Shown here: one piece after another, positions 1 through 57,165 of the stretch
Numbering within the stretch: the first letter of the stretch is position 1
Layout of the letters: each line of letters begins with the position of its first letter
Source: Oscillospiraceae bacterium
GTDB lineage: Bacteria > Bacillota_I > Bacilli_A > Erysipelotrichales > Erysipelotrichaceae
Length of the DNA stretch: 57,165 nucleotides
Direction of reading: 5' to 3'
NCBI GenBank assembly: GCA_963619285.1
Contig: CAVEWG010000007.1
Coordinates: forward strand, 1 to 57,165
Program-made: the position numbers and the translations under genes
Notes under the pieces: generated by a model
Told to the model about the DNA's origin: nothing
Seen by the model: only the letters and a program-made list of their open reading frames with translations
Databases searched by the model: none

Positions 1-363
1 CATCTCTTTATTTATCTTTCTTTTAGGATCAGATATAGATATAGCAGTTAAAACATTATCATAAGCATTTAAATAGTTTAATAGATTATAGTTTTGAAAT
101 ATGATTTGAACATCTTTCTTATGATAGTTATCATAGCCTATATCTTTTATATTATTACCTTTAAAAAGAATACTACCTTTCTTTGGTTCATCTAGTCCTG
201 CTAGTAGTATTAATAGAGTAGTCTTACCTGATCCTGATTCTCCTACTATTGAATAAAACTTTGATTCTTTAAAAGAATAGTTAACATTATTAAAGATAGT
301 TCTCGTATTTTGACCATCTTGATAATAATAATCAAGATCTTTTACTTCTAGTATTTCATTCAT
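1..363 (-). CDS. ABC transporter ATP-binding protein (5' part only; gene runs off the left edge)
   Basis: Own translation of the minus strand from ATG 363-361: MNEILEVKDLDYYYQDGQNTRTIFNNVNYSFKESKFYSIVGESGSGKTTLLILLAGLDEPKKGSILFKGNN...QIIFQNYNLL. Walker A GESGSGKTT and a Q-loop are present. The start overlaps the permease stop by 8 nt (ATGAATGA). Confidence 0.9.
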   Translation of the reverse strand, partial: MNEILEVKDLDYYYQDGQNTRTIFNNVNYSFKESKFYSIVGESGSGKTTLLILLAGLDEPKKGSILFKGNNIKDIGYDNYHKKDVQIIFQNYNLLNYLNAYDNVLTAISISDPKRKINKEM

Positions 364-1876
364 CTATCATGACCTCTCTTACTTTTAATGTGAATATCGA
401 TAATACACTGATGATTGTGCTTATGATTATTACTATTATTTCAATACCAGCAATCTTTAATAGTTGTGAATTATCAATGTTTATCTGTAGATTATTGATA
501 GCTTTTATACTATCTGTATAATCTAGAGTTTTGTTTTCTACTGTGAAATTATTTATTGAATCAATGTTTTCAAATAGTGTGACTAGATGCTTGCTAAGAA
601 GGGAGGAAACAACTATAGCAAGTACTAGCGCAATTAATGATACTAATATATATTGTATAGTTAGTTCTATCATTAACGATGTTTTACTTTGGCCTAAGGA
701 GGATAGTAGGCCAATTTCTTTCTTTCTTCTATTTAAGTCTAAGTTAATTATTAAGATATAAAGAATAATTGTTGCCACTAGTGCGAACTTAAACAAGAAA
801 TTAGTATTATTAGATATGGCTTCTATGTTGCCTGCAAAACTATAATATGAATCAAGTGATGTTTCATATTTTATATTCTTACCATCCATTGTGTTTAACT
901 CTTGCATATAGTTGATAAATTCTTCGATATCTTCGAAGTCCGAAAGGGTTGCGATACATGGCATAAATAGATAATAGGTATTACTGTAATCAACTTTTTT
1001 AGCTTGATCATACATTTCCATGAATAGCTTTTCAGGGATGATGGCGCCATCTTCAGCAAAATGATTGCTGTTTGGAGTGAAGTAAATTCTATCATTTAAA
1101 ATACCGATTACTTCTAAATCGTATGTTTTGTATATTTCTATATCTCCATCGCTAGGCAACATAATTGAATAAGATATATAATCACCAACATCTACTTTTT
1201 TAATTTGGCCATCAACGTATTGATAAGTTTTTGGTGTAACAACACACACTAGGCTGCCTCTTTCTATTTCGTCATCGCTAAACGTTCTTCCTTTTTGAAT
1301 TTTTGTGTAATTTATTATCGTTTCCTCTCCATCTTTGTATGTATGATAATTATATTTATAGTGAATAATTGAAAAATCGCTATTTTGGCAACTAAATAAT
1401 TTAAAGGGAGAAAAATACGGAGCATTATCGTTTTTATACTCATCGAACGTAGATATTTGTTCTATGTCATTAAAATCGCCTGTTCTATTAGCTTGTTTTA
1501 CTTCTTCATAATTACCGTAAAATGCAAGACCATATACTTCACCATAGGCCTTTATAGGAGTGATATTAGGAAAACTCAAATTTATATCCATATACTTTGG
1601 ATTAAACTTATTTTTTACATCTGTTAAATCGGCATAATATTCTTCTGAAACTGCTTGTACAGTGCTTTTATCATTTTGAAGACTTCCAAAAGTAACGTTA
1701 CTGCTTAAGGATACGAGCGATTTTACACTTTTTGTTAAACTACTTTTTACCTCATTACCGACATTTTTAAAAAAATAGCTAGAACATAATAAGCAGGAAA
1801 TAACAAACATCACCACTAGAAGTAGTGATGTTTGTCTAAGCCTATTAATGATTGATTTATAAATGCGACTAATCAT
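356..1876 (-). CDS. MacB/FtsX-type ABC transporter permease
   Basis: 506-aa ORF with an N-terminal TM helix, a ~320-aa extracytoplasmic domain and three C-terminal TM helices. FtsX-like motif RRKKEIGLLSSLGQSKTSL. ATGA overlap with the upstream ORF and overlap with the downstream ATPase. Confidence 0.85.
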   Translation of the reverse strand: MISRIYKSIINRLRQTSLLLVVMFVISCLLCSSYFFKNVGNEVKSSLTKSVKSLVSLSSNVTFGSLQNDKSTVQAVSEEYYADLTDVKNKFNPKYMDINLSFPNITPIKAYGEVYGLAFYGNYEEVKQANRTGDFNDIEQISTFDEYKNDNAPYFSPFKLFSCQNSDFSIIHYKYNYHTYKDGEETIINYTKIQKGRTFSDDEIERGSLVCVVTPKTYQYVDGQIKKVDVGDYISYSIMLPSDGDIEIYKTYDLEVIGILNDRIYFTPNSNHFAEDGAIIPEKLFMEMYDQAKKVDYSNTYYLFMPCIATLSDFEDIEEFINYMQELNTMDGKNIKYETSLDSYYSFAGNIEAISNNTNFLFKFALVATIILYILIINLDLNRRKKEIGLLSSLGQSKTSLMIELTIQYILVSLIALVLAIVVSSLLSKHLVTLFENIDSINNFTVENKTLDYTDSIKAINNLQINIDNSQLLKIAGIEIIVIIISTIISVLSIFTLKVREVMIDE

Positions 1877-2328
1877 GGTAAATAAAATGTATGCTGATGA
1901 GTTATGTATTTTGCTGATCCGTTTATTGTTTCTTTTACTCTTGATGAGACAACAATCTTTACAGAGTTTCCGGATTTAGACGTGTAATAAGTAGTGTTAA
2001 CAACGGTGACGCTATAAGTTCCATCTTGAGGACCGGAATTGTCATTTACACCAGTTGTACAACTTGATACACTAACATTAGATGCGAATGCAGATCCAGA
2101 ACTATCAACTCCGTGATAATATGTACCCGAAACTCTAAATTGTACTTGATAGCTATATGTTCCATCAGTATATGTTGTATAGTCTGCTGCGTATTTACTG
2201 AACGGTTTTGTAATACCTGCTGGCATTATAGGATAATTGTCTTCATCAGCGAATGAACTAGCACATGGTGCAACAAAAGAAATCGTCAACACTATCAAAC
2301 ATGTGCATATTGACTTGAAAAGTTTCAT
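1873..2328 (-). CDS. Small Sec-secreted beta-rich protein of unknown function (candidate secreted effector or bacteriocin-like protein)
   Basis: 151-aa ORF with signal peptide MKLFKSICTCLIVLTISFVAPCASSFA|DED. The mature part is rich in T/S/Y/V/G. SD GGAGG (complement of 2336-2340). First gene of an operon with the permease and ATPase. Confidence 0.7.
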   Translation of the reverse strand: MKLFKSICTCLIVLTISFVAPCASSFADEDNYPIMPAGITKPFSKYAADYTTYTDGTYSYQVQFRVSGTYYHGVDSSGSAFASNVSVSSCTTGVNDNSGPQDGTYSVTVVNTTYYTSKSGNSVKIVVSSRVKETINGSAKYITHQHTFYLP

Positions 2329-2421
2329 AACTTAACCTCCTTGAAACTTAATAGTTTATGTTGCAACACTTACTATTTATGTCTTAATTATAACGTTTAG
2401 CTTAATTCTTGCCTATTGACA

Positions 2422-2447
2422 AAAAGTTTATAAGGTATTAACTTTTT
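2422..2447. promoter_or_regulatory. Imperfect 26-bp palindromic box between the LysR gene and the secreted-protein operon (copy A)
   Basis: Plus strand reads AAAAGTTTATAAGGTATTAACTTTTT. By manual alignment it is 23/26 identical to the perfect palindrome at 37709-37733. Outer complementary arms are CCTAT 2412-2416 and ATAGG 2452-2456. It abuts a TTGACA hexamer (2416-2421) facing the LysR gene. Confidence 0.55.
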
Positions 2448-2468
2448 GTTCATAGGTGGGATAACAAT

Positions 2469-3365
2469 ATGAAATATGAAGATTTAGGTATTTTGTTAAC
2501 TTTAGATGAGTGTGAAAGTATCAATAAAGCCGCTAATAAACTTTTTATGTCACCAACTGGGCTAAGTAAAAAAATTAGTTCATTAGAAAAAGAACTAGGG
2601 ACATCATTGTTTAAACGTACGGCAACAGGGTGTGAACTAACAGATAATGGAAAAATAGTTTTAGAGTATACAAAAAAGATTAACGATTTAATCGATGAAT
2701 GTAAAGATAAAATAAAATCAAACGACACTTTAAAAGTAAGAGTAGGCTTTTCTTTTTTATATGATAGAGAGTTCTTTAAAATAATATTAGCAGCTAATAG
2801 ATTTATTGATAAACAATATATTTTTGAACCTGTTTCAATGGATAATGTTTTCTATGAAAAATCTGTCGAAAATCTTTTTTCATGCATAGGGAACTCGATT
2901 GATATGTTATTAGACATAGAAGGAAATAGAAATAATAAAGAGTATATTTCATTGCCTATTGCCGAAAATAGAATATGTCTTCTTGTTCCGAGAGGACACA
3001 AACTATATAAAAAAAGAAGCATTAAAATTGAAGATTTGGCAGATTTAAAAATTCTTAAATTTGCAGACGGTTTTTATGAGTCTGCTGATAAGACTGTAAA
3101 ACACATAAAAGATAATTGCAAAAATGTTGTTTTTGAAGATTTGACGGACTATTTTGATAGCGTTGGCACTTATTGTGTAAATAATAATTTGGTATTTTTA
3201 TGTATAGATTCTTATAGATCAGTAGAGCCAAATGAGAGACTAATACCTTTAGATTTTAGTGATCCTATTCCGTTTTGTATGATATATAGAAAAGACAGTC
3301 CCAAAGAATTGGTTGATATTATTAAAAGTATATATAAAATAATCAAGAGAAGAAGACGTCGTTAG
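2469..3365 (+). CDS. LysR-family transcriptional regulator
   Basis: 298 aa. N-terminal winged HTH typical of LysR (LTLDECESINKAANKLFMSPTGLSKKISSLEKELGTSLFKRT) plus a ~200-aa co-inducer-type domain. Divergent from the 2328 operon. Confidence 0.85.
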   Translation: MKYEDLGILLTLDECESINKAANKLFMSPTGLSKKISSLEKELGTSLFKRTATGCELTDNGKIVLEYTKKINDLIDECKDKIKSNDTLKVRVGFSFLYDREFFKIILAANRFIDKQYIFEPVSMDNVFYEKSVENLFSCIGNSIDMLLDIEGNRNNKEYISLPIAENRICLLVPRGHKLYKKRSIKIEDLADLKILKFADGFYESADKTVKHIKDNCKNVVFEDLTDYFDSVGTYCVNNNLVFLCIDSYRSVEPNERLIPLDFSDPIPFCMIYRKDSPKELVDIIKSIYKIIKRRRRR

Positions 3366-3434
3366 CAGGTAAAAAGCACTTCCTTCTTTACAAGAATGTT
3401 AAAATAAATAAGGTTAGAAAGAAGGAATTTATTT

Positions 3435-4436
3435 GTGATAAATGTTTATATTATTTCAGGATTTTTAGGTGCTGGCAAGACTACTTTCATCAAGAAATTA
3501 TTAAGTGAAAAGAAGTTTAAAAAAGTAATGCTTCTTGAAAATGAATTTGGTGAAGTTGGAGTAGATGGCGCTTTTTTTGATTCAGCATTAAATGTAAAAG
3601 AAATCAATAATGGTTGTATTTGTTGTTCTTTAAAAGGCGACTTCAAGTCAGCTCTAGAAGAAATTGAAGACATGGACGTAACTGACTTACTTATCGAACC
3701 ATCAGGTGTAGGTAAACTATCAGATATCTTAAATGTTGTAAAAGAAGATGAAGACTTTAGAGTTGTTTCTCATATTTGTATCGTCGATGTTAAGACATGT
3801 AAGAAGTATCATAAGAACTTCAAAGATTACTTTGATGATCAAGTAAAAGCAGCGAACGCAATTGTTTTATCACATGTTGATGTTGCTGGAGATAAGATTG
3901 AAGAAGCTAAGGAAATTGTTAAAGAAATTAATAATGATGTAACTATTATTGATAAAGCTATTGAATTCTATACAATTGATGAATTAATGGATTTAATTGT
4001 AGCTGGAGCAGATATGGGGTTCGAATCTGAAGAGGAAGAAGATGAACATTGCTGTTGCTGCTGTTGTAGTGGGGAAGGCCATGAACATCATCACCACCAT
4101 CATGACCACGATCATGAAGAAGAGGAGTTTGAATCTGATGAGGAGCATAAACATCACCACCACCATCATGATGATGAAGATGAATTGTTCAAGAATCAAA
4201 TTGTAAGAACTGATTATGTATTTACTAAGGAAGAACTTGAACAGATATTAAGTAATGTAGATGAAGATATTATTCGTATTAAGGGATATGTTAATACAAA
4301 AGAGGGTACTATGTATCTAAATTATGTATTGAATGAATATCATTTATATTTAGGCGAGAAAAGAGATAACGCTATAGTTTCAATTATTGGAACAAGTATT
4401 GATAAGAATAAGTATAAAGAGGCTTTCCATGGATAG
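3435..4436 (+). CDS. COG0523/CobW-family metallochaperone GTPase with a Cys6/His-rich insert
   Basis: GTG start with SD GAAGGAA upstream. P-loop GFLGAGKTT, CxCC metal motif GCICCSLKGD, then HCCCCCCSGEGHEHHHHHHDHDHEEEEFESDEEHKHHHHHHDDEDE and a CobW_C-like tail. Confidence 0.85.
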   Translation: MINVYIISGFLGAGKTTFIKKLLSEKKFKKVMLLENEFGEVGVDGAFFDSALNVKEINNGCICCSLKGDFKSALEEIEDMDVTDLLIEPSGVGKLSDILNVVKEDEDFRVVSHICIVDVKTCKKYHKNFKDYFDDQVKAANAIVLSHVDVAGDKIEEAKEIVKEINNDVTIIDKAIEFYTIDELMDLIVAGADMGFESEEEEDEHCCCCCCSGEGHEHHHHHHDHDHEEEEFESDEEHKHHHHHHDDEDELFKNQIVRTDYVFTKEELEQILSNVDEDIIRIKGYVNTKEGTMYLNYVLNEYHLYLGEKRDNAIVSIIGTSIDKNKYKEAFHG

Positions 4437-5337
4437 ACCAATCTATGTTGTTTCAGGGTTTATAGATTCAGGAAAGACTACTGCTATTAAAAGAACTTTA
4501 TTAGATCCTCGTTTTACTGAAAAAGAGACTACTTTAATCATTTCTTTTGAAGAAGGCGATGAAGAATATGATAAGGAATTCTTAAGTCAAACTCATAGTA
4601 GTGTAGTTTACATGGACTTTAAGGATTTTGATGCAAATAAGTTATTAGAACTAGATGACATCTATAATCCAGATCGTTTCTTTATTGAGTTTAATGGCAT
4701 GGATGATGATTCTGCCTTAATGAATATGGATTTACCTTTAGGTATGGAATATGCTCAACTTATTTGTACAATTGATGCATCTAAGTTTAAGTTGCAAGTA
4801 GGCAATATGCCTCAGTTCATGTTTAATCATGTAAATGCGTGTGAGATTATTGTCTTAAATAGATATGAAGGAGCTGACTTTAGATATCTTAGAAACAATA
4901 TCAAGAGCATGAATCAATATTGCGCTATTGGTCTAGAAGATAAAGATGGCAATATGTATGAAATGCCAAAAGATGATTTGTTTGATAAAAACAATCTAGA
5001 TATCAATGATACAGATTATGGATTGTTCTATATGGACGCTATTGATAATTATCAAAAATATAATGGTGCGCCTATTAAATTTAATGGCTTTTATCTAGAA
5101 GGCGATAAAGAAACTAAAGTAATAGGTAGATACGCTATGGTATGTTGCGCTAATGATACTCAAAGACTTGGTATGATGGTTAAGGGTTTAAAACAAGACT
5201 TAGAAGTTAATCATTATTATCATATAGAAGGTATCTTTAGAGTAAAGAATGAAAGAGGTGGCATTAGAATCTATATCGAAGGTAAGAATGCTGCTGAAAT
5301 AGAGAAACCGAAAGAGGAGTTTGTAAACTTTAACTAA
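4429..5337 (+). CDS. P-loop (CobW-like, no CxCC motif) protein fused to a DUF1980/YcgQ-like C-terminal domain
   Basis: I take ATG 4429, which overlaps the upstream stop TAG 4434-4436. N-terminus MDRPIYVVSGFIDSGKTTAIKR. The C-terminus GRYAMVCCANDTQRLGMMVKG...HIEGIFRV...EIEKPKEEFV resembles the CC-A-x-D motif region of DUF1980 (from memory of the family). Confidence 0.65.
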   Translation: MDRPIYVVSGFIDSGKTTAIKRTLLDPRFTEKETTLIISFEEGDEEYDKEFLSQTHSSVVYMDFKDFDANKLLELDDIYNPDRFFIEFNGMDDDSALMNMDLPLGMEYAQLICTIDASKFKLQVGNMPQFMFNHVNACEIIVLNRYEGADFRYLRNNIKSMNQYCAIGLEDKDGNMYEMPKDDLFDKNNLDINDTDYGLFYMDAIDNYQKYNGAPIKFNGFYLEGDKETKVIGRYAMVCCANDTQRLGMMVKGLKQDLEVNHYYHIEGIFRVKNERGGIRIYIEGKNAAEIEKPKEEFVNFN

Positions 5338-6461
5338 TGTCACTGTGGGGATTATTTTTAGAAGGACTATTATCTTTCTTGTCGCCATGTGTATTGCCAA
5401 TGGTTCCTTTATATATGTCTTATTTGGCAACAAATAAGAATAATAAAAAGATAGTTGTATTCTTGAATTCATTATTCTTTGTCTTGGGCTTAAGTGTTAT
5501 ATTTCTAATACTTGCCTTGGCTATAGATACAATAAAACCATTAATAGATGAATATTCTACTATTATTACTTTAATAAGTGGAATTATTATTATCTTATTT
5601 GGCTTACATGAAACAGGACTTATCACCATATCTGTAAACATAAGACAAAAAGATATTAGCATGGACACCACTAACATGAACTTTATTAAAGCTTTCTTGT
5701 TAGGATTCTTGTTTTCACTTGTAATATCACCATGCATTGGACCAATGTTATCAAGCGCGATACTACTTGCAGCATCTAGTAAAGTAGGTGGACTATATAT
5801 ACTTGTATATGCGCTTGGCTTACTTATTCCATTTTTTATAACAGGCTTATTTACAACATCTATTGTTTCGTTTCTTAAGAATAAAAAGAATGTCTTAAAA
5901 TATGTAGGAATTGTAGCAGGCATTATCCTTATTGTCTATGGTGGGTATATGACTGCTAATAGTTCAAAAGAGATTTTGAGCCTTAAGAATAGTACCGCAG
6001 CACCTACAAATGAAGAAGAAAGTAGTCAAACTGCTTCAAATTATTTACCAGGAAATGATTTTTATGATCAAAATGGCAATATAATTCATTTAAATGATTA
6101 TAAAGGTCAATATGTAATAATGAATTTCATTGCGACATGGTGTACTTATTGTATAAATGAGATACCAGAATATTTAGAATTTGCTAAAGCTCATGATGAT
6201 ATTAAATGTTTCTACGTAATGTCACCAAGTAGTAGTAGTGTAAGTAAAGAAGAAATAATTTCCTTTATTGAAGAAAAGGGTATAGATATAGAAGTAATAA
6301 TAGATGAAGATGATGTGCTCTATAATCTATGTAATCCAAGTGCTTTTCCAACCATGTTTGTGGCAAGTAAGGAAGCTGAGATACTTGGGTATGTATCTGG
6401 CGCCTACGATTTAGAAGGATTTAATTCAATACTTGATACTGTAAAAGAACAATATGATTAA
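5337..6461 (+). CDS. CcdA/DsbD-type thiol-disulfide transmembrane domain fused to an extracytoplasmic thioredoxin-like (TlpA/ResA-type) domain
   Basis: 374 aa. Membrane Cys motifs LSPCVLPMVP and SPCIGPML in a 6-TM region. C-terminal WCTYC thioredoxin motif. The ATG overlaps the upstream TAA by 1 nt. Confidence 0.8.
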   Translation: MSLWGLFLEGLLSFLSPCVLPMVPLYMSYLATNKNNKKIVVFLNSLFFVLGLSVIFLILALAIDTIKPLIDEYSTIITLISGIIIILFGLHETGLITISVNIRQKDISMDTTNMNFIKAFLLGFLFSLVISPCIGPMLSSAILLAASSKVGGLYILVYALGLLIPFFITGLFTTSIVSFLKNKKNVLKYVGIVAGIILIVYGGYMTANSSKEILSLKNSTAAPTNEEESSQTASNYLPGNDFYDQNGNIIHLNDYKGQYVIMNFIATWCTYCINEIPEYLEFAKAHDDIKCFYVMSPSSSSVSKEEIISFIEEKGIDIEVIIDEDDVLYNLCNPSAFPTMFVASKEAEILGYVSGAYDLEGFNSILDTVKEQYD

Positions 6462-6488
6462 TGAAAAGGAAGAGCTATACTCTTCCTT

Positions 6489-6995
6489 TTAACTAGTGAA
6501 TGTAACTGTTTTTAAAGATTCTTTGACCCAATCTTTATTTTGCGACATAGAATCATAATTGCCGTAAACAAATACACAATAATAAGTGGTGTCATTAAGA
6601 TATAATCCATCAATATTATAATATTTATTATCATTAGACGACGAAGACCTTAGCTTTTTGTTCACAATAACTGTAGCATTATCTTTATTAACTAAGACCT
6701 CAGATTCTTCTTCATTATTCATGTCGGCAATAAACTTTCCCGCCATATCTTTAAATTCAGGCACATCTGTTGAGTATTTGATTTGTTGCGCAACAAGATA
6801 TAACCCATTATCTTCATCTATAAACAAGTAATTTTCATTAGAACTATAATCTTCTATAAAATTAGTGGTTTCATCAACTTTTAGTGTTAAGTCAAAGGCA
6901 CTTATTTCTTTATTCAAATTATAATTGCTGCTTTTACAAGCGGTCCCTAATATAAGTAACAGAATAATGGATAAGATAGAAAAGGTCTTTTTCAT
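6489..6995 (-). CDS. Hypothetical lipoprotein
   Basis: 168 aa. Lipobox LILGTAC|KSS after a hydrophobic signal. SD GGAGG upstream (complement of 7006-7010). Confidence 0.7.
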   Translation of the reverse strand: MKKTFSILSIILLLILGTACKSSNYNLNKEISAFDLTLKVDETTNFIEDYSSNENYLFIDEDNGLYLVAQQIKYSTDVPEFKDMAGKFIADMNNEEESEVLVNKDNATVIVNKKLRSSSSNDNKYYNIDGLYLNDTTYYCVFVYGNYDSMSQNKDWVKESLKTVTFTS

Positions 6996-7055
6996 ATTTG
7001 TGTCCTCCTTATTTAACGATTTACTATCTTCTTTTATACATTCATAATATCAAAT

Positions 7056-7083
7056 AAAAAAAGAACTACCCATTGGATAGTTC
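7056..7083 (-). terminator. Rho-independent terminator after tuf
   Basis: Hairpin 7063-7083 (GAACTAC...ATAGTTC, with one G-U pair on the minus strand). On the minus strand it is followed by a U run (A7 at 7056-7062 on plus). Confidence 0.7.
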
Positions 7084-7111
7084 TCTATATAATTATTTAA
7101 TCAATTAGTAA

Positions 7112-8311
7112 TTACTTAATGATTTCAGTAACGTTACCAGAACCTACAGTTCTACCGCCTTCTCTAATAGAGAATTTAGTACCATTTTCAAGAGCGATAG
7201 GAGCGATTAGTTCAACAGTCATTAATACGTTATCACCAGGCATAACCATTTCCATAGCGCCACCGTTGTTATCTTTGATTTCTTCAACAACACCAGTAAC
7301 ATCTGTAGTACGGAAATAGAATTGAGGACGGTAGTTTACTACGAATGGAGTATGACGACCACCTTCTTCTTTAGTTAATACGTAAACTTGAGCCTTGAAG
7401 TTTGTATGAGGAGTAACTGAACCAGGTTTAGCAAGTACTTGTCCTCTTTCGATTTCATCACGGTTAACACCACGAAGTAATGCACCGATGTTATCGCCAG
7501 CTTCAGCTTCATCAAGTTGCTTTCTGAACATTTCAAGACCAGTAATAACTGTCTTTCTTGTTGGCTTAATACCTACGATTTCAACTTCATCATTTAGATG
7601 AGCAACACCACGTTCTACTCTACCTGTAGCAACAGTACCACGACCAGTGATAGTGAATACATCCTCTACAGACATTAAGAATGGCTTATCAGTTTCTCTT
7701 TGTGGAGATGGGATGTATGCATCAACAGCATCCATTAATTCATCAATCTTTTCTTCATAAGCTGCATCGCCTTCAAGAGCCTTAAGAGCAGAACCTCTGA
7801 TGATTGGAGCGTTATCGCCATCGAAACCATATTCAGATAATAATTCTCTTACTTCCATTTCAACTAAGTCGATTAATTCTGGATCATCAACCATATCGCA
7901 CTTGTTTAGGAATACTACGATGTAAGGTACACCAACTTGTCTAGCAAGTAAGATGTGTTCTCTTGTTTGAGGCATTGGTCCATCAGTTGCAGCAACAACT
8001 AGGATAGCACCATCCATTTGAGCAGCACCAGTAATCATGTTCTTTACATAGTCGGCATGTCCTGGGCAGTCAACGTGAGCATAGTGTCTCTTTGCAGTCT
8101 TATATTCAACGTGTGCAGTATTAATAGTGATACCTCTAGCTTTTTCTTCTGGAGCACCATCAATTTGATCATAAGCTTTAAATTCAGCTTGGCCTTTTTC
8201 TGCTAATCTCTTAGTGATAGCAGCAGTTAAAGTAGTTTTACCATGGTCAACGTGACCGATAGTACCAATATTGACATGTTCTAATGAACGGTCAAATTTT
8301 TCTTTTGCCAT
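7112..8311 (-). CDS. tuf: Elongation factor Tu
   Basis: 399 aa, [33 protein letters not shown]...[21 protein letters not shown]. Unmistakable EF-Tu. Confidence 0.99.
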
Positions 8312-8366
8312 TTGTTTTCCTCCTGTTTAGCAAATTAATTTTAAGATAAATCGCACTAATATTCAA

Positions 8367-10463
8367 TTAGTCTTTAGCGTTTTTCTTAGCGATTGATTCA
8401 GCGATGCTCTTTGGAACTTCTGAATAGTGATCCATTTGCATCATATAGTTACCACGACCTTGAGTAAATGATCTTAGGTCAGTTGCGTAACCAAACATTT
8501 CTGATAGAGGTACGTAAGCTCTAATAACGATTGCGTTTCCTCTTTCTTCTTGTTCTCTGATTTGTCCACGACGCTTAGTAACATCACCCATTACAGCACC
8601 TAAGTACTCACTTGGAGCAGTTACTTCAACATCCATGATTGGTTCAAGTAATACTGGATCACATTTTTTAGCAGCTTCTTTTAAAGCTAGAGAAGCAGCA
8701 GTCTTAAATGCCATTTCACTTGAATCGACTTCGTGGTAAGAACCATCGAATAATGTAGCTTTAATATCTACAACTGGATAACCAGCAACAAGACCATTGT
8801 TTAAGGCAGCAATTAAGCCATCTTGAGTAGGTTTAATGTATTCTCTTGGAACTGATCCACCAACAACAGCGTCAATGAATTCAAATCCTTTGCCTTCTTC
8901 ATTTGGTTCAAACTTAATCCAAACGTGACCATATTGACCTCTACCACCAGATTGTCTAACGAACTTACCTTCACAATCTGCAGCTTTTCTAATTGTTTCT
9001 CTAAAGGCAACTTGTGGAGCACCAATATTACATTCAACCTTGAATTCTCTCTTCATTCTATCAACGATGATATCTAAGTGAAGTTCACCCATACCAGCGA
9101 TAATAGTTTGACCAGTTTCTTCATCAGTATATGTTCTAAATGTTGGATCTTCTTCAGCTAACTTAGCTAAAGCAGCGTCCATCTTATCTGAGTCAGCCTT
9201 AGTCTTAGGTTCAACAGACATTTGGATAACTGGTTCAGGGAATACCATTGATTCTAGGATAATTGGGCTCTTTTCATCACACAATGTATCACCAGTAGTA
9301 GTATCCTTTAAACCTACAGCAGCAGCGATATCACCAGCGAAAACTTCTTCGATTTCAGCACGGTGGTTAGCATGCATTTGTACAAGTCTACCAAATCTTT
9401 CTTTCTTATCCTTAGTAGCATTTAATACATAACTACCTGCAGTAGCCTTACCAGAGTAAACTCTGAAATAAGTAAGTCTACCTACGAATGGGTCAGTCAT
9501 TACTTTGAATGCTAATGCAGCGAATGGTTCACTGTCGCTTGGATGTCTTGCTTCTTCTTGTCCATCTAATGTAATACCCTTAATAGAAGGTACATCAAGT
9601 GGAGAAGGTAAGTATTCGATTACTGCATCTAGTAATAATTGAATACCTTTGTTCTTATAAGCAGAACCGCAAAGTACAGGGAAGAAATCAGCACCGATAA
9701 CAGCTTTTCTGATTGTCTTCTTGATTAGATCAACTGGAATTTCTTCACCTTCAAGGTATTTTTCCATTAGATCATCATCATATTCAGATAACATTTCAAG
9801 TAGATCTGTTCTTAATAGTTCAGCTTCTTCCTTGAATTGATCTTCAATATCAGTAACAGAAATATCTGTACCTTGATCATTGTTGTACATATATTGTTTA
9901 CGTTCAACAAGATCAATAATTCCTCTAAATGTATTTTCAGCACCAATTGGCATTTGGATTGCGGCAGCCTTAGCGCCTAATCTATTGCCGATTGATTTAA
10001 CTGACATCATGAAGTCAGCACCTGTAGCATCCATCTTGTTACAGAAAACAATTCTTGGAACACCATATGTAGTAGCTTGACGCCATACTGTTTCAGTTTG
10101 AGGTTCAACACCTGCTTTAGCATCTAAAACAGTTACTGCACCATCTAATACTCTTAGAGATCTTTCAACTTCTACTGTAAAGTCAACGTGTCCTGGTGTA
10201 TCGATAATGTTAATACGATTCTTAGGGAATTGATGGTTTTGGCCAGCCCAGAAAGTAGTAGTGGCAGCACTAGTGATAGTGATACCTCTTTCTTGTTCTT
10301 GGGCCATCCAGTCCATTTGTGAAGCACCATCATGTGTTTCACCAATCTTATGAGTTTTACCAGTGAAGAAAAGAATACGTTCAGTACAAGTAGTCTTACC
10401 AGCATCGATGTGAGCCATGATACCGATATTTCTAGTATTTTCTAAGCTATACTCTCTTGCCAT
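8367..10463 (-). CDS. fusA: Elongation factor G
   Basis: 698 aa, [21 protein letters not shown]...[11 protein letters not shown]. Lies in the rpsL-rpsG-fusA-tuf order. Confidence 0.99.
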
Positions 10464-10478
10464 AATATTCCTTTCTTA

Positions 10479-10949
10479 TTACCAGCGGAAGTGAGCGAAT
10501 GCCTTATTAGCATCAGCCATCTTATGAGTGTCTTCCTTCTTCTTAACAGATTGTCCAACACCATTAGAAGCATCGATGATTTCGTTTGCTAATCTTTGTT
10601 CCATAGTTTTTTCACTTCTTAAACGAGAATAGTTAACGATCCATCTTAAACCAAGAGTTAGTCTTCTCTCTCTTGATACTTCAACTGGAACTTGGTAGTT
10701 TGCACCACCAACTCTTCTTAATTTTAATTCTAATTCTGGCATAACATTGTCAAGCGCTTTTTCAAACACTTCCATTGGTTGTTGACCAGTTTTTTCTTCT
10801 ACGATTTGAAATGCATTATATAAAATGTTCTCTGCTACGTCTTTTTTACCGTCTAACATGATTTTGTTGATTAAACGAGTAACAAGCTTTGAATTATAAA
10901 TAGGATCTGCTAATACATCTCTTTTTGCAACATGTCCTTTTCTTGGCAT
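10479..10949 (-). CDS. rpsG: 30S ribosomal protein S7
   Basis: 156 aa, [36 protein letters not shown]... Confidence 0.98.
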
Positions 10950-10972
10950 ATTATCTTAATCTCCTTTCATGT

Positions 10973-11383
10973 TTATTTAGGGCGTTTAGCACCATATAGT
11001 GAACGACCTTGTTTACGATTATTAACGCCGGCACAGTCAAGTGTACCTCTGATGATATGGTATCTGACACCTGGTAAATCCTTTACTCTACCACCTCTAA
11101 TAAGTACAACTGAGTGTTCTTGTAGGTTATGGCCGATACCTGGAATATAAGCAGTAACTTCCATACCATTACTTAATCTAACACGGGCATACTTTCTTAA
11201 AGCTGAGTTAGGTTTCTTTGGAGTCATTGTACCAACTCTGGTACAAACACCTCTTTTTTGAGGGGATGCCAAGTCAATAGGTCTAGACTTTAAAGAATTG
11301 TAACCCTTGTTTAATGCAGGTGACTTAGACTTGAAAGTTCTAGCTGTTCTACCTTTTCTTACTAATTGATTAATTGTAGGCAT
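10973..11383 (-). CDS. rpsL: 30S ribosomal protein S12
   Basis: 136 aa, [12 protein letters not shown]...[19 protein letters not shown]. Confidence 0.98.
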
Positions 11384-11581
11384 TTATTTCTCCTTTCACT
11401 TTCTAGCACACAATTACAGGTGTGCCAAGATTTCGCTTAATATATAGATCCATCACGGATCCTTAAGCCTTTCTATAATACAATGAATAATTTCTATATG
11501 CAATAGTTATTTTAAACTTTTTGCGCTTTTTCAACTTTAAAAACTTTTTATATAATATAGTTATTAGTGGAGGAATTGTAT

Positions 11582-12313
11582 ATGACATTCTTTAAATCTA
11601 TTAAAAAAATAATGTTGCTAGTTAACCTTATATATATAGTAATAGGTTACTTGTTATTGGCTAAGGGTTCTGCTTGCGTAGAACTTGTAATATCCTTACT
11701 TGGATATGGACTAGGAATTGCTGGTATCTTTGAAATAGTAAGATACTTTCTAATAAAGATAGATGAAAGATACAAAAGAAATGATTTTATCTTAGGTATC
11801 GCCTTATTAGCATTAGCCATTGTAGTACTTATTTGTAAATATTCTCTATCTGATATCGCAACAGTTGCCCTAGGAATTGCGATCATTGTATCAGCTGCCT
11901 TAAAGGTGCAAGATGCCATAGATGCTAAAAAGATAGGCTCTAATTTATTTGGAACTTATATGATACTAATGATTATTTGTATAGGACTTGGAGCTCTTGT
12001 TATTATTAACTTTTTCTATATCTTAGATTATCGTTTGTTATATATAAGCGCAGGTATTGGCTTATTGTTCTCTGGCTTAACTGATTTATTATCTAATATC
12101 TATTTAGCTGTATTAAAAACTAAGTATGAAAAGAATAAAGGGCTCGAACCCAATAATGATGATCAAAAGATTATCGATGTAGAGCCTAATGAGCCAGTTA
12201 AAGATGAACAAACAACTCAGGAATGTACTTCAGAAACTAAATTTACACCAATTGATGCTGACAGGGTAGTAGATGTTACTCCTAATCAAACCACTAATGA
12301 TGAAAATAAGTAG
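11582..12313 (+). CDS. DUF308/HdeD-like multi-pass membrane protein with an acidic C-terminal tail
   Basis: ATG 11582 is preferred over the GTG at 11567 (SD GGAGG 11569-11573; TATAAT upstream). About 6 TM helices followed by a hydrophilic tail. Confidence 0.65.
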   Translation: MTFFKSIKKIMLLVNLIYIVIGYLLLAKGSACVELVISLLGYGLGIAGIFEIVRYFLIKIDERYKRNDFILGIALLALAIVVLICKYSLSDIATVALGIAIIVSAALKVQDAIDAKKIGSNLFGTYMILMIICIGLGALVIINFFYILDYRLLYISAGIGLLFSGLTDLLSNIYLAVLKTKYEKNKGLEPNNDDQKIIDVEPNEPVKDEQTTQECTSETKFTPIDADRVVDVTPNQTTNDENK

Positions 12314-12315
12314 AT

Positions 12316-12879
12316 ATGTCACAAATTACTAAAAAAGCACTTGAAGAATCTTTGAAGAAATTACTGCTTCAAAAGCCATTAAATAAGATAACAGTAAGCG
12401 ATATTACTGAAGATTGCGGTATTAACCGTATGACTTTTTATTATCATTTTAAAGATATTTATGATTTAGTAGAATGGTCTTGTTTAGAAGATGCTTCTAA
12501 AGCTCTTGAAGGTAACAAGACCTATAACACTTGGCAAGAAGGCTATCTTAGAATATTTGAAGCTGTAAAAGAAAATAAGCCATTCATTATGAATGTTTAT
12601 AATTCGGTAAGTAGAGAACAAATTGAAAACTATTTGTTTAAGGTAACTTTTAAATTACTAGAAGATGTAGTAGAAGAACAAGCCAAGGATATGTCGGTGT
12701 TAAAAGAAGATAAGTATTTTATCGCTAACTTCTATAAATATGCCTTTGTTGGTTTAATGCTAGAGTGGATTAAAGATGATATGAAAAAAGATCCTAAGTT
12801 AATAGTAGATAAGTTATCTTTAATGATACAGGGCAATATCAAAGAAGCATTAAATAGGGTGAGAATAGATAAAAATTAA
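12316..12879 (+). CDS. TetR-family regulator (DhaS-like subgroup)
   Basis: 187 aa. N-terminal HTH KITVSDITEDCGINRMTFYYHFKDIYDLVEW. Confidence 0.8.
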   Translation: MSQITKKALEESLKKLLLQKPLNKITVSDITEDCGINRMTFYYHFKDIYDLVEWSCLEDASKALEGNKTYNTWQEGYLRIFEAVKENKPFIMNVYNSVSREQIENYLFKVTFKLLEDVVEEQAKDMSVLKEDKYFIANFYKYAFVGLMLEWIKDDMKKDPKLIVDKLSLMIQGNIKEALNRVRIDKN

Positions 12880-12915
12880 TCAAAAGCGCTAATTTGATAA
12901 AAATTTTTACACATT

Positions 12916-12953
12916 AAGACTTCTGTTTAAAAACTAAACAAAAGTCTTTTTTT
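12916..12953 (+). terminator. Rho-independent terminator after the TetR gene
   Basis: About 12-bp stem AGACTTCTGTTT/AAACAAAAGTCT with one mismatch, followed by T7. Confidence 0.7.
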
Positions 12954-13020
12954 GTTTATTTTATTTGTTTTACTTAAAAATTATATTAAAAGTGTAAAGA
13001 GATACAGGAGGTAGAAATTT

Positions 13021-14799
13021 ATGTATTACTCTAGTGGAAACTATGAAGCATTTGCTCATCCAAAGAAGCCTGAAGGTGTTGATCAAAAGTCAGCGTATAT
13101 TGTAGGTAGTGGATTAGCTGCTTTAACAGCTGCTTGTTATCTTGTAAGAGATGGCAAGATGAAAGGTGAACATGTACACATCTTAGAAAAAGGTAAACTT
13201 GCAGGTGGTGCATGTGATGGCTACAAATTTGAAAATATAGGCTATGTTATGAGAGGTGGTAGAGAAATGGATAACCACTTCGAAGTAATGTGGGATTTAT
13301 TTAGAGATATCCCATCCATTGAAACAGAAGGTGTTTCAGTATTAGATGAATACTATTGGTTAAATAAAGAAGACCCTAACTATTCATTATGTAGAGCTAC
13401 TGTTAATAAAGGACAAGACGCTCATACTGATGGCAAGTTTGATATTTCTGATAAAGGTGCTATGGAAATCATGAAGTTATTCTTCACACCTAATGAACAA
13501 TTACAAGATAAGAAGATTAATGAGATTTTTACTGATGAAGTATTTAAATCAAACTTCTGGCTATATTGGAGAACGATGTTTGCCTTCCAAGAATGGCACA
13601 GTGCTCTTGAAATGAAACTTTATTTCCAAAGATATATTCACCATATTGGTGGCTTACCTGATTTTAAAGCATTAAGATTTACCAAGTTTAATCAATATGA
13701 ATCAATGATTCTTCCAATGTGCAAATATCTAGAAGCTCATAATGTTAAGTTCCATTATGGAGTTCATGTAACAAATGTTGAATTTGATTGTTCTAATTCT
13801 AATAACAAATTGGCTAAGAGAATTGATGTATTAGAAGATGGTAAAGAAAATCATATTGATTTAACTGAAAATGATTTAGTATTTATTACTAATGGCGGCT
13901 GTGTTGAAAATTCTACAATGGGTTCTCAAAACACTAAGGCTGAATATAATACCGAGCTTAAAGAAGGCGGTGGATGGGATATGTGGCGTAAGATTGCTGC
14001 ACAAGATCCTTCATTTGGTCACCCTGATAAGTTCTGCTCAGATCCCGAGGCTACAAACTGGATGTCAGCAACCGTAGAAACGCTTGATCAAAACATCATT
14101 CCTTATATCAAGAACATTTGTAAAAGAGATCCATTTACTGGTAAGGTTACAACTGGTGGTATCGTAACTGTTAAGGATTCTTCATGGCTATTATCTTGGA
14201 CTATTAATAGACAACCTCAATTTAGGCAGCAACCAAAAGATCATTGTCTAGTTTGGGTATATTCTCTATTTACTGATAGACCTGGTGATTATATTAAGAA
14301 ACCAATGAGAGAATGTACTGGTAAAGAAATTTGTGAAGAATGGTTATACCATCTAGGTGTTCCTGAAGATAAGATTGAAGAATATGCAACAAATAGCGCA
14401 AATACAGTTCCTGTTATGATGCCTTATATTGATGCCTTCTTCATGCCTAGAGCATATGGTGATAGACCTGATGTTGTTCCTGCTGGTTCTAAAAACTTCG
14501 CATTCTTAGGCCAATTCGCTGAAACACCAAGAGATACAATCTTCACTACTGAGTATTCAATGCGTACAGGTATGGAGGCTGTATATACTCTATTAAATAT
14601 TGATAGAGGTGTTCCTGAGGTTTGGGGATCAACTTATGATATAAGAGACTTACTAAATTCAACTGTTCAATTAAGAGATGGTAAGAAGATTACAGATATG
14701 GAATTAAGTCTTACTGAAAAGTTGGTTCTAAAGAAAGCTCTTAAAAAGATTAAGGGAACAGACATCGAGAAACTATTAGAGGAACATAAAGTTATCTAA
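13021..14799 (+). CDS. ohyA: Oleate hydratase (myosin-cross-reactive antigen family)
   Basis: 592 aa, MYYSSGNYEAFAHPKKPEGVDQKSAYIVGSGLAALTAACYLVRDG. FAD-binding GxGxxA and typical length and N-terminus. TetR neighbour. Confidence 0.9.
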   Translation: MYYSSGNYEAFAHPKKPEGVDQKSAYIVGSGLAALTAACYLVRDGKMKGEHVHILEKGKLAGGACDGYKFENIGYVMRGGREMDNHFEVMWDLFRDIPSIETEGVSVLDEYYWLNKEDPNYSLCRATVNKGQDAHTDGKFDISDKGAMEIMKLFFTPNEQLQDKKINEIFTDEVFKSNFWLYWRTMFAFQEWHSALEMKLYFQRYIHHIGGLPDFKALRFTKFNQYESMILPMCKYLEAHNVKFHYGVHVTNVEFDCSNSNNKLAKRIDVLEDGKENHIDLTENDLVFITNGGCVENSTMGSQNTKAEYNTELKEGGGWDMWRKIAAQDPSFGHPDKFCSDPEATNWMSATVETLDQNIIPYIKNICKRDPFTGKVTTGGIVTVKDSSWLLSWTINRQPQFRQQPKDHCLVWVYSLFTDRPGDYIKKPMRECTGKEICEEWLYHLGVPEDKIEEYATNSANTVPVMMPYIDAFFMPRAYGDRPDVVPAGSKNFAFLGQFAETPRDTIFTTEYSMRTGMEAVYTLLNIDRGVPEVWGSTYDIRDLLNSTVQLRDGKKITDMELSLTEKLVLKKALKKIKGTDIEKLLEEHKVI

Positions 14800-14800
14800 T

Positions 14801-14832
14801 AAACATTAGCCTCTAAACGAGGCTAATGTTTT
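14801..14832 (+). terminator. Rho-independent terminator after ohyA
   Basis: Perfect 13-bp stem AAACATTAGCCTC/GAGGCTAATGTTT with a 5-nt loop and a T-rich tail. Confidence 0.8.
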
Positions 14833-14996
14833 AGCAACATTTTTTATAATTTTTAAATAAAGACTGTTGCTAATTTAAATTCAAGCCAATGAAAACCGTG
14901 CTGAAAATTTATCTTTCTTTTTTAGAAAAATAGATTATAATTGTTTTGACGAAGGAAGACCTGGTCTTCAAACTAGTGAATCGAGAGATTCACTTT

Positions 14997-16007
14997 TTAT
15001 TTTGCTTGGCTAGTTATTTCTTTCATCATCTCTAGTATATTAATATAATTTAAATTGAAGCTGTTGGTTTCCAAATTAAGATTGGAGTAAGAAATTGTTC
15101 CCAATGAAAAAATATTATATGTATTTTCTAATAATTTAAAAGTAGCATATATTTGAGAACCGGTTATGTTTTTAGAATATTTCGTTTTCTCAACCAATAA
15201 TGGGAATAGTGGTTCATAGTGATTTACAACATTTCTAATTCTTCTAATGTTTTCTATTAATCCGGAGAAAGACAACAGCTTTCGTAGCGATATTTTGCTA
15301 TATTCATCTATATTGTAGAATTTAGCGGCAATCTTCTTTTGTGAACCGCTATCTAACATAGAAAATAAAATTTTAAGTTCTCCTAGTGTTAAAACATTAG
15401 GTATTACCCACAATGGAACGGTTTTTTGAGATTCTAAGTAATGCGCTATTAATTTATTGCTCTTAAGCTGATTTCCCGAGGCATCTATCCCTTTACCTAG
15501 TTCTTTGATATGCAACAACAAATTTTTCTTAATTTCTAAATTGTAATTGTCTTTAATAAATCCTTCTTTTGTTAAGGTATATGGATAATTAGATGCAAAT
15601 TTTGGCAACTTGTAATTATTGCTTGAATTAATGAAATCTTCGATATCTTGCACATATTTTGTACAAGTTATATCTCTTTCTTTTCCTTCTAAATACTTTT
15701 CACATAGTTCGGTAGATAATAGATTTTTGAATCGCTTTTCGAAAGATCCAATATATTTATACATGACCGTACTAAATTCTTCATCGATTTTAATGATTTT
15801 AAGTATTTTTTCAAAATCAGTATTCTTGGCGTAAATACGCTTGCCTTTTTCATTTATTCCATAAGAAAAAAGTTCTTTATAAGGATTTATCAAGGAAGTG
15901 TAGCTTCTTTCTTCAATAATACTCCTATGTTGCTTCTTGACAATAATTCTCTTATTTGTTTCTAGATATTCGATGCGTTCATCAACGTTTTTATATATTT
16001 TTTCCAC
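14997..16007 (-). CDS. Abi_2 (AbiD/AbiF-type) abortive-infection HEPN protein
   Basis: 336 aa, GTG start. C-terminal IRRIRNVVNHYEPLF contains the R-x4-H HEPN motif in the context typical of Abi_2. The size is typical for AbiD/F. Confidence 0.75.
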   Translation of the reverse strand: MEKIYKNVDERIEYLETNKRIIVKKQHRSIIEERSYTSLINPYKELFSYGINEKGKRIYAKNTDFEKILKIIKIDEEFSTVMYKYIGSFEKRFKNLLSTELCEKYLEGKERDITCTKYVQDIEDFINSSNNYKLPKFASNYPYTLTKEGFIKDNYNLEIKKNLLLHIKELGKGIDASGNQLKSNKLIAHYLESQKTVPLWVIPNVLTLGELKILFSMLDSGSQKKIAAKFYNIDEYSKISLRKLLSFSGLIENIRRIRNVVNHYEPLFPLLVEKTKYSKNITGSQIYATFKLLENTYNIFSLGTISYSNLNLETNSFNLNYINILEMMKEITSQAK

Positions 16008-16090
16008 AAATTATATCTTTCCTTTAGATAAAATAAATTTTACCATAGTCTTATTTTTTGTGCTTGTTTTGTGATGGCCCTTATAACAAC

Positions 16091-16119
16091 AAAAACCGCA
16101 AGTAGTTGCAAACTTGCGG
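16091..16119 (-). terminator. Rho-independent terminator after queH
   Basis: Stem CCGCAAGT/ACTTGCGG (16096-16119). On the minus strand it is followed by a U run (A5 at 16091-16095 on plus). Confidence 0.75.
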
Positions 16120-16129
16120 TAAGTATCAG

Positions 16130-16723
16130 CTAATCTCTTATGGAAAATTCACATCCACAATAGTTTTGATGATATAAATTAAGTTTCTTGTTTAATTGTT
16201 CATTATAATTGATGCCGTTACCTTTTTTGAAATCGGCATGAAGATATTTAACATCTTTATATTTCTTTTCTAATTCTTCGCCGATTTCATTTAGATAGTC
16301 GGCATTTTTTCGATTAGAAATAGACATTACAGTTGAAAAATACTCATAGTGATTTTCTTTGGCGTATTTAAAACCTTCATTCATTCTAAGCGTGTAACAA
16401 ACTTTACATCTTTTACCCATTTCGGGTTCGTCTTTCAATGGCTCTAATTTTGTCTTGTAGGCATCATAATCATATTTAGCAACAACAAGTTTAATCTCAT
16501 CATCTTTTAAATAATTAAGATACGTATTTAAAGCATCTAGTCTTCTTAAGAATTCATCGTATGGATAAATATTGGAATTGGTGAAATAGATGGTAATCTT
16601 AAAATACTTTCTTAGATATAAAAGGGGATAGACTGAACATACTCCACAACATACATGTAGTAGAAGCGCTGGTCTATCTCTTAGTTCATTTATTTGTTTG
16701 ATTTGTTTTTGATAGTTATTCAT
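16130..16723 (-). CDS. queH: Epoxyqueuosine reductase QueH (DUF208)
   Basis: LLLHVCCGVCSVYPL and C-terminal YCGCEF Cys motifs. The ORF-track start at 16747 is a TTG, so I prefer ATG 16723 (MNNYQKQ), which overlaps the queA stop by 8 nt. Confidence 0.85.
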   Translation of the reverse strand: MNNYQKQIKQINELRDRPALLLHVCCGVCSVYPLLYLRKYFKITIYFTNSNIYPYDEFLRRLDALNTYLNYLKDDEIKLVVAKYDYDAYKTKLEPLKDEPEMGKRCKVCYTLRMNEGFKYAKENHYEYFSTVMSISNRKNADYLNEIGEELEKKYKDVKYLHADFKKGNGINYNEQLNKKLNLYHQNYCGCEFSIRD

Positions 16724-17744
16724 TTGTGATAAACATTGAATCGCCAAATGAGAAGAAACGATATTTATTTTCTACTGCTACTTTATAAGCGTTTAATATC
16801 ATTTCTCTACTTGTAAAGGCACTAATCATCATAATTAATGTAGACTTTGGCAAGTGGAAATTAGTAATTTGACAATCTATTCCTTTAAACTCATATGGTG
16901 GATAAATAAAGATATTAGTATCACCATGACATTCCCTAAATTCACCATATTTAGCCATAACTGATTCAAGAGTTCTAGTAGAAGTAGTTCCTACCGCAAT
17001 GATGCGTCTTCCTTCTTTTTTAGCTTTGTTTAAAGTGTCAGCAGCTTCCTTAGACATAAAGTAAGATTCATAATGCATGTTATGGTCTTCGATCTCTTCT
17101 TCTTTAACAGGCTTAAAAGTACCTAAACCAACGTGTAAGGTAATATCTACTATTTCAACACCTTTTTCTTTTATTTTTTCAATTAATTCATTTGTAAAAT
17201 GTAGACCAGCCGTAGGACAAGCAGCTGAGCCAAGAGGTGAGGCATAAACGTTTTGGTAACGATTGTTGTCTTTTAACATTTCATGAACATAAGGTGGGGT
17301 AGGCATTAAACCTATTTCTTCTAGTATTTCAATAAAGATGCCTTCATAGATCATTTTGATGATTCTAATGCCTTCTTCTCTTATTTCTAGGCATTCACCT
17401 TTTAATTTATCTGAGAATTTAATAATAGTTCCTACTTTTATTGCCTTAGCATTACCACACAAGCACTCACAGACAGTGTTTTCACCGATTTTTAAAATAA
17501 GCACTTCAACTTTAGCACCTGTTTCTTCTTTTGTGCCATATAGTCTAGCGGGAATAACTTTAGAATTGTTTCTTACTAGTACATCACCTTTATGAAGATA
17601 ATTGATGATGTCATAAAAGTGTTTATGCTCTATTTCACCAGTGTTTTTGTGAAGAACTAATAGTCTTGATTCATCTCTTTTATCGGCAGGATGTTGAGCG
17701 ATTAATTCTTCTGGTAAATAATAGTCAAATTCTTCAAGTTTCAT
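16716..17744 (-). CDS. queA: S-adenosylmethionine:tRNA ribosyltransferase-isomerase
   Basis: 342 aa, MKLEEFDYYLPEELIAQHPADKRDESRLLVL... Confidence 0.95.
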   Translation of the reverse strand: MKLEEFDYYLPEELIAQHPADKRDESRLLVLHKNTGEIEHKHFYDIINYLHKGDVLVRNNSKVIPARLYGTKEETGAKVEVLILKIGENTVCECLCGNAKAIKVGTIIKFSDKLKGECLEIREEGIRIIKMIYEGIFIEILEEIGLMPTPPYVHEMLKDNNRYQNVYASPLGSAACPTAGLHFTNELIEKIKEKGVEIVDITLHVGLGTFKPVKEEEIEDHNMHYESYFMSKEAADTLNKAKKEGRRIIAVGTTSTRTLESVMAKYGEFRECHGDTNIFIYPPYEFKGIDCQITNFHLPKSTLIMMISAFTSREMILNAYKVAVENKYRFFSFGDSMFITNE

Positions 17745-18905
<1,161 letters not shown>

Positions 18906-18909
18906 TTAA

Positions 18910-19356
18910 GTGATGAATTCGAAGGAACTAAAAAGATACAATCTACCAGAAGATAGATTTTTATTGGCTGCAATTGATGCCAAGCCTAGTTTTATTTTGT
19001 TTCTAATTTTTATTATCGGTTTAGTACTTGTAGTAGTTAGACAATACAGTGTTGGTATTGTTGTTACTTTGTTGGCGACTATATCTTATATCGCACTACC
19101 TTCAAGGGTATTGATGGAATTTTATCAAAACTATCTTGTTTTATATAACCATGCCAATAAAAATGATTGCGAAATGATTTATTATGATGAAGTTGTTAAG
19201 TGGCGCTATGTATATGGTATTAACTATGATTATGTGGAACTTATTTTAGTTGATGATAGCACTCATACCATAGATGCTTTCTCTAGATCTTTGTTTGAGG
19301 GCTATTTAAATAAATATTTAAAGGATAAAAAAGACAAAACAAAGCGAAAAAAGTAG
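18910..19356 (+). CDS. Hypothetical membrane protein (2 TM plus soluble domain)
   Basis: 148-aa ORF with two hydrophobic helices and a lysine-rich tail. Start is GTG 18910 or ATG 18913. Confidence 0.55.
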   Translation: MMNSKELKRYNLPEDRFLLAAIDAKPSFILFLIFIIGLVLVVVRQYSVGIVVTLLATISYIALPSRVLMEFYQNYLVLYNHANKNDCEMIYYDEVVKWRYVYGINYDYVELILVDDSTHTIDAFSRSLFEGYLNKYLKDKKDKTKRKK

Positions 19357-19360
19357 TATT

Positions 19361-19765
19361 GTGCTATTATATAAGCTGATGAGCAAGGAATTTGAAAACA
19401 ATGCCTATTTTTGGCAAAAAGTAGATGCAGCATTTATATCAGGAGATTACAATAAAATCTATGAGAAGGGTTCTAGACATCCATTGTATCCAGGACTTAT
19501 TTTCCCAGTTGATTATGGTCATATTACTACAAATGATGATGAACTTTGCGCAATGAAAGTTTTTATGGGTAAGGGAGAGAAAAAAGTTCAAAGCGTTGTA
19601 GTGTGTGCCAACTTACTTGAAAAGGATTTATCAGCTATTTTATTGATAGGACTTGAAGATAATCAAGAAGAAGAAGTATTAAAATTCTTAAATAGTACAG
19701 AATTTCAAAAAGCTGTAGTATTTAGAAGAGGAAAAGACATACCTGCTTGGGCAGTTGTTGAGTAG
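19361..19765 (+). CDS. Hypothetical protein (weak resemblance to the family I pyrophosphatase YP-x-NYG-x-I motif)
   Basis: 134 aa, YPGLIFPVDYGHITT. The start codon is uncertain (GTG 19361 or ATG 19379). Confidence 0.45.
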   Translation: MLLYKLMSKEFENNAYFWQKVDAAFISGDYNKIYEKGSRHPLYPGLIFPVDYGHITTNDDELCAMKVFMGKGEKKVQSVVVCANLLEKDLSAILLIGLEDNQEEEVLKFLNSTEFQKAVVFRRGKDIPAWAVVE

Positions 19766-19793
19766 CGTGGCTACTCTTTTTTATAGGAGAAAT

Positions 19794-20564
19794 ATGATTT
19801 ATACAATTAAAAACGCATTTTTAACTTTACAAGTTAGTCTAGATGCAGCACAAATGCATAGTTTAAAAAGAAACAATGATAATTATGAATATATCTGGAA
19901 TGGCGATCCTACTTATTGGAAGGGTAGAAATCCAATATTATTCCCACAAGTTTCTTCAACTAGTACTAAGACAAATGTTATAAATGGAAAAACCTATCCC
20001 ATGGGTAACCATGGCTTTGCGCGTAATAGTATGTTTGAATTAGTTGATAAAAAAGAAGATTCTATTACTTTATTATTAAGGGAAAATGAAGATACTCTTA
20101 AACAATATCCATTTAGATTTGAACTATATGTAACTTATACGTTGAATAATGAATTACTTGAGATAACTTATAAGATTAAAAATACTGATACGCAAGTATT
20201 GCCGTTTGGCTTTGGCTTACATCCTGCCTTTAATGTTGAAAAAGACTATAAAGATACAATGCTAACATTTGATAATGGCCAAGAGCTTGCGGTTAATAAG
20301 GAACTATTTGAAAAGTATCCAACATATTATGTGAAACCTACTCCAAGTAGTGCTACGCTTTTAAGCAATAATCATTCAATTACTTTAAGCTTTGAAGGAT
20401 TTAGACATTTGGCAATATGGTCACCATTTGCTCCATTTGTATGCGTTGAACCTTGGATGAATCTAGGACCAAATGACAGTGATGAATTCCAAGAAAGAGC
20501 TGAGTATGCTCATCTAGATTCTAATCAATCAATTGAATACAAATATAGTATTTTAGCTAAATAG
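19794..20564 (+). CDS. Aldose 1-epimerase family protein (LacX-like)
   Basis: ATG 19794 with AGGAGA upstream. Motifs NPILFPQV, GNHGFARN, FGLHPAF. Confidence 0.8.
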   Translation: MIYTIKNAFLTLQVSLDAAQMHSLKRNNDNYEYIWNGDPTYWKGRNPILFPQVSSTSTKTNVINGKTYPMGNHGFARNSMFELVDKKEDSITLLLRENEDTLKQYPFRFELYVTYTLNNELLEITYKIKNTDTQVLPFGFGLHPAFNVEKDYKDTMLTFDNGQELAVNKELFEKYPTYYVKPTPSSATLLSNNHSITLSFEGFRHLAIWSPFAPFVCVEPWMNLGPNDSDEFQERAEYAHLDSNQSIEYKYSILAK

Positions 20565-21548
20565 GTTTTCGATAATCGCAAAAAACAATACGACTGCCGT
20601 TGCGATTAAGAAATCACAAAGAATAATTAATAGCATTTTGATAATAGGTTTGCATTTGTGTAGGCCTATTTTTTCTTGGATGCCTAGGTAATCAAAGGAA
20701 AAGGCTGGAATAGAAAATAAGATTAAGCCAACCATTATTCTACTTAGCCAAACATCTTCACCATTTACGGTAGTTAAAGTAAAAAACATAAATAGACTTA
20801 TCAAATAATAAAATGAGGCAATAAGTATATGCCAAATATTCCTTGTTCTATATCCTACTGGAACATAATAGTACTTATTTTTAGATGATTGAATAAGCGC
20901 GTTTTTTAGTGCTTTAAACGTTTGATATCTACTTTCAGGATCTAGTTTTGTGCATATATCAACAACATCACTCAAGGATTTTGCCATCTTCCCATTGCTT
21001 AGTTCCCTAATTAAAATACCAATGGCATATATATCGGTTTGAACGCTTGAAGAGGCAAAGCCATATTGTTCAGGTGCTGCATATCCTTCAGTTCCAAGCA
21101 GGATTGTGTCTCTTGTTTCTTCTTTGATTATTTTGACTGCGTTAAAGTCAATAAGATAATATTCGTTGTTTCTTTTGATGATGTTTGATGGTTTGATATC
21201 ACGATGAACTATTGGCACTAGAATGTTTAATGAATCTAGGATGTCGCATAATGAAATACCAATTTTAATTATTTCTTCTTTTGAAAACTCGTATCCTTGT
21301 TCAAACAAATCTTCTAATGTTTTTCCTTCTATGTATTCTTCAAAGATAACCAATTGATCATTTTCTTTTACTATTTCCTTTATATGAGGGATGCCTTTAA
21401 TATTATTCTTTGATAAGTAGTTAAATACTTCTTCATCGTATACTTCCATTATTTTTTTAATATATAGTTTATTGTCAAAAACATTTTTAACTAGATATAC
21501 TTTATGTGATGAATTGATTACTTCAATAAGGGAATAGTCGTTTAACAT
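20553..21548 (-). CDS. Membrane-anchored Hanks-type Ser/Thr protein kinase
   Basis: 331 aa. HRDIKPSNII, DFN, GTEGYAAPEQ. C-terminal ~110 aa with 3-4 TM helices. No PASTA domains. Confidence 0.85.
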   Translation of the reverse strand: MLNDYSLIEVINSSHKVYLVKNVFDNKLYIKKIMEVYDEEVFNYLSKNNIKGIPHIKEIVKENDQLVIFEEYIEGKTLEDLFEQGYEFSKEEIIKIGISLCDILDSLNILVPIVHRDIKPSNIIKRNNEYYLIDFNAVKIIKEETRDTILLGTEGYAAPEQYGFASSSVQTDIYAIGILIRELSNGKMAKSLSDVVDICTKLDPESRYQTFKALKNALIQSSKNKYYYVPVGYRTRNIWHILIASFYYLISLFMFFTLTTVNGEDVWLSRIMVGLILFSIPAFSFDYLGIQEKIGLHKCKPIIKMLLIILCDFLIATAVVLFFAIIENLFS

Positions 21549-21571
21549 GACTTAATTATAAGGGTATAGAT

Positions 21572-21994
21572 ATGAATAAGACTACTAAAGAACTAGAAAA
21601 TATTTTAAAGAGCACACATCCCGATGCTTTAGATAAGTATTTAGATAATGAAAAAGATAATATGATTGAAAATGATTTTGAAGTATATTTCAAGGATTGT
21701 TTAAAAAAGAAAGATTTGTTTCTTCATACAGTATTTTTAAGATCGGATATTTCAGAAGGTTATGGCTATAAACTTTTATCTGGTCAAAAACATACAAATA
21801 ATAGAAATTTAATTATTAAGCTTTGTTATGTGTCTTATTTTGACATTAATGAAACAAATAGAGCGTTAATTCTTTACGGCATGTCTCCTTTATATGCACG
21901 AATTAAAGATGATGCGGCCATTATTTCTTTATTTAATAAAAAAAATCGTGATTCTGATGACTTTGATAATTTTGTTAAAAATATAATTGATTAA
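21572..21994 (+). CDS. XRE-like helix-turn-helix protein
   Basis: 140 aa. SDISEGYGYKLLSGQKHTNNRNLIIKLCYVSYFDINETNRALILYG resembles the short HTH proteins common in Clostridia. Divergent from the kinase with a 23-bp gap. Confidence 0.55.
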   Translation: MNKTTKELENILKSTHPDALDKYLDNEKDNMIENDFEVYFKDCLKKKDLFLHTVFLRSDISEGYGYKLLSGQKHTNNRNLIIKLCYVSYFDINETNRALILYGMSPLYARIKDDAAIISLFNKKNRDSDDFDNFVKNIID

Positions 21995-22069
21995 TTTTTA
22001 CCCCTTTTAGGTGGCAATATTTGTTTCGTTTAGCTTGTATATTTAGGTTATAAAGCTAAAGGGGGAACA

Positions 22070-22414
22070 ATGAAAAAGAGTAAATTACTATTGGTTTCTG
22101 GCATTATTGGCACTTTGTATCTTATTTATTTAATTTCTTATTTTACAAATGCTAATGTGTCTAGTTCAGGAAGTGAAGCTATTGGCGCAGGACTTGCGAC
22201 AATGTTGGTGGCGCCACATGCCGTACTTGCGGGTATCGCGCTAGTGTTTAATTGGCTAGGCTTTTTTCTAAATGCTAAATGGGCAGCGCTTGTTGCGGGT
22301 ATTTTATATGCGGTAGCGATGGTTTTGTTTATTATGTATTTCATGTTTGTGGTGGTGGAAATGATACTATGTTTCATCGCTTATTCAAAGATGAAAAAGA
22401 ATGAAGCACAATAA
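22070..22414 (+). CDS. Small integral membrane protein
   Basis: 114 aa, 3-4 TM helices. SD GGGGGA upstream. Confidence 0.6.
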   Translation: MKKSKLLLVSGIIGTLYLIYLISYFTNANVSSSGSEAIGAGLATMLVAPHAVLAGIALVFNWLGFFLNAKWAALVAGILYAVAMVLFIMYFMFVVVEMILCFIAYSKMKKNEAQ

Positions 22415-22727
22415 AATAGCGCTTATCATATTGGCTTTACTTATTGGAACATTCATATATATTTCTGATGATTATATTCATATTAGAATCATCAGAAATT
22501 ATTTGTCTGATTTTTGTTGGGCATTTGCGTTTAGTCTAACGATTAGTCTTTTTTCTACAAATCTAATTGAAGTAATATTTATTCCAATAATATGTGGAAT
22601 ATTCTTAGAAATATGCCAATATAATAATTTAATTTTAGGAACAGGTGATTTCTATGATGTTTTAATAGAAATTTTAGCTTGTTTAACAACAATTTTAATA
22701 ATAAGGGGGAGAAATGAAAAACAATAA
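22401..22727 (+). CDS. Small integral membrane protein
   Basis: 108 aa, 3-4 TM helices. Overlaps both neighbours, which indicates an operon. Confidence 0.55.
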   Translation: MKHNKIALIILALLIGTFIYISDDYIHIRIIRNYLSDFCWAFAFSLTISLFSTNLIEVIFIPIICGIFLEICQYNNLILGTGDFYDVLIEILACLTTILIIRGRNEKQ

Positions 22728-23589
22728 ATTATATTTAATTATTGCCATTATCTTTTTTATGGTAATCGCCTTAGGTAGTGGTTCTAGTAGCGATAGTAAA
22801 AATGAGAATGTGTCTTCTAATACTACTAGTAGCAAACAAGAAGATGTAACAATTGAGGAAACGGTTATTTTTGAACATAATGATGTAAAAATTACTGCTA
22901 AGGAAATAGTAACAGATTCTATTTGGGGACAAGGTGTAAAAGTTTTAATTGAAAATAACTCAAGTATTGATATTACAGTATCATGCGATGCTTTGGCGGT
23001 TAATGGCTATATGCTTACTGACTTCTTATATGAAACAGTTACTGCGGGAGGAAAGAGTAATACAACTATTTATTGTTTAAGTAGCGATTTAAAAAATGCT
23101 GGTATCTCTAATATTGGTGAAGTAGATATTTGGTTCTACTTATTGAATCCTGATACATATGAAAGAACTTTTGAGGCAAGTGAGCCCTCAATCATTAAGA
23201 CTTCAGCATATGATTCGATTGATTCTACATTAGATATTGGTGGTACAGAAATACTTAATCAAAATGGTATAAGAATTGTTGCCAAGTATGTTGATGAAGA
23301 TTCTTTCTGGGGCAAATCGGTGTTGATATATGCTGAAAATAATTCTGGCAGTAATGTGATTCTTAGTTGCGATGATGAATCAATTAATGGTTTTATGATA
23401 GATGGATACTATTATGCATCTATTAAAAATGGCTATAAATCATTTGATACTTTAGATTTCTTTGATAGTACACTTGAAGAAAATGGTATCGATAAAATAG
23501 AGAGCATTAAATTAAAATTCTCGTGTATTGACGCTGATTCTTATCGAACAATATTCGAAAGTGACTATGTTGAAATAAGTGTAGACTAA
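22714..23589 (+). CDS. Secreted or membrane-anchored protein with two tandem homologous domains
   Basis: 291 aa. N-terminal hydrophobic anchor and an S-rich linker. Two ~115-aa repeats align: NDVKITAKEIVTDSIWGQGVKVLIENNSSIDITVSCDALAVNGYML versus NGIRIVAKYVDEDSFWGKSVLIYAENNSGSNVILSCDDESINGFMI. Confidence 0.65.
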   Translation: MKNNKLYLIIAIIFFMVIALGSGSSSDSKNENVSSNTTSSKQEDVTIEETVIFEHNDVKITAKEIVTDSIWGQGVKVLIENNSSIDITVSCDALAVNGYMLTDFLYETVTAGGKSNTTIYCLSSDLKNAGISNIGEVDIWFYLLNPDTYERTFEASEPSIIKTSAYDSIDSTLDIGGTEILNQNGIRIVAKYVDEDSFWGKSVLIYAENNSGSNVILSCDDESINGFMIDGYYYASIKNGYKSFDTLDFFDSTLEENGIDKIESIKLKFSCIDADSYRTIFESDYVEISVD

Positions 23590-23617
23590 TATCACTAAAT
23601 TTAATATATATAATTCC

Positions 23618-23647
23618 AAATATGCATTTTTAAGTGCATATTTTTTG
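23618..23647 (+). terminator. Rho-independent terminator
   Basis: Stem AAATATGCA/TGCATATTT followed by a T run. Confidence 0.7.
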
Positions 23648-23661
23648 TTTATATTAAATTT

Positions 23662-24966
23662 ATGAATTTACTTGAGGGCAACATAAAAAAACAATTAATA
23701 ATCTTAATGCTGCCATTAATACTAGGGAATATCTTACAACAATTCTACAACACCATTGATTCGATGATTGCAGGACACTTTATAGGCGACTTAGCTTTTG
23801 GAGCAATTGGCGTAGCGGGAAGCGTGATGAATCTATTTATCTTTATGTTGAATGGAGCTTGTGTTGGTGTTTCTGTTGTGTTTGCCCAAGTTTATGGTCT
23901 AAGAAAGTGGGACCTGCTTAAAAAGGAGAGCTTTATGTCTTTGCTTTTTGGCGAATTATTTACCATTACTTTAAGTTTTATAAGCCTTTTATTTCTTAAG
24001 TCTATTTTAAATATTATCGAAACACCTAGTGGTATCTTTACTTATGCTTTTGATTATTTGAAAATTATTCTAATGGGTCTTCCAATTACTTTTTTGTATA
24101 ATTGGTGTTCTTGTGCTTTACAGGCTTCAGGTGATACAAAAATGCCTTTGTATACTTTGATGATTGCGATGGCAATTAATACAATATTAGATTATTTTTT
24201 TGTGGCTAAATTAAGTATAGGTACAAGTGGCGCTGCATTAGCTACGGTCATTGCTCAATTTATTGCCTCTTTCATTTGTCTTTTAGTAATGAGAAAAAGA
24301 CATAAAGAGTTTTTCTTTAGCTTGTCTGATTGTAGACTTGATGAGCTATTGCTCAAAAAGACTATAAGATATGGCGTTGTTTCTGCACTACATCAATCAA
24401 GTTTATATATAGGCAAATTGCTTGTTCAAAAGTGTGTTAATACAGGTGGCAGTGACATGATTGCTGCCTATAGCGCCACAATGCGTATTGAAGGTTTTGC
24501 GAATTCCTTTAGTGATAGTGGTGGTGCCGTGCTTTCAACTTTTGTTGCTCAAAACAGTGCGGTAAATAATAAAATAAGAGTTAAAGAAGGTTTGAAACAA
24601 GCATTACAAATAATGTTAAGTTTAAGTTTTTTACTAGCTATCATTATGATTATAAGCTGTAGAAGTGTTGTTTATATTTTAATGAACAATCCTAATGCAA
24701 ATATTCTTGACAATGTTTATCAATATATTTTTGTAATATCTTTGTGCTATTTCTTGTGTTTTATAGGAAGCACGTTTGTTGGCTATTTTAGAGGATTAGG
24801 TAAAGTAGAGGTACCAATAATAGGTACAGTTATTCAAATTACAATTAGAGTAATTTTTTCTTATATTTTAATTGATTATATGGGGCTTAAGGCTGTTAGT
24901 TTAGCTACAGGAATTGGTTGGTTTGTGATTGTTGTATACCAAATAATTACTTATATTAAAAAATGA
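23662..24966 (+). CDS. MATE-family efflux transporter
   Basis: 434 aa, 12 TM. N-terminus KKQLIILMLPLILGNILQQFYNTIDSMIAGHF is typical of MATE. Confidence 0.85.
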   Translation: MNLLEGNIKKQLIILMLPLILGNILQQFYNTIDSMIAGHFIGDLAFGAIGVAGSVMNLFIFMLNGACVGVSVVFAQVYGLRKWDLLKKESFMSLLFGELFTITLSFISLLFLKSILNIIETPSGIFTYAFDYLKIILMGLPITFLYNWCSCALQASGDTKMPLYTLMIAMAINTILDYFFVAKLSIGTSGAALATVIAQFIASFICLLVMRKRHKEFFFSLSDCRLDELLLKKTIRYGVVSALHQSSLYIGKLLVQKCVNTGGSDMIAAYSATMRIEGFANSFSDSGGAVLSTFVAQNSAVNNKIRVKEGLKQALQIMLSLSFLLAIIMIISCRSVVYILMNNPNANILDNVYQYIFVISLCYFLCFIGSTFVGYFRGLGKVEVPIIGTVIQITIRVIFSYILIDYMGLKAVSLATGIGWFVIVVYQIITYIKK

Positions 24967-24983
24967 CCTTACGGTCATTAATT

Positions 24984-25631
24984 TTATTTAGCACCTTCAA
25001 CAATTTTGATACCAGCAGAGCATCCTAGTCTATCAGCACCAGCGTCAATCATTTTCATGGCATCTTCATATGTTCTAATGCCACCAGCTGCCTTAACTTT
25101 GCATACTGTGCCAACTGTTTTGCGCATAAGAGCAACATCTTCAACGGTTGCACCAGATGTAGAGAAGCCAGTTGATGTTTTTACAAATTCAGCATTGGCT
25201 TTCATTGCGCATTTGCATGCTTCTACTTTTTCTTCATCGGTTAATAGACATGTTTCAATGATAACTTTAACAATTGAAGGCTTTGATGCGTTTACAACTG
25301 CTTCAATATCTTTTGTGACATAGTCATAATCTTTATCTTTTAAAGCACCAATATTGATTACCATGTCAACTTCCCCAGCACCGTTTGATACAGCTGTTTT
25401 AGCTTCAAATGCTTTTGATGCGCTGTCCATTGCGCCAAGTGGGAAGCCTACTACACAGCATACTTTAACATCACTGTCTTTAAGTAGTTCTTTACATAAT
25501 GGCACATAACATGTGTTCACACATACTGATGCGAAGTCGTGCTGCTTAGCTTCATTACATAGTTTAGTAATTTGTTCCTTGGTTGCATCAGCTTTAAGTA
25601 AAGTATGATCAATATATTTGTTTAATTTCAT
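24984..25631 (-). CDS. deoC: Deoxyribose-phosphate aldolase
   Basis: 215 aa, [11 protein letters not shown]...FVKTSTGF...KAAGGIR. Confidence 0.95.
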
Positions 25632-25652
25632 GTCGTCCTCCTTAAATTAAAC

Positions 25653-26585
25653 TTATTTAAATAGCTCTTTGAATTCCTTAGGAATAGGAGCTTTTATTTC
25701 AATTAGTTCAGATGTAATTGGATTTACAAATGAAAGTATTGAAGCATGTAGGCCAAGTCTATTAATAGGTGAGATACCATCACCGTATTTATCATCACCA
25801 ATAATTGGATGATTTAAGTTAGCCATAGCAACTCTTATTTGGTTTTTTCTTCCACTGTCGATATTTACTTGTAGTAAAGAATAATCCTTATTTTTATTTA
25901 ATGTCTTATAGTGAGTTATCGCAAGCTTACCACTGTTTGATACATATACCATGTTATTTTTATTTTCTCTTAGATAGTTTTTGATGGTGCCGCTTGGATT
26001 ATCTAGTTTGCCATTAATAATCGCGATATATTCTCTATTACTAACGTCGTCGTTCCAATGTCCTTTTAACATCGAATGTATTTTTATGTCTTTGGCAAAT
26101 ACTAAGACGCCACTTGTTTCTTTATCTATTCGATGTAGTACATATGGCCTAGATTTAGGATCTTTTTTTCTTAGGTATTCTTCTACATATGTATAAGCTG
26201 ATTCTATTTGATTATCAGATTGAACTGATAACATACCATTTGGTTTATTGATACCTATAAAGTATTCGTCTTCATATATGATATATGGTTTAATATTGAT
26301 TTTTTTTGTTTCTTCTTTCTTCTTTTTGCCAGTTTGTTTAACTATCATTGGATTTTTAGCTATTTTAACTTCATCATCTTTAGCTAATGGATAATTAAAT
26401 TGTCTAATCACTGTACCATTTACTAATACTTTATTACTTGAAAGAAGAGATTTTACAGTATTTCTTGATTCAGGCAATTTTTGTAGCAAGTATTCAAGTA
26501 GCTCACATGAGTGGTGAACTTTGTTTGTATAAGTGTAACGAATAACAGGTGTTTTCTTTTCTTTTTTATCTATTTTTTTATTCAT
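25653..26585 (-). CDS. RluA-family pseudouridine synthase with an N-terminal S4-like domain
   Basis: 310 aa, HRIDKETSGVLVFAK catalytic Asp motif. Confidence 0.85.
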   Translation of the reverse strand: MNKKIDKKEKKTPVIRYTYTNKVHHSCELLEYLLQKLPESRNTVKSLLSSNKVLVNGTVIRQFNYPLAKDDEVKIAKNPMIVKQTGKKKKEETKKINIKPYIIYEDEYFIGINKPNGMLSVQSDNQIESAYTYVEEYLRKKDPKSRPYVLHRIDKETSGVLVFAKDIKIHSMLKGHWNDDVSNREYIAIINGKLDNPSGTIKNYLRENKNNMVYVSNSGKLAITHYKTLNKNKDYSLLQVNIDSGRKNQIRVAMANLNHPIIGDDKYGDGISPINRLGLHASILSFVNPITSELIEIKAPIPKEFKELFK

Positions 26586-26619
26586 CTTTTAAATTTTATC
26601 ATAATGATATAATTGCGTT

Positions 26620-28068
26620 ATGAGAATATTAAGCGCAAATTCAATGTCACTAACTGATTCAAGAAGCATGAAAGATTTAAATGTTGATGAAATTGCTTTA
26701 GTTAAAAAAGCAGCACTAGCTTGTTTTGAAATTATAAATAATAGAATCAGTAAAGACAAGAAGATAGGAATAGTGTGTGGCAATTCTAATAATTCTAGTG
26801 ATGGCTTTTGTCTTGCTAATATTTTAAAAGACAACGACTATGATGTATCTGTCTTTTATTTCTTCGATTTAAATAAGATGAATAAAACGTGTAGGCATTT
26901 TTATGATTTGGTAAGTGATGTTGATTCAAATACTAATAATTTAAATAAATGTGATGTCCTTATCGATTGTATTATCGGCAATGGTTTAAGGGGCCCTTTA
27001 AGAGATGATGTTACATCGATTGTTGAAAAAATGAACGAATGCGATGGTTACAAGATTGCGATTGATATACCAACTGGGCTAGATAGCACCAATGGAACTT
27101 TTAATCCTGTTTGTTTCAAGGTTGATTTAACAATTTGTATAAATAATATAAAACTAGGTTGTTTATTAAATGATGGGGTAGATGTTTGTAAAGATATTGA
27201 AGTAGTTGATATTGGTTTAAAACAATATGATGATTTGGATTATTTTGAAGTAATTAATCCAAGTACTTTTAAATTCAATGAAAAAAAGAATGTTAATAAA
27301 TATGACTTTGGAAGTGTTCTAGTAATTGGTTCAAATGTTTCAATGCCAGGAGCTGGTATTATGTCTTCTATTAGTGCTTTAAAGGCAGGATGTGGTTTAG
27401 CTACTCTAGCTTGTCCTTATGAAAATCTAGATATAGTCTCTATTAAGGCTCCATATGAAGTGATGGTTAAGTGTGTTGATGATGAAGATTTATTAAATAA
27501 AAAGGATACAGTAGTATTTGGGCCAGGGCTAAAAAGAGATGATAAATATATTCCTTTATTAAGGGATTTACTTTCAAGAGATATTAATTTAATAGTGGAT
27601 GCTGATGGCTTAGGATTGCTTAGTAAGATAGGCGATATAAAAGATATTAAAAAGTGTAGGCTTGTCATTACACCACATATGGGTGAGGCTGCTAGACTTT
27701 TAAATGATACAAGTGCTAATATAAAAAACGATATCTTGGGTTCTTTTAAAAAGCTTATAGATATCTATGATTGTATTGTTGTGCTAAAGGGTCATAATAC
27801 GCTTGTTGGTGACAAGGATTCTTACTTTATTTCTTTAAGTGGTAATGCAGGTATGGCGAGTGCTGGCAGCGGTGATGTTTTATCGGGAATCATTGCAGGC
27901 TGTGCTTTAAAAAGACAAGATATAGATTCGGTTAAAAAGGCTGTCTATATTCATGGCTTGGCTGGTGATATCGCAAAGGAAAAGGTAGGAGAAACTTCTT
28001 TGGTAGCGAGTGATATTATTGACAATATCTCTAGCGCAATAACAAAAATCAAGAAGGAGATAAAATGA
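26620..28068 (+). CDS. nnr: Bifunctional NAD(P)H-hydrate epimerase / ADP-dependent dehydratase
   Basis: 482 aa. YjeF_N part (GIVCGNSNNSSDGF) plus a carbohydrate-kinase part (GSGDVLSGIIAG). Confidence 0.9.
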   Translation: MRILSANSMSLTDSRSMKDLNVDEIALVKKAALACFEIINNRISKDKKIGIVCGNSNNSSDGFCLANILKDNDYDVSVFYFFDLNKMNKTCRHFYDLVSDVDSNTNNLNKCDVLIDCIIGNGLRGPLRDDVTSIVEKMNECDGYKIAIDIPTGLDSTNGTFNPVCFKVDLTICINNIKLGCLLNDGVDVCKDIEVVDIGLKQYDDLDYFEVINPSTFKFNEKKNVNKYDFGSVLVIGSNVSMPGAGIMSSISALKAGCGLATLACPYENLDIVSIKAPYEVMVKCVDDEDLLNKKDTVVFGPGLKRDDKYIPLLRDLLSRDINLIVDADGLGLLSKIGDIKDIKKCRLVITPHMGEAARLLNDTSANIKNDILGSFKKLIDIYDCIVVLKGHNTLVGDKDSYFISLSGNAGMASAGSGDVLSGIIAGCALKRQDIDSVKKAVYIHGLAGDIAKEKVGETSLVASDIIDNISSAITKIKKEIK

Positions 28069-28110
28069 AAAAACTATTAACTATTATGTTATCTGTTCTT
28101 ATGGTTTGTG
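28065..28110 (+). repeat. Dispersed repeat (signal-peptide coding segment), copy 1
   Basis: 45 of 46 nt are identical to 38879-38924 (read by eye). Confidence 0.85.
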
Positions 28111-28616
28111 CACTTGGTGCTTGCTCTAAGAAGGAAACAACTGAAACTGAATCTGGTCCTGTAGTTGAAACAGAGACTGCAGAAGCAACTGAAGCAACCG
28201 AAACAGAAACTGCTGATGCTGAATTAGCTAACCCTTGGGTTGATTGTAAAGACGGCCAAGAAGCTGCTCAAATTGCTGGTTTTGAATTTGAAGTTGCTGA
28301 ATCTTTAGGCACTGATGGTGTTTATAGAGCAGTAAATGGTCAAATTATCGAAGTTACTTTAGGCAACGACTTAAATGTTCCATTTACTTTTAGAAAAGCA
28401 CTTGGAGTTGATGCTGCTGACTTAGCTGGTGACTACAATGAATATTCTAATGGTGGCACTTTAGAGGCTAATGATACTACTGTTACTTATGCTGGCAGTG
28501 CTGAGGATTCAATCAATGTTGCTTATTGGACAATTGGTGATTATGCTTACTCATTCACTACTGAGACGGGTATTCCTGCTGAAGTATTAACTTCTTACGT
28601 TGAATTAGTTAAGTAA
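28065..28616 (+). CDS. Lipoprotein with a T/E-rich linker
   Basis: 183 aa, MKKLLTIMLSVLMVCALGAC|S lipobox. ATGA overlap with nnr. The signal peptide is nearly identical to that of 38879-39643. Confidence 0.75.
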   Translation: MKKLLTIMLSVLMVCALGACSKKETTETESGPVVETETAEATEATETETADAELANPWVDCKDGQEAAQIAGFEFEVAESLGTDGVYRAVNGQIIEVTLGNDLNVPFTFRKALGVDAADLAGDYNEYSNGGTLEANDTTVTYAGSAEDSINVAYWTIGDYAYSFTTETGIPAEVLTSYVELVK

Positions 28617-28680
28617 TTTAAAAGACAAACTTTTAACTTAAAGGCACTTCTTAGGAGGTGCTTTTATTATGCCTTGTGTT

Positions 28681-28769
28681 AAAAAAACAGCTTTTTTGTC
28701 AAAAAACCTGTTTTTTTGTGATAGATTAGTGAAAAAAATCAACTTTTTTAATAAAAAACTTGTTTTTTT
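28681..28769. repeat. Four phased A(6-7)-N(4-5)-T(6-7) palindromic units upstream of glnN
   Basis: Units at 28681-28697, 28701-28717, 28732-28749 and 28753-28769. Centre spacings are about 20, 31 and 21 bp. Confidence 0.8.
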
Positions 28770-28820
28770 AAAGCCTACGTACTAGAATTTTGATTATATT
28801 AGTGAGGAAGGTACTTATTT

Positions 28821-30899
28821 ATGGAATATGATTTCAAAGATTTCGGTTCATGCTTATTCGATGATAGAGAAATGGCTAAAAGATTGCCCTCTCCTGTCTT
28901 CAAAAAATTCAAAGAAGCTAAGGCACATGAAAAACCATTAGAAAGTGAAGTAGCTGATGCGATTGCTCATGAGATGAAGGATTGGGCACTAGAACATCAT
29001 TGTACACACTATACCCATTGGTTTCATCCTTTAACTGGTTCTACTGCTGAAAAACATAATTCATTTGTAGAAGAAAAAGACGGTGTTCCTATTTGTAGAT
29101 TCTCTGGCAAGTCTTTAATTAAAGATGAACCAGATGCTTCAAGTTTCCCAAGTGGAGGTCTAAGAGCTACTTTTGAGGCTAGGGGCTATACTTATTGGGA
29201 TGTAGAATCACCTGCTTTTATTAGAGGACATGTCTTATATATTCCTACTGTATTTATTTCATATACTGGTGAATCTCTTGATACTAAAGGACCTCTTTTA
29301 AAGTCAATTGAAGCTGTTTCAAATGCCGCAAGTAGAATTGTAAATAGCTTTGGTGATAAGACTGTTAAAAGAGTTATTCCAAGTGTTGGTCTTGAACAAG
29401 AATATTTCTTAGTCGATAAAGACACTTTCTATAAGCGTAGAGATTTATATTTAACTGGTAAGACATTACTTGGTGCTATGCCTCCAAAGGGCCAAGAGCT
29501 TGAAAGACATTACTTTGGGACTATTTCTTCTAAGGTAAATGACTACATGGAAGAAGTGAATAAAGAACTTTGGAATTTAGGTGTTTATGCTAAGGCTGAA
29601 CATAATGAAGTTGCACCTGGTCAATTTGAGATTTCTCCTATTTTCTCTAGTTTAAATGTTGCGATTGATCAAAACATGTTAATGATGGATGTTTTACAAA
29701 AGGTCGCAATTAAACATGGTTTGGTTTGTTTATTACATGAAAAACCATTTGATGGTGTAAATGGTTCTGGTAAGCATAATAACTATTCATTAGTTACAGA
29801 TGATGGCCAAAACTTATTTGATCCAGGCAAGGATCCTCATAATAATGTGCGTTTCTTATTGTTCACAAGCGCTTTAATTAAAGCGGTTGATGATAATGCG
29901 GAATTAATTAGACTTGCTTCTAGTGATTCTGGTAATGACTTTAGACTTGGCGCTAATGAAGCTCCTCCTGCTATTGTTTCTATATATCTTGGTGATGTAA
30001 TTGAAAATATCTTTGAATCACTTGTTGGTAAAAAGCCTGCAAGCTATGTTAAGTCTGGCTTAAAGGAATTTGGTATGTCTACAATTAAGAACTTACCAAA
30101 GGATAATTCAGATAGAAATAGAACTTCTCCTGTGGCTTTCACTGGTAATAAGTTTGAATTTAGAATGCTTGGTTCTAGCATGAATGCTTCTTTCTTAAAT
30201 ACTGTAATTAATACTTCTTTAGCTAAGGTTCTCGATGAAATGGCTGATGAACTTGATAAGGTAAAGAATAGACAAGATGTAAGAGAAAAGGCTATTTCAA
30301 TCATTGGTGCCACTTATAAGAAGCATAAGAGAGTTGTTTTCTCTGGCAATGGTTATAGTGAGGATTGGGTTAAGGAAGCAGCTAAAAGAGGTCTTCCAAA
30401 TGTTAGAACATTTGTTGAAGCTATTGATTCTTTTTCAACTAAAGAAAGTGTTTCTTTATTTGAAAAGTATGGCGTATATAGTGAAAAAGAAATCTTGGCT
30501 AGAAGTGAAATCATGTATGAGTCTTTCGTAAATATCAGAAGTATTGAGATTAAGACTTTGACTGCTATGATTTATCAAAATATTATTCCTTCTGCAATCA
30601 AGGAATTAAACTTTATCACTACTGCTGGTGATTATATGTCTAGTTCAATGAAGACAAGAGCTGAAAAGTTGTCTGCTTTCATTGATGAGTGTTCTTTGCT
30701 TGCTGGTAAGAGTGAAGATGAATTAAGGGCTTCTTTAAAGAAGATTAGTGCTAAGGATGAAGGCTTATATATCTTGAAGAAAGTTATTCCTTTAACTGAA
30801 AAGTTAAGAGCTACTGCTGATAAGATGGAACATTATATTTCAAGTGACAATCTTCCTTATCCTTCATATGAGAAGTTGTTCTTCGATACTGACTTTTAA
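28821..30899 (+). CDS. glnN: Glutamine synthetase, type III
   Basis: 692 aa. N-terminus FGSCLFDDREMAKRLPSPVFKKF...MKDWALEHHCTHYTHWFHPLTGSTAEKHNSF is characteristic of GSIII. Confidence 0.9.
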   Translation: MEYDFKDFGSCLFDDREMAKRLPSPVFKKFKEAKAHEKPLESEVADAIAHEMKDWALEHHCTHYTHWFHPLTGSTAEKHNSFVEEKDGVPICRFSGKSLIKDEPDASSFPSGGLRATFEARGYTYWDVESPAFIRGHVLYIPTVFISYTGESLDTKGPLLKSIEAVSNAASRIVNSFGDKTVKRVIPSVGLEQEYFLVDKDTFYKRRDLYLTGKTLLGAMPPKGQELERHYFGTISSKVNDYMEEVNKELWNLGVYAKAEHNEVAPGQFEISPIFSSLNVAIDQNMLMMDVLQKVAIKHGLVCLLHEKPFDGVNGSGKHNNYSLVTDDGQNLFDPGKDPHNNVRFLLFTSALIKAVDDNAELIRLASSDSGNDFRLGANEAPPAIVSIYLGDVIENIFESLVGKKPASYVKSGLKEFGMSTIKNLPKDNSDRNRTSPVAFTGNKFEFRMLGSSMNASFLNTVINTSLAKVLDEMADELDKVKNRQDVREKAISIIGATYKKHKRVVFSGNGYSEDWVKEAAKRGLPNVRTFVEAIDSFSTKESVSLFEKYGVYSEKEILARSEIMYESFVNIRSIEIKTLTAMIYQNIIPSAIKELNFITTAGDYMSSSMKTRAEKLSAFIDECSLLAGKSEDELRASLKKISAKDEGLYILKKVIPLTEKLRATADKMEHYISSDNLPYPSYEKLFFDTDF

Positions 30900-30904
30900 T
30901 TGAT

Positions 30905-31906
30905 ATGGCTGTTCTTGATTACAATAAAATAGGTTTTTCCTATAATGAAACGAAGTATCGTTATGTATCTAAATTTAAAGATGGCAAATGGGATGAAGGT
31001 GGTTTAATCACTGATCCTAATGTCATCTTAAATGAGTCAGCTGCTATCCTTCAATATTGTGGACAAGTCTTTGAAGGGCTTAAGGCTTATCGAACAATAG
31101 ATGATAGAGTTGTTTTATTTAGACCTGATCAAAATGGTAAAAGACTATATGATTCAGCATGTGTTATGCAACTACCTCCTTTTCCAGTAGATAGATTTGT
31201 AGATGCTGTAAAACAAGTTGTTAAGGCTAATATTGATGATGTGCCAGGGTATGATACAGGTGCTACGCTATATCTTAGGCCTTATATCTTTGGTACAAAT
31301 CCAATTTTAGGTGTAAAACCAGCTAGCGAATTTGAATTTAGAGTGTTCGCAAGTCCGGTTGGCCCTTATTTTTCAGGAGATCTACAAAAGAAATTGTTAG
31401 TTCCTGATTTTGATAGAGCTGCTCCTCATGGTACAGGACACATTAAAGCAGGGTTAAACTATGCGATGTCTTTGCGTCCTTATGTTTTAGCTCATCAACA
31501 AGGCTATGATGAAAACTTGTATTTAGATAGCGCTACTAGAACTTATATTGAGGAAACAGGTGGAGCTAATGTCTTATTTGTTGATAAAAATGATAAGATT
31601 GTTACACCTAAGTCAAATACTATTCTTCCATCTATCACAAGAAGAAGTTTGATTCATGTAGCCGAGATGTATCTAAATCTAGAGGTTGAAGAAAGGCCTA
31701 TTAGAATTGATGAATTAGCTGATTTTAAAGAATGTGGCTTATGTGGAACGGCAGCGGTTATTTCTCCTGTTGGATCTGTAACTTATAAAGATACAGTATA
31801 TGAATTTAAGACCGGTCCAATTGTTAATAAACTAAAGGATACTTTATTAGGCATTCAAAAGGGAAGACTAAAAGGACCTGAGGGCTGGGTTGTAGAAATT
31901 AAATAA
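30905..31906 (+). CDS. ilvE: Branched-chain amino acid aminotransferase
   Basis: 333 aa, class IV aminotransferase motifs (FEGLKAYR, GTGHIKAGLNYA, ETGGANVLFV). Confidence 0.9.
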   Translation: MAVLDYNKIGFSYNETKYRYVSKFKDGKWDEGGLITDPNVILNESAAILQYCGQVFEGLKAYRTIDDRVVLFRPDQNGKRLYDSACVMQLPPFPVDRFVDAVKQVVKANIDDVPGYDTGATLYLRPYIFGTNPILGVKPASEFEFRVFASPVGPYFSGDLQKKLLVPDFDRAAPHGTGHIKAGLNYAMSLRPYVLAHQQGYDENLYLDSATRTYIEETGGANVLFVDKNDKIVTPKSNTILPSITRRSLIHVAEMYLNLEVEERPIRIDELADFKECGLCGTAAVISPVGSVTYKDTVYEFKTGPIVNKLKDTLLGIQKGRLKGPEGWVVEIK

Positions 31907-31913
31907 GGGTGGA

Positions 31914-32714
31914 CTAATCTCCATCCTTTATTGTGCTTAAAAGTGATTCATAATGTAGCCCATAATAACTAGATTTAGAATTAATTGTGTTTTGGATACA
32001 TTTGTTAGTTAGCTTGGAAGCTAATTGTACGCTGCTTATAAAGTTATTTGTCTTCATCATGTTTGCACAAAGCAAAGAGGCAAAGACGTCACCTGTTCCA
32101 TGTAGTTCATGATTAATATAGTCATATAGTATATACATTGTTTCATTTTTATCTTTTAATAAATAACCGATCTTATTATCTTTTTTAACACCAGTTATTA
32201 CTACTTTGTCATTTGAAAATTTATTAATAATATCTAGAGGATCATCGTTAATATTGCTGTTTGTAAGTAAGCAAGCCTCGGTTAAATTAGGCGATATATA
32301 ATCAGCTTTATCTACTAATCTTCTTAGTGAGTTCAAATATTTTTCATCAAAACAATTAAATTGTTTTCCGTTGTCACCAAGCACTGGATCTACAAATATA
32401 GTAGAATCATTTTCATCAATATAGTTACATACATAATCTATTTGTTTATAGTCTTTAAAAAAGCCTGTATAGATAGTATCAAATGTTATGCCTTGTTTCT
32501 TCCATAGTTTACTAAATACAATTAATTCCTCACTGTTATCTTTTGTGATGTAATCTTTAAAACATGTTTGATTTGATAAAGTACAGGTAGGCAAGGGTAT
32601 AGTTTCGATATCGTAAGCTGATATAAGCGGTATCGATACTGTTAGAGAACATTTACCAACACATGATAAATCGTTTATAAGTAATACTTTTTGCATAAGA
32701 TGATTATACTTCAT
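31914..32714 (-). CDS. pdxK: Pyridoxal/pyridoxamine kinase family protein
   Basis: 266 aa, QKVLLINDLSCVGKCSL...GTGDVFASLL. Confidence 0.75.
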   Translation of the reverse strand: MKYNHLMQKVLLINDLSCVGKCSLTVSIPLISAYDIETIPLPTCTLSNQTCFKDYITKDNSEELIVFSKLWKKQGITFDTIYTGFFKDYKQIDYVCNYIDENDSTIFVDPVLGDNGKQFNCFDEKYLNSLRRLVDKADYISPNLTEACLLTNSNINDDPLDIINKFSNDKVVITGVKKDNKIGYLLKDKNETMYILYDYINHELHGTGDVFASLLCANMMKTNNFISSVQLASKLTNKCIQNTINSKSSYYGLHYESLLSTIKDGD

Positions 32715-32961
32715 TAGGCGAAGTGTGATGGCTATTTTAAACTTATGCGTAATGTGTTAAAAGAAAGAGATCAAGCCGATATTTCAAGACTGAAAAGCAA
32801 GGAATTAAAAATGCGCGACACTGTCGAGCGAATTTGAAATTAGCAAATATTTATTGTATTAGATGGTTTAAAAACTATTTTTCCATATTTTTACAAATTT
32901 AGGGTAGGAATTTTTGATTTTCATGTCAATAAAGATATGAAGGAGTTAATACTTAATTAAA

Positions 32962-33981
32962 ATGATTAAGAAAAATAATGAATTATCAACAAATCAAACA
33001 AATGATACATACAAAGAAATAAGAAGCTATATTATTGATGCAAGGAAACAAATTTATAAAGCTGTTAATTTCTCAATGGTTGAGGCTTATTGGAATATTG
33101 GTAAGAAAATATATGAAGTATGTGGTGAAAATGATAGAGCAGCATATGGAAAGCAAGTTCTAAAAGATATTTCAAAGAAGCTAACAGTGGAATTTGGAAA
33201 GGGGTTTGATACATCAAATCTCAGTAACATGAAACAATTCTACGTGTCATATGCAAATTATGACACGGTGTGTCATGAATTGAGTTGGTCTCATTATCGT
33301 TTATTGATCAGGGTTAAAGATGATAATGCTCGAACTTTTTACACCAATGAATGCGCTAGCGCTTCATGGAGTGTTCGCCAACTTCAAAGGCAAATCAATA
33401 CAATGTATTATAATCGCACGTTAGCTAGTAAAGATAAAGAAGCGGTTGCTAAAGAAATTGAAACTAGCGTTCCTAAGCCGTATTATGAATCAATCATCAA
33501 AGATCCATATGTATTAGAATTTTTAGATTTGCCAGCTAATGATCATTTTTATGAAACAAATTTAGAAGAAGCTTTAATCAATCATCTTCAAAAGTTTTTG
33601 TTAGAACTTGGCAGAGGCTTTTCCTTTGTTGCTAGACAAAAACATTTTGTAATAGATGGGAGGCATTTCTACATAGACCTTGTATTTTATAATTACATTC
33701 TAAAATGTTTTGTGCTAATAGACTTAAAAACAGAAGATTTAACACATCAAGATATAGGTCAAATGCAAATGTATGTAAATTATTATACTCGAGAACTAAT
33801 AAACGAAGGCGACAATCCACCAATTGGCATATTATTGTGTGCCGATAAAAGTGACACCTTAGTTAAATATACTTTGCCTGAAGGAAATAATCAGGTGTTT
33901 GCGTCTAAATACATGACTTATCTTCCTAGTGAAGAAGAACTTAAAAAAGAATTGAACCTAGATGATTTTAGGAAACTTTAG
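32962..33981 (+). CDS. DUF1016/YhcG-family PDDEXK nuclease-like protein
   Basis: 339 aa. C-terminal FYIDLVFYNYILKCFVLIDLKTEDLTHQDIGQMQMYVNYY matches the D...(E/D)xK core of YhcG. Confidence 0.8.
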   Translation: MIKKNNELSTNQTNDTYKEIRSYIIDARKQIYKAVNFSMVEAYWNIGKKIYEVCGENDRAAYGKQVLKDISKKLTVEFGKGFDTSNLSNMKQFYVSYANYDTVCHELSWSHYRLLIRVKDDNARTFYTNECASASWSVRQLQRQINTMYYNRTLASKDKEAVAKEIETSVPKPYYESIIKDPYVLEFLDLPANDHFYETNLEEALINHLQKFLLELGRGFSFVARQKHFVIDGRHFYIDLVFYNYILKCFVLIDLKTEDLTHQDIGQMQMYVNYYTRELINEGDNPPIGILLCADKSDTLVKYTLPEGNNQVFASKYMTYLPSEEELKKELNLDDFRKL

Positions 33982-34969
33982 TATGAAGGATTTCTCTAAT
34001 TAATTGTTTGTTATACATTATTTGTTTTAGTATTTCTACATCATTTACGTTTAAGTCTAAATTATCTAAATACCATCTTACTTTATTCATTAGTTTGATG
34101 TTATTCTTTTCAATTTTTATTTTGGTTTTATAGACTTGTTCATAATAGTAAATAAAGATTAGTGATTTAACTATTGATAGACAAGAGTTTTCTATCCAAA
34201 AGTTACATGAATCATATGGTGGTAAGTATTGTTCAAGCAGTTTTTCGATCATGATTCTACCATCAACATTATTTTGATAAATATCTACATAGATATAGTC
34301 AAATTGTTTTAAGCATCGTTCATTAAAATAATCAAAGGCATCGCCATTGATAATATCAATTTTCTTATTTGGGAATTGATCTTTTATTTGATCAAACAGT
34401 TCAATTACTTCTTTTGATCTTTCGATTACAGTGATTGATTTAACGTTTTCATTTAATGAGGCCATATATATAAAATAGCCAATGCCAAGTCCAAAGGTGA
34501 TAATGTTTCCATGTGCTTTTTTAGCATATGGATCATTAGTTCTAAATTCAGATATAGAGGCCATCATCCATTCTTGTTTTCCTTGTTTTAAAAACATCAT
34601 ATCTGTATCTTGTTTATAGGCTCTTAGAATCATGTAATCATTTAATTCTTTATTTTTATCGTCTTGTATTTCATCTATGTTGAATAGATAGCCTTTTTCT
34701 ATAGTAACTGTTTCATAGGAAAAGTCTTTTAGTTTGATGTCTTTAAAACTAATGTTTTTTAAATAGGGATTATTTATGTAGTCTTTCTTTTCAATGAATA
34801 ATGATTTTATATCATCTTGTTCACCGGCTTGTTTTAATTCTTTGATGGCTACTTTTTCATCTTTTATATCGACATAGCCATCTAAAAAATCATTTAGTTC
34901 TATTTTTGAATTGTTTATTTTTAATCTATTTAAATAGTCTTTAATTGTGGGCGTTACTTGTATATGCAT
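33968..34969 (-). CDS. Class I SAM-dependent methyltransferase / spermidine-synthase-like fold protein
   Basis: 333 aa, IITFGLGIGYFIYMA...ITVIERSKEVI...INGDAFDYF...YVDIY. Function unknown. Confidence 0.55.
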   Translation of the reverse strand: MHIQVTPTIKDYLNRLKINNSKIELNDFLDGYVDIKDEKVAIKELKQAGEQDDIKSLFIEKKDYINNPYLKNISFKDIKLKDFSYETVTIEKGYLFNIDEIQDDKNKELNDYMILRAYKQDTDMMFLKQGKQEWMMASISEFRTNDPYAKKAHGNIITFGLGIGYFIYMASLNENVKSITVIERSKEVIELFDQIKDQFPNKKIDIINGDAFDYFNERCLKQFDYIYVDIYQNNVDGRIMIEKLLEQYLPPYDSCNFWIENSCLSIVKSLIFIYYYEQVYKTKIKIEKNNIKLMNKVRWYLDNLDLNVNDVEILKQIMYNKQLIREILHTKVS

Positions 34970-35010
34970 ATTTATATTGTAGAATAATTGATGTATTTTA
35001 GGAGAATTTT

Positions 35011-35919
35011 ATGTTTACAGCAACTTTAAATCAAATGTTGTTTCTGTTTTGTTGCATACTTGTAGGTTATGTTTTAAAGAAAAAGAATCTACTTGGAAAC
35101 AATCCAGAAAGTGTTATTTCAAAGCTTGAGAATTTAATTTTGATTCCTTGTTTATTAATTAAGTCTTTTTATACTAATTGCACAATTGAAAGCTTAAGTA
35201 ACAACTTGGATTTATTATTGTATGGCTTATTTTTTGTGGTATTACAAGTAATCATTGCTTATTTGTGTTTGCCTTTATTTAAAGCTAATGATAAAGAAAA
35301 GGGTATTTTTGTTTATTCAATGTCGGTTGTTAATTTCTCTTTCATGGGCAATTCTTTAGTAAATGCTTTATTTGGTTCTGAGATGTTATATAAGTATTTA
35401 ATCTTTTCGATGCCACTAAATGTACTTGCGTTTTCTATTGGCTATGTATGGCTAAGTGGCAGCAAGTTTTCTTTTAAGAAGTTAATTAATCCTATTGTTG
35501 TTTCAATGCTTATTGGAATAGTTTTAGGACTAAGTGGCATAAAGCTTCCATTGTTTATTGAAAATACTATCAATAATTTAGCTAATTGTTTCTCGCCTTT
35601 AGCGATGGTTTTAACAGGTCTAGTAATTGGTGGTTATGACATTAAGAAGTTGTTTACTAATAAAAGAGTTTATTTATTAACAGTCATTAGATGTTTAATA
35701 TTGCCTCTTATTCTTTTATATGCATGTAAGTTTATGGGTTTAAAACAAGATATCATTACTTTATTAATCTTTATTTGTGCTATGCCTTTAGGCTTGAATA
35801 CAATAGTTGTTCCAAGCGCCTTTGGCCAAGATACAACTCTTGGTGCTAGTATGGCTTTGGTTTCGAATATCTTGGGACTTGTAACTGTTCCGATGTTTTT
35901 AGCTTTATTTGTGGTGTAA
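35011..35919 (+). CDS. AEC (auxin efflux carrier) family transporter
   Basis: 302 aa, ~10 TM. The N-terminus is typical of the family. Confidence 0.75.
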   Translation: MFTATLNQMLFLFCCILVGYVLKKKNLLGNNPESVISKLENLILIPCLLIKSFYTNCTIESLSNNLDLLLYGLFFVVLQVIIAYLCLPLFKANDKEKGIFVYSMSVVNFSFMGNSLVNALFGSEMLYKYLIFSMPLNVLAFSIGYVWLSGSKFSFKKLINPIVVSMLIGIVLGLSGIKLPLFIENTINNLANCFSPLAMVLTGLVIGGYDIKKLFTNKRVYLLTVIRCLILPLILLYACKFMGLKQDIITLLIFICAMPLGLNTIVVPSAFGQDTTLGASMALVSNILGLVTVPMFLALFVV

Positions 35920-35928
35920 AATACTTTT

Positions 35929-37032
35929 ATGAGTTTAACTGCAGGAATTATTGGACTACCAAATGTAGGTAAGTCAACTTTATTTAACGCTATTACAAAT
36001 TCAAGAGTAGAGGCAGCTAATTATCCTTTTGCGACAATTGAACCAAATGTCGGTGTAGTTGAAGTAAAAGATGAAAGATTAATAAATCTAGCTAAGATTT
36101 TTGAACCAGAAAGGACTATTTTTACTACTTTTGAATTTACTGATATAGCGGGACTTGTAAAAGGCGCAAGTAATGGTGAAGGACTTGGAAATAAGTTCTT
36201 GGCTAATATTAGAGAAGTAGATGCGATTTGTCATGTTGTTAGATGTTTTGAAGACAACGATATTCAACATGTTTATAATCGTATAGATCCTGTTGATGAT
36301 ATTGAAATCATTAACTATGAATTGATTATGGCTGATATCGCTACTTGTGATAATCGTATTTCTAAGGTAGAGAAGAAGGCTTTGACTACTAAGGATAGTG
36401 AATCTTTATTTGAATACAATATTTTAAAGAGAATTAAAGATGCTTTAAATAAGTCTACTTTAATTAGATCTTTAGATTTCAATGAAGAAGAAAAGGCTTA
36501 TATCAAACAATTTTGTTTCTTAACTGCTAAGCCTGTTATCTATATTGGCAACATCAAGGAAGAAGAAATAAATGATCCTGACTGCAATCCTCATTTTGTA
36601 GCTTTAAAGGAATATGCTAAAAAAGAAAACAGTGAAGTTGTTGCGATTAGTGCACATATTGAAGAAGAACTTTCTGATTTAAGTAAAGAAGATAAGCAAG
36701 CTTTCTTAGAGGATTTAGGAATTAGTCATTCTGGATTAGATGAGTTAATTTTAAAAGCTTATAAGACATTGGGCTTAAAGACTTTTTTTACTGTTGGAAA
36801 AGATGAGTGCCGTGGATGGACGTTTACTGATGGTATGAAGGCTCCTGATTGTGCTGGTGTTATTCATACAGATTTCAAGAGAGGCTTTATCAAGGCTGAA
36901 GTATATGCCTATGATGATATGATGGTTTATGGTTCAGAGGCTAAGCTAAAGGAAGCTGGTAAGGTAAGACAAGAAGGTAAGGAATATCTTGTAAAAGATG
37001 GCGATGTAATCTTCTTTAAATTTAATGTATAG
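35929..37032 (+). CDS. ychF: Redox-regulated ATPase YchF
   Basis: 367 aa, GIIGLPNVGKSTLFNAIT...DIAGLVKGAS... Confidence 0.95.
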   Translation: MSLTAGIIGLPNVGKSTLFNAITNSRVEAANYPFATIEPNVGVVEVKDERLINLAKIFEPERTIFTTFEFTDIAGLVKGASNGEGLGNKFLANIREVDAICHVVRCFEDNDIQHVYNRIDPVDDIEIINYELIMADIATCDNRISKVEKKALTTKDSESLFEYNILKRIKDALNKSTLIRSLDFNEEEKAYIKQFCFLTAKPVIYIGNIKEEEINDPDCNPHFVALKEYAKKENSEVVAISAHIEEELSDLSKEDKQAFLEDLGISHSGLDELILKAYKTLGLKTFFTVGKDECRGWTFTDGMKAPDCAGVIHTDFKRGFIKAEVYAYDDMMVYGSEAKLKEAGKVRQEGKEYLVKDGDVIFFKFNV

Positions 37033-37095
37033 GACAGTTAATAGCTGTTCTTTTTGATTGTGATAGAATGATTGCATATTAAAGGAGGGTTAGAT

Positions 37096-37653
37096 ATGGA
37101 TTATTCTGCATTATTATTAAGTATTATAAGTGCTTATGGTCTATTGATTTTAGCGATAGTTGTTGTAATTATTGTTGGAAAATGGAAAGTATTTAAAAAG
37201 GCTGCTAAGCCAGGCTGGGCTTCAATTGTTCCTTTCTATAACGACTATATCGAGTTCTTGTTGTTTTGGGGTAATGGATGGCTATTTGCTGTACCGATTG
37301 TATTGGGCATATTTTCACCTATTCCAATTCTAGGACAAGTTTCTTGGTTACTGATTGTTGTTATTAGGGGTGTTCATTGCTACAAAGAAGCTGAAGCCTT
37401 TGGTCAAGGTTTGGGCTTTGCGTTAGGTTTATTTTTCTTAAAGCCAATCTTTATTTGTATCTTAGGCTTTGGTAAGAAATATGAATATCATGGTGTTCCA
37501 ATTGATGGCTATTCATATAGAGAATTGAAGGAAAAGTTTGATTCGGTTAATAAGAAAGATGTTAACTATGAAAAACCTGAAGAGCCAAAAGAAAATACAA
37601 TGAAGTATGAACAGCCTGATGCTTCTAAAAAGGATGATTCTAATTTAGACTAA
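37096..37653 (+). CDS. DUF5684-like membrane protein
   Basis: ATG 37096 with AAAGGAGGG upstream. Motif KVFKKAAKPGWASIVPFYN. Confidence 0.65.
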   Translation: MDYSALLLSIISAYGLLILAIVVVIIVGKWKVFKKAAKPGWASIVPFYNDYIEFLLFWGNGWLFAVPIVLGIFSPIPILGQVSWLLIVVIRGVHCYKEAEAFGQGLGFALGLFFLKPIFICILGFGKKYEYHGVPIDGYSYRELKEKFDSVNKKDVNYEKPEEPKENTMKYEQPDASKKDDSNLD

Positions 37654-37708
37654 ATAACTTATCAAGAGAGTTTATAATAGCTCTCTTTTTTGTTGGCCCG
37701 TATAAACT

Positions 37709-37733
37709 AAAAGTTAATACAGTATTAACTTTT
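37709..37733. promoter_or_regulatory. Perfect 12+1+12 palindrome upstream of the secreted-protein gene (copy B)
   Basis: AAAAGTTAATAC-A-GTATTAACTTTT, flanked by outer complementary arms CCGTATA 37698-37704 and TATACGG 37740-37746. The centre lies 107 nt upstream of ATG 37828. Copy A is about 106 nt from its ATG. Confidence 0.6.
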
Positions 37734-37827
37734 TGGATATATACGGTATAAATTGTATTTGATAAAATTTATCCATAAATAATATAAGTTGCAACAAAAC
37801 TATTAATTTATACAAGGAGAAATAAAA

Positions 37828-38340
37828 ATGAAGAGATATTGTTCGTTAGTTCTGTCAATGTTATTGGTGTTTGCTGTAACTGGTTCATGTAATGTTTTTG
37901 CAGAAGACGAAGATGATATTGAATTAACTGGTGTAGCATGCCAATATTCAATGTCTTATATTCCAACTTATTTAAAAACAAATCAAAAAGTCCCAAGTAG
38001 CACTGTAACCGGAACAAATAATACGAGTGTAGAACAAAAACAAAGTTTTACGCAATCTAGAACGGTGACTTTTACCGGAAACGTGAGTGTAAAAGCTGAA
38101 AGAGACATAATTACTGGAACGGCCGGGATATCTGCCGAAGCAGGCTATGGTGTTTCAACAACGACTAGTTATACTGTTGAACTTGTTGTTCCTGCCCACA
38201 CTACAATGCATGTTGAAATTGGATCAATGAAAACTACAACATCAGGAAATATAAAGATAATCAATACGGATTGTTCAACAACGAAATCTAGTACTAAAAG
38301 ATTAGAATATACAAGTGGTCCTTATGCAACCTGGTATTAG
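37828..38340 (+). CDS. Small Sec-secreted beta-rich protein with an amphipathic S/T-flanked hairpin (aerolysin/ETX-MTX2-like pattern; hypothesis)
   Basis: 170 aa. Signal peptide MKRYCSLVLSMLLVFAVTGSCNVFA|EDEDD. Residues ~78-120 (TVTFTGNVSVKAERDIITGTAGISAEAGYGVSTTTSYTVELV) alternate polar and apolar. SD AAGGAGA. Confidence 0.65.
   Translation: MKRYCSLVLSMLLVFAVTGSCNVFAEDEDDIELTGVACQYSMSYIPTYLKTNQKVPSSTVTGTNNTSVEQKQSFTQSRTVTFTGNVSVKAERDIITGTAGISAEAGYGVSTTTSYTVELVVPAHTTMHVEIGSMKTTTSGNIKIINTDCSTTKSSTKRLEYTSGPYATWY

Positions 38341-57165: not shown

Follow-up and report, generated by a model that had tools for sequence, protein, structure and literature searches.

A hypervariable secreted beta-protein encoded with a MacB-type ABC transporter in gut Erysipelotrichaceae is a candidate polymorphic toxin

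Results

A secreted-protein and transporter operon at a contig end

The stretch of DNA analyzed here (the window; 57,165 nucleotides) comes from an uncultured gut Erysipelotrichaceae bacterium, a monoderm. At its left end, three translationally coupled genes lie on the minus strand and encode a 151-residue protein with a signal peptide, a permease with four transmembrane (TM) helices and an ABC ATPase (Table 1), as a preliminary description of the sequence had proposed. The small gene and the gene for permease 1 overlap by 4 nt (ATGA, 1873-1876) and the genes for permease 1 and the ATPase by 8 nt (356-363), in agreement with that description. In the window the operon runs off the contig end. 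In every relative with a longer contig the ATPase is followed by a second FtsX permease (~455 residues), and we therefore read the operon as small protein, FtsX, ABC, FtsX; the one permease and the ATPase originally listed for the transporter stand, but that list was one permease short. A LysR-type regulator gene diverges from the operon, with exactly 140 bp between the two gene starts, the distance first given.

Table 1. Coordinates of the features discussed in the text, as positions in the window
Feature	Position	Strand	Basis
ABC ATPase, N-terminal 121 residues, truncated by the window/contig end	1..363	minus	ABC_tran 1e-16
Permease 1, 506 residues, FtsX/MacB-type	356..1876	minus	ORF; Pfam; TM scan
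Gene for the 151-residue secreted protein, orphan family	1873..2328	minus	ORF call
Mature protein, residues 28-151 (124 residues)	1876..2247	minus	AF2 model
Predicted Sec signal peptide, residues 1-27	2248..2328	minus	Hydrophobic segment 6-20; read by rule
Shine-Dalgarno sequence AGGAGG, 7 nt ahead of the ATG at 2328	2336..2341	minus	Sequence
Palindrome GTTGCAAC in the probable 5' UTR	2360..2367		Alignment A3; L017 and L020 upstream sequences
Promoter-like site TAGGCA, 17 nt, TATAAT	2387..2415	minus	Consensus match only
Palindromic box AAAAGTTTATAAGGTATTAACTTTT (putative operator), core AGTTAAT-N5-ATTAACT, contains T-N11-A	2422..2446		Sequence, conservation
LysR-type regulator, 298 residues	2469..3365	plus	HTH_1 1.8e-15
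Perfect second copy of the box, ahead of the second secreted-protein operon	37709..37733		Sequence
Second orphan secreted protein, 170 residues	37828..38340	plus	Promoter/UTR module and leader in common

The secreted protein is an orphan with a confidently modeled beta fold

Signal peptide cleavage is probable after SFA27, ahead of D28. This junction, FA followed by (D/E)E, is conserved in the family, and P21, F26, A27 and E29 are invariant in an alignment of close relatives (A1). Conservation across the family is highest in the signal peptide and the residues that begin the mature protein, where the N-terminal motif DEN-YPIMP-G precedes a variable remainder. In the AF2 model of the window protein, the mature N-terminus with its acidic motif DEDNYPIMPAG leads into six antiparallel beta strands of 13-16 residues each in a long-hairpin arrangement, with a pLDDT that exceeds 90 across the beta domain. 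Each strand has one face that is both more conserved and more hydrophobic. The mature part is rich in T, S, Y, V and G with one Cys, as first noted (18 S, 16 T, 13 Y, 13 V, 10 G), and mature proteins of the family are near-neutral to acidic (pI 5.0-8.0).

Comparison of the model with the solved structures of the PDB and the viral ones of BFVD using Foldseek returned no match at E<=1e-3, and a search of the family profile against PDB sequences gave nothing relevant. The weak Foldseek matches in the PDB were long-hairpin pore states of gasdermin, MACPF and CDC proteins (E 0.02-0.3, TM<0.25); aerolysin-family entries were absent among the best 50. Pfam yielded nothing beyond a chance match to BT4734-like_N (0.15), NCBIfam no match at E<=1, and PADLOC nothing specific. 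The preliminary description had asked whether the protein might belong to a known housekeeping family, and none matched. It has no lipobox, sortase motif or wall-binding domain, peptidoglycan hydrolase domains (CHAP, NlpC/P60, LytM) are absent by Pfam, and the model is all-beta without coiled coil. We considered and rejected a lipoprotein, as Cys22 in the sequence VAPC occurs only in the window allele and P0002, with Ser or Ala in other members, and a catalytic Cys-His enzyme, as Cys90, invariant in close relatives, gives way in the wider family to W, I or a gap and there is no hydrolase domain.

The family is small, with about 20 clusters in collections of billions of proteins. Thirteen clusters of close relatives were found among 5.8e9 proteins, and 1.84e9 cluster representatives searched with the profile yielded 12 matches, nine of them credible full-length members. 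All named sources are metagenome-assembled genomes of gut Erysipelotrichaceae. Among sequencing runs, only four weak DNA carriers came up, besides unrelated runs labeled by host. Two longer proteins, P0017 and P0021 (823 and 409 residues, with 11 and 6 repeats), match through a short hairpin motif, YxxxDG...SGTY...SCTG, in low-complexity tandem repeats and were taken as non-homologous. Searches by tblastn of 50,697 phage records and 72,556 plasmid records gave no match, and no relative was found in IMG/VR; on these results and that from PADLOC we rejected the idea that the gene is phage or plasmid cargo.

The transporter belongs to the MacB/FtsX superfamily

Permease 1 matches the Pfam models FtsX (PF02687; 29.2 bits against a cut-off of 25.5) and MacB_PCD (PF12704; 28 bits against 27) and, weakly, ADOP and FtsX_actino. 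Hydropathy places its TM helices at residues 18-36, 361-379, 410-428 and 467-485, with an extracytoplasmic domain of about 324 residues between the first and second, close to the ~320 originally estimated. Permease 2, read in locus L001, has the same TM pattern and matches FtsX only, weakly. The permeases gave no phmmer match at E<=1 to sequences of solved structures, MacB-type or otherwise. The ATPase carries the Walker A motif GESGSGKT, and a full-length orthologue has 224 residues. For the full-length ATPase of L001 the best NCBIfam model is TIGR03608 (L_ocin_972_ABC), at 194 bits and below its cut-off of 254.85, followed by LolD (182 bits; cut-off 308) and FtsE (180), with DevA also among the top models. 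By its domains, its four-TM topology and its separate ATPase of the LolD/FtsE/MacB-NBD clade, the transporter is a member of the MacB/FtsX (type VII) superfamily.

One ATPase with two different FtsX-type permeases is also the composition of LolCDE and of Vex123 of Streptococcus pneumoniae, and the order vex1-vex2-vex3, permease-ATPase-permease, matches that of the module. The locus differs in having no lipoprotein sorting context, and the sequence similarity is at superfamily level only. The gene tables of the loci list no HlyD/MFP-family adaptor gene and no TolC-like or YknW-like gene. MacB-fold machines do not transport substrates through the membrane (PMC5985334) but perform ATP-driven mechanical work at its outer face.

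A palindromic box links the operon to a second secreted protein

The divergent regulator matches HTH_1 at 57.1 bits and LysR_substrate at 26.3 bits, just under the cut-off of 28. It has only 66-67% identity to the corresponding proteins of close relatives; the HTH is conserved and the effector domain diverged. The HTH_1 domain, the divergent gene and a T-N11-A dyad in the intergenic region point to a LysR-type regulator. The dyad lies within a palindromic box that abuts the -35 of the small-protein operon 22 nt ahead of the LysR start and is probably the LysR binding site. There are two copies of the box in the window and none expected by chance. The box also precedes the small gene in L001, L002, L004-6, L017, L020 and L021, and in L027 it stands beside a relocated LysR gene. 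The TATAAT of the candidate promoter is conserved in alignment A3, and the palindrome GTTGCAAC is kept in related upstream modules.

The second copy of the box precedes the gene for a 170-residue orphan secreted protein, 35 kb away, which has not only the box but also the promoter/UTR module, the leader and the first mature residues in common with the 151-residue protein. The 170-residue protein is probably co-regulated with the small-protein operon, and it may belong to the same system. Its top Foldseek matches were consistently aerolysin-family proteins, obtained from a poor AF2 model (pLDDT 50.8). We saw no box ahead of a third protein that shares the leader (P0026).

Invariant linkage across genomic contexts

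The preliminary description had proposed a survey of whether homologues of the secreted protein are syntenic with the ABC genes. In all 28 of the 28 loci that carry the small gene, permease 1 lies within a few bases of its stop codon, and the ATPase and permease 2 come next in every locus whose contig continues. This linkage is kept in three genomic contexts (cobW-glgB, LysR-cobW and hisS-aspS) and under three regulator arrangements (LysR, HTH+TPR-like or none adjacent). The HTH+TPR-like regulators, which have the size and shape of RRNPP proteins, flank the module in L008, L013, L018 and L022. A role in zinc or metal handling, suggested by the CobW/COG0523 neighbors, was rejected: because the four-gene module also occurs at hisS-aspS without cobW (L008, L018-L027), the cobW adjacency reflects lineage synteny and not function.

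The small gene is hypervariable, shuffled and sometimes lost

The small protein is by far the most variable product of the locus. Between the window and L016, identity is 93-97% for CobW, 96% for the ATPase and 83% for the permease compared with 43% for the small protein, and small-gene alleles only 43-47% identical occur in strains whose neighboring genes are 93-98% identical. Within one species group the ATPase is 100% identical, the permeases 95-99% and the small protein 79-92%. In this group the small gene shows a dN/dS of 0.35-0.78, with the L010/L011 pair set aside because its two small proteins do not differ; permease 1 shows 0.05-0.22 and permease 2 shows 0.14-0.29. The small gene has a dN/dS three to five times that of the permeases. 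Its gene-wide dN/dS stays below 1, and relaxed constraint is therefore still possible; its nucleotide divergence in the species group is only slightly above that of the cobW flank. Trees of the small protein and the permease conflict (AU test, p=0.003 and 0.013 in one direction and 1.7e-53 in the opposite one, for groups named after the trees were seen). This shuffling of alleles against permease 1 argues against allele-specific immunity.

Three states of the locus occur in one lineage, across which permease 1 is 91-94% identical. L017 has an intact small gene followed by permease 1, on a 1.5-kb contig that ends inside permease 1. L025-27 have the transporter alone, with the small gene absent within 7 kb; here dN/dS is 0-0.05 for the ATPase and 0.14-0.41 for permease 2, indicating purifying selection. 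L020 and L021, from two samples, have a nonsense mutation in the small gene. A stop in the ATPase gene was also read in L020 and is consistent with the 136-residue ATPase call of L021. The in-frame stops of L020 use two codons, TAA and TAG, and fall at positions of Leu and Asn type; we therefore take them as nonsense mutations and rejected recoding. By analogy, the three states mirror a producer, an immune non-producer and a loser.

Discussion

A possible polymorphic toxin with a MacB-type partner

We tentatively favor, at somewhat under an even chance, the reading that the locus encodes a polymorphic secreted toxin together with a MacB-type machine for self-protection or release. In such a system Sec would export the 151-residue precursor, and cleavage after Ala27, as read from the sequence, would free a 124-residue, near-neutral, all-beta protein. 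The acidic N-terminal motif would be a constant handle and the six-strand body the variable, target-facing part. The co-translated FtsX-ABC-FtsX complex would work as a type VII (MacB-fold) machine that uses ATP for mechanical work at the outer face, and it may push the producer's own secreted protein, or the alleles of neighbors, off a membrane or wall target and so confer immunity, release or both. An activator-dependent promoter would drive the operon through the palindromic box, to which the neighboring LysR protein most likely binds, and the same box would control the second orphan secreted protein.

The preliminary description had suggested an undescribed secreted effector or bacteriocin, which is supported at the sequence level by the hypervariability, the tree conflict and the three states. 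For a toxin, the orphan family, the invariant linkage, the allele shuffling and these three states all appear to count, as does the Lcn972-type model that best fits the ATPase. The HTH+TPR-like regulators may count as well, by comparison with the ComR-type regulator at scbABC, as may the aerolysin-family matches of the co-regulated protein, subject to its poor model. Against a toxin would count the gene-wide dN/dS below 1 together with the small-gene divergence close to that of the cobW flank, the lack of a match to Lcn972 family models, and the near-neutral to acidic pI; most membrane-active bacteriocins are unlike near-neutral to acidic proteins.

Among known systems, the closest in layout are lcn972-orf2-orf3 of pBL1 and pneumococcal scbABC (streptococcin B), operons in which the first gene encodes a Sec-dependent, unmodified, beta-rich secreted protein and the genes after it a large membrane protein, then a small ABC ATPase. 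The comparison with lactococcin 972, drawn from the outset as an analogy, thus holds for the operon order of Sec-leader protein (the leader being read by rule), membrane protein and ATPase, and for the best ATPase model. They are alike, too, in the presence or absence of the toxin gene with retention of the membrane and ATPase genes, and in that some versions are flanked by a regulator of a peptide-sensing type. A complete scbABC operon is missing in 27.5% of pneumococcal genomes, D39-like pneumococci lack a functional bacteriocin with the immunity genes intact, and a ComR-type regulator flanks scbABC (PMC11796350). The early statement that the secreted protein has no sequence similarity to Lcn972 held up: it is twice the size, matches neither PF09683 nor TIGR01653, and does not find the 2LGN fold among its best 50 Foldseek matches. 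The partners differ as well, with two 4-TM FtsX permeases in place of one 7-TM TIGR01654/DUF1430 protein and an ATPase below the TIGR03608 cut-off. Judged by sequence, the module is analogous to lactococcin 972 loci and not homologous.

YknXYZ and AS-48EFGH are MacB/FtsX-fold machines of Gram-positive bacteria, encoded with, or acting on, a secreted toxin of the cell itself and working from the outer face (PMC5985334). YknXYZ protects in this way against SDP, and a comparable role has been proposed for AS-48EFGH. Self-protection has likewise been proposed for the orf2-orf3 pair of Lcn972. Our loci differ from YknXYZ in having no YknX-like adaptor or YknW-like gene, and from both systems in that the partner is a folded 13-kDa beta protein and not a peptide. 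FtsEX with PcsB, CwlO, RipC or EnvC is similar as a MacB-fold complex that controls a secreted protein from outside, but the small protein here has no hydrolase, coiled-coil or LytM domain and, unlike division proteins, is dispensable and hypervariable.

Alternative readings

A pump with a job of its own would account just as well for transporters that stay intact where the small gene is absent. The ABC machine could be the primary element, a pump like BceAB, YknXYZ or Vex that serves in envelope stress or in antimicrobial-peptide resistance or detoxification. The small protein would be an optional extracellular accessory that docks on the large outside domains as a substrate catcher, lid or sensor and varies under pressure from phage, host IgA or variable ligands. 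Translational coupling, which suggests matched amounts, is in line with this, as are the purifying selection on transporters that lack the small gene, the non-cationic small protein and the more conserved and hydrophobic strand face, as expected of a docking or core surface. Co-evolution with the partner's outside domain would be expected of such an accessory, whereas the trees disagree, the small gene exceeds the permeases severalfold in dN/dS, strongly diverged alleles have been swapped between strains with nearly identical neighbors, and no known accessory family or fold was matched. We regard this alternative as unlikely, with appreciable weight.

The small protein could instead be harmless cargo, either a dispersin-like protein of the surface or matrix or one held in the membrane, extracted or released after Sec export by a MacB-type machine as dispersin is by Aat and lipoproteins by LolCDE, with exposure accounting for its variability. 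MacB-type systems do act on small Sec-exported beta proteins after export (PMC5985334), namely Aat on dispersin, a 10-kDa beta protein, and MacAB-TolC on the enterotoxin STII, the machine being encoded together with the protein that it handles. The conserved signal peptide and first mature residues would suit a recognition handle, and the heterodimeric permeases recall LolC/LolE. Aat and MacAB-TolC are, however, tripartite pumps of diderms and include an adaptor and a duct through the outer membrane, whereas the host here is a monoderm without an outer membrane and its loci lack adaptor and TolC-like genes. The small protein also lacks every anchoring signal sought, and transporter-only genomes would be keeping a machine without its cargo. 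Harmless cargo is thus improbable in our judgment.

Very improbable is a signal precursor whose N-terminal peptide, processed or exported by the ABC machine, is sensed by the HTH+TPR-like or LysR regulators: RRNPP-like neighbors and a motif conserved ahead of a variable remainder agree with it, but a 114-residue body that is confidently folded and kept intact is needless for a mere carrier, known RRNPP pheromones come from short precursors and usually from their C-termini, and LysR proteins are not known as sensors of peptides. MacB-fold machines, moreover, do not export across the membrane (PMC5985334).

Implications of a possible toxin system

Returning to the polymorphic toxin, we can also formulate a bolder version, which we consider doubtful. 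The 151-residue protein would found a new fold family of Sec-dependent toxins, in which the constant N-terminal handle is recognized by a heterodimeric MacB-fold extractor that gives family-wide, not allele-specific, self-immunity, and the variable six-strand body sets the target. It and the co-regulated aerolysin-like mini-protein would make up an antagonism regulon under LysR control. The module would exemplify a widespread class, so far undescribed, of swappable cassettes that pair a secreted toxin with a two-FtsX ABC machine in gut Firmicutes.

If the toxin reading is correct, abundant, uncultured human-gut Erysipelotrichaceae would hold a new family of protein antimicrobials, with a fold absent from solved structures and self-protection drawn from MacB-type and not from the known Lcn972 parts. 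The system would then offer a natural test bed for how mechanotransmission ABC machines shield monoderms from their own envelope-active proteins and for the exchange of toxin alleles under a constant immunity machine. The polymorphism among loci with the small gene, with the transporter alone and in decay suggests ongoing strain-level competition in the gut.

The secreted-protein operon

Open reading frame calls confirmed the three minus-strand genes of the preliminary description, which encode a predicted secreted protein of 151 aa (the small protein), an FtsX/MacB-type permease (permease 1) and an ABC ATPase cut off by the contig end, the last identified by a domain match on the truncated ORF. 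The window covers the contig, 57,165 bp long, in full. The overlaps reported there are real (ATGA at 1873-1876 and 8 nt at 356-363), as is the 140-bp gap to a LysR gene on the opposite strand. A transmembrane scan of permease 1 placed TM1 at residues 18-36 and three further segments past residue 361, which bears out the proposed four-TM topology and leaves an outside domain of ~324 aa. The small protein has a single, N-terminal hydrophobic segment by the same scan, and its gene carries AGGAGG 7 nt 5' of the ATG as read from the sequence. In close relatives (alignment A1) the P21...F26-A27|D28-E29 junction is invariant, and the mature part (residues 28-151) has the composition described, with 57% S/T/Y/V/G and one Cys.

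Features of the operon, its upstream region and the second box-headed operon in the window
Feature	Coordinates	Strand	Evidence
ABC ATPase N-terminus, 121 aa, runs off window	1..363	-	ORF call; ABC ATPase match
Permease 1, 506 aa	356..1876	-	ORF call; Pfam FtsX and MacB_PCD above cut-offs
Small-protein gene, 151 aa	1873..2328	-	ORF call
Promoter-like site TAGGCA, 17 nt, TATAAT	2415-2387	-	consensus match
25-bp palindrome, abuts promoter-like site	2422-2446		sequence
LysR gene	2469..3365	+	HTH_1 1.8e-15
Perfect copy of 25-bp palindrome	37709-37733		no such match expected by chance
Second box-headed operon	37709-39643		same palindromic box upstream

An orphan family with a confidently predicted fold

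Profile searches of the small protein, as proposed in the preliminary description, matched no housekeeping or other family in Pfam, NCBIfam or PADLOC. Searches of phage and plasmid records by tblastn were negative, IMG/VR has no relative, and the family profile found nothing relevant among the sequences of solved structures. Close relatives form only 13 clusters among 5.8 billion proteins, and searching 1.84 billion cluster representatives with a profile yielded 12 matches, 9 of them credible full-length members of 131-156 aa. The most conserved stretch in this wider family is the signal peptide with the first mature residues (FADEN-YPIMPIG); conservation does not extend to the Cys, and mature pI spans 5.0-8.0.

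AlphaFold2 with 13 sequences predicted a simple meander of six antiparallel strands, 13-16 residues each, with pLDDT >90 over residues 38-150. Foldseek with this model, the other check proposed, gave no match at E<=1e-3 in PDB or BFVD; the best TM-score was 0.36, and the weak matches were long-hairpin objects (gasdermin, MACPF and CDC pore states) as well as avidins and LptE. The earlier statement that the protein does not resemble lactococcin 972 (Lcn972) itself held up, as Lcn972 was absent among the Foldseek matches listed and its secreted-protein family model gave no match.

A four-gene module in several genomic settings

We compared the window with loci of relatives (L001-L031). In 28 of 28 loci with a family member, permease 1 starts no more than a few bases from the stop of the small gene (tblastn, all fetched loci), so that the two genes are syntenic throughout the neighbourhood survey. 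A second FtsX gene (permease 2; ~455 aa, or 415 aa in the Solobacterium-like lineage) comes after the 224-aa ATPase in every relative whose contig continues, so the full unit reads small protein, FtsX, ABC, FtsX. The module lies between cobW and glgB (L001, L004, L009-11, L028-31), beside LysR-cobW (window, L012, L014-16) or beside hisS-aspS (L008, L020; in L025-27 this site lacks the small gene). In L018-19 and L022-24 it adjoins an HTH+TPR-like regulator, and the contigs stop short of hisS-aspS. The regulator is either a divergent LysR or an HTH plus TPR-like protein of 417-438 aa, or none is adjacent. Because the module keeps its unit across these three settings and three regulator arrangements, we rejected CobW as a functional partner and regard the CobW genes as neighbours by descent.

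Named sources of the family are uncultured Erysipelotrichaceae MAGs and Solobacterium sp. The L008 contig (CAVDDT010000025.1) is filed under Paratractidigestivibacter sp. (Actinomycetota) and is probably mis-binned, given its 30% GC and Erysipelotrichaceae-type genes. In L003, the stretch 3233-7753 between cobW and the small gene is an insertion with two transposases, one of IS21 type accompanied by its helper IstB and one of Y1 (IS200-like) type, and an ORF of 494 aa. Directly after permease 2, L001 (7944-8069) and L004-L006 share a conserved ORF of 41 aa that lacks a signal peptide. Roughly half of the close alleles in A1 extend beyond the window's stop (1873-1875) by W plus 5-19 residues (...YLPWLLEF). 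Since permease 1 still begins at the small gene's end in all loci, the downstream gene apparently keeps its start, as judged at the alignment level.

Variability and allele exchange

Between the window and L016, identity is 93-97% for the CobW proteins, 96% for the ATPase, 91% for a DsbD-like protein and 83% for permease 1 (outside domain 62-82%, TM region 88-100%), and falls to 66% for LysR and 43% for the small protein. L012 and L016 have LysR proteins 98.7% identical and small proteins 47% identical. The window LysR is only 66-67% identical to those of L012 and L016, with a conserved HTH (92%) and a diverged effector domain (50-60%), beside CobW proteins at 93-98%; the divergent block therefore spans regulator and small gene.

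In the species group L001/4/9/10/11, identity is 100% for the ATPase, 95-99% for the permeases and 79-92% for the small protein. The dN/dS of the small gene is 0.35-0.78 (excluding L010 versus L011, which have identical small proteins), compared with 0.05-0.22 for permease 1 and 0.14-0.29 for permease 2, and the ATPase has zero non-synonymous changes. Nucleotide divergence of the small gene (7-11%) is slightly above that of the cobW flank (3-9%), so its excess lies chiefly at the amino-acid level. The distal transporter, at 0-2%, is unusually uniform.

The mature small protein and permease 1 give conflicting trees. In AU tests on groups picked after the trees had been seen, permease clades were rejected on small-protein data (p=0.003 and 0.013) and a small-protein clade on permease data (p=1.7e-53). 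By these trees, alleles of the small protein are exchanged independently of the transporter.

Three states in one lineage

Three states of the module coexist in one lineage in which permease 1 is 91-94% identical. In L017 an intact small gene is followed by permease 1, within which the 1.5-kb contig ends. L020 (Solobacterium sp. MAG, 4085-6716) carries nonsense codons in both the small gene (TAA) and the ATPase gene (TAG). The TAA recurs in L021 (2055-4428), which comes from a second sample and whose ATPase call, at 136 residues, fits the L020 stop. L025-27, from three samples (5000-10420), have the transporter only (FtsX-ABC-FtsX), with no small secreted gene within 7 kb. There LysR-CmpB lies inverted beside permease 1, which is preceded by a degenerate box. 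These transporter genes are intact and under purifying selection (dN/dS 0-0.05 for the ATPase, 0.14-0.41 for permease 2). The LysR of L026 is truncated.

Function

The orphan, hypervariable and allele-shuffled nature of the protein, its invariant linkage to the pump and the three population states in one lineage fit an obligatory pump subunit less well than a secreted antagonist. These observations lead us to favor, tentatively and at somewhat under even odds, a secreted antagonist whose linked ABC pump would give self-protection or release. The pump may recognize the constant N-terminal motif, a natural candidate for this role, and alleles could then be swapped without change in permease 1. 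That the protein serves a resistance pump as an optional accessory subunit is distinctly less probable, and that it is released surface cargo is doubtful; a signal precursor seems very improbable.

Known systems offer parallels for an antagonist with its own pump. MacB-fold machines offer substrates no path across the membrane and act by mechanotransmission at the outer face; their jobs include expulsion of Sec-exported small proteins (STII, dispersin), protection from the cell's own toxin (YknXYZ against SDP; AS-48EFGH), lipoprotein extraction and control of secreted hydrolases (PMC5985334). The module belongs to this superfamily at the domain level, without an adaptor. Its gene order is that of the Lcn972 loci, as the preliminary description proposed by analogy, and of the pneumococcal streptococcin B (scbABC) loci, but the module matches neither the secreted-protein nor the 7-TM membrane-protein model and falls short of the ATPase cut-off; it may work like an Lcn972-type locus without being a member. 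The membrane and ATPase genes of Lcn972/scbABC are taken as immunity genes, which is experimentally unverified for any Lcn972-type locus (PMC11796350), and the lcn972-orf2-orf3 cluster as a whole increased the Lcn972 MIC for L. lactis (PMC4055356).

A shared palindromic box and leader

The second palindrome copy precedes another orphan secreted-protein gene (37828..38340). The upstream regions of both window genes align via box, -10 and a GTTGCAAC element, which L001, L012, L016, L017 and L020 share. Eight further loci also have the core AGTTAAT-N5-ATTAACT in front of the small gene, and L027 has it beside the relocated LysR start, a distribution that fits putative LysR binding and autoregulation. 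The box is absent from upstream regions of loci with the HTH+TPR-like regulator (L022, L008, L018). At 5344-5550, L022 has a different long inverted repeat (AAATGTGATTAA...TTAATCACATTT) in its place, which suggests a swapped regulator-operator pair.

Products of the second operon are the orphan secreted protein of 170 aa (leader ...NVFA|EDEDD), a protein of 172 aa with a single TM at its N-terminus, and a lipoprotein of 265 aa that weakly matches an OB-fold. The 151-aa and 170-aa proteins have only the leader and ~20 mature residues in common (hhalign 86%), and are the only two genuine window ORFs with an FA(D/E)(D/E)-type motif near the N-terminus; a third match, antisense to the LysR gene, was discounted. 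Relatives of the 170-aa protein fall into five clusters altogether, and it matches no family. Its AlphaFold2 model is poor (pLDDT 50.8); most of the best 30 Foldseek matches were aerolysin/ETX-MTX2-type pore-forming proteins, seven at E<=1e-3. This likeness had no support at the sequence level, so an aerolysin-type identity is a lead only.

L010 encodes a third orphan secreted protein (1378-1881, 167 aa, leader ...LLVFA|NESGEDTITPIG), with no box seen upstream. Its likeness to the family is confined to the leader and N-terminal motif (hhalign 62%), and its gene occupies the position of the window's lipoprotein gene at 6489-6995.

Follow-up and report, generated by a model that had tools for sequence, protein, structure and literature searches.

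Introduction

The genes of LysR-type transcriptional regulators (LTTRs) are divergently arranged and autoregulated, and the sites to which their products bind follow a common layout of 50–60 bp, with a recognition site (RBS) that carries a T-N11-A motif near −65 and an activation site (ABS) at −35 (PMC8407307). For LytTR-type regulators the binding sites are direct repeats in pairs, with centres near −60 (PMC4227749). These two classes, together with roadblock operators such as lacO1 and the cre sites that lie in leaders, are the described systems closest to the locus analysed here.

We describe a bipartite cis-regulatory module, made up of an operator and a leader block, that travels with genes for small secreted proteins in a lineage of uncultured low-GC Firmicutes. 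The organism is known only from gut-type metagenome assemblies. The stretch of its DNA that we analysed, called the window throughout, is 57,165 nucleotides long and holds two copies of the module: copy A, on the minus strand upstream of gene A, and copy B, on the plus strand upstream of gene B.

Like the divergent LTTR promoters (BenM/CatM, CbnR, OxyR and the CidR type), the module has a divergent regulator gene, here 22 nt from the site, a T-N11-A dyad with a predicted position of about −65, and a weaker dyad about 22 bp downstream that overlaps a poor −35 hexamer; the predicted promoter of the regulator falls inside the site, and a candidate trans target with the same site lies elsewhere. 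It differs from them in that the right half of the recognition dyad abuts the left half of the activation dyad, which produces a perfect central palindrome, and in that the targets are small secreted proteins and not a metabolic operon. To our knowledge, the half-site GTATTAAC/GTTAATAC matches no characterised LTTR box. With LytTR promoters (AgrA P2/P3, ComE and the PlnC/D boxes) the module shares a repeat period of about 21–22 bp, a weak −35 and GTTAAT-like cores, and also the kind of gene served, namely small secreted products with ABC transporters and cargo that is highly variable between close relatives. Unlike those promoters, however, the site is dyad-symmetric, its linked regulator is an LTTR, and the loci examined contain no peptide-pheromone gene and neither of the LytTR regulator and histidine kinase genes. 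Finally, the leader block resembles a roadblock operator in being a partial palindrome at about +3 to +30, but its outer arms shift their spacing by 1 nt between module types, and a role at the RNA level is possible.

Results

Two collinear copies in one window

Copy B contains a perfect 12+1+12 palindrome, AAAAGTTAATACAGTATTAACTTTT, at 37709–37733 on the plus strand, and copy A contains a version of AAAAGTTAATACAGTATTAACTTTT with three mismatches at 2422–2446 on the minus strand. A preliminary description of this DNA, which gave the second copy as 23/26 at 2422–2447, had thus recognised both boxes, and no box match arose in 100 shuffles of the window. Box, −10 hexamer and leader are gap-free between blocks in a MAFFT alignment of the two copies, so the box-to-leader spacing is identical in A and B, as had been claimed; the intervening spacer measures 39 or 40 nt, depending on which end of the box is chosen. 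The box centres, at 2434 (A) and 37721 (B), lie 42 nt from the −10 hexamer in both copies and 106 and 107 nt, respectively, from the ATG. The distances to the ATG agree with the earlier account, as do the −10 hexamers, TATAAT at 2392–2387 and TAAAAT at 37763–37768, and the leader core GTTGCAAC at 2367–2360 and 37788–37795.

The resemblance between the two regions stands out from the rest of the window. In local alignments of the 140-nt regions upstream of the window's open reading frames, the A/B pair ranked first of 1711 with a score of 46, compared with 10 for the median pair and 21 for the best unrelated pair. Position weight matrices (PWMs) built from all modules scored operator copy A at 53.5 (shuffle maximum 14.9), operator copy B at 50.7 and leader block B at 41.2, and, beyond copies A and B, detected neither an operator nor a leader in the 57 kb.

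The promoter of gene A (2387–2415, minus strand) pairs a −35 hexamer TAGGCA (2415–2410) with the TATAAT across a 17-nt spacer and matches the consensus at 10 of 12 positions. Gene B has an extended −10, TG-A-TAAAAT (TGATAAAAT, 37760–37768, plus strand), without a usable −35, and no consensus −35/−10 pair was called for it on the plus strand. The inferred transcription start sites, both set 7 nt past the conserved −10, would be the A at 2380 for gene A and the A at 37775 for gene B. Leader block A, CATAAATAGTAAGTGTTGCAACATAAACTATTAAG, spans 2347–2381 on the minus strand, with its core at about +14 to +21 of the predicted start, and leader block B, CATAAATAATATAAGTTGCAACAAAACTATTAATT, spans 37774–37808 on the plus strand. 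The Shine-Dalgarno sequence of gene A, GGAGG, is at 2336–2340 (minus strand). At the other end of the B module, the intrinsic terminator of the upstream DUF5684 gene (37664–37687, plus strand) marks its 5′ limit.

An operator of four alternating half-sites

Orthologous loci were gathered by means of the A, B and LysR proteins, and 13 distinct modules were aligned. The module does stand upstream of homologous genes in related genomes, as the preliminary description would have it, with A and B orthologues at 41–67% protein identity. In the alignment the palindrome is the centre of a longer operator of about 44 bp, nTATWAAC-N5-GTTAATAC-N-kyATWAAC-TTTTT-nnnAATAG, with four alternating half-sites (hs1 to hs4). 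Operator copy A (2413–2455, minus strand) consists of hs1 CTATGAAC at 2455–2448, hs2 GTTAATAC at 2442–2435, the centre at 2434, hs3 TTATAAAC at 2433–2426, a T-run at 2425–2421 and hs4 GTCAATAG at 2420–2413, the last overlapping the TAGGCA −35 of gene A. Operator copy B (37700–37742, plus strand) consists of hs1 GTATAAAC at 37700–37707, hs2 GTTAATAC at 37713–37720, the centre at 37721, hs3 GTATTAAC at 37722–37729, a T-run at 37730–37734 and a degenerate hs4 GGATATAT at 37735–37742. The conservation of hs1 (TAT.AAC) across the 13 modules equals that of the central palindrome, with A14, A15 and C16 invariant, and hs4 is the least conserved half-site.

Relative to the predicted start, the half-sites form three overlapping dyads with centres near −65, −54 and −43, one helical turn apart. 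The first, TWAAC-N5-GTTAA (TGAAC-AAAAA-GTTAA in A, TAAAC-TAAAA-GTTAA in B), contains a T-N11-A motif, and its centre falls at −65 given a start 7 nt after the −10; the last, hs3-T5-hs4, is centred at about −43. In L010, L017 and L040 the central spacing of the B-type box is shorter by 1 nt, a difference that fits better with the −65 and −43 dyads as the dimer sites than with the central palindrome in that role. The preliminary description had placed a single LysR-type site at −55. The single site gives way here to the three dyads, and the LysR-type assignment gains comparative support, set out below, from the linkage of LysR genes to the box and from the fate of the box where the gene is missing.

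Conservation is confined to discrete blocks. Between module types, identity is 71–75% in the operator, 33–36% in the spacer, 76% in the −10, which lies at the same column throughout the 13 modules, and 81–88% in the leader. The spacer is likewise scrambled and the module kept in orthologues of A, at 41–62% protein identity, and of B, at 67%. It might be argued that A and B are alike simply as the neutral remnant of a promoter duplication or a gene conversion, with no shared regulation, and the presence of only two copies in 57 kb and the movement of module plus cargo between genomic slots, which shows that copying of DNA segments does occur here, are compatible with that view. A neutral remnant does not, however, account for two conserved islands around a randomised spacer in paralogous and orthologous comparisons alike, nor for blocks that outlast such divergence of the proteins, and we regard this explanation as highly improbable. 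On the evidence of these alignments, the A/B module is a real, functional and conserved control module common to unrelated secreted-protein genes.

Pattern scans outside the gathered loci yielded little more. A whole-module pattern gave 16 matches in the GTDB representative genomes, a set that does not include the window's species, and one of these is a true module (L017); a box-only pattern run on metagenome contigs gave one true module (L145) among the matches listed. The other listed metagenome matches are almost all chance or unrelated TTAAC-rich repeats, the pattern being loose. Two matches in viral contigs were of the wrong length and were judged to be chance by length alone, and that scan gave no sign of a phage link. 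On sequence grounds, a Zur/Fur-family box (considered on account of the CobW neighbours), AdcR, an ECF promoter and, for the leader, a sigma-54 −24/−12 promoter were set aside, as none of them fits in spacing or consensus.

A LysR gene abuts the operator

Divergent from gene A lies a gene for a LysR-family regulator of 298 aa (2469–3365, plus strand), the candidate cognate regulator. Its product matches HTH_1 at E = 1.8e-15, LysR_substrate weakly, and generic LTTR models in NCBIfam, and the gene is followed by a cobW / cobW-like / CcdA-thioredoxin operon. Orthologues were found in L041 (69% identity), L039 (66%), L040 (57%) and L042 (54%), with a second paralogue in L040, and all of these genes stand between the A-type operon and the cobW operon. 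In each of these loci the box lies 20–25 nt upstream of the LysR ATG (22 nt in the window), so that six of six LysR orthologues or paralogues (window, L039, L041, L042 and twice in L040) abut a box in divergent layout.

The overlap is closer still at the level of promoters. The TTGACA at 2416–2421 (plus strand), which had been noted as facing the LysR gene and which we take as its probable −35, has a counterpart on the LysR strand, in hs4 or its flank, in 6/6 LysR-adjacent modules and in 0/7 modules without the gene. LysR-adjacent modules also have a TAnnnT hexamer 16–17 nt past the TTGACA and within the box, which in the window is the putative −10 TAACTT at 2439–2444 (plus strand). The box core would then fill the spacer and −10 of the LysR promoter, and binding to the operator would occlude it.

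The regulator itself is unevenly conserved. The HTH domain is 88–92% identical among the window, L041 and L039, three loci with near-identical boxes, and the effector domain just 58–59%. Strict co-segregation of gene A alleles with LysR effector domains was considered and rejected: L042 has an L041-type gene A (81–83%) with a third LysR type.

Box decay in a clade without a LysR gene at the locus

In trees of CobW and FtsX, the flanking proteins, the loci fall into two clades. Clade I loci have the LysR gene, and their CobW proteins are 89–93% identical inside the clade; clade II loci are without a LysR gene between box and cobW, and their CobW proteins are 97–99% identical. In clade I the box is intact at every A-, B- and C-type site despite a scrambled spacer. 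In clade II it is broken in three independent ways: it is deleted in L033-38, where a strong extended −10 promoter is found instead and the leader is intact; it is rearranged in L032; and it is truncated through an IS21 insertion in L009. Clade II boxes also have substitutions at positions that are otherwise invariant. In four clade II loci (L007, L029, L030 and L145), all from incomplete genomes, the box looks intact although no LysR gene adjoins it. To judge from these sequences, the decay in clade II is the pattern expected if the site had lost its reader.

These observations bear on a different assignment, in which the operator is bound by an unlinked factor, for example a LytTR-type response regulator of a regulon of secreted or bacteriocin-like proteins, and the LysR gene is a mere syntenic neighbour. 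Several features are consistent with that proposal. Copy B and all B orthologues are without an adjacent regulator, as are the clade II loci that retain a box. Further, hs2/hs4 and hs1/hs3, which lie upstream of a weak −35, are also direct repeats of GTTAAT type at a period of 22 bp, GTTAAT is found in LytTR boxes of the plantaricin type, and the cargo is of small secreted proteins beside ABC transporters. Against this, the element is dyad-symmetric and not purely a direct repeat. A LytTR promoter would be expected to have two direct repeats of 9 bp, separated by about 12 bp, along with genes for a LytTR response regulator and its kinase nearby, and this combination was not found. At every locus the neighbours were of the LysR, CobW, DsbD-thioredoxin fusion, FtsX/ABC, YchF and DUF5684 kinds, and the number of loci adjoined by a LytTR or histidine-kinase gene, among those examined, was zero. 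Moreover, an unlinked reader does not account for the embedding of the LysR promoter's TTGACA in the site in 6/6 cases, or for box decay that falls in the clade without the LysR gene at the locus. Thus, an unlinked factor seems unlikely to us, though less so than the other explanations considered here, and the adjacent LTTR is the reader that we favour.

The elements appear to be conserved as sequence

The preliminary description had left room for a structured DNA or RNA element, on the grounds that outer arms flanking the two boxes (CCTAT/ATAGG and CCGTATA/TATACGG) differ in sequence and stay complementary, as if by covariation. The arms are present, but their complementarity is not kept in orthologues. 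For the box hairpin with outer arms, 86 of 500 shuffles scored at least as high in covariation (pair counts over 13 modules) as the real alignment, and of the two pairs at the outer end one is unpaired in 8/11 sequences and the other in 5/12; the covariation claim is not sustained by these counts. As read from the alignment, the arms correspond to the outward-facing ends of hs1 and hs4, the two flanking half-sites of a dyad-symmetric site that is longer than the palindrome.

A structural reading could take several forms: the DNA might extrude as a cruciform, the transcript of the LysR gene or one from upstream might contain a hairpin or terminator, or the leader RNA might form a stem-loop. A perfect 12+1+12 palindrome followed by a T-run, and arms that are complementary in both window copies, are in keeping with such a reading. 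In addition, the A-type leader folds with AAUAGU/ACUAUU around GUGU-UGCA-ACAU, and reaches −11.3 kcal/mol with a second hairpin (z = −2.1). The B leader, however, folds at −2.1 kcal/mol with z = −0.24, and the stem AAUAGU/ACUAUU has zero compensatory double changes. No intrinsic terminator was called at either box, and Rfam searches of both regions returned sub-threshold noise, for example miRNA hairpin models at 13–28 bits against cut-offs of 45–171. In addition, the box lies upstream of the predicted start of the cargo gene, and departures from pairing are tolerated where changes to half-site letters are not. Leader structures are weak overall, and those of A and B are inconsistent with each other. 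With no covariation beyond shuffles, weak folds and no Rfam match, the elements appear to be conserved as sequence, which points to recognition by protein, and a structured nucleic acid has in our estimation very little probability.

The leader block is a separable element

The leader is a block of about 35 nt from the predicted start, YRTAAATAGTAA-N2-GTTGCAAC-N1-3-AACTAT, and within it lies a sequence-conserved partial palindrome, ATAGT-N3-TGTTGCAACA-N3-ACTAT. It is found in every A and B module, those of box-less and LysR-less clade II loci included, and is absent from the C-type module of L040. Because the C-type module has the box only and the clade II loci L033-38 have the leader only, operator and leader are, as far as their distribution indicates, separable units. 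The persistence of the leader independently of both LysR gene and box further implies that it is read by something other than LysR. Since the block is a partial palindrome, our preferred and simplest guess is a second DNA-binding protein, a repressor, at +3 to +30; alternatively, the primary sequence may be recognised in the mRNA.

One module, different cargo

Gene A (1873–2328, minus strand) encodes a secreted β-sheet protein of 151 aa with a Sec signal peptide and is the first gene of an operon with an FtsX/MacB-type permease, an ABC ATPase and a second FtsX permease. Gene B (37828–38340, plus strand) encodes a secreted protein of 170 aa, and its end is overlapped by a partner gene (38315–38833, plus strand) for a membrane-anchored protein of 172 aa, which travels with the B module in other genomes. 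The A and B proteins show no homology to each other. The A, B and C cargo proteins had no match in Pfam, NCBIfam or PADLOC, and a sequence-profile search of the PDB with A and B gave nothing significant (best E = 0.14 and 0.46). An AlphaFold model of A is confident (pLDDT 82) and shows a six-stranded β sheet for which Foldseek found no match in the PDB (best E = 0.024, TM ≤0.35); the model of B is unreliable (pLDDT 51).

The preliminary description had also proposed a shared export cassette, citing signal-peptide ends (SSFA|DEDN and NVFA|EDEDD) common to both proteins. The letters are as given there. The coding parts are nevertheless no more alike than shuffled sequence, 39 of 500 shuffles scoring as high for the signal-peptide portions, and similarity between the A and B DNA stops at the Shine-Dalgarno sequence, which leaves the shared export cassette unsupported. 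Acidic residues follow directly after the predicted cleavage site in A, B and C.

That one module drives different cargo, as was also claimed, is borne out by L040 (GCA_963661455.1), which has three modules within 7 kb. Module 1 has the box only and serves a third cargo, a 111-aa Cys-rich secreted protein, together with a different FtsX/ABC operon and a divergent LysR paralogue. Module 2 is a full module whose gene A has been replaced or has decayed. Module 3 is of B type, and its gene B has an internal deletion. The B unit (module, gene B and partner) has itself moved between slots, lying between tuf and dsbD in L040 and L017 and between the DUF5684 gene and GAPDH in the window and L011.

The mature part of gene A has only 41–60% nucleotide identity between close genomes whose flanking DNA is 93–98% identical. 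Operator, promoter and leader are retained in these genomes, as is the LysR DNA-binding domain in the window, L041 and L039, whereas the cargo is exchanged (for B, C and others) or diversifies rapidly, as does the LysR effector domain. With the control region frozen and both cargo and sensor domains hypervariable, diversifying selection on the secreted proteins is suggested.

Discussion

Of the explanations weighed above, the one that we consider probable, without being certain of it, is that the operator is the site of the adjacent LTTR (2469–3365), which would activate genes A and B and repress its own gene. By this account, the LysR protein would activate gene A as well as the distant gene B, the latter in trans over 35 kb. 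The operator would serve as the site of an LTTR tetramer, with a well-kept recognition dyad at −65 that contains T-N11-A, and with an activation site at −35 that is weaker. The last half-site would overlap a poor −35, and the extended −10 of copy B, without a usable −35, is what an activator-dependent promoter would be expected to have. Repression by the LysR protein of its own promoter is proposed because the TTGACA −35 of that promoter sits in hs4 and the box core supplies its spacer and −10.

Several points temper this interpretation. First, all LysR–box pairs derive from one ancestral locus or its tandem duplicate, and the co-location of gene and box could for that reason be inherited synteny and not function. 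Second, the element, at about 44 bp, is somewhat short of the typical LTTR footprint of 50–60 bp. Third, the 1-nt shorter centre of B-type boxes is awkward if the central dyad is taken as a dimer site.

A more far-reaching idea is that a system of diversifying secreted proteins has the module as its fixed "address"; should the effector domain sense something specific to the cargo allele, this would amount to an LTTR-based specificity circuit or one of pherotype-like kind. We consider this doubtful, a speculation with a small chance of being right. If it were true, the conserved leader would serve as a second common checkpoint of that circuit.

Under the reading that we favour, with the adjacent LTTR bound at the operator, the module adds one more case to a known type of gene control and is not a new mechanism. 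It offers a testable 44-bp operator for an uncharacterised LTTR; the window has two copies of it, and one relative has three inside 7 kb. Orphan secreted proteins and a MacB-type ABC transporter are thereby tied to the candidate regulator as a small regulon. The leader, which is separable and strongly conserved, points to a second layer of control. Without overturning current understanding, the adjacent LTTR, acting as proposed here, would extend LTTR biology to a new class of targets and a new lineage.

Results and Discussion

By sequence comparison, the locus that holds gene A (1873–2328, minus strand) and the LysR gene (2469–3365, plus strand) is sharply mosaic among close relatives. We compared window positions 1836–2300 and 2738–3200 with L041, L039, and L042, loci from other assemblies that also carry the LysR gene. 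Between the window and L041, nucleotide identity is 93–98% in the flanking FtsX and cobW sequences and 90–96% in the module (a four-half-site operator, or box, with a -10 element and a conserved leader block) and the LysR HTH, versus just 41–60% in the mature part of gene A and just 59–70% in the LysR effector domain. LysR of L042 is at 54% amino acid identity, although its cobW is at 91–96% nucleotide identity. Strict co-segregation of gene A alleles with LysR effector-domain alleles was not found among the window, L041, L039, and L042. The intergenic region of L042 (783–1027) contains two box copies: the copy adjoining the gene A promoter is well kept, and the copy adjoining the LysR gene is degenerate and now, by its sequence, a better promoter, TTGACA-N16-TATAAA.

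Three genes form an operon downstream of LysR (3435–6461). The first encodes a CobW GTPase that contains a long insert rich in His, Cys, and Glu; the second, a CobW-like protein whose C terminus is of the DUF1980/TIGR03943 type; and the third, a CcdA/DsbD–thioredoxin fusion. The His-rich insert of the GTPase (~3940–4170) differs among relatives. The operon has its own extended -10, TGTTAAAAT (~3397–3405), which is conserved whether or not the genome carries LysR. Each lineage has its own small exported or membrane protein encoded between dsbD and tuf: a 168-aa lipoprotein-like ORF in the window (6489–6995), the same in L041 and L039; a B module unit in L040 (14074–14719; GCA_963661455.1) and likewise in L017; and a 192-aa membrane-anchored protein in clade II (L007, 21–599).

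L040 has three modules in one genome, all within 7 kb (7710–10000 and 14560–14900). One, consisting of the box only, adjoins a second LysR paralogue and lies ahead of the gene for a Cys-rich (CxxC...CxxC) secreted protein of 111 aa and of a different FtsX/ABC operon. Another is a full module, after which come MKKITM-stop and unrelated ORFs. The third, of B type, is followed by a 43-aa gene B that carries an internal deletion. The L017 contig (CAVBAX010000095.1) is filed in a 'Candidatus Methanomethylophilaceae archaeon' MAG and carries a bacterial rpsL–rpsG–fusA–tuf operon with a B-type module. Its partner protein shares 96% identity with those of L040 and L010, and the contig is probably bacterial and mis-binned.

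P0017, an orthologue of gene B (37828–38340, plus strand) represented by 34 member sequences, is ~94% identical to the window's B over its mature part but has a quite dissimilar signal peptide (MKKISLLALSLLLLFNTYNLNRVFA), which suggests N-terminal replacement. An uncultured Bacilli MAG (L015, 6916–7009) has a similar palindrome, AAAAGTTAAT-TTTT-ATTAACTTTTT, with GTTGCAAC 54 nt downstream. Unlike in the module, GTTGCAAC there sits upstream of the -10 (TATAAT), and the resemblance could reflect either a distant relative or chance.

In clade II, which has no LysR gene at the locus, the operator has been lost in three different ways: by deletion and replacement with ...TTCAAAC...TGTATAAT (L033–L038), by an inverted duplication around ACAGTAATTAC (L032), and by an IS21 insertion abutting the first half-site (L009). 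The leader is intact in every one of these operator-less loci. In A-type leaders (window 2320–2350, minus strand), AAGUUUCA is complementary to UGAAACUU, which comprises the gene A start codon and codons 2–3. The resulting 8-bp stem, which holds the SD within its loop, has no counterpart in B and is retained in clade II A genes; it is possibly a translational control hairpin.
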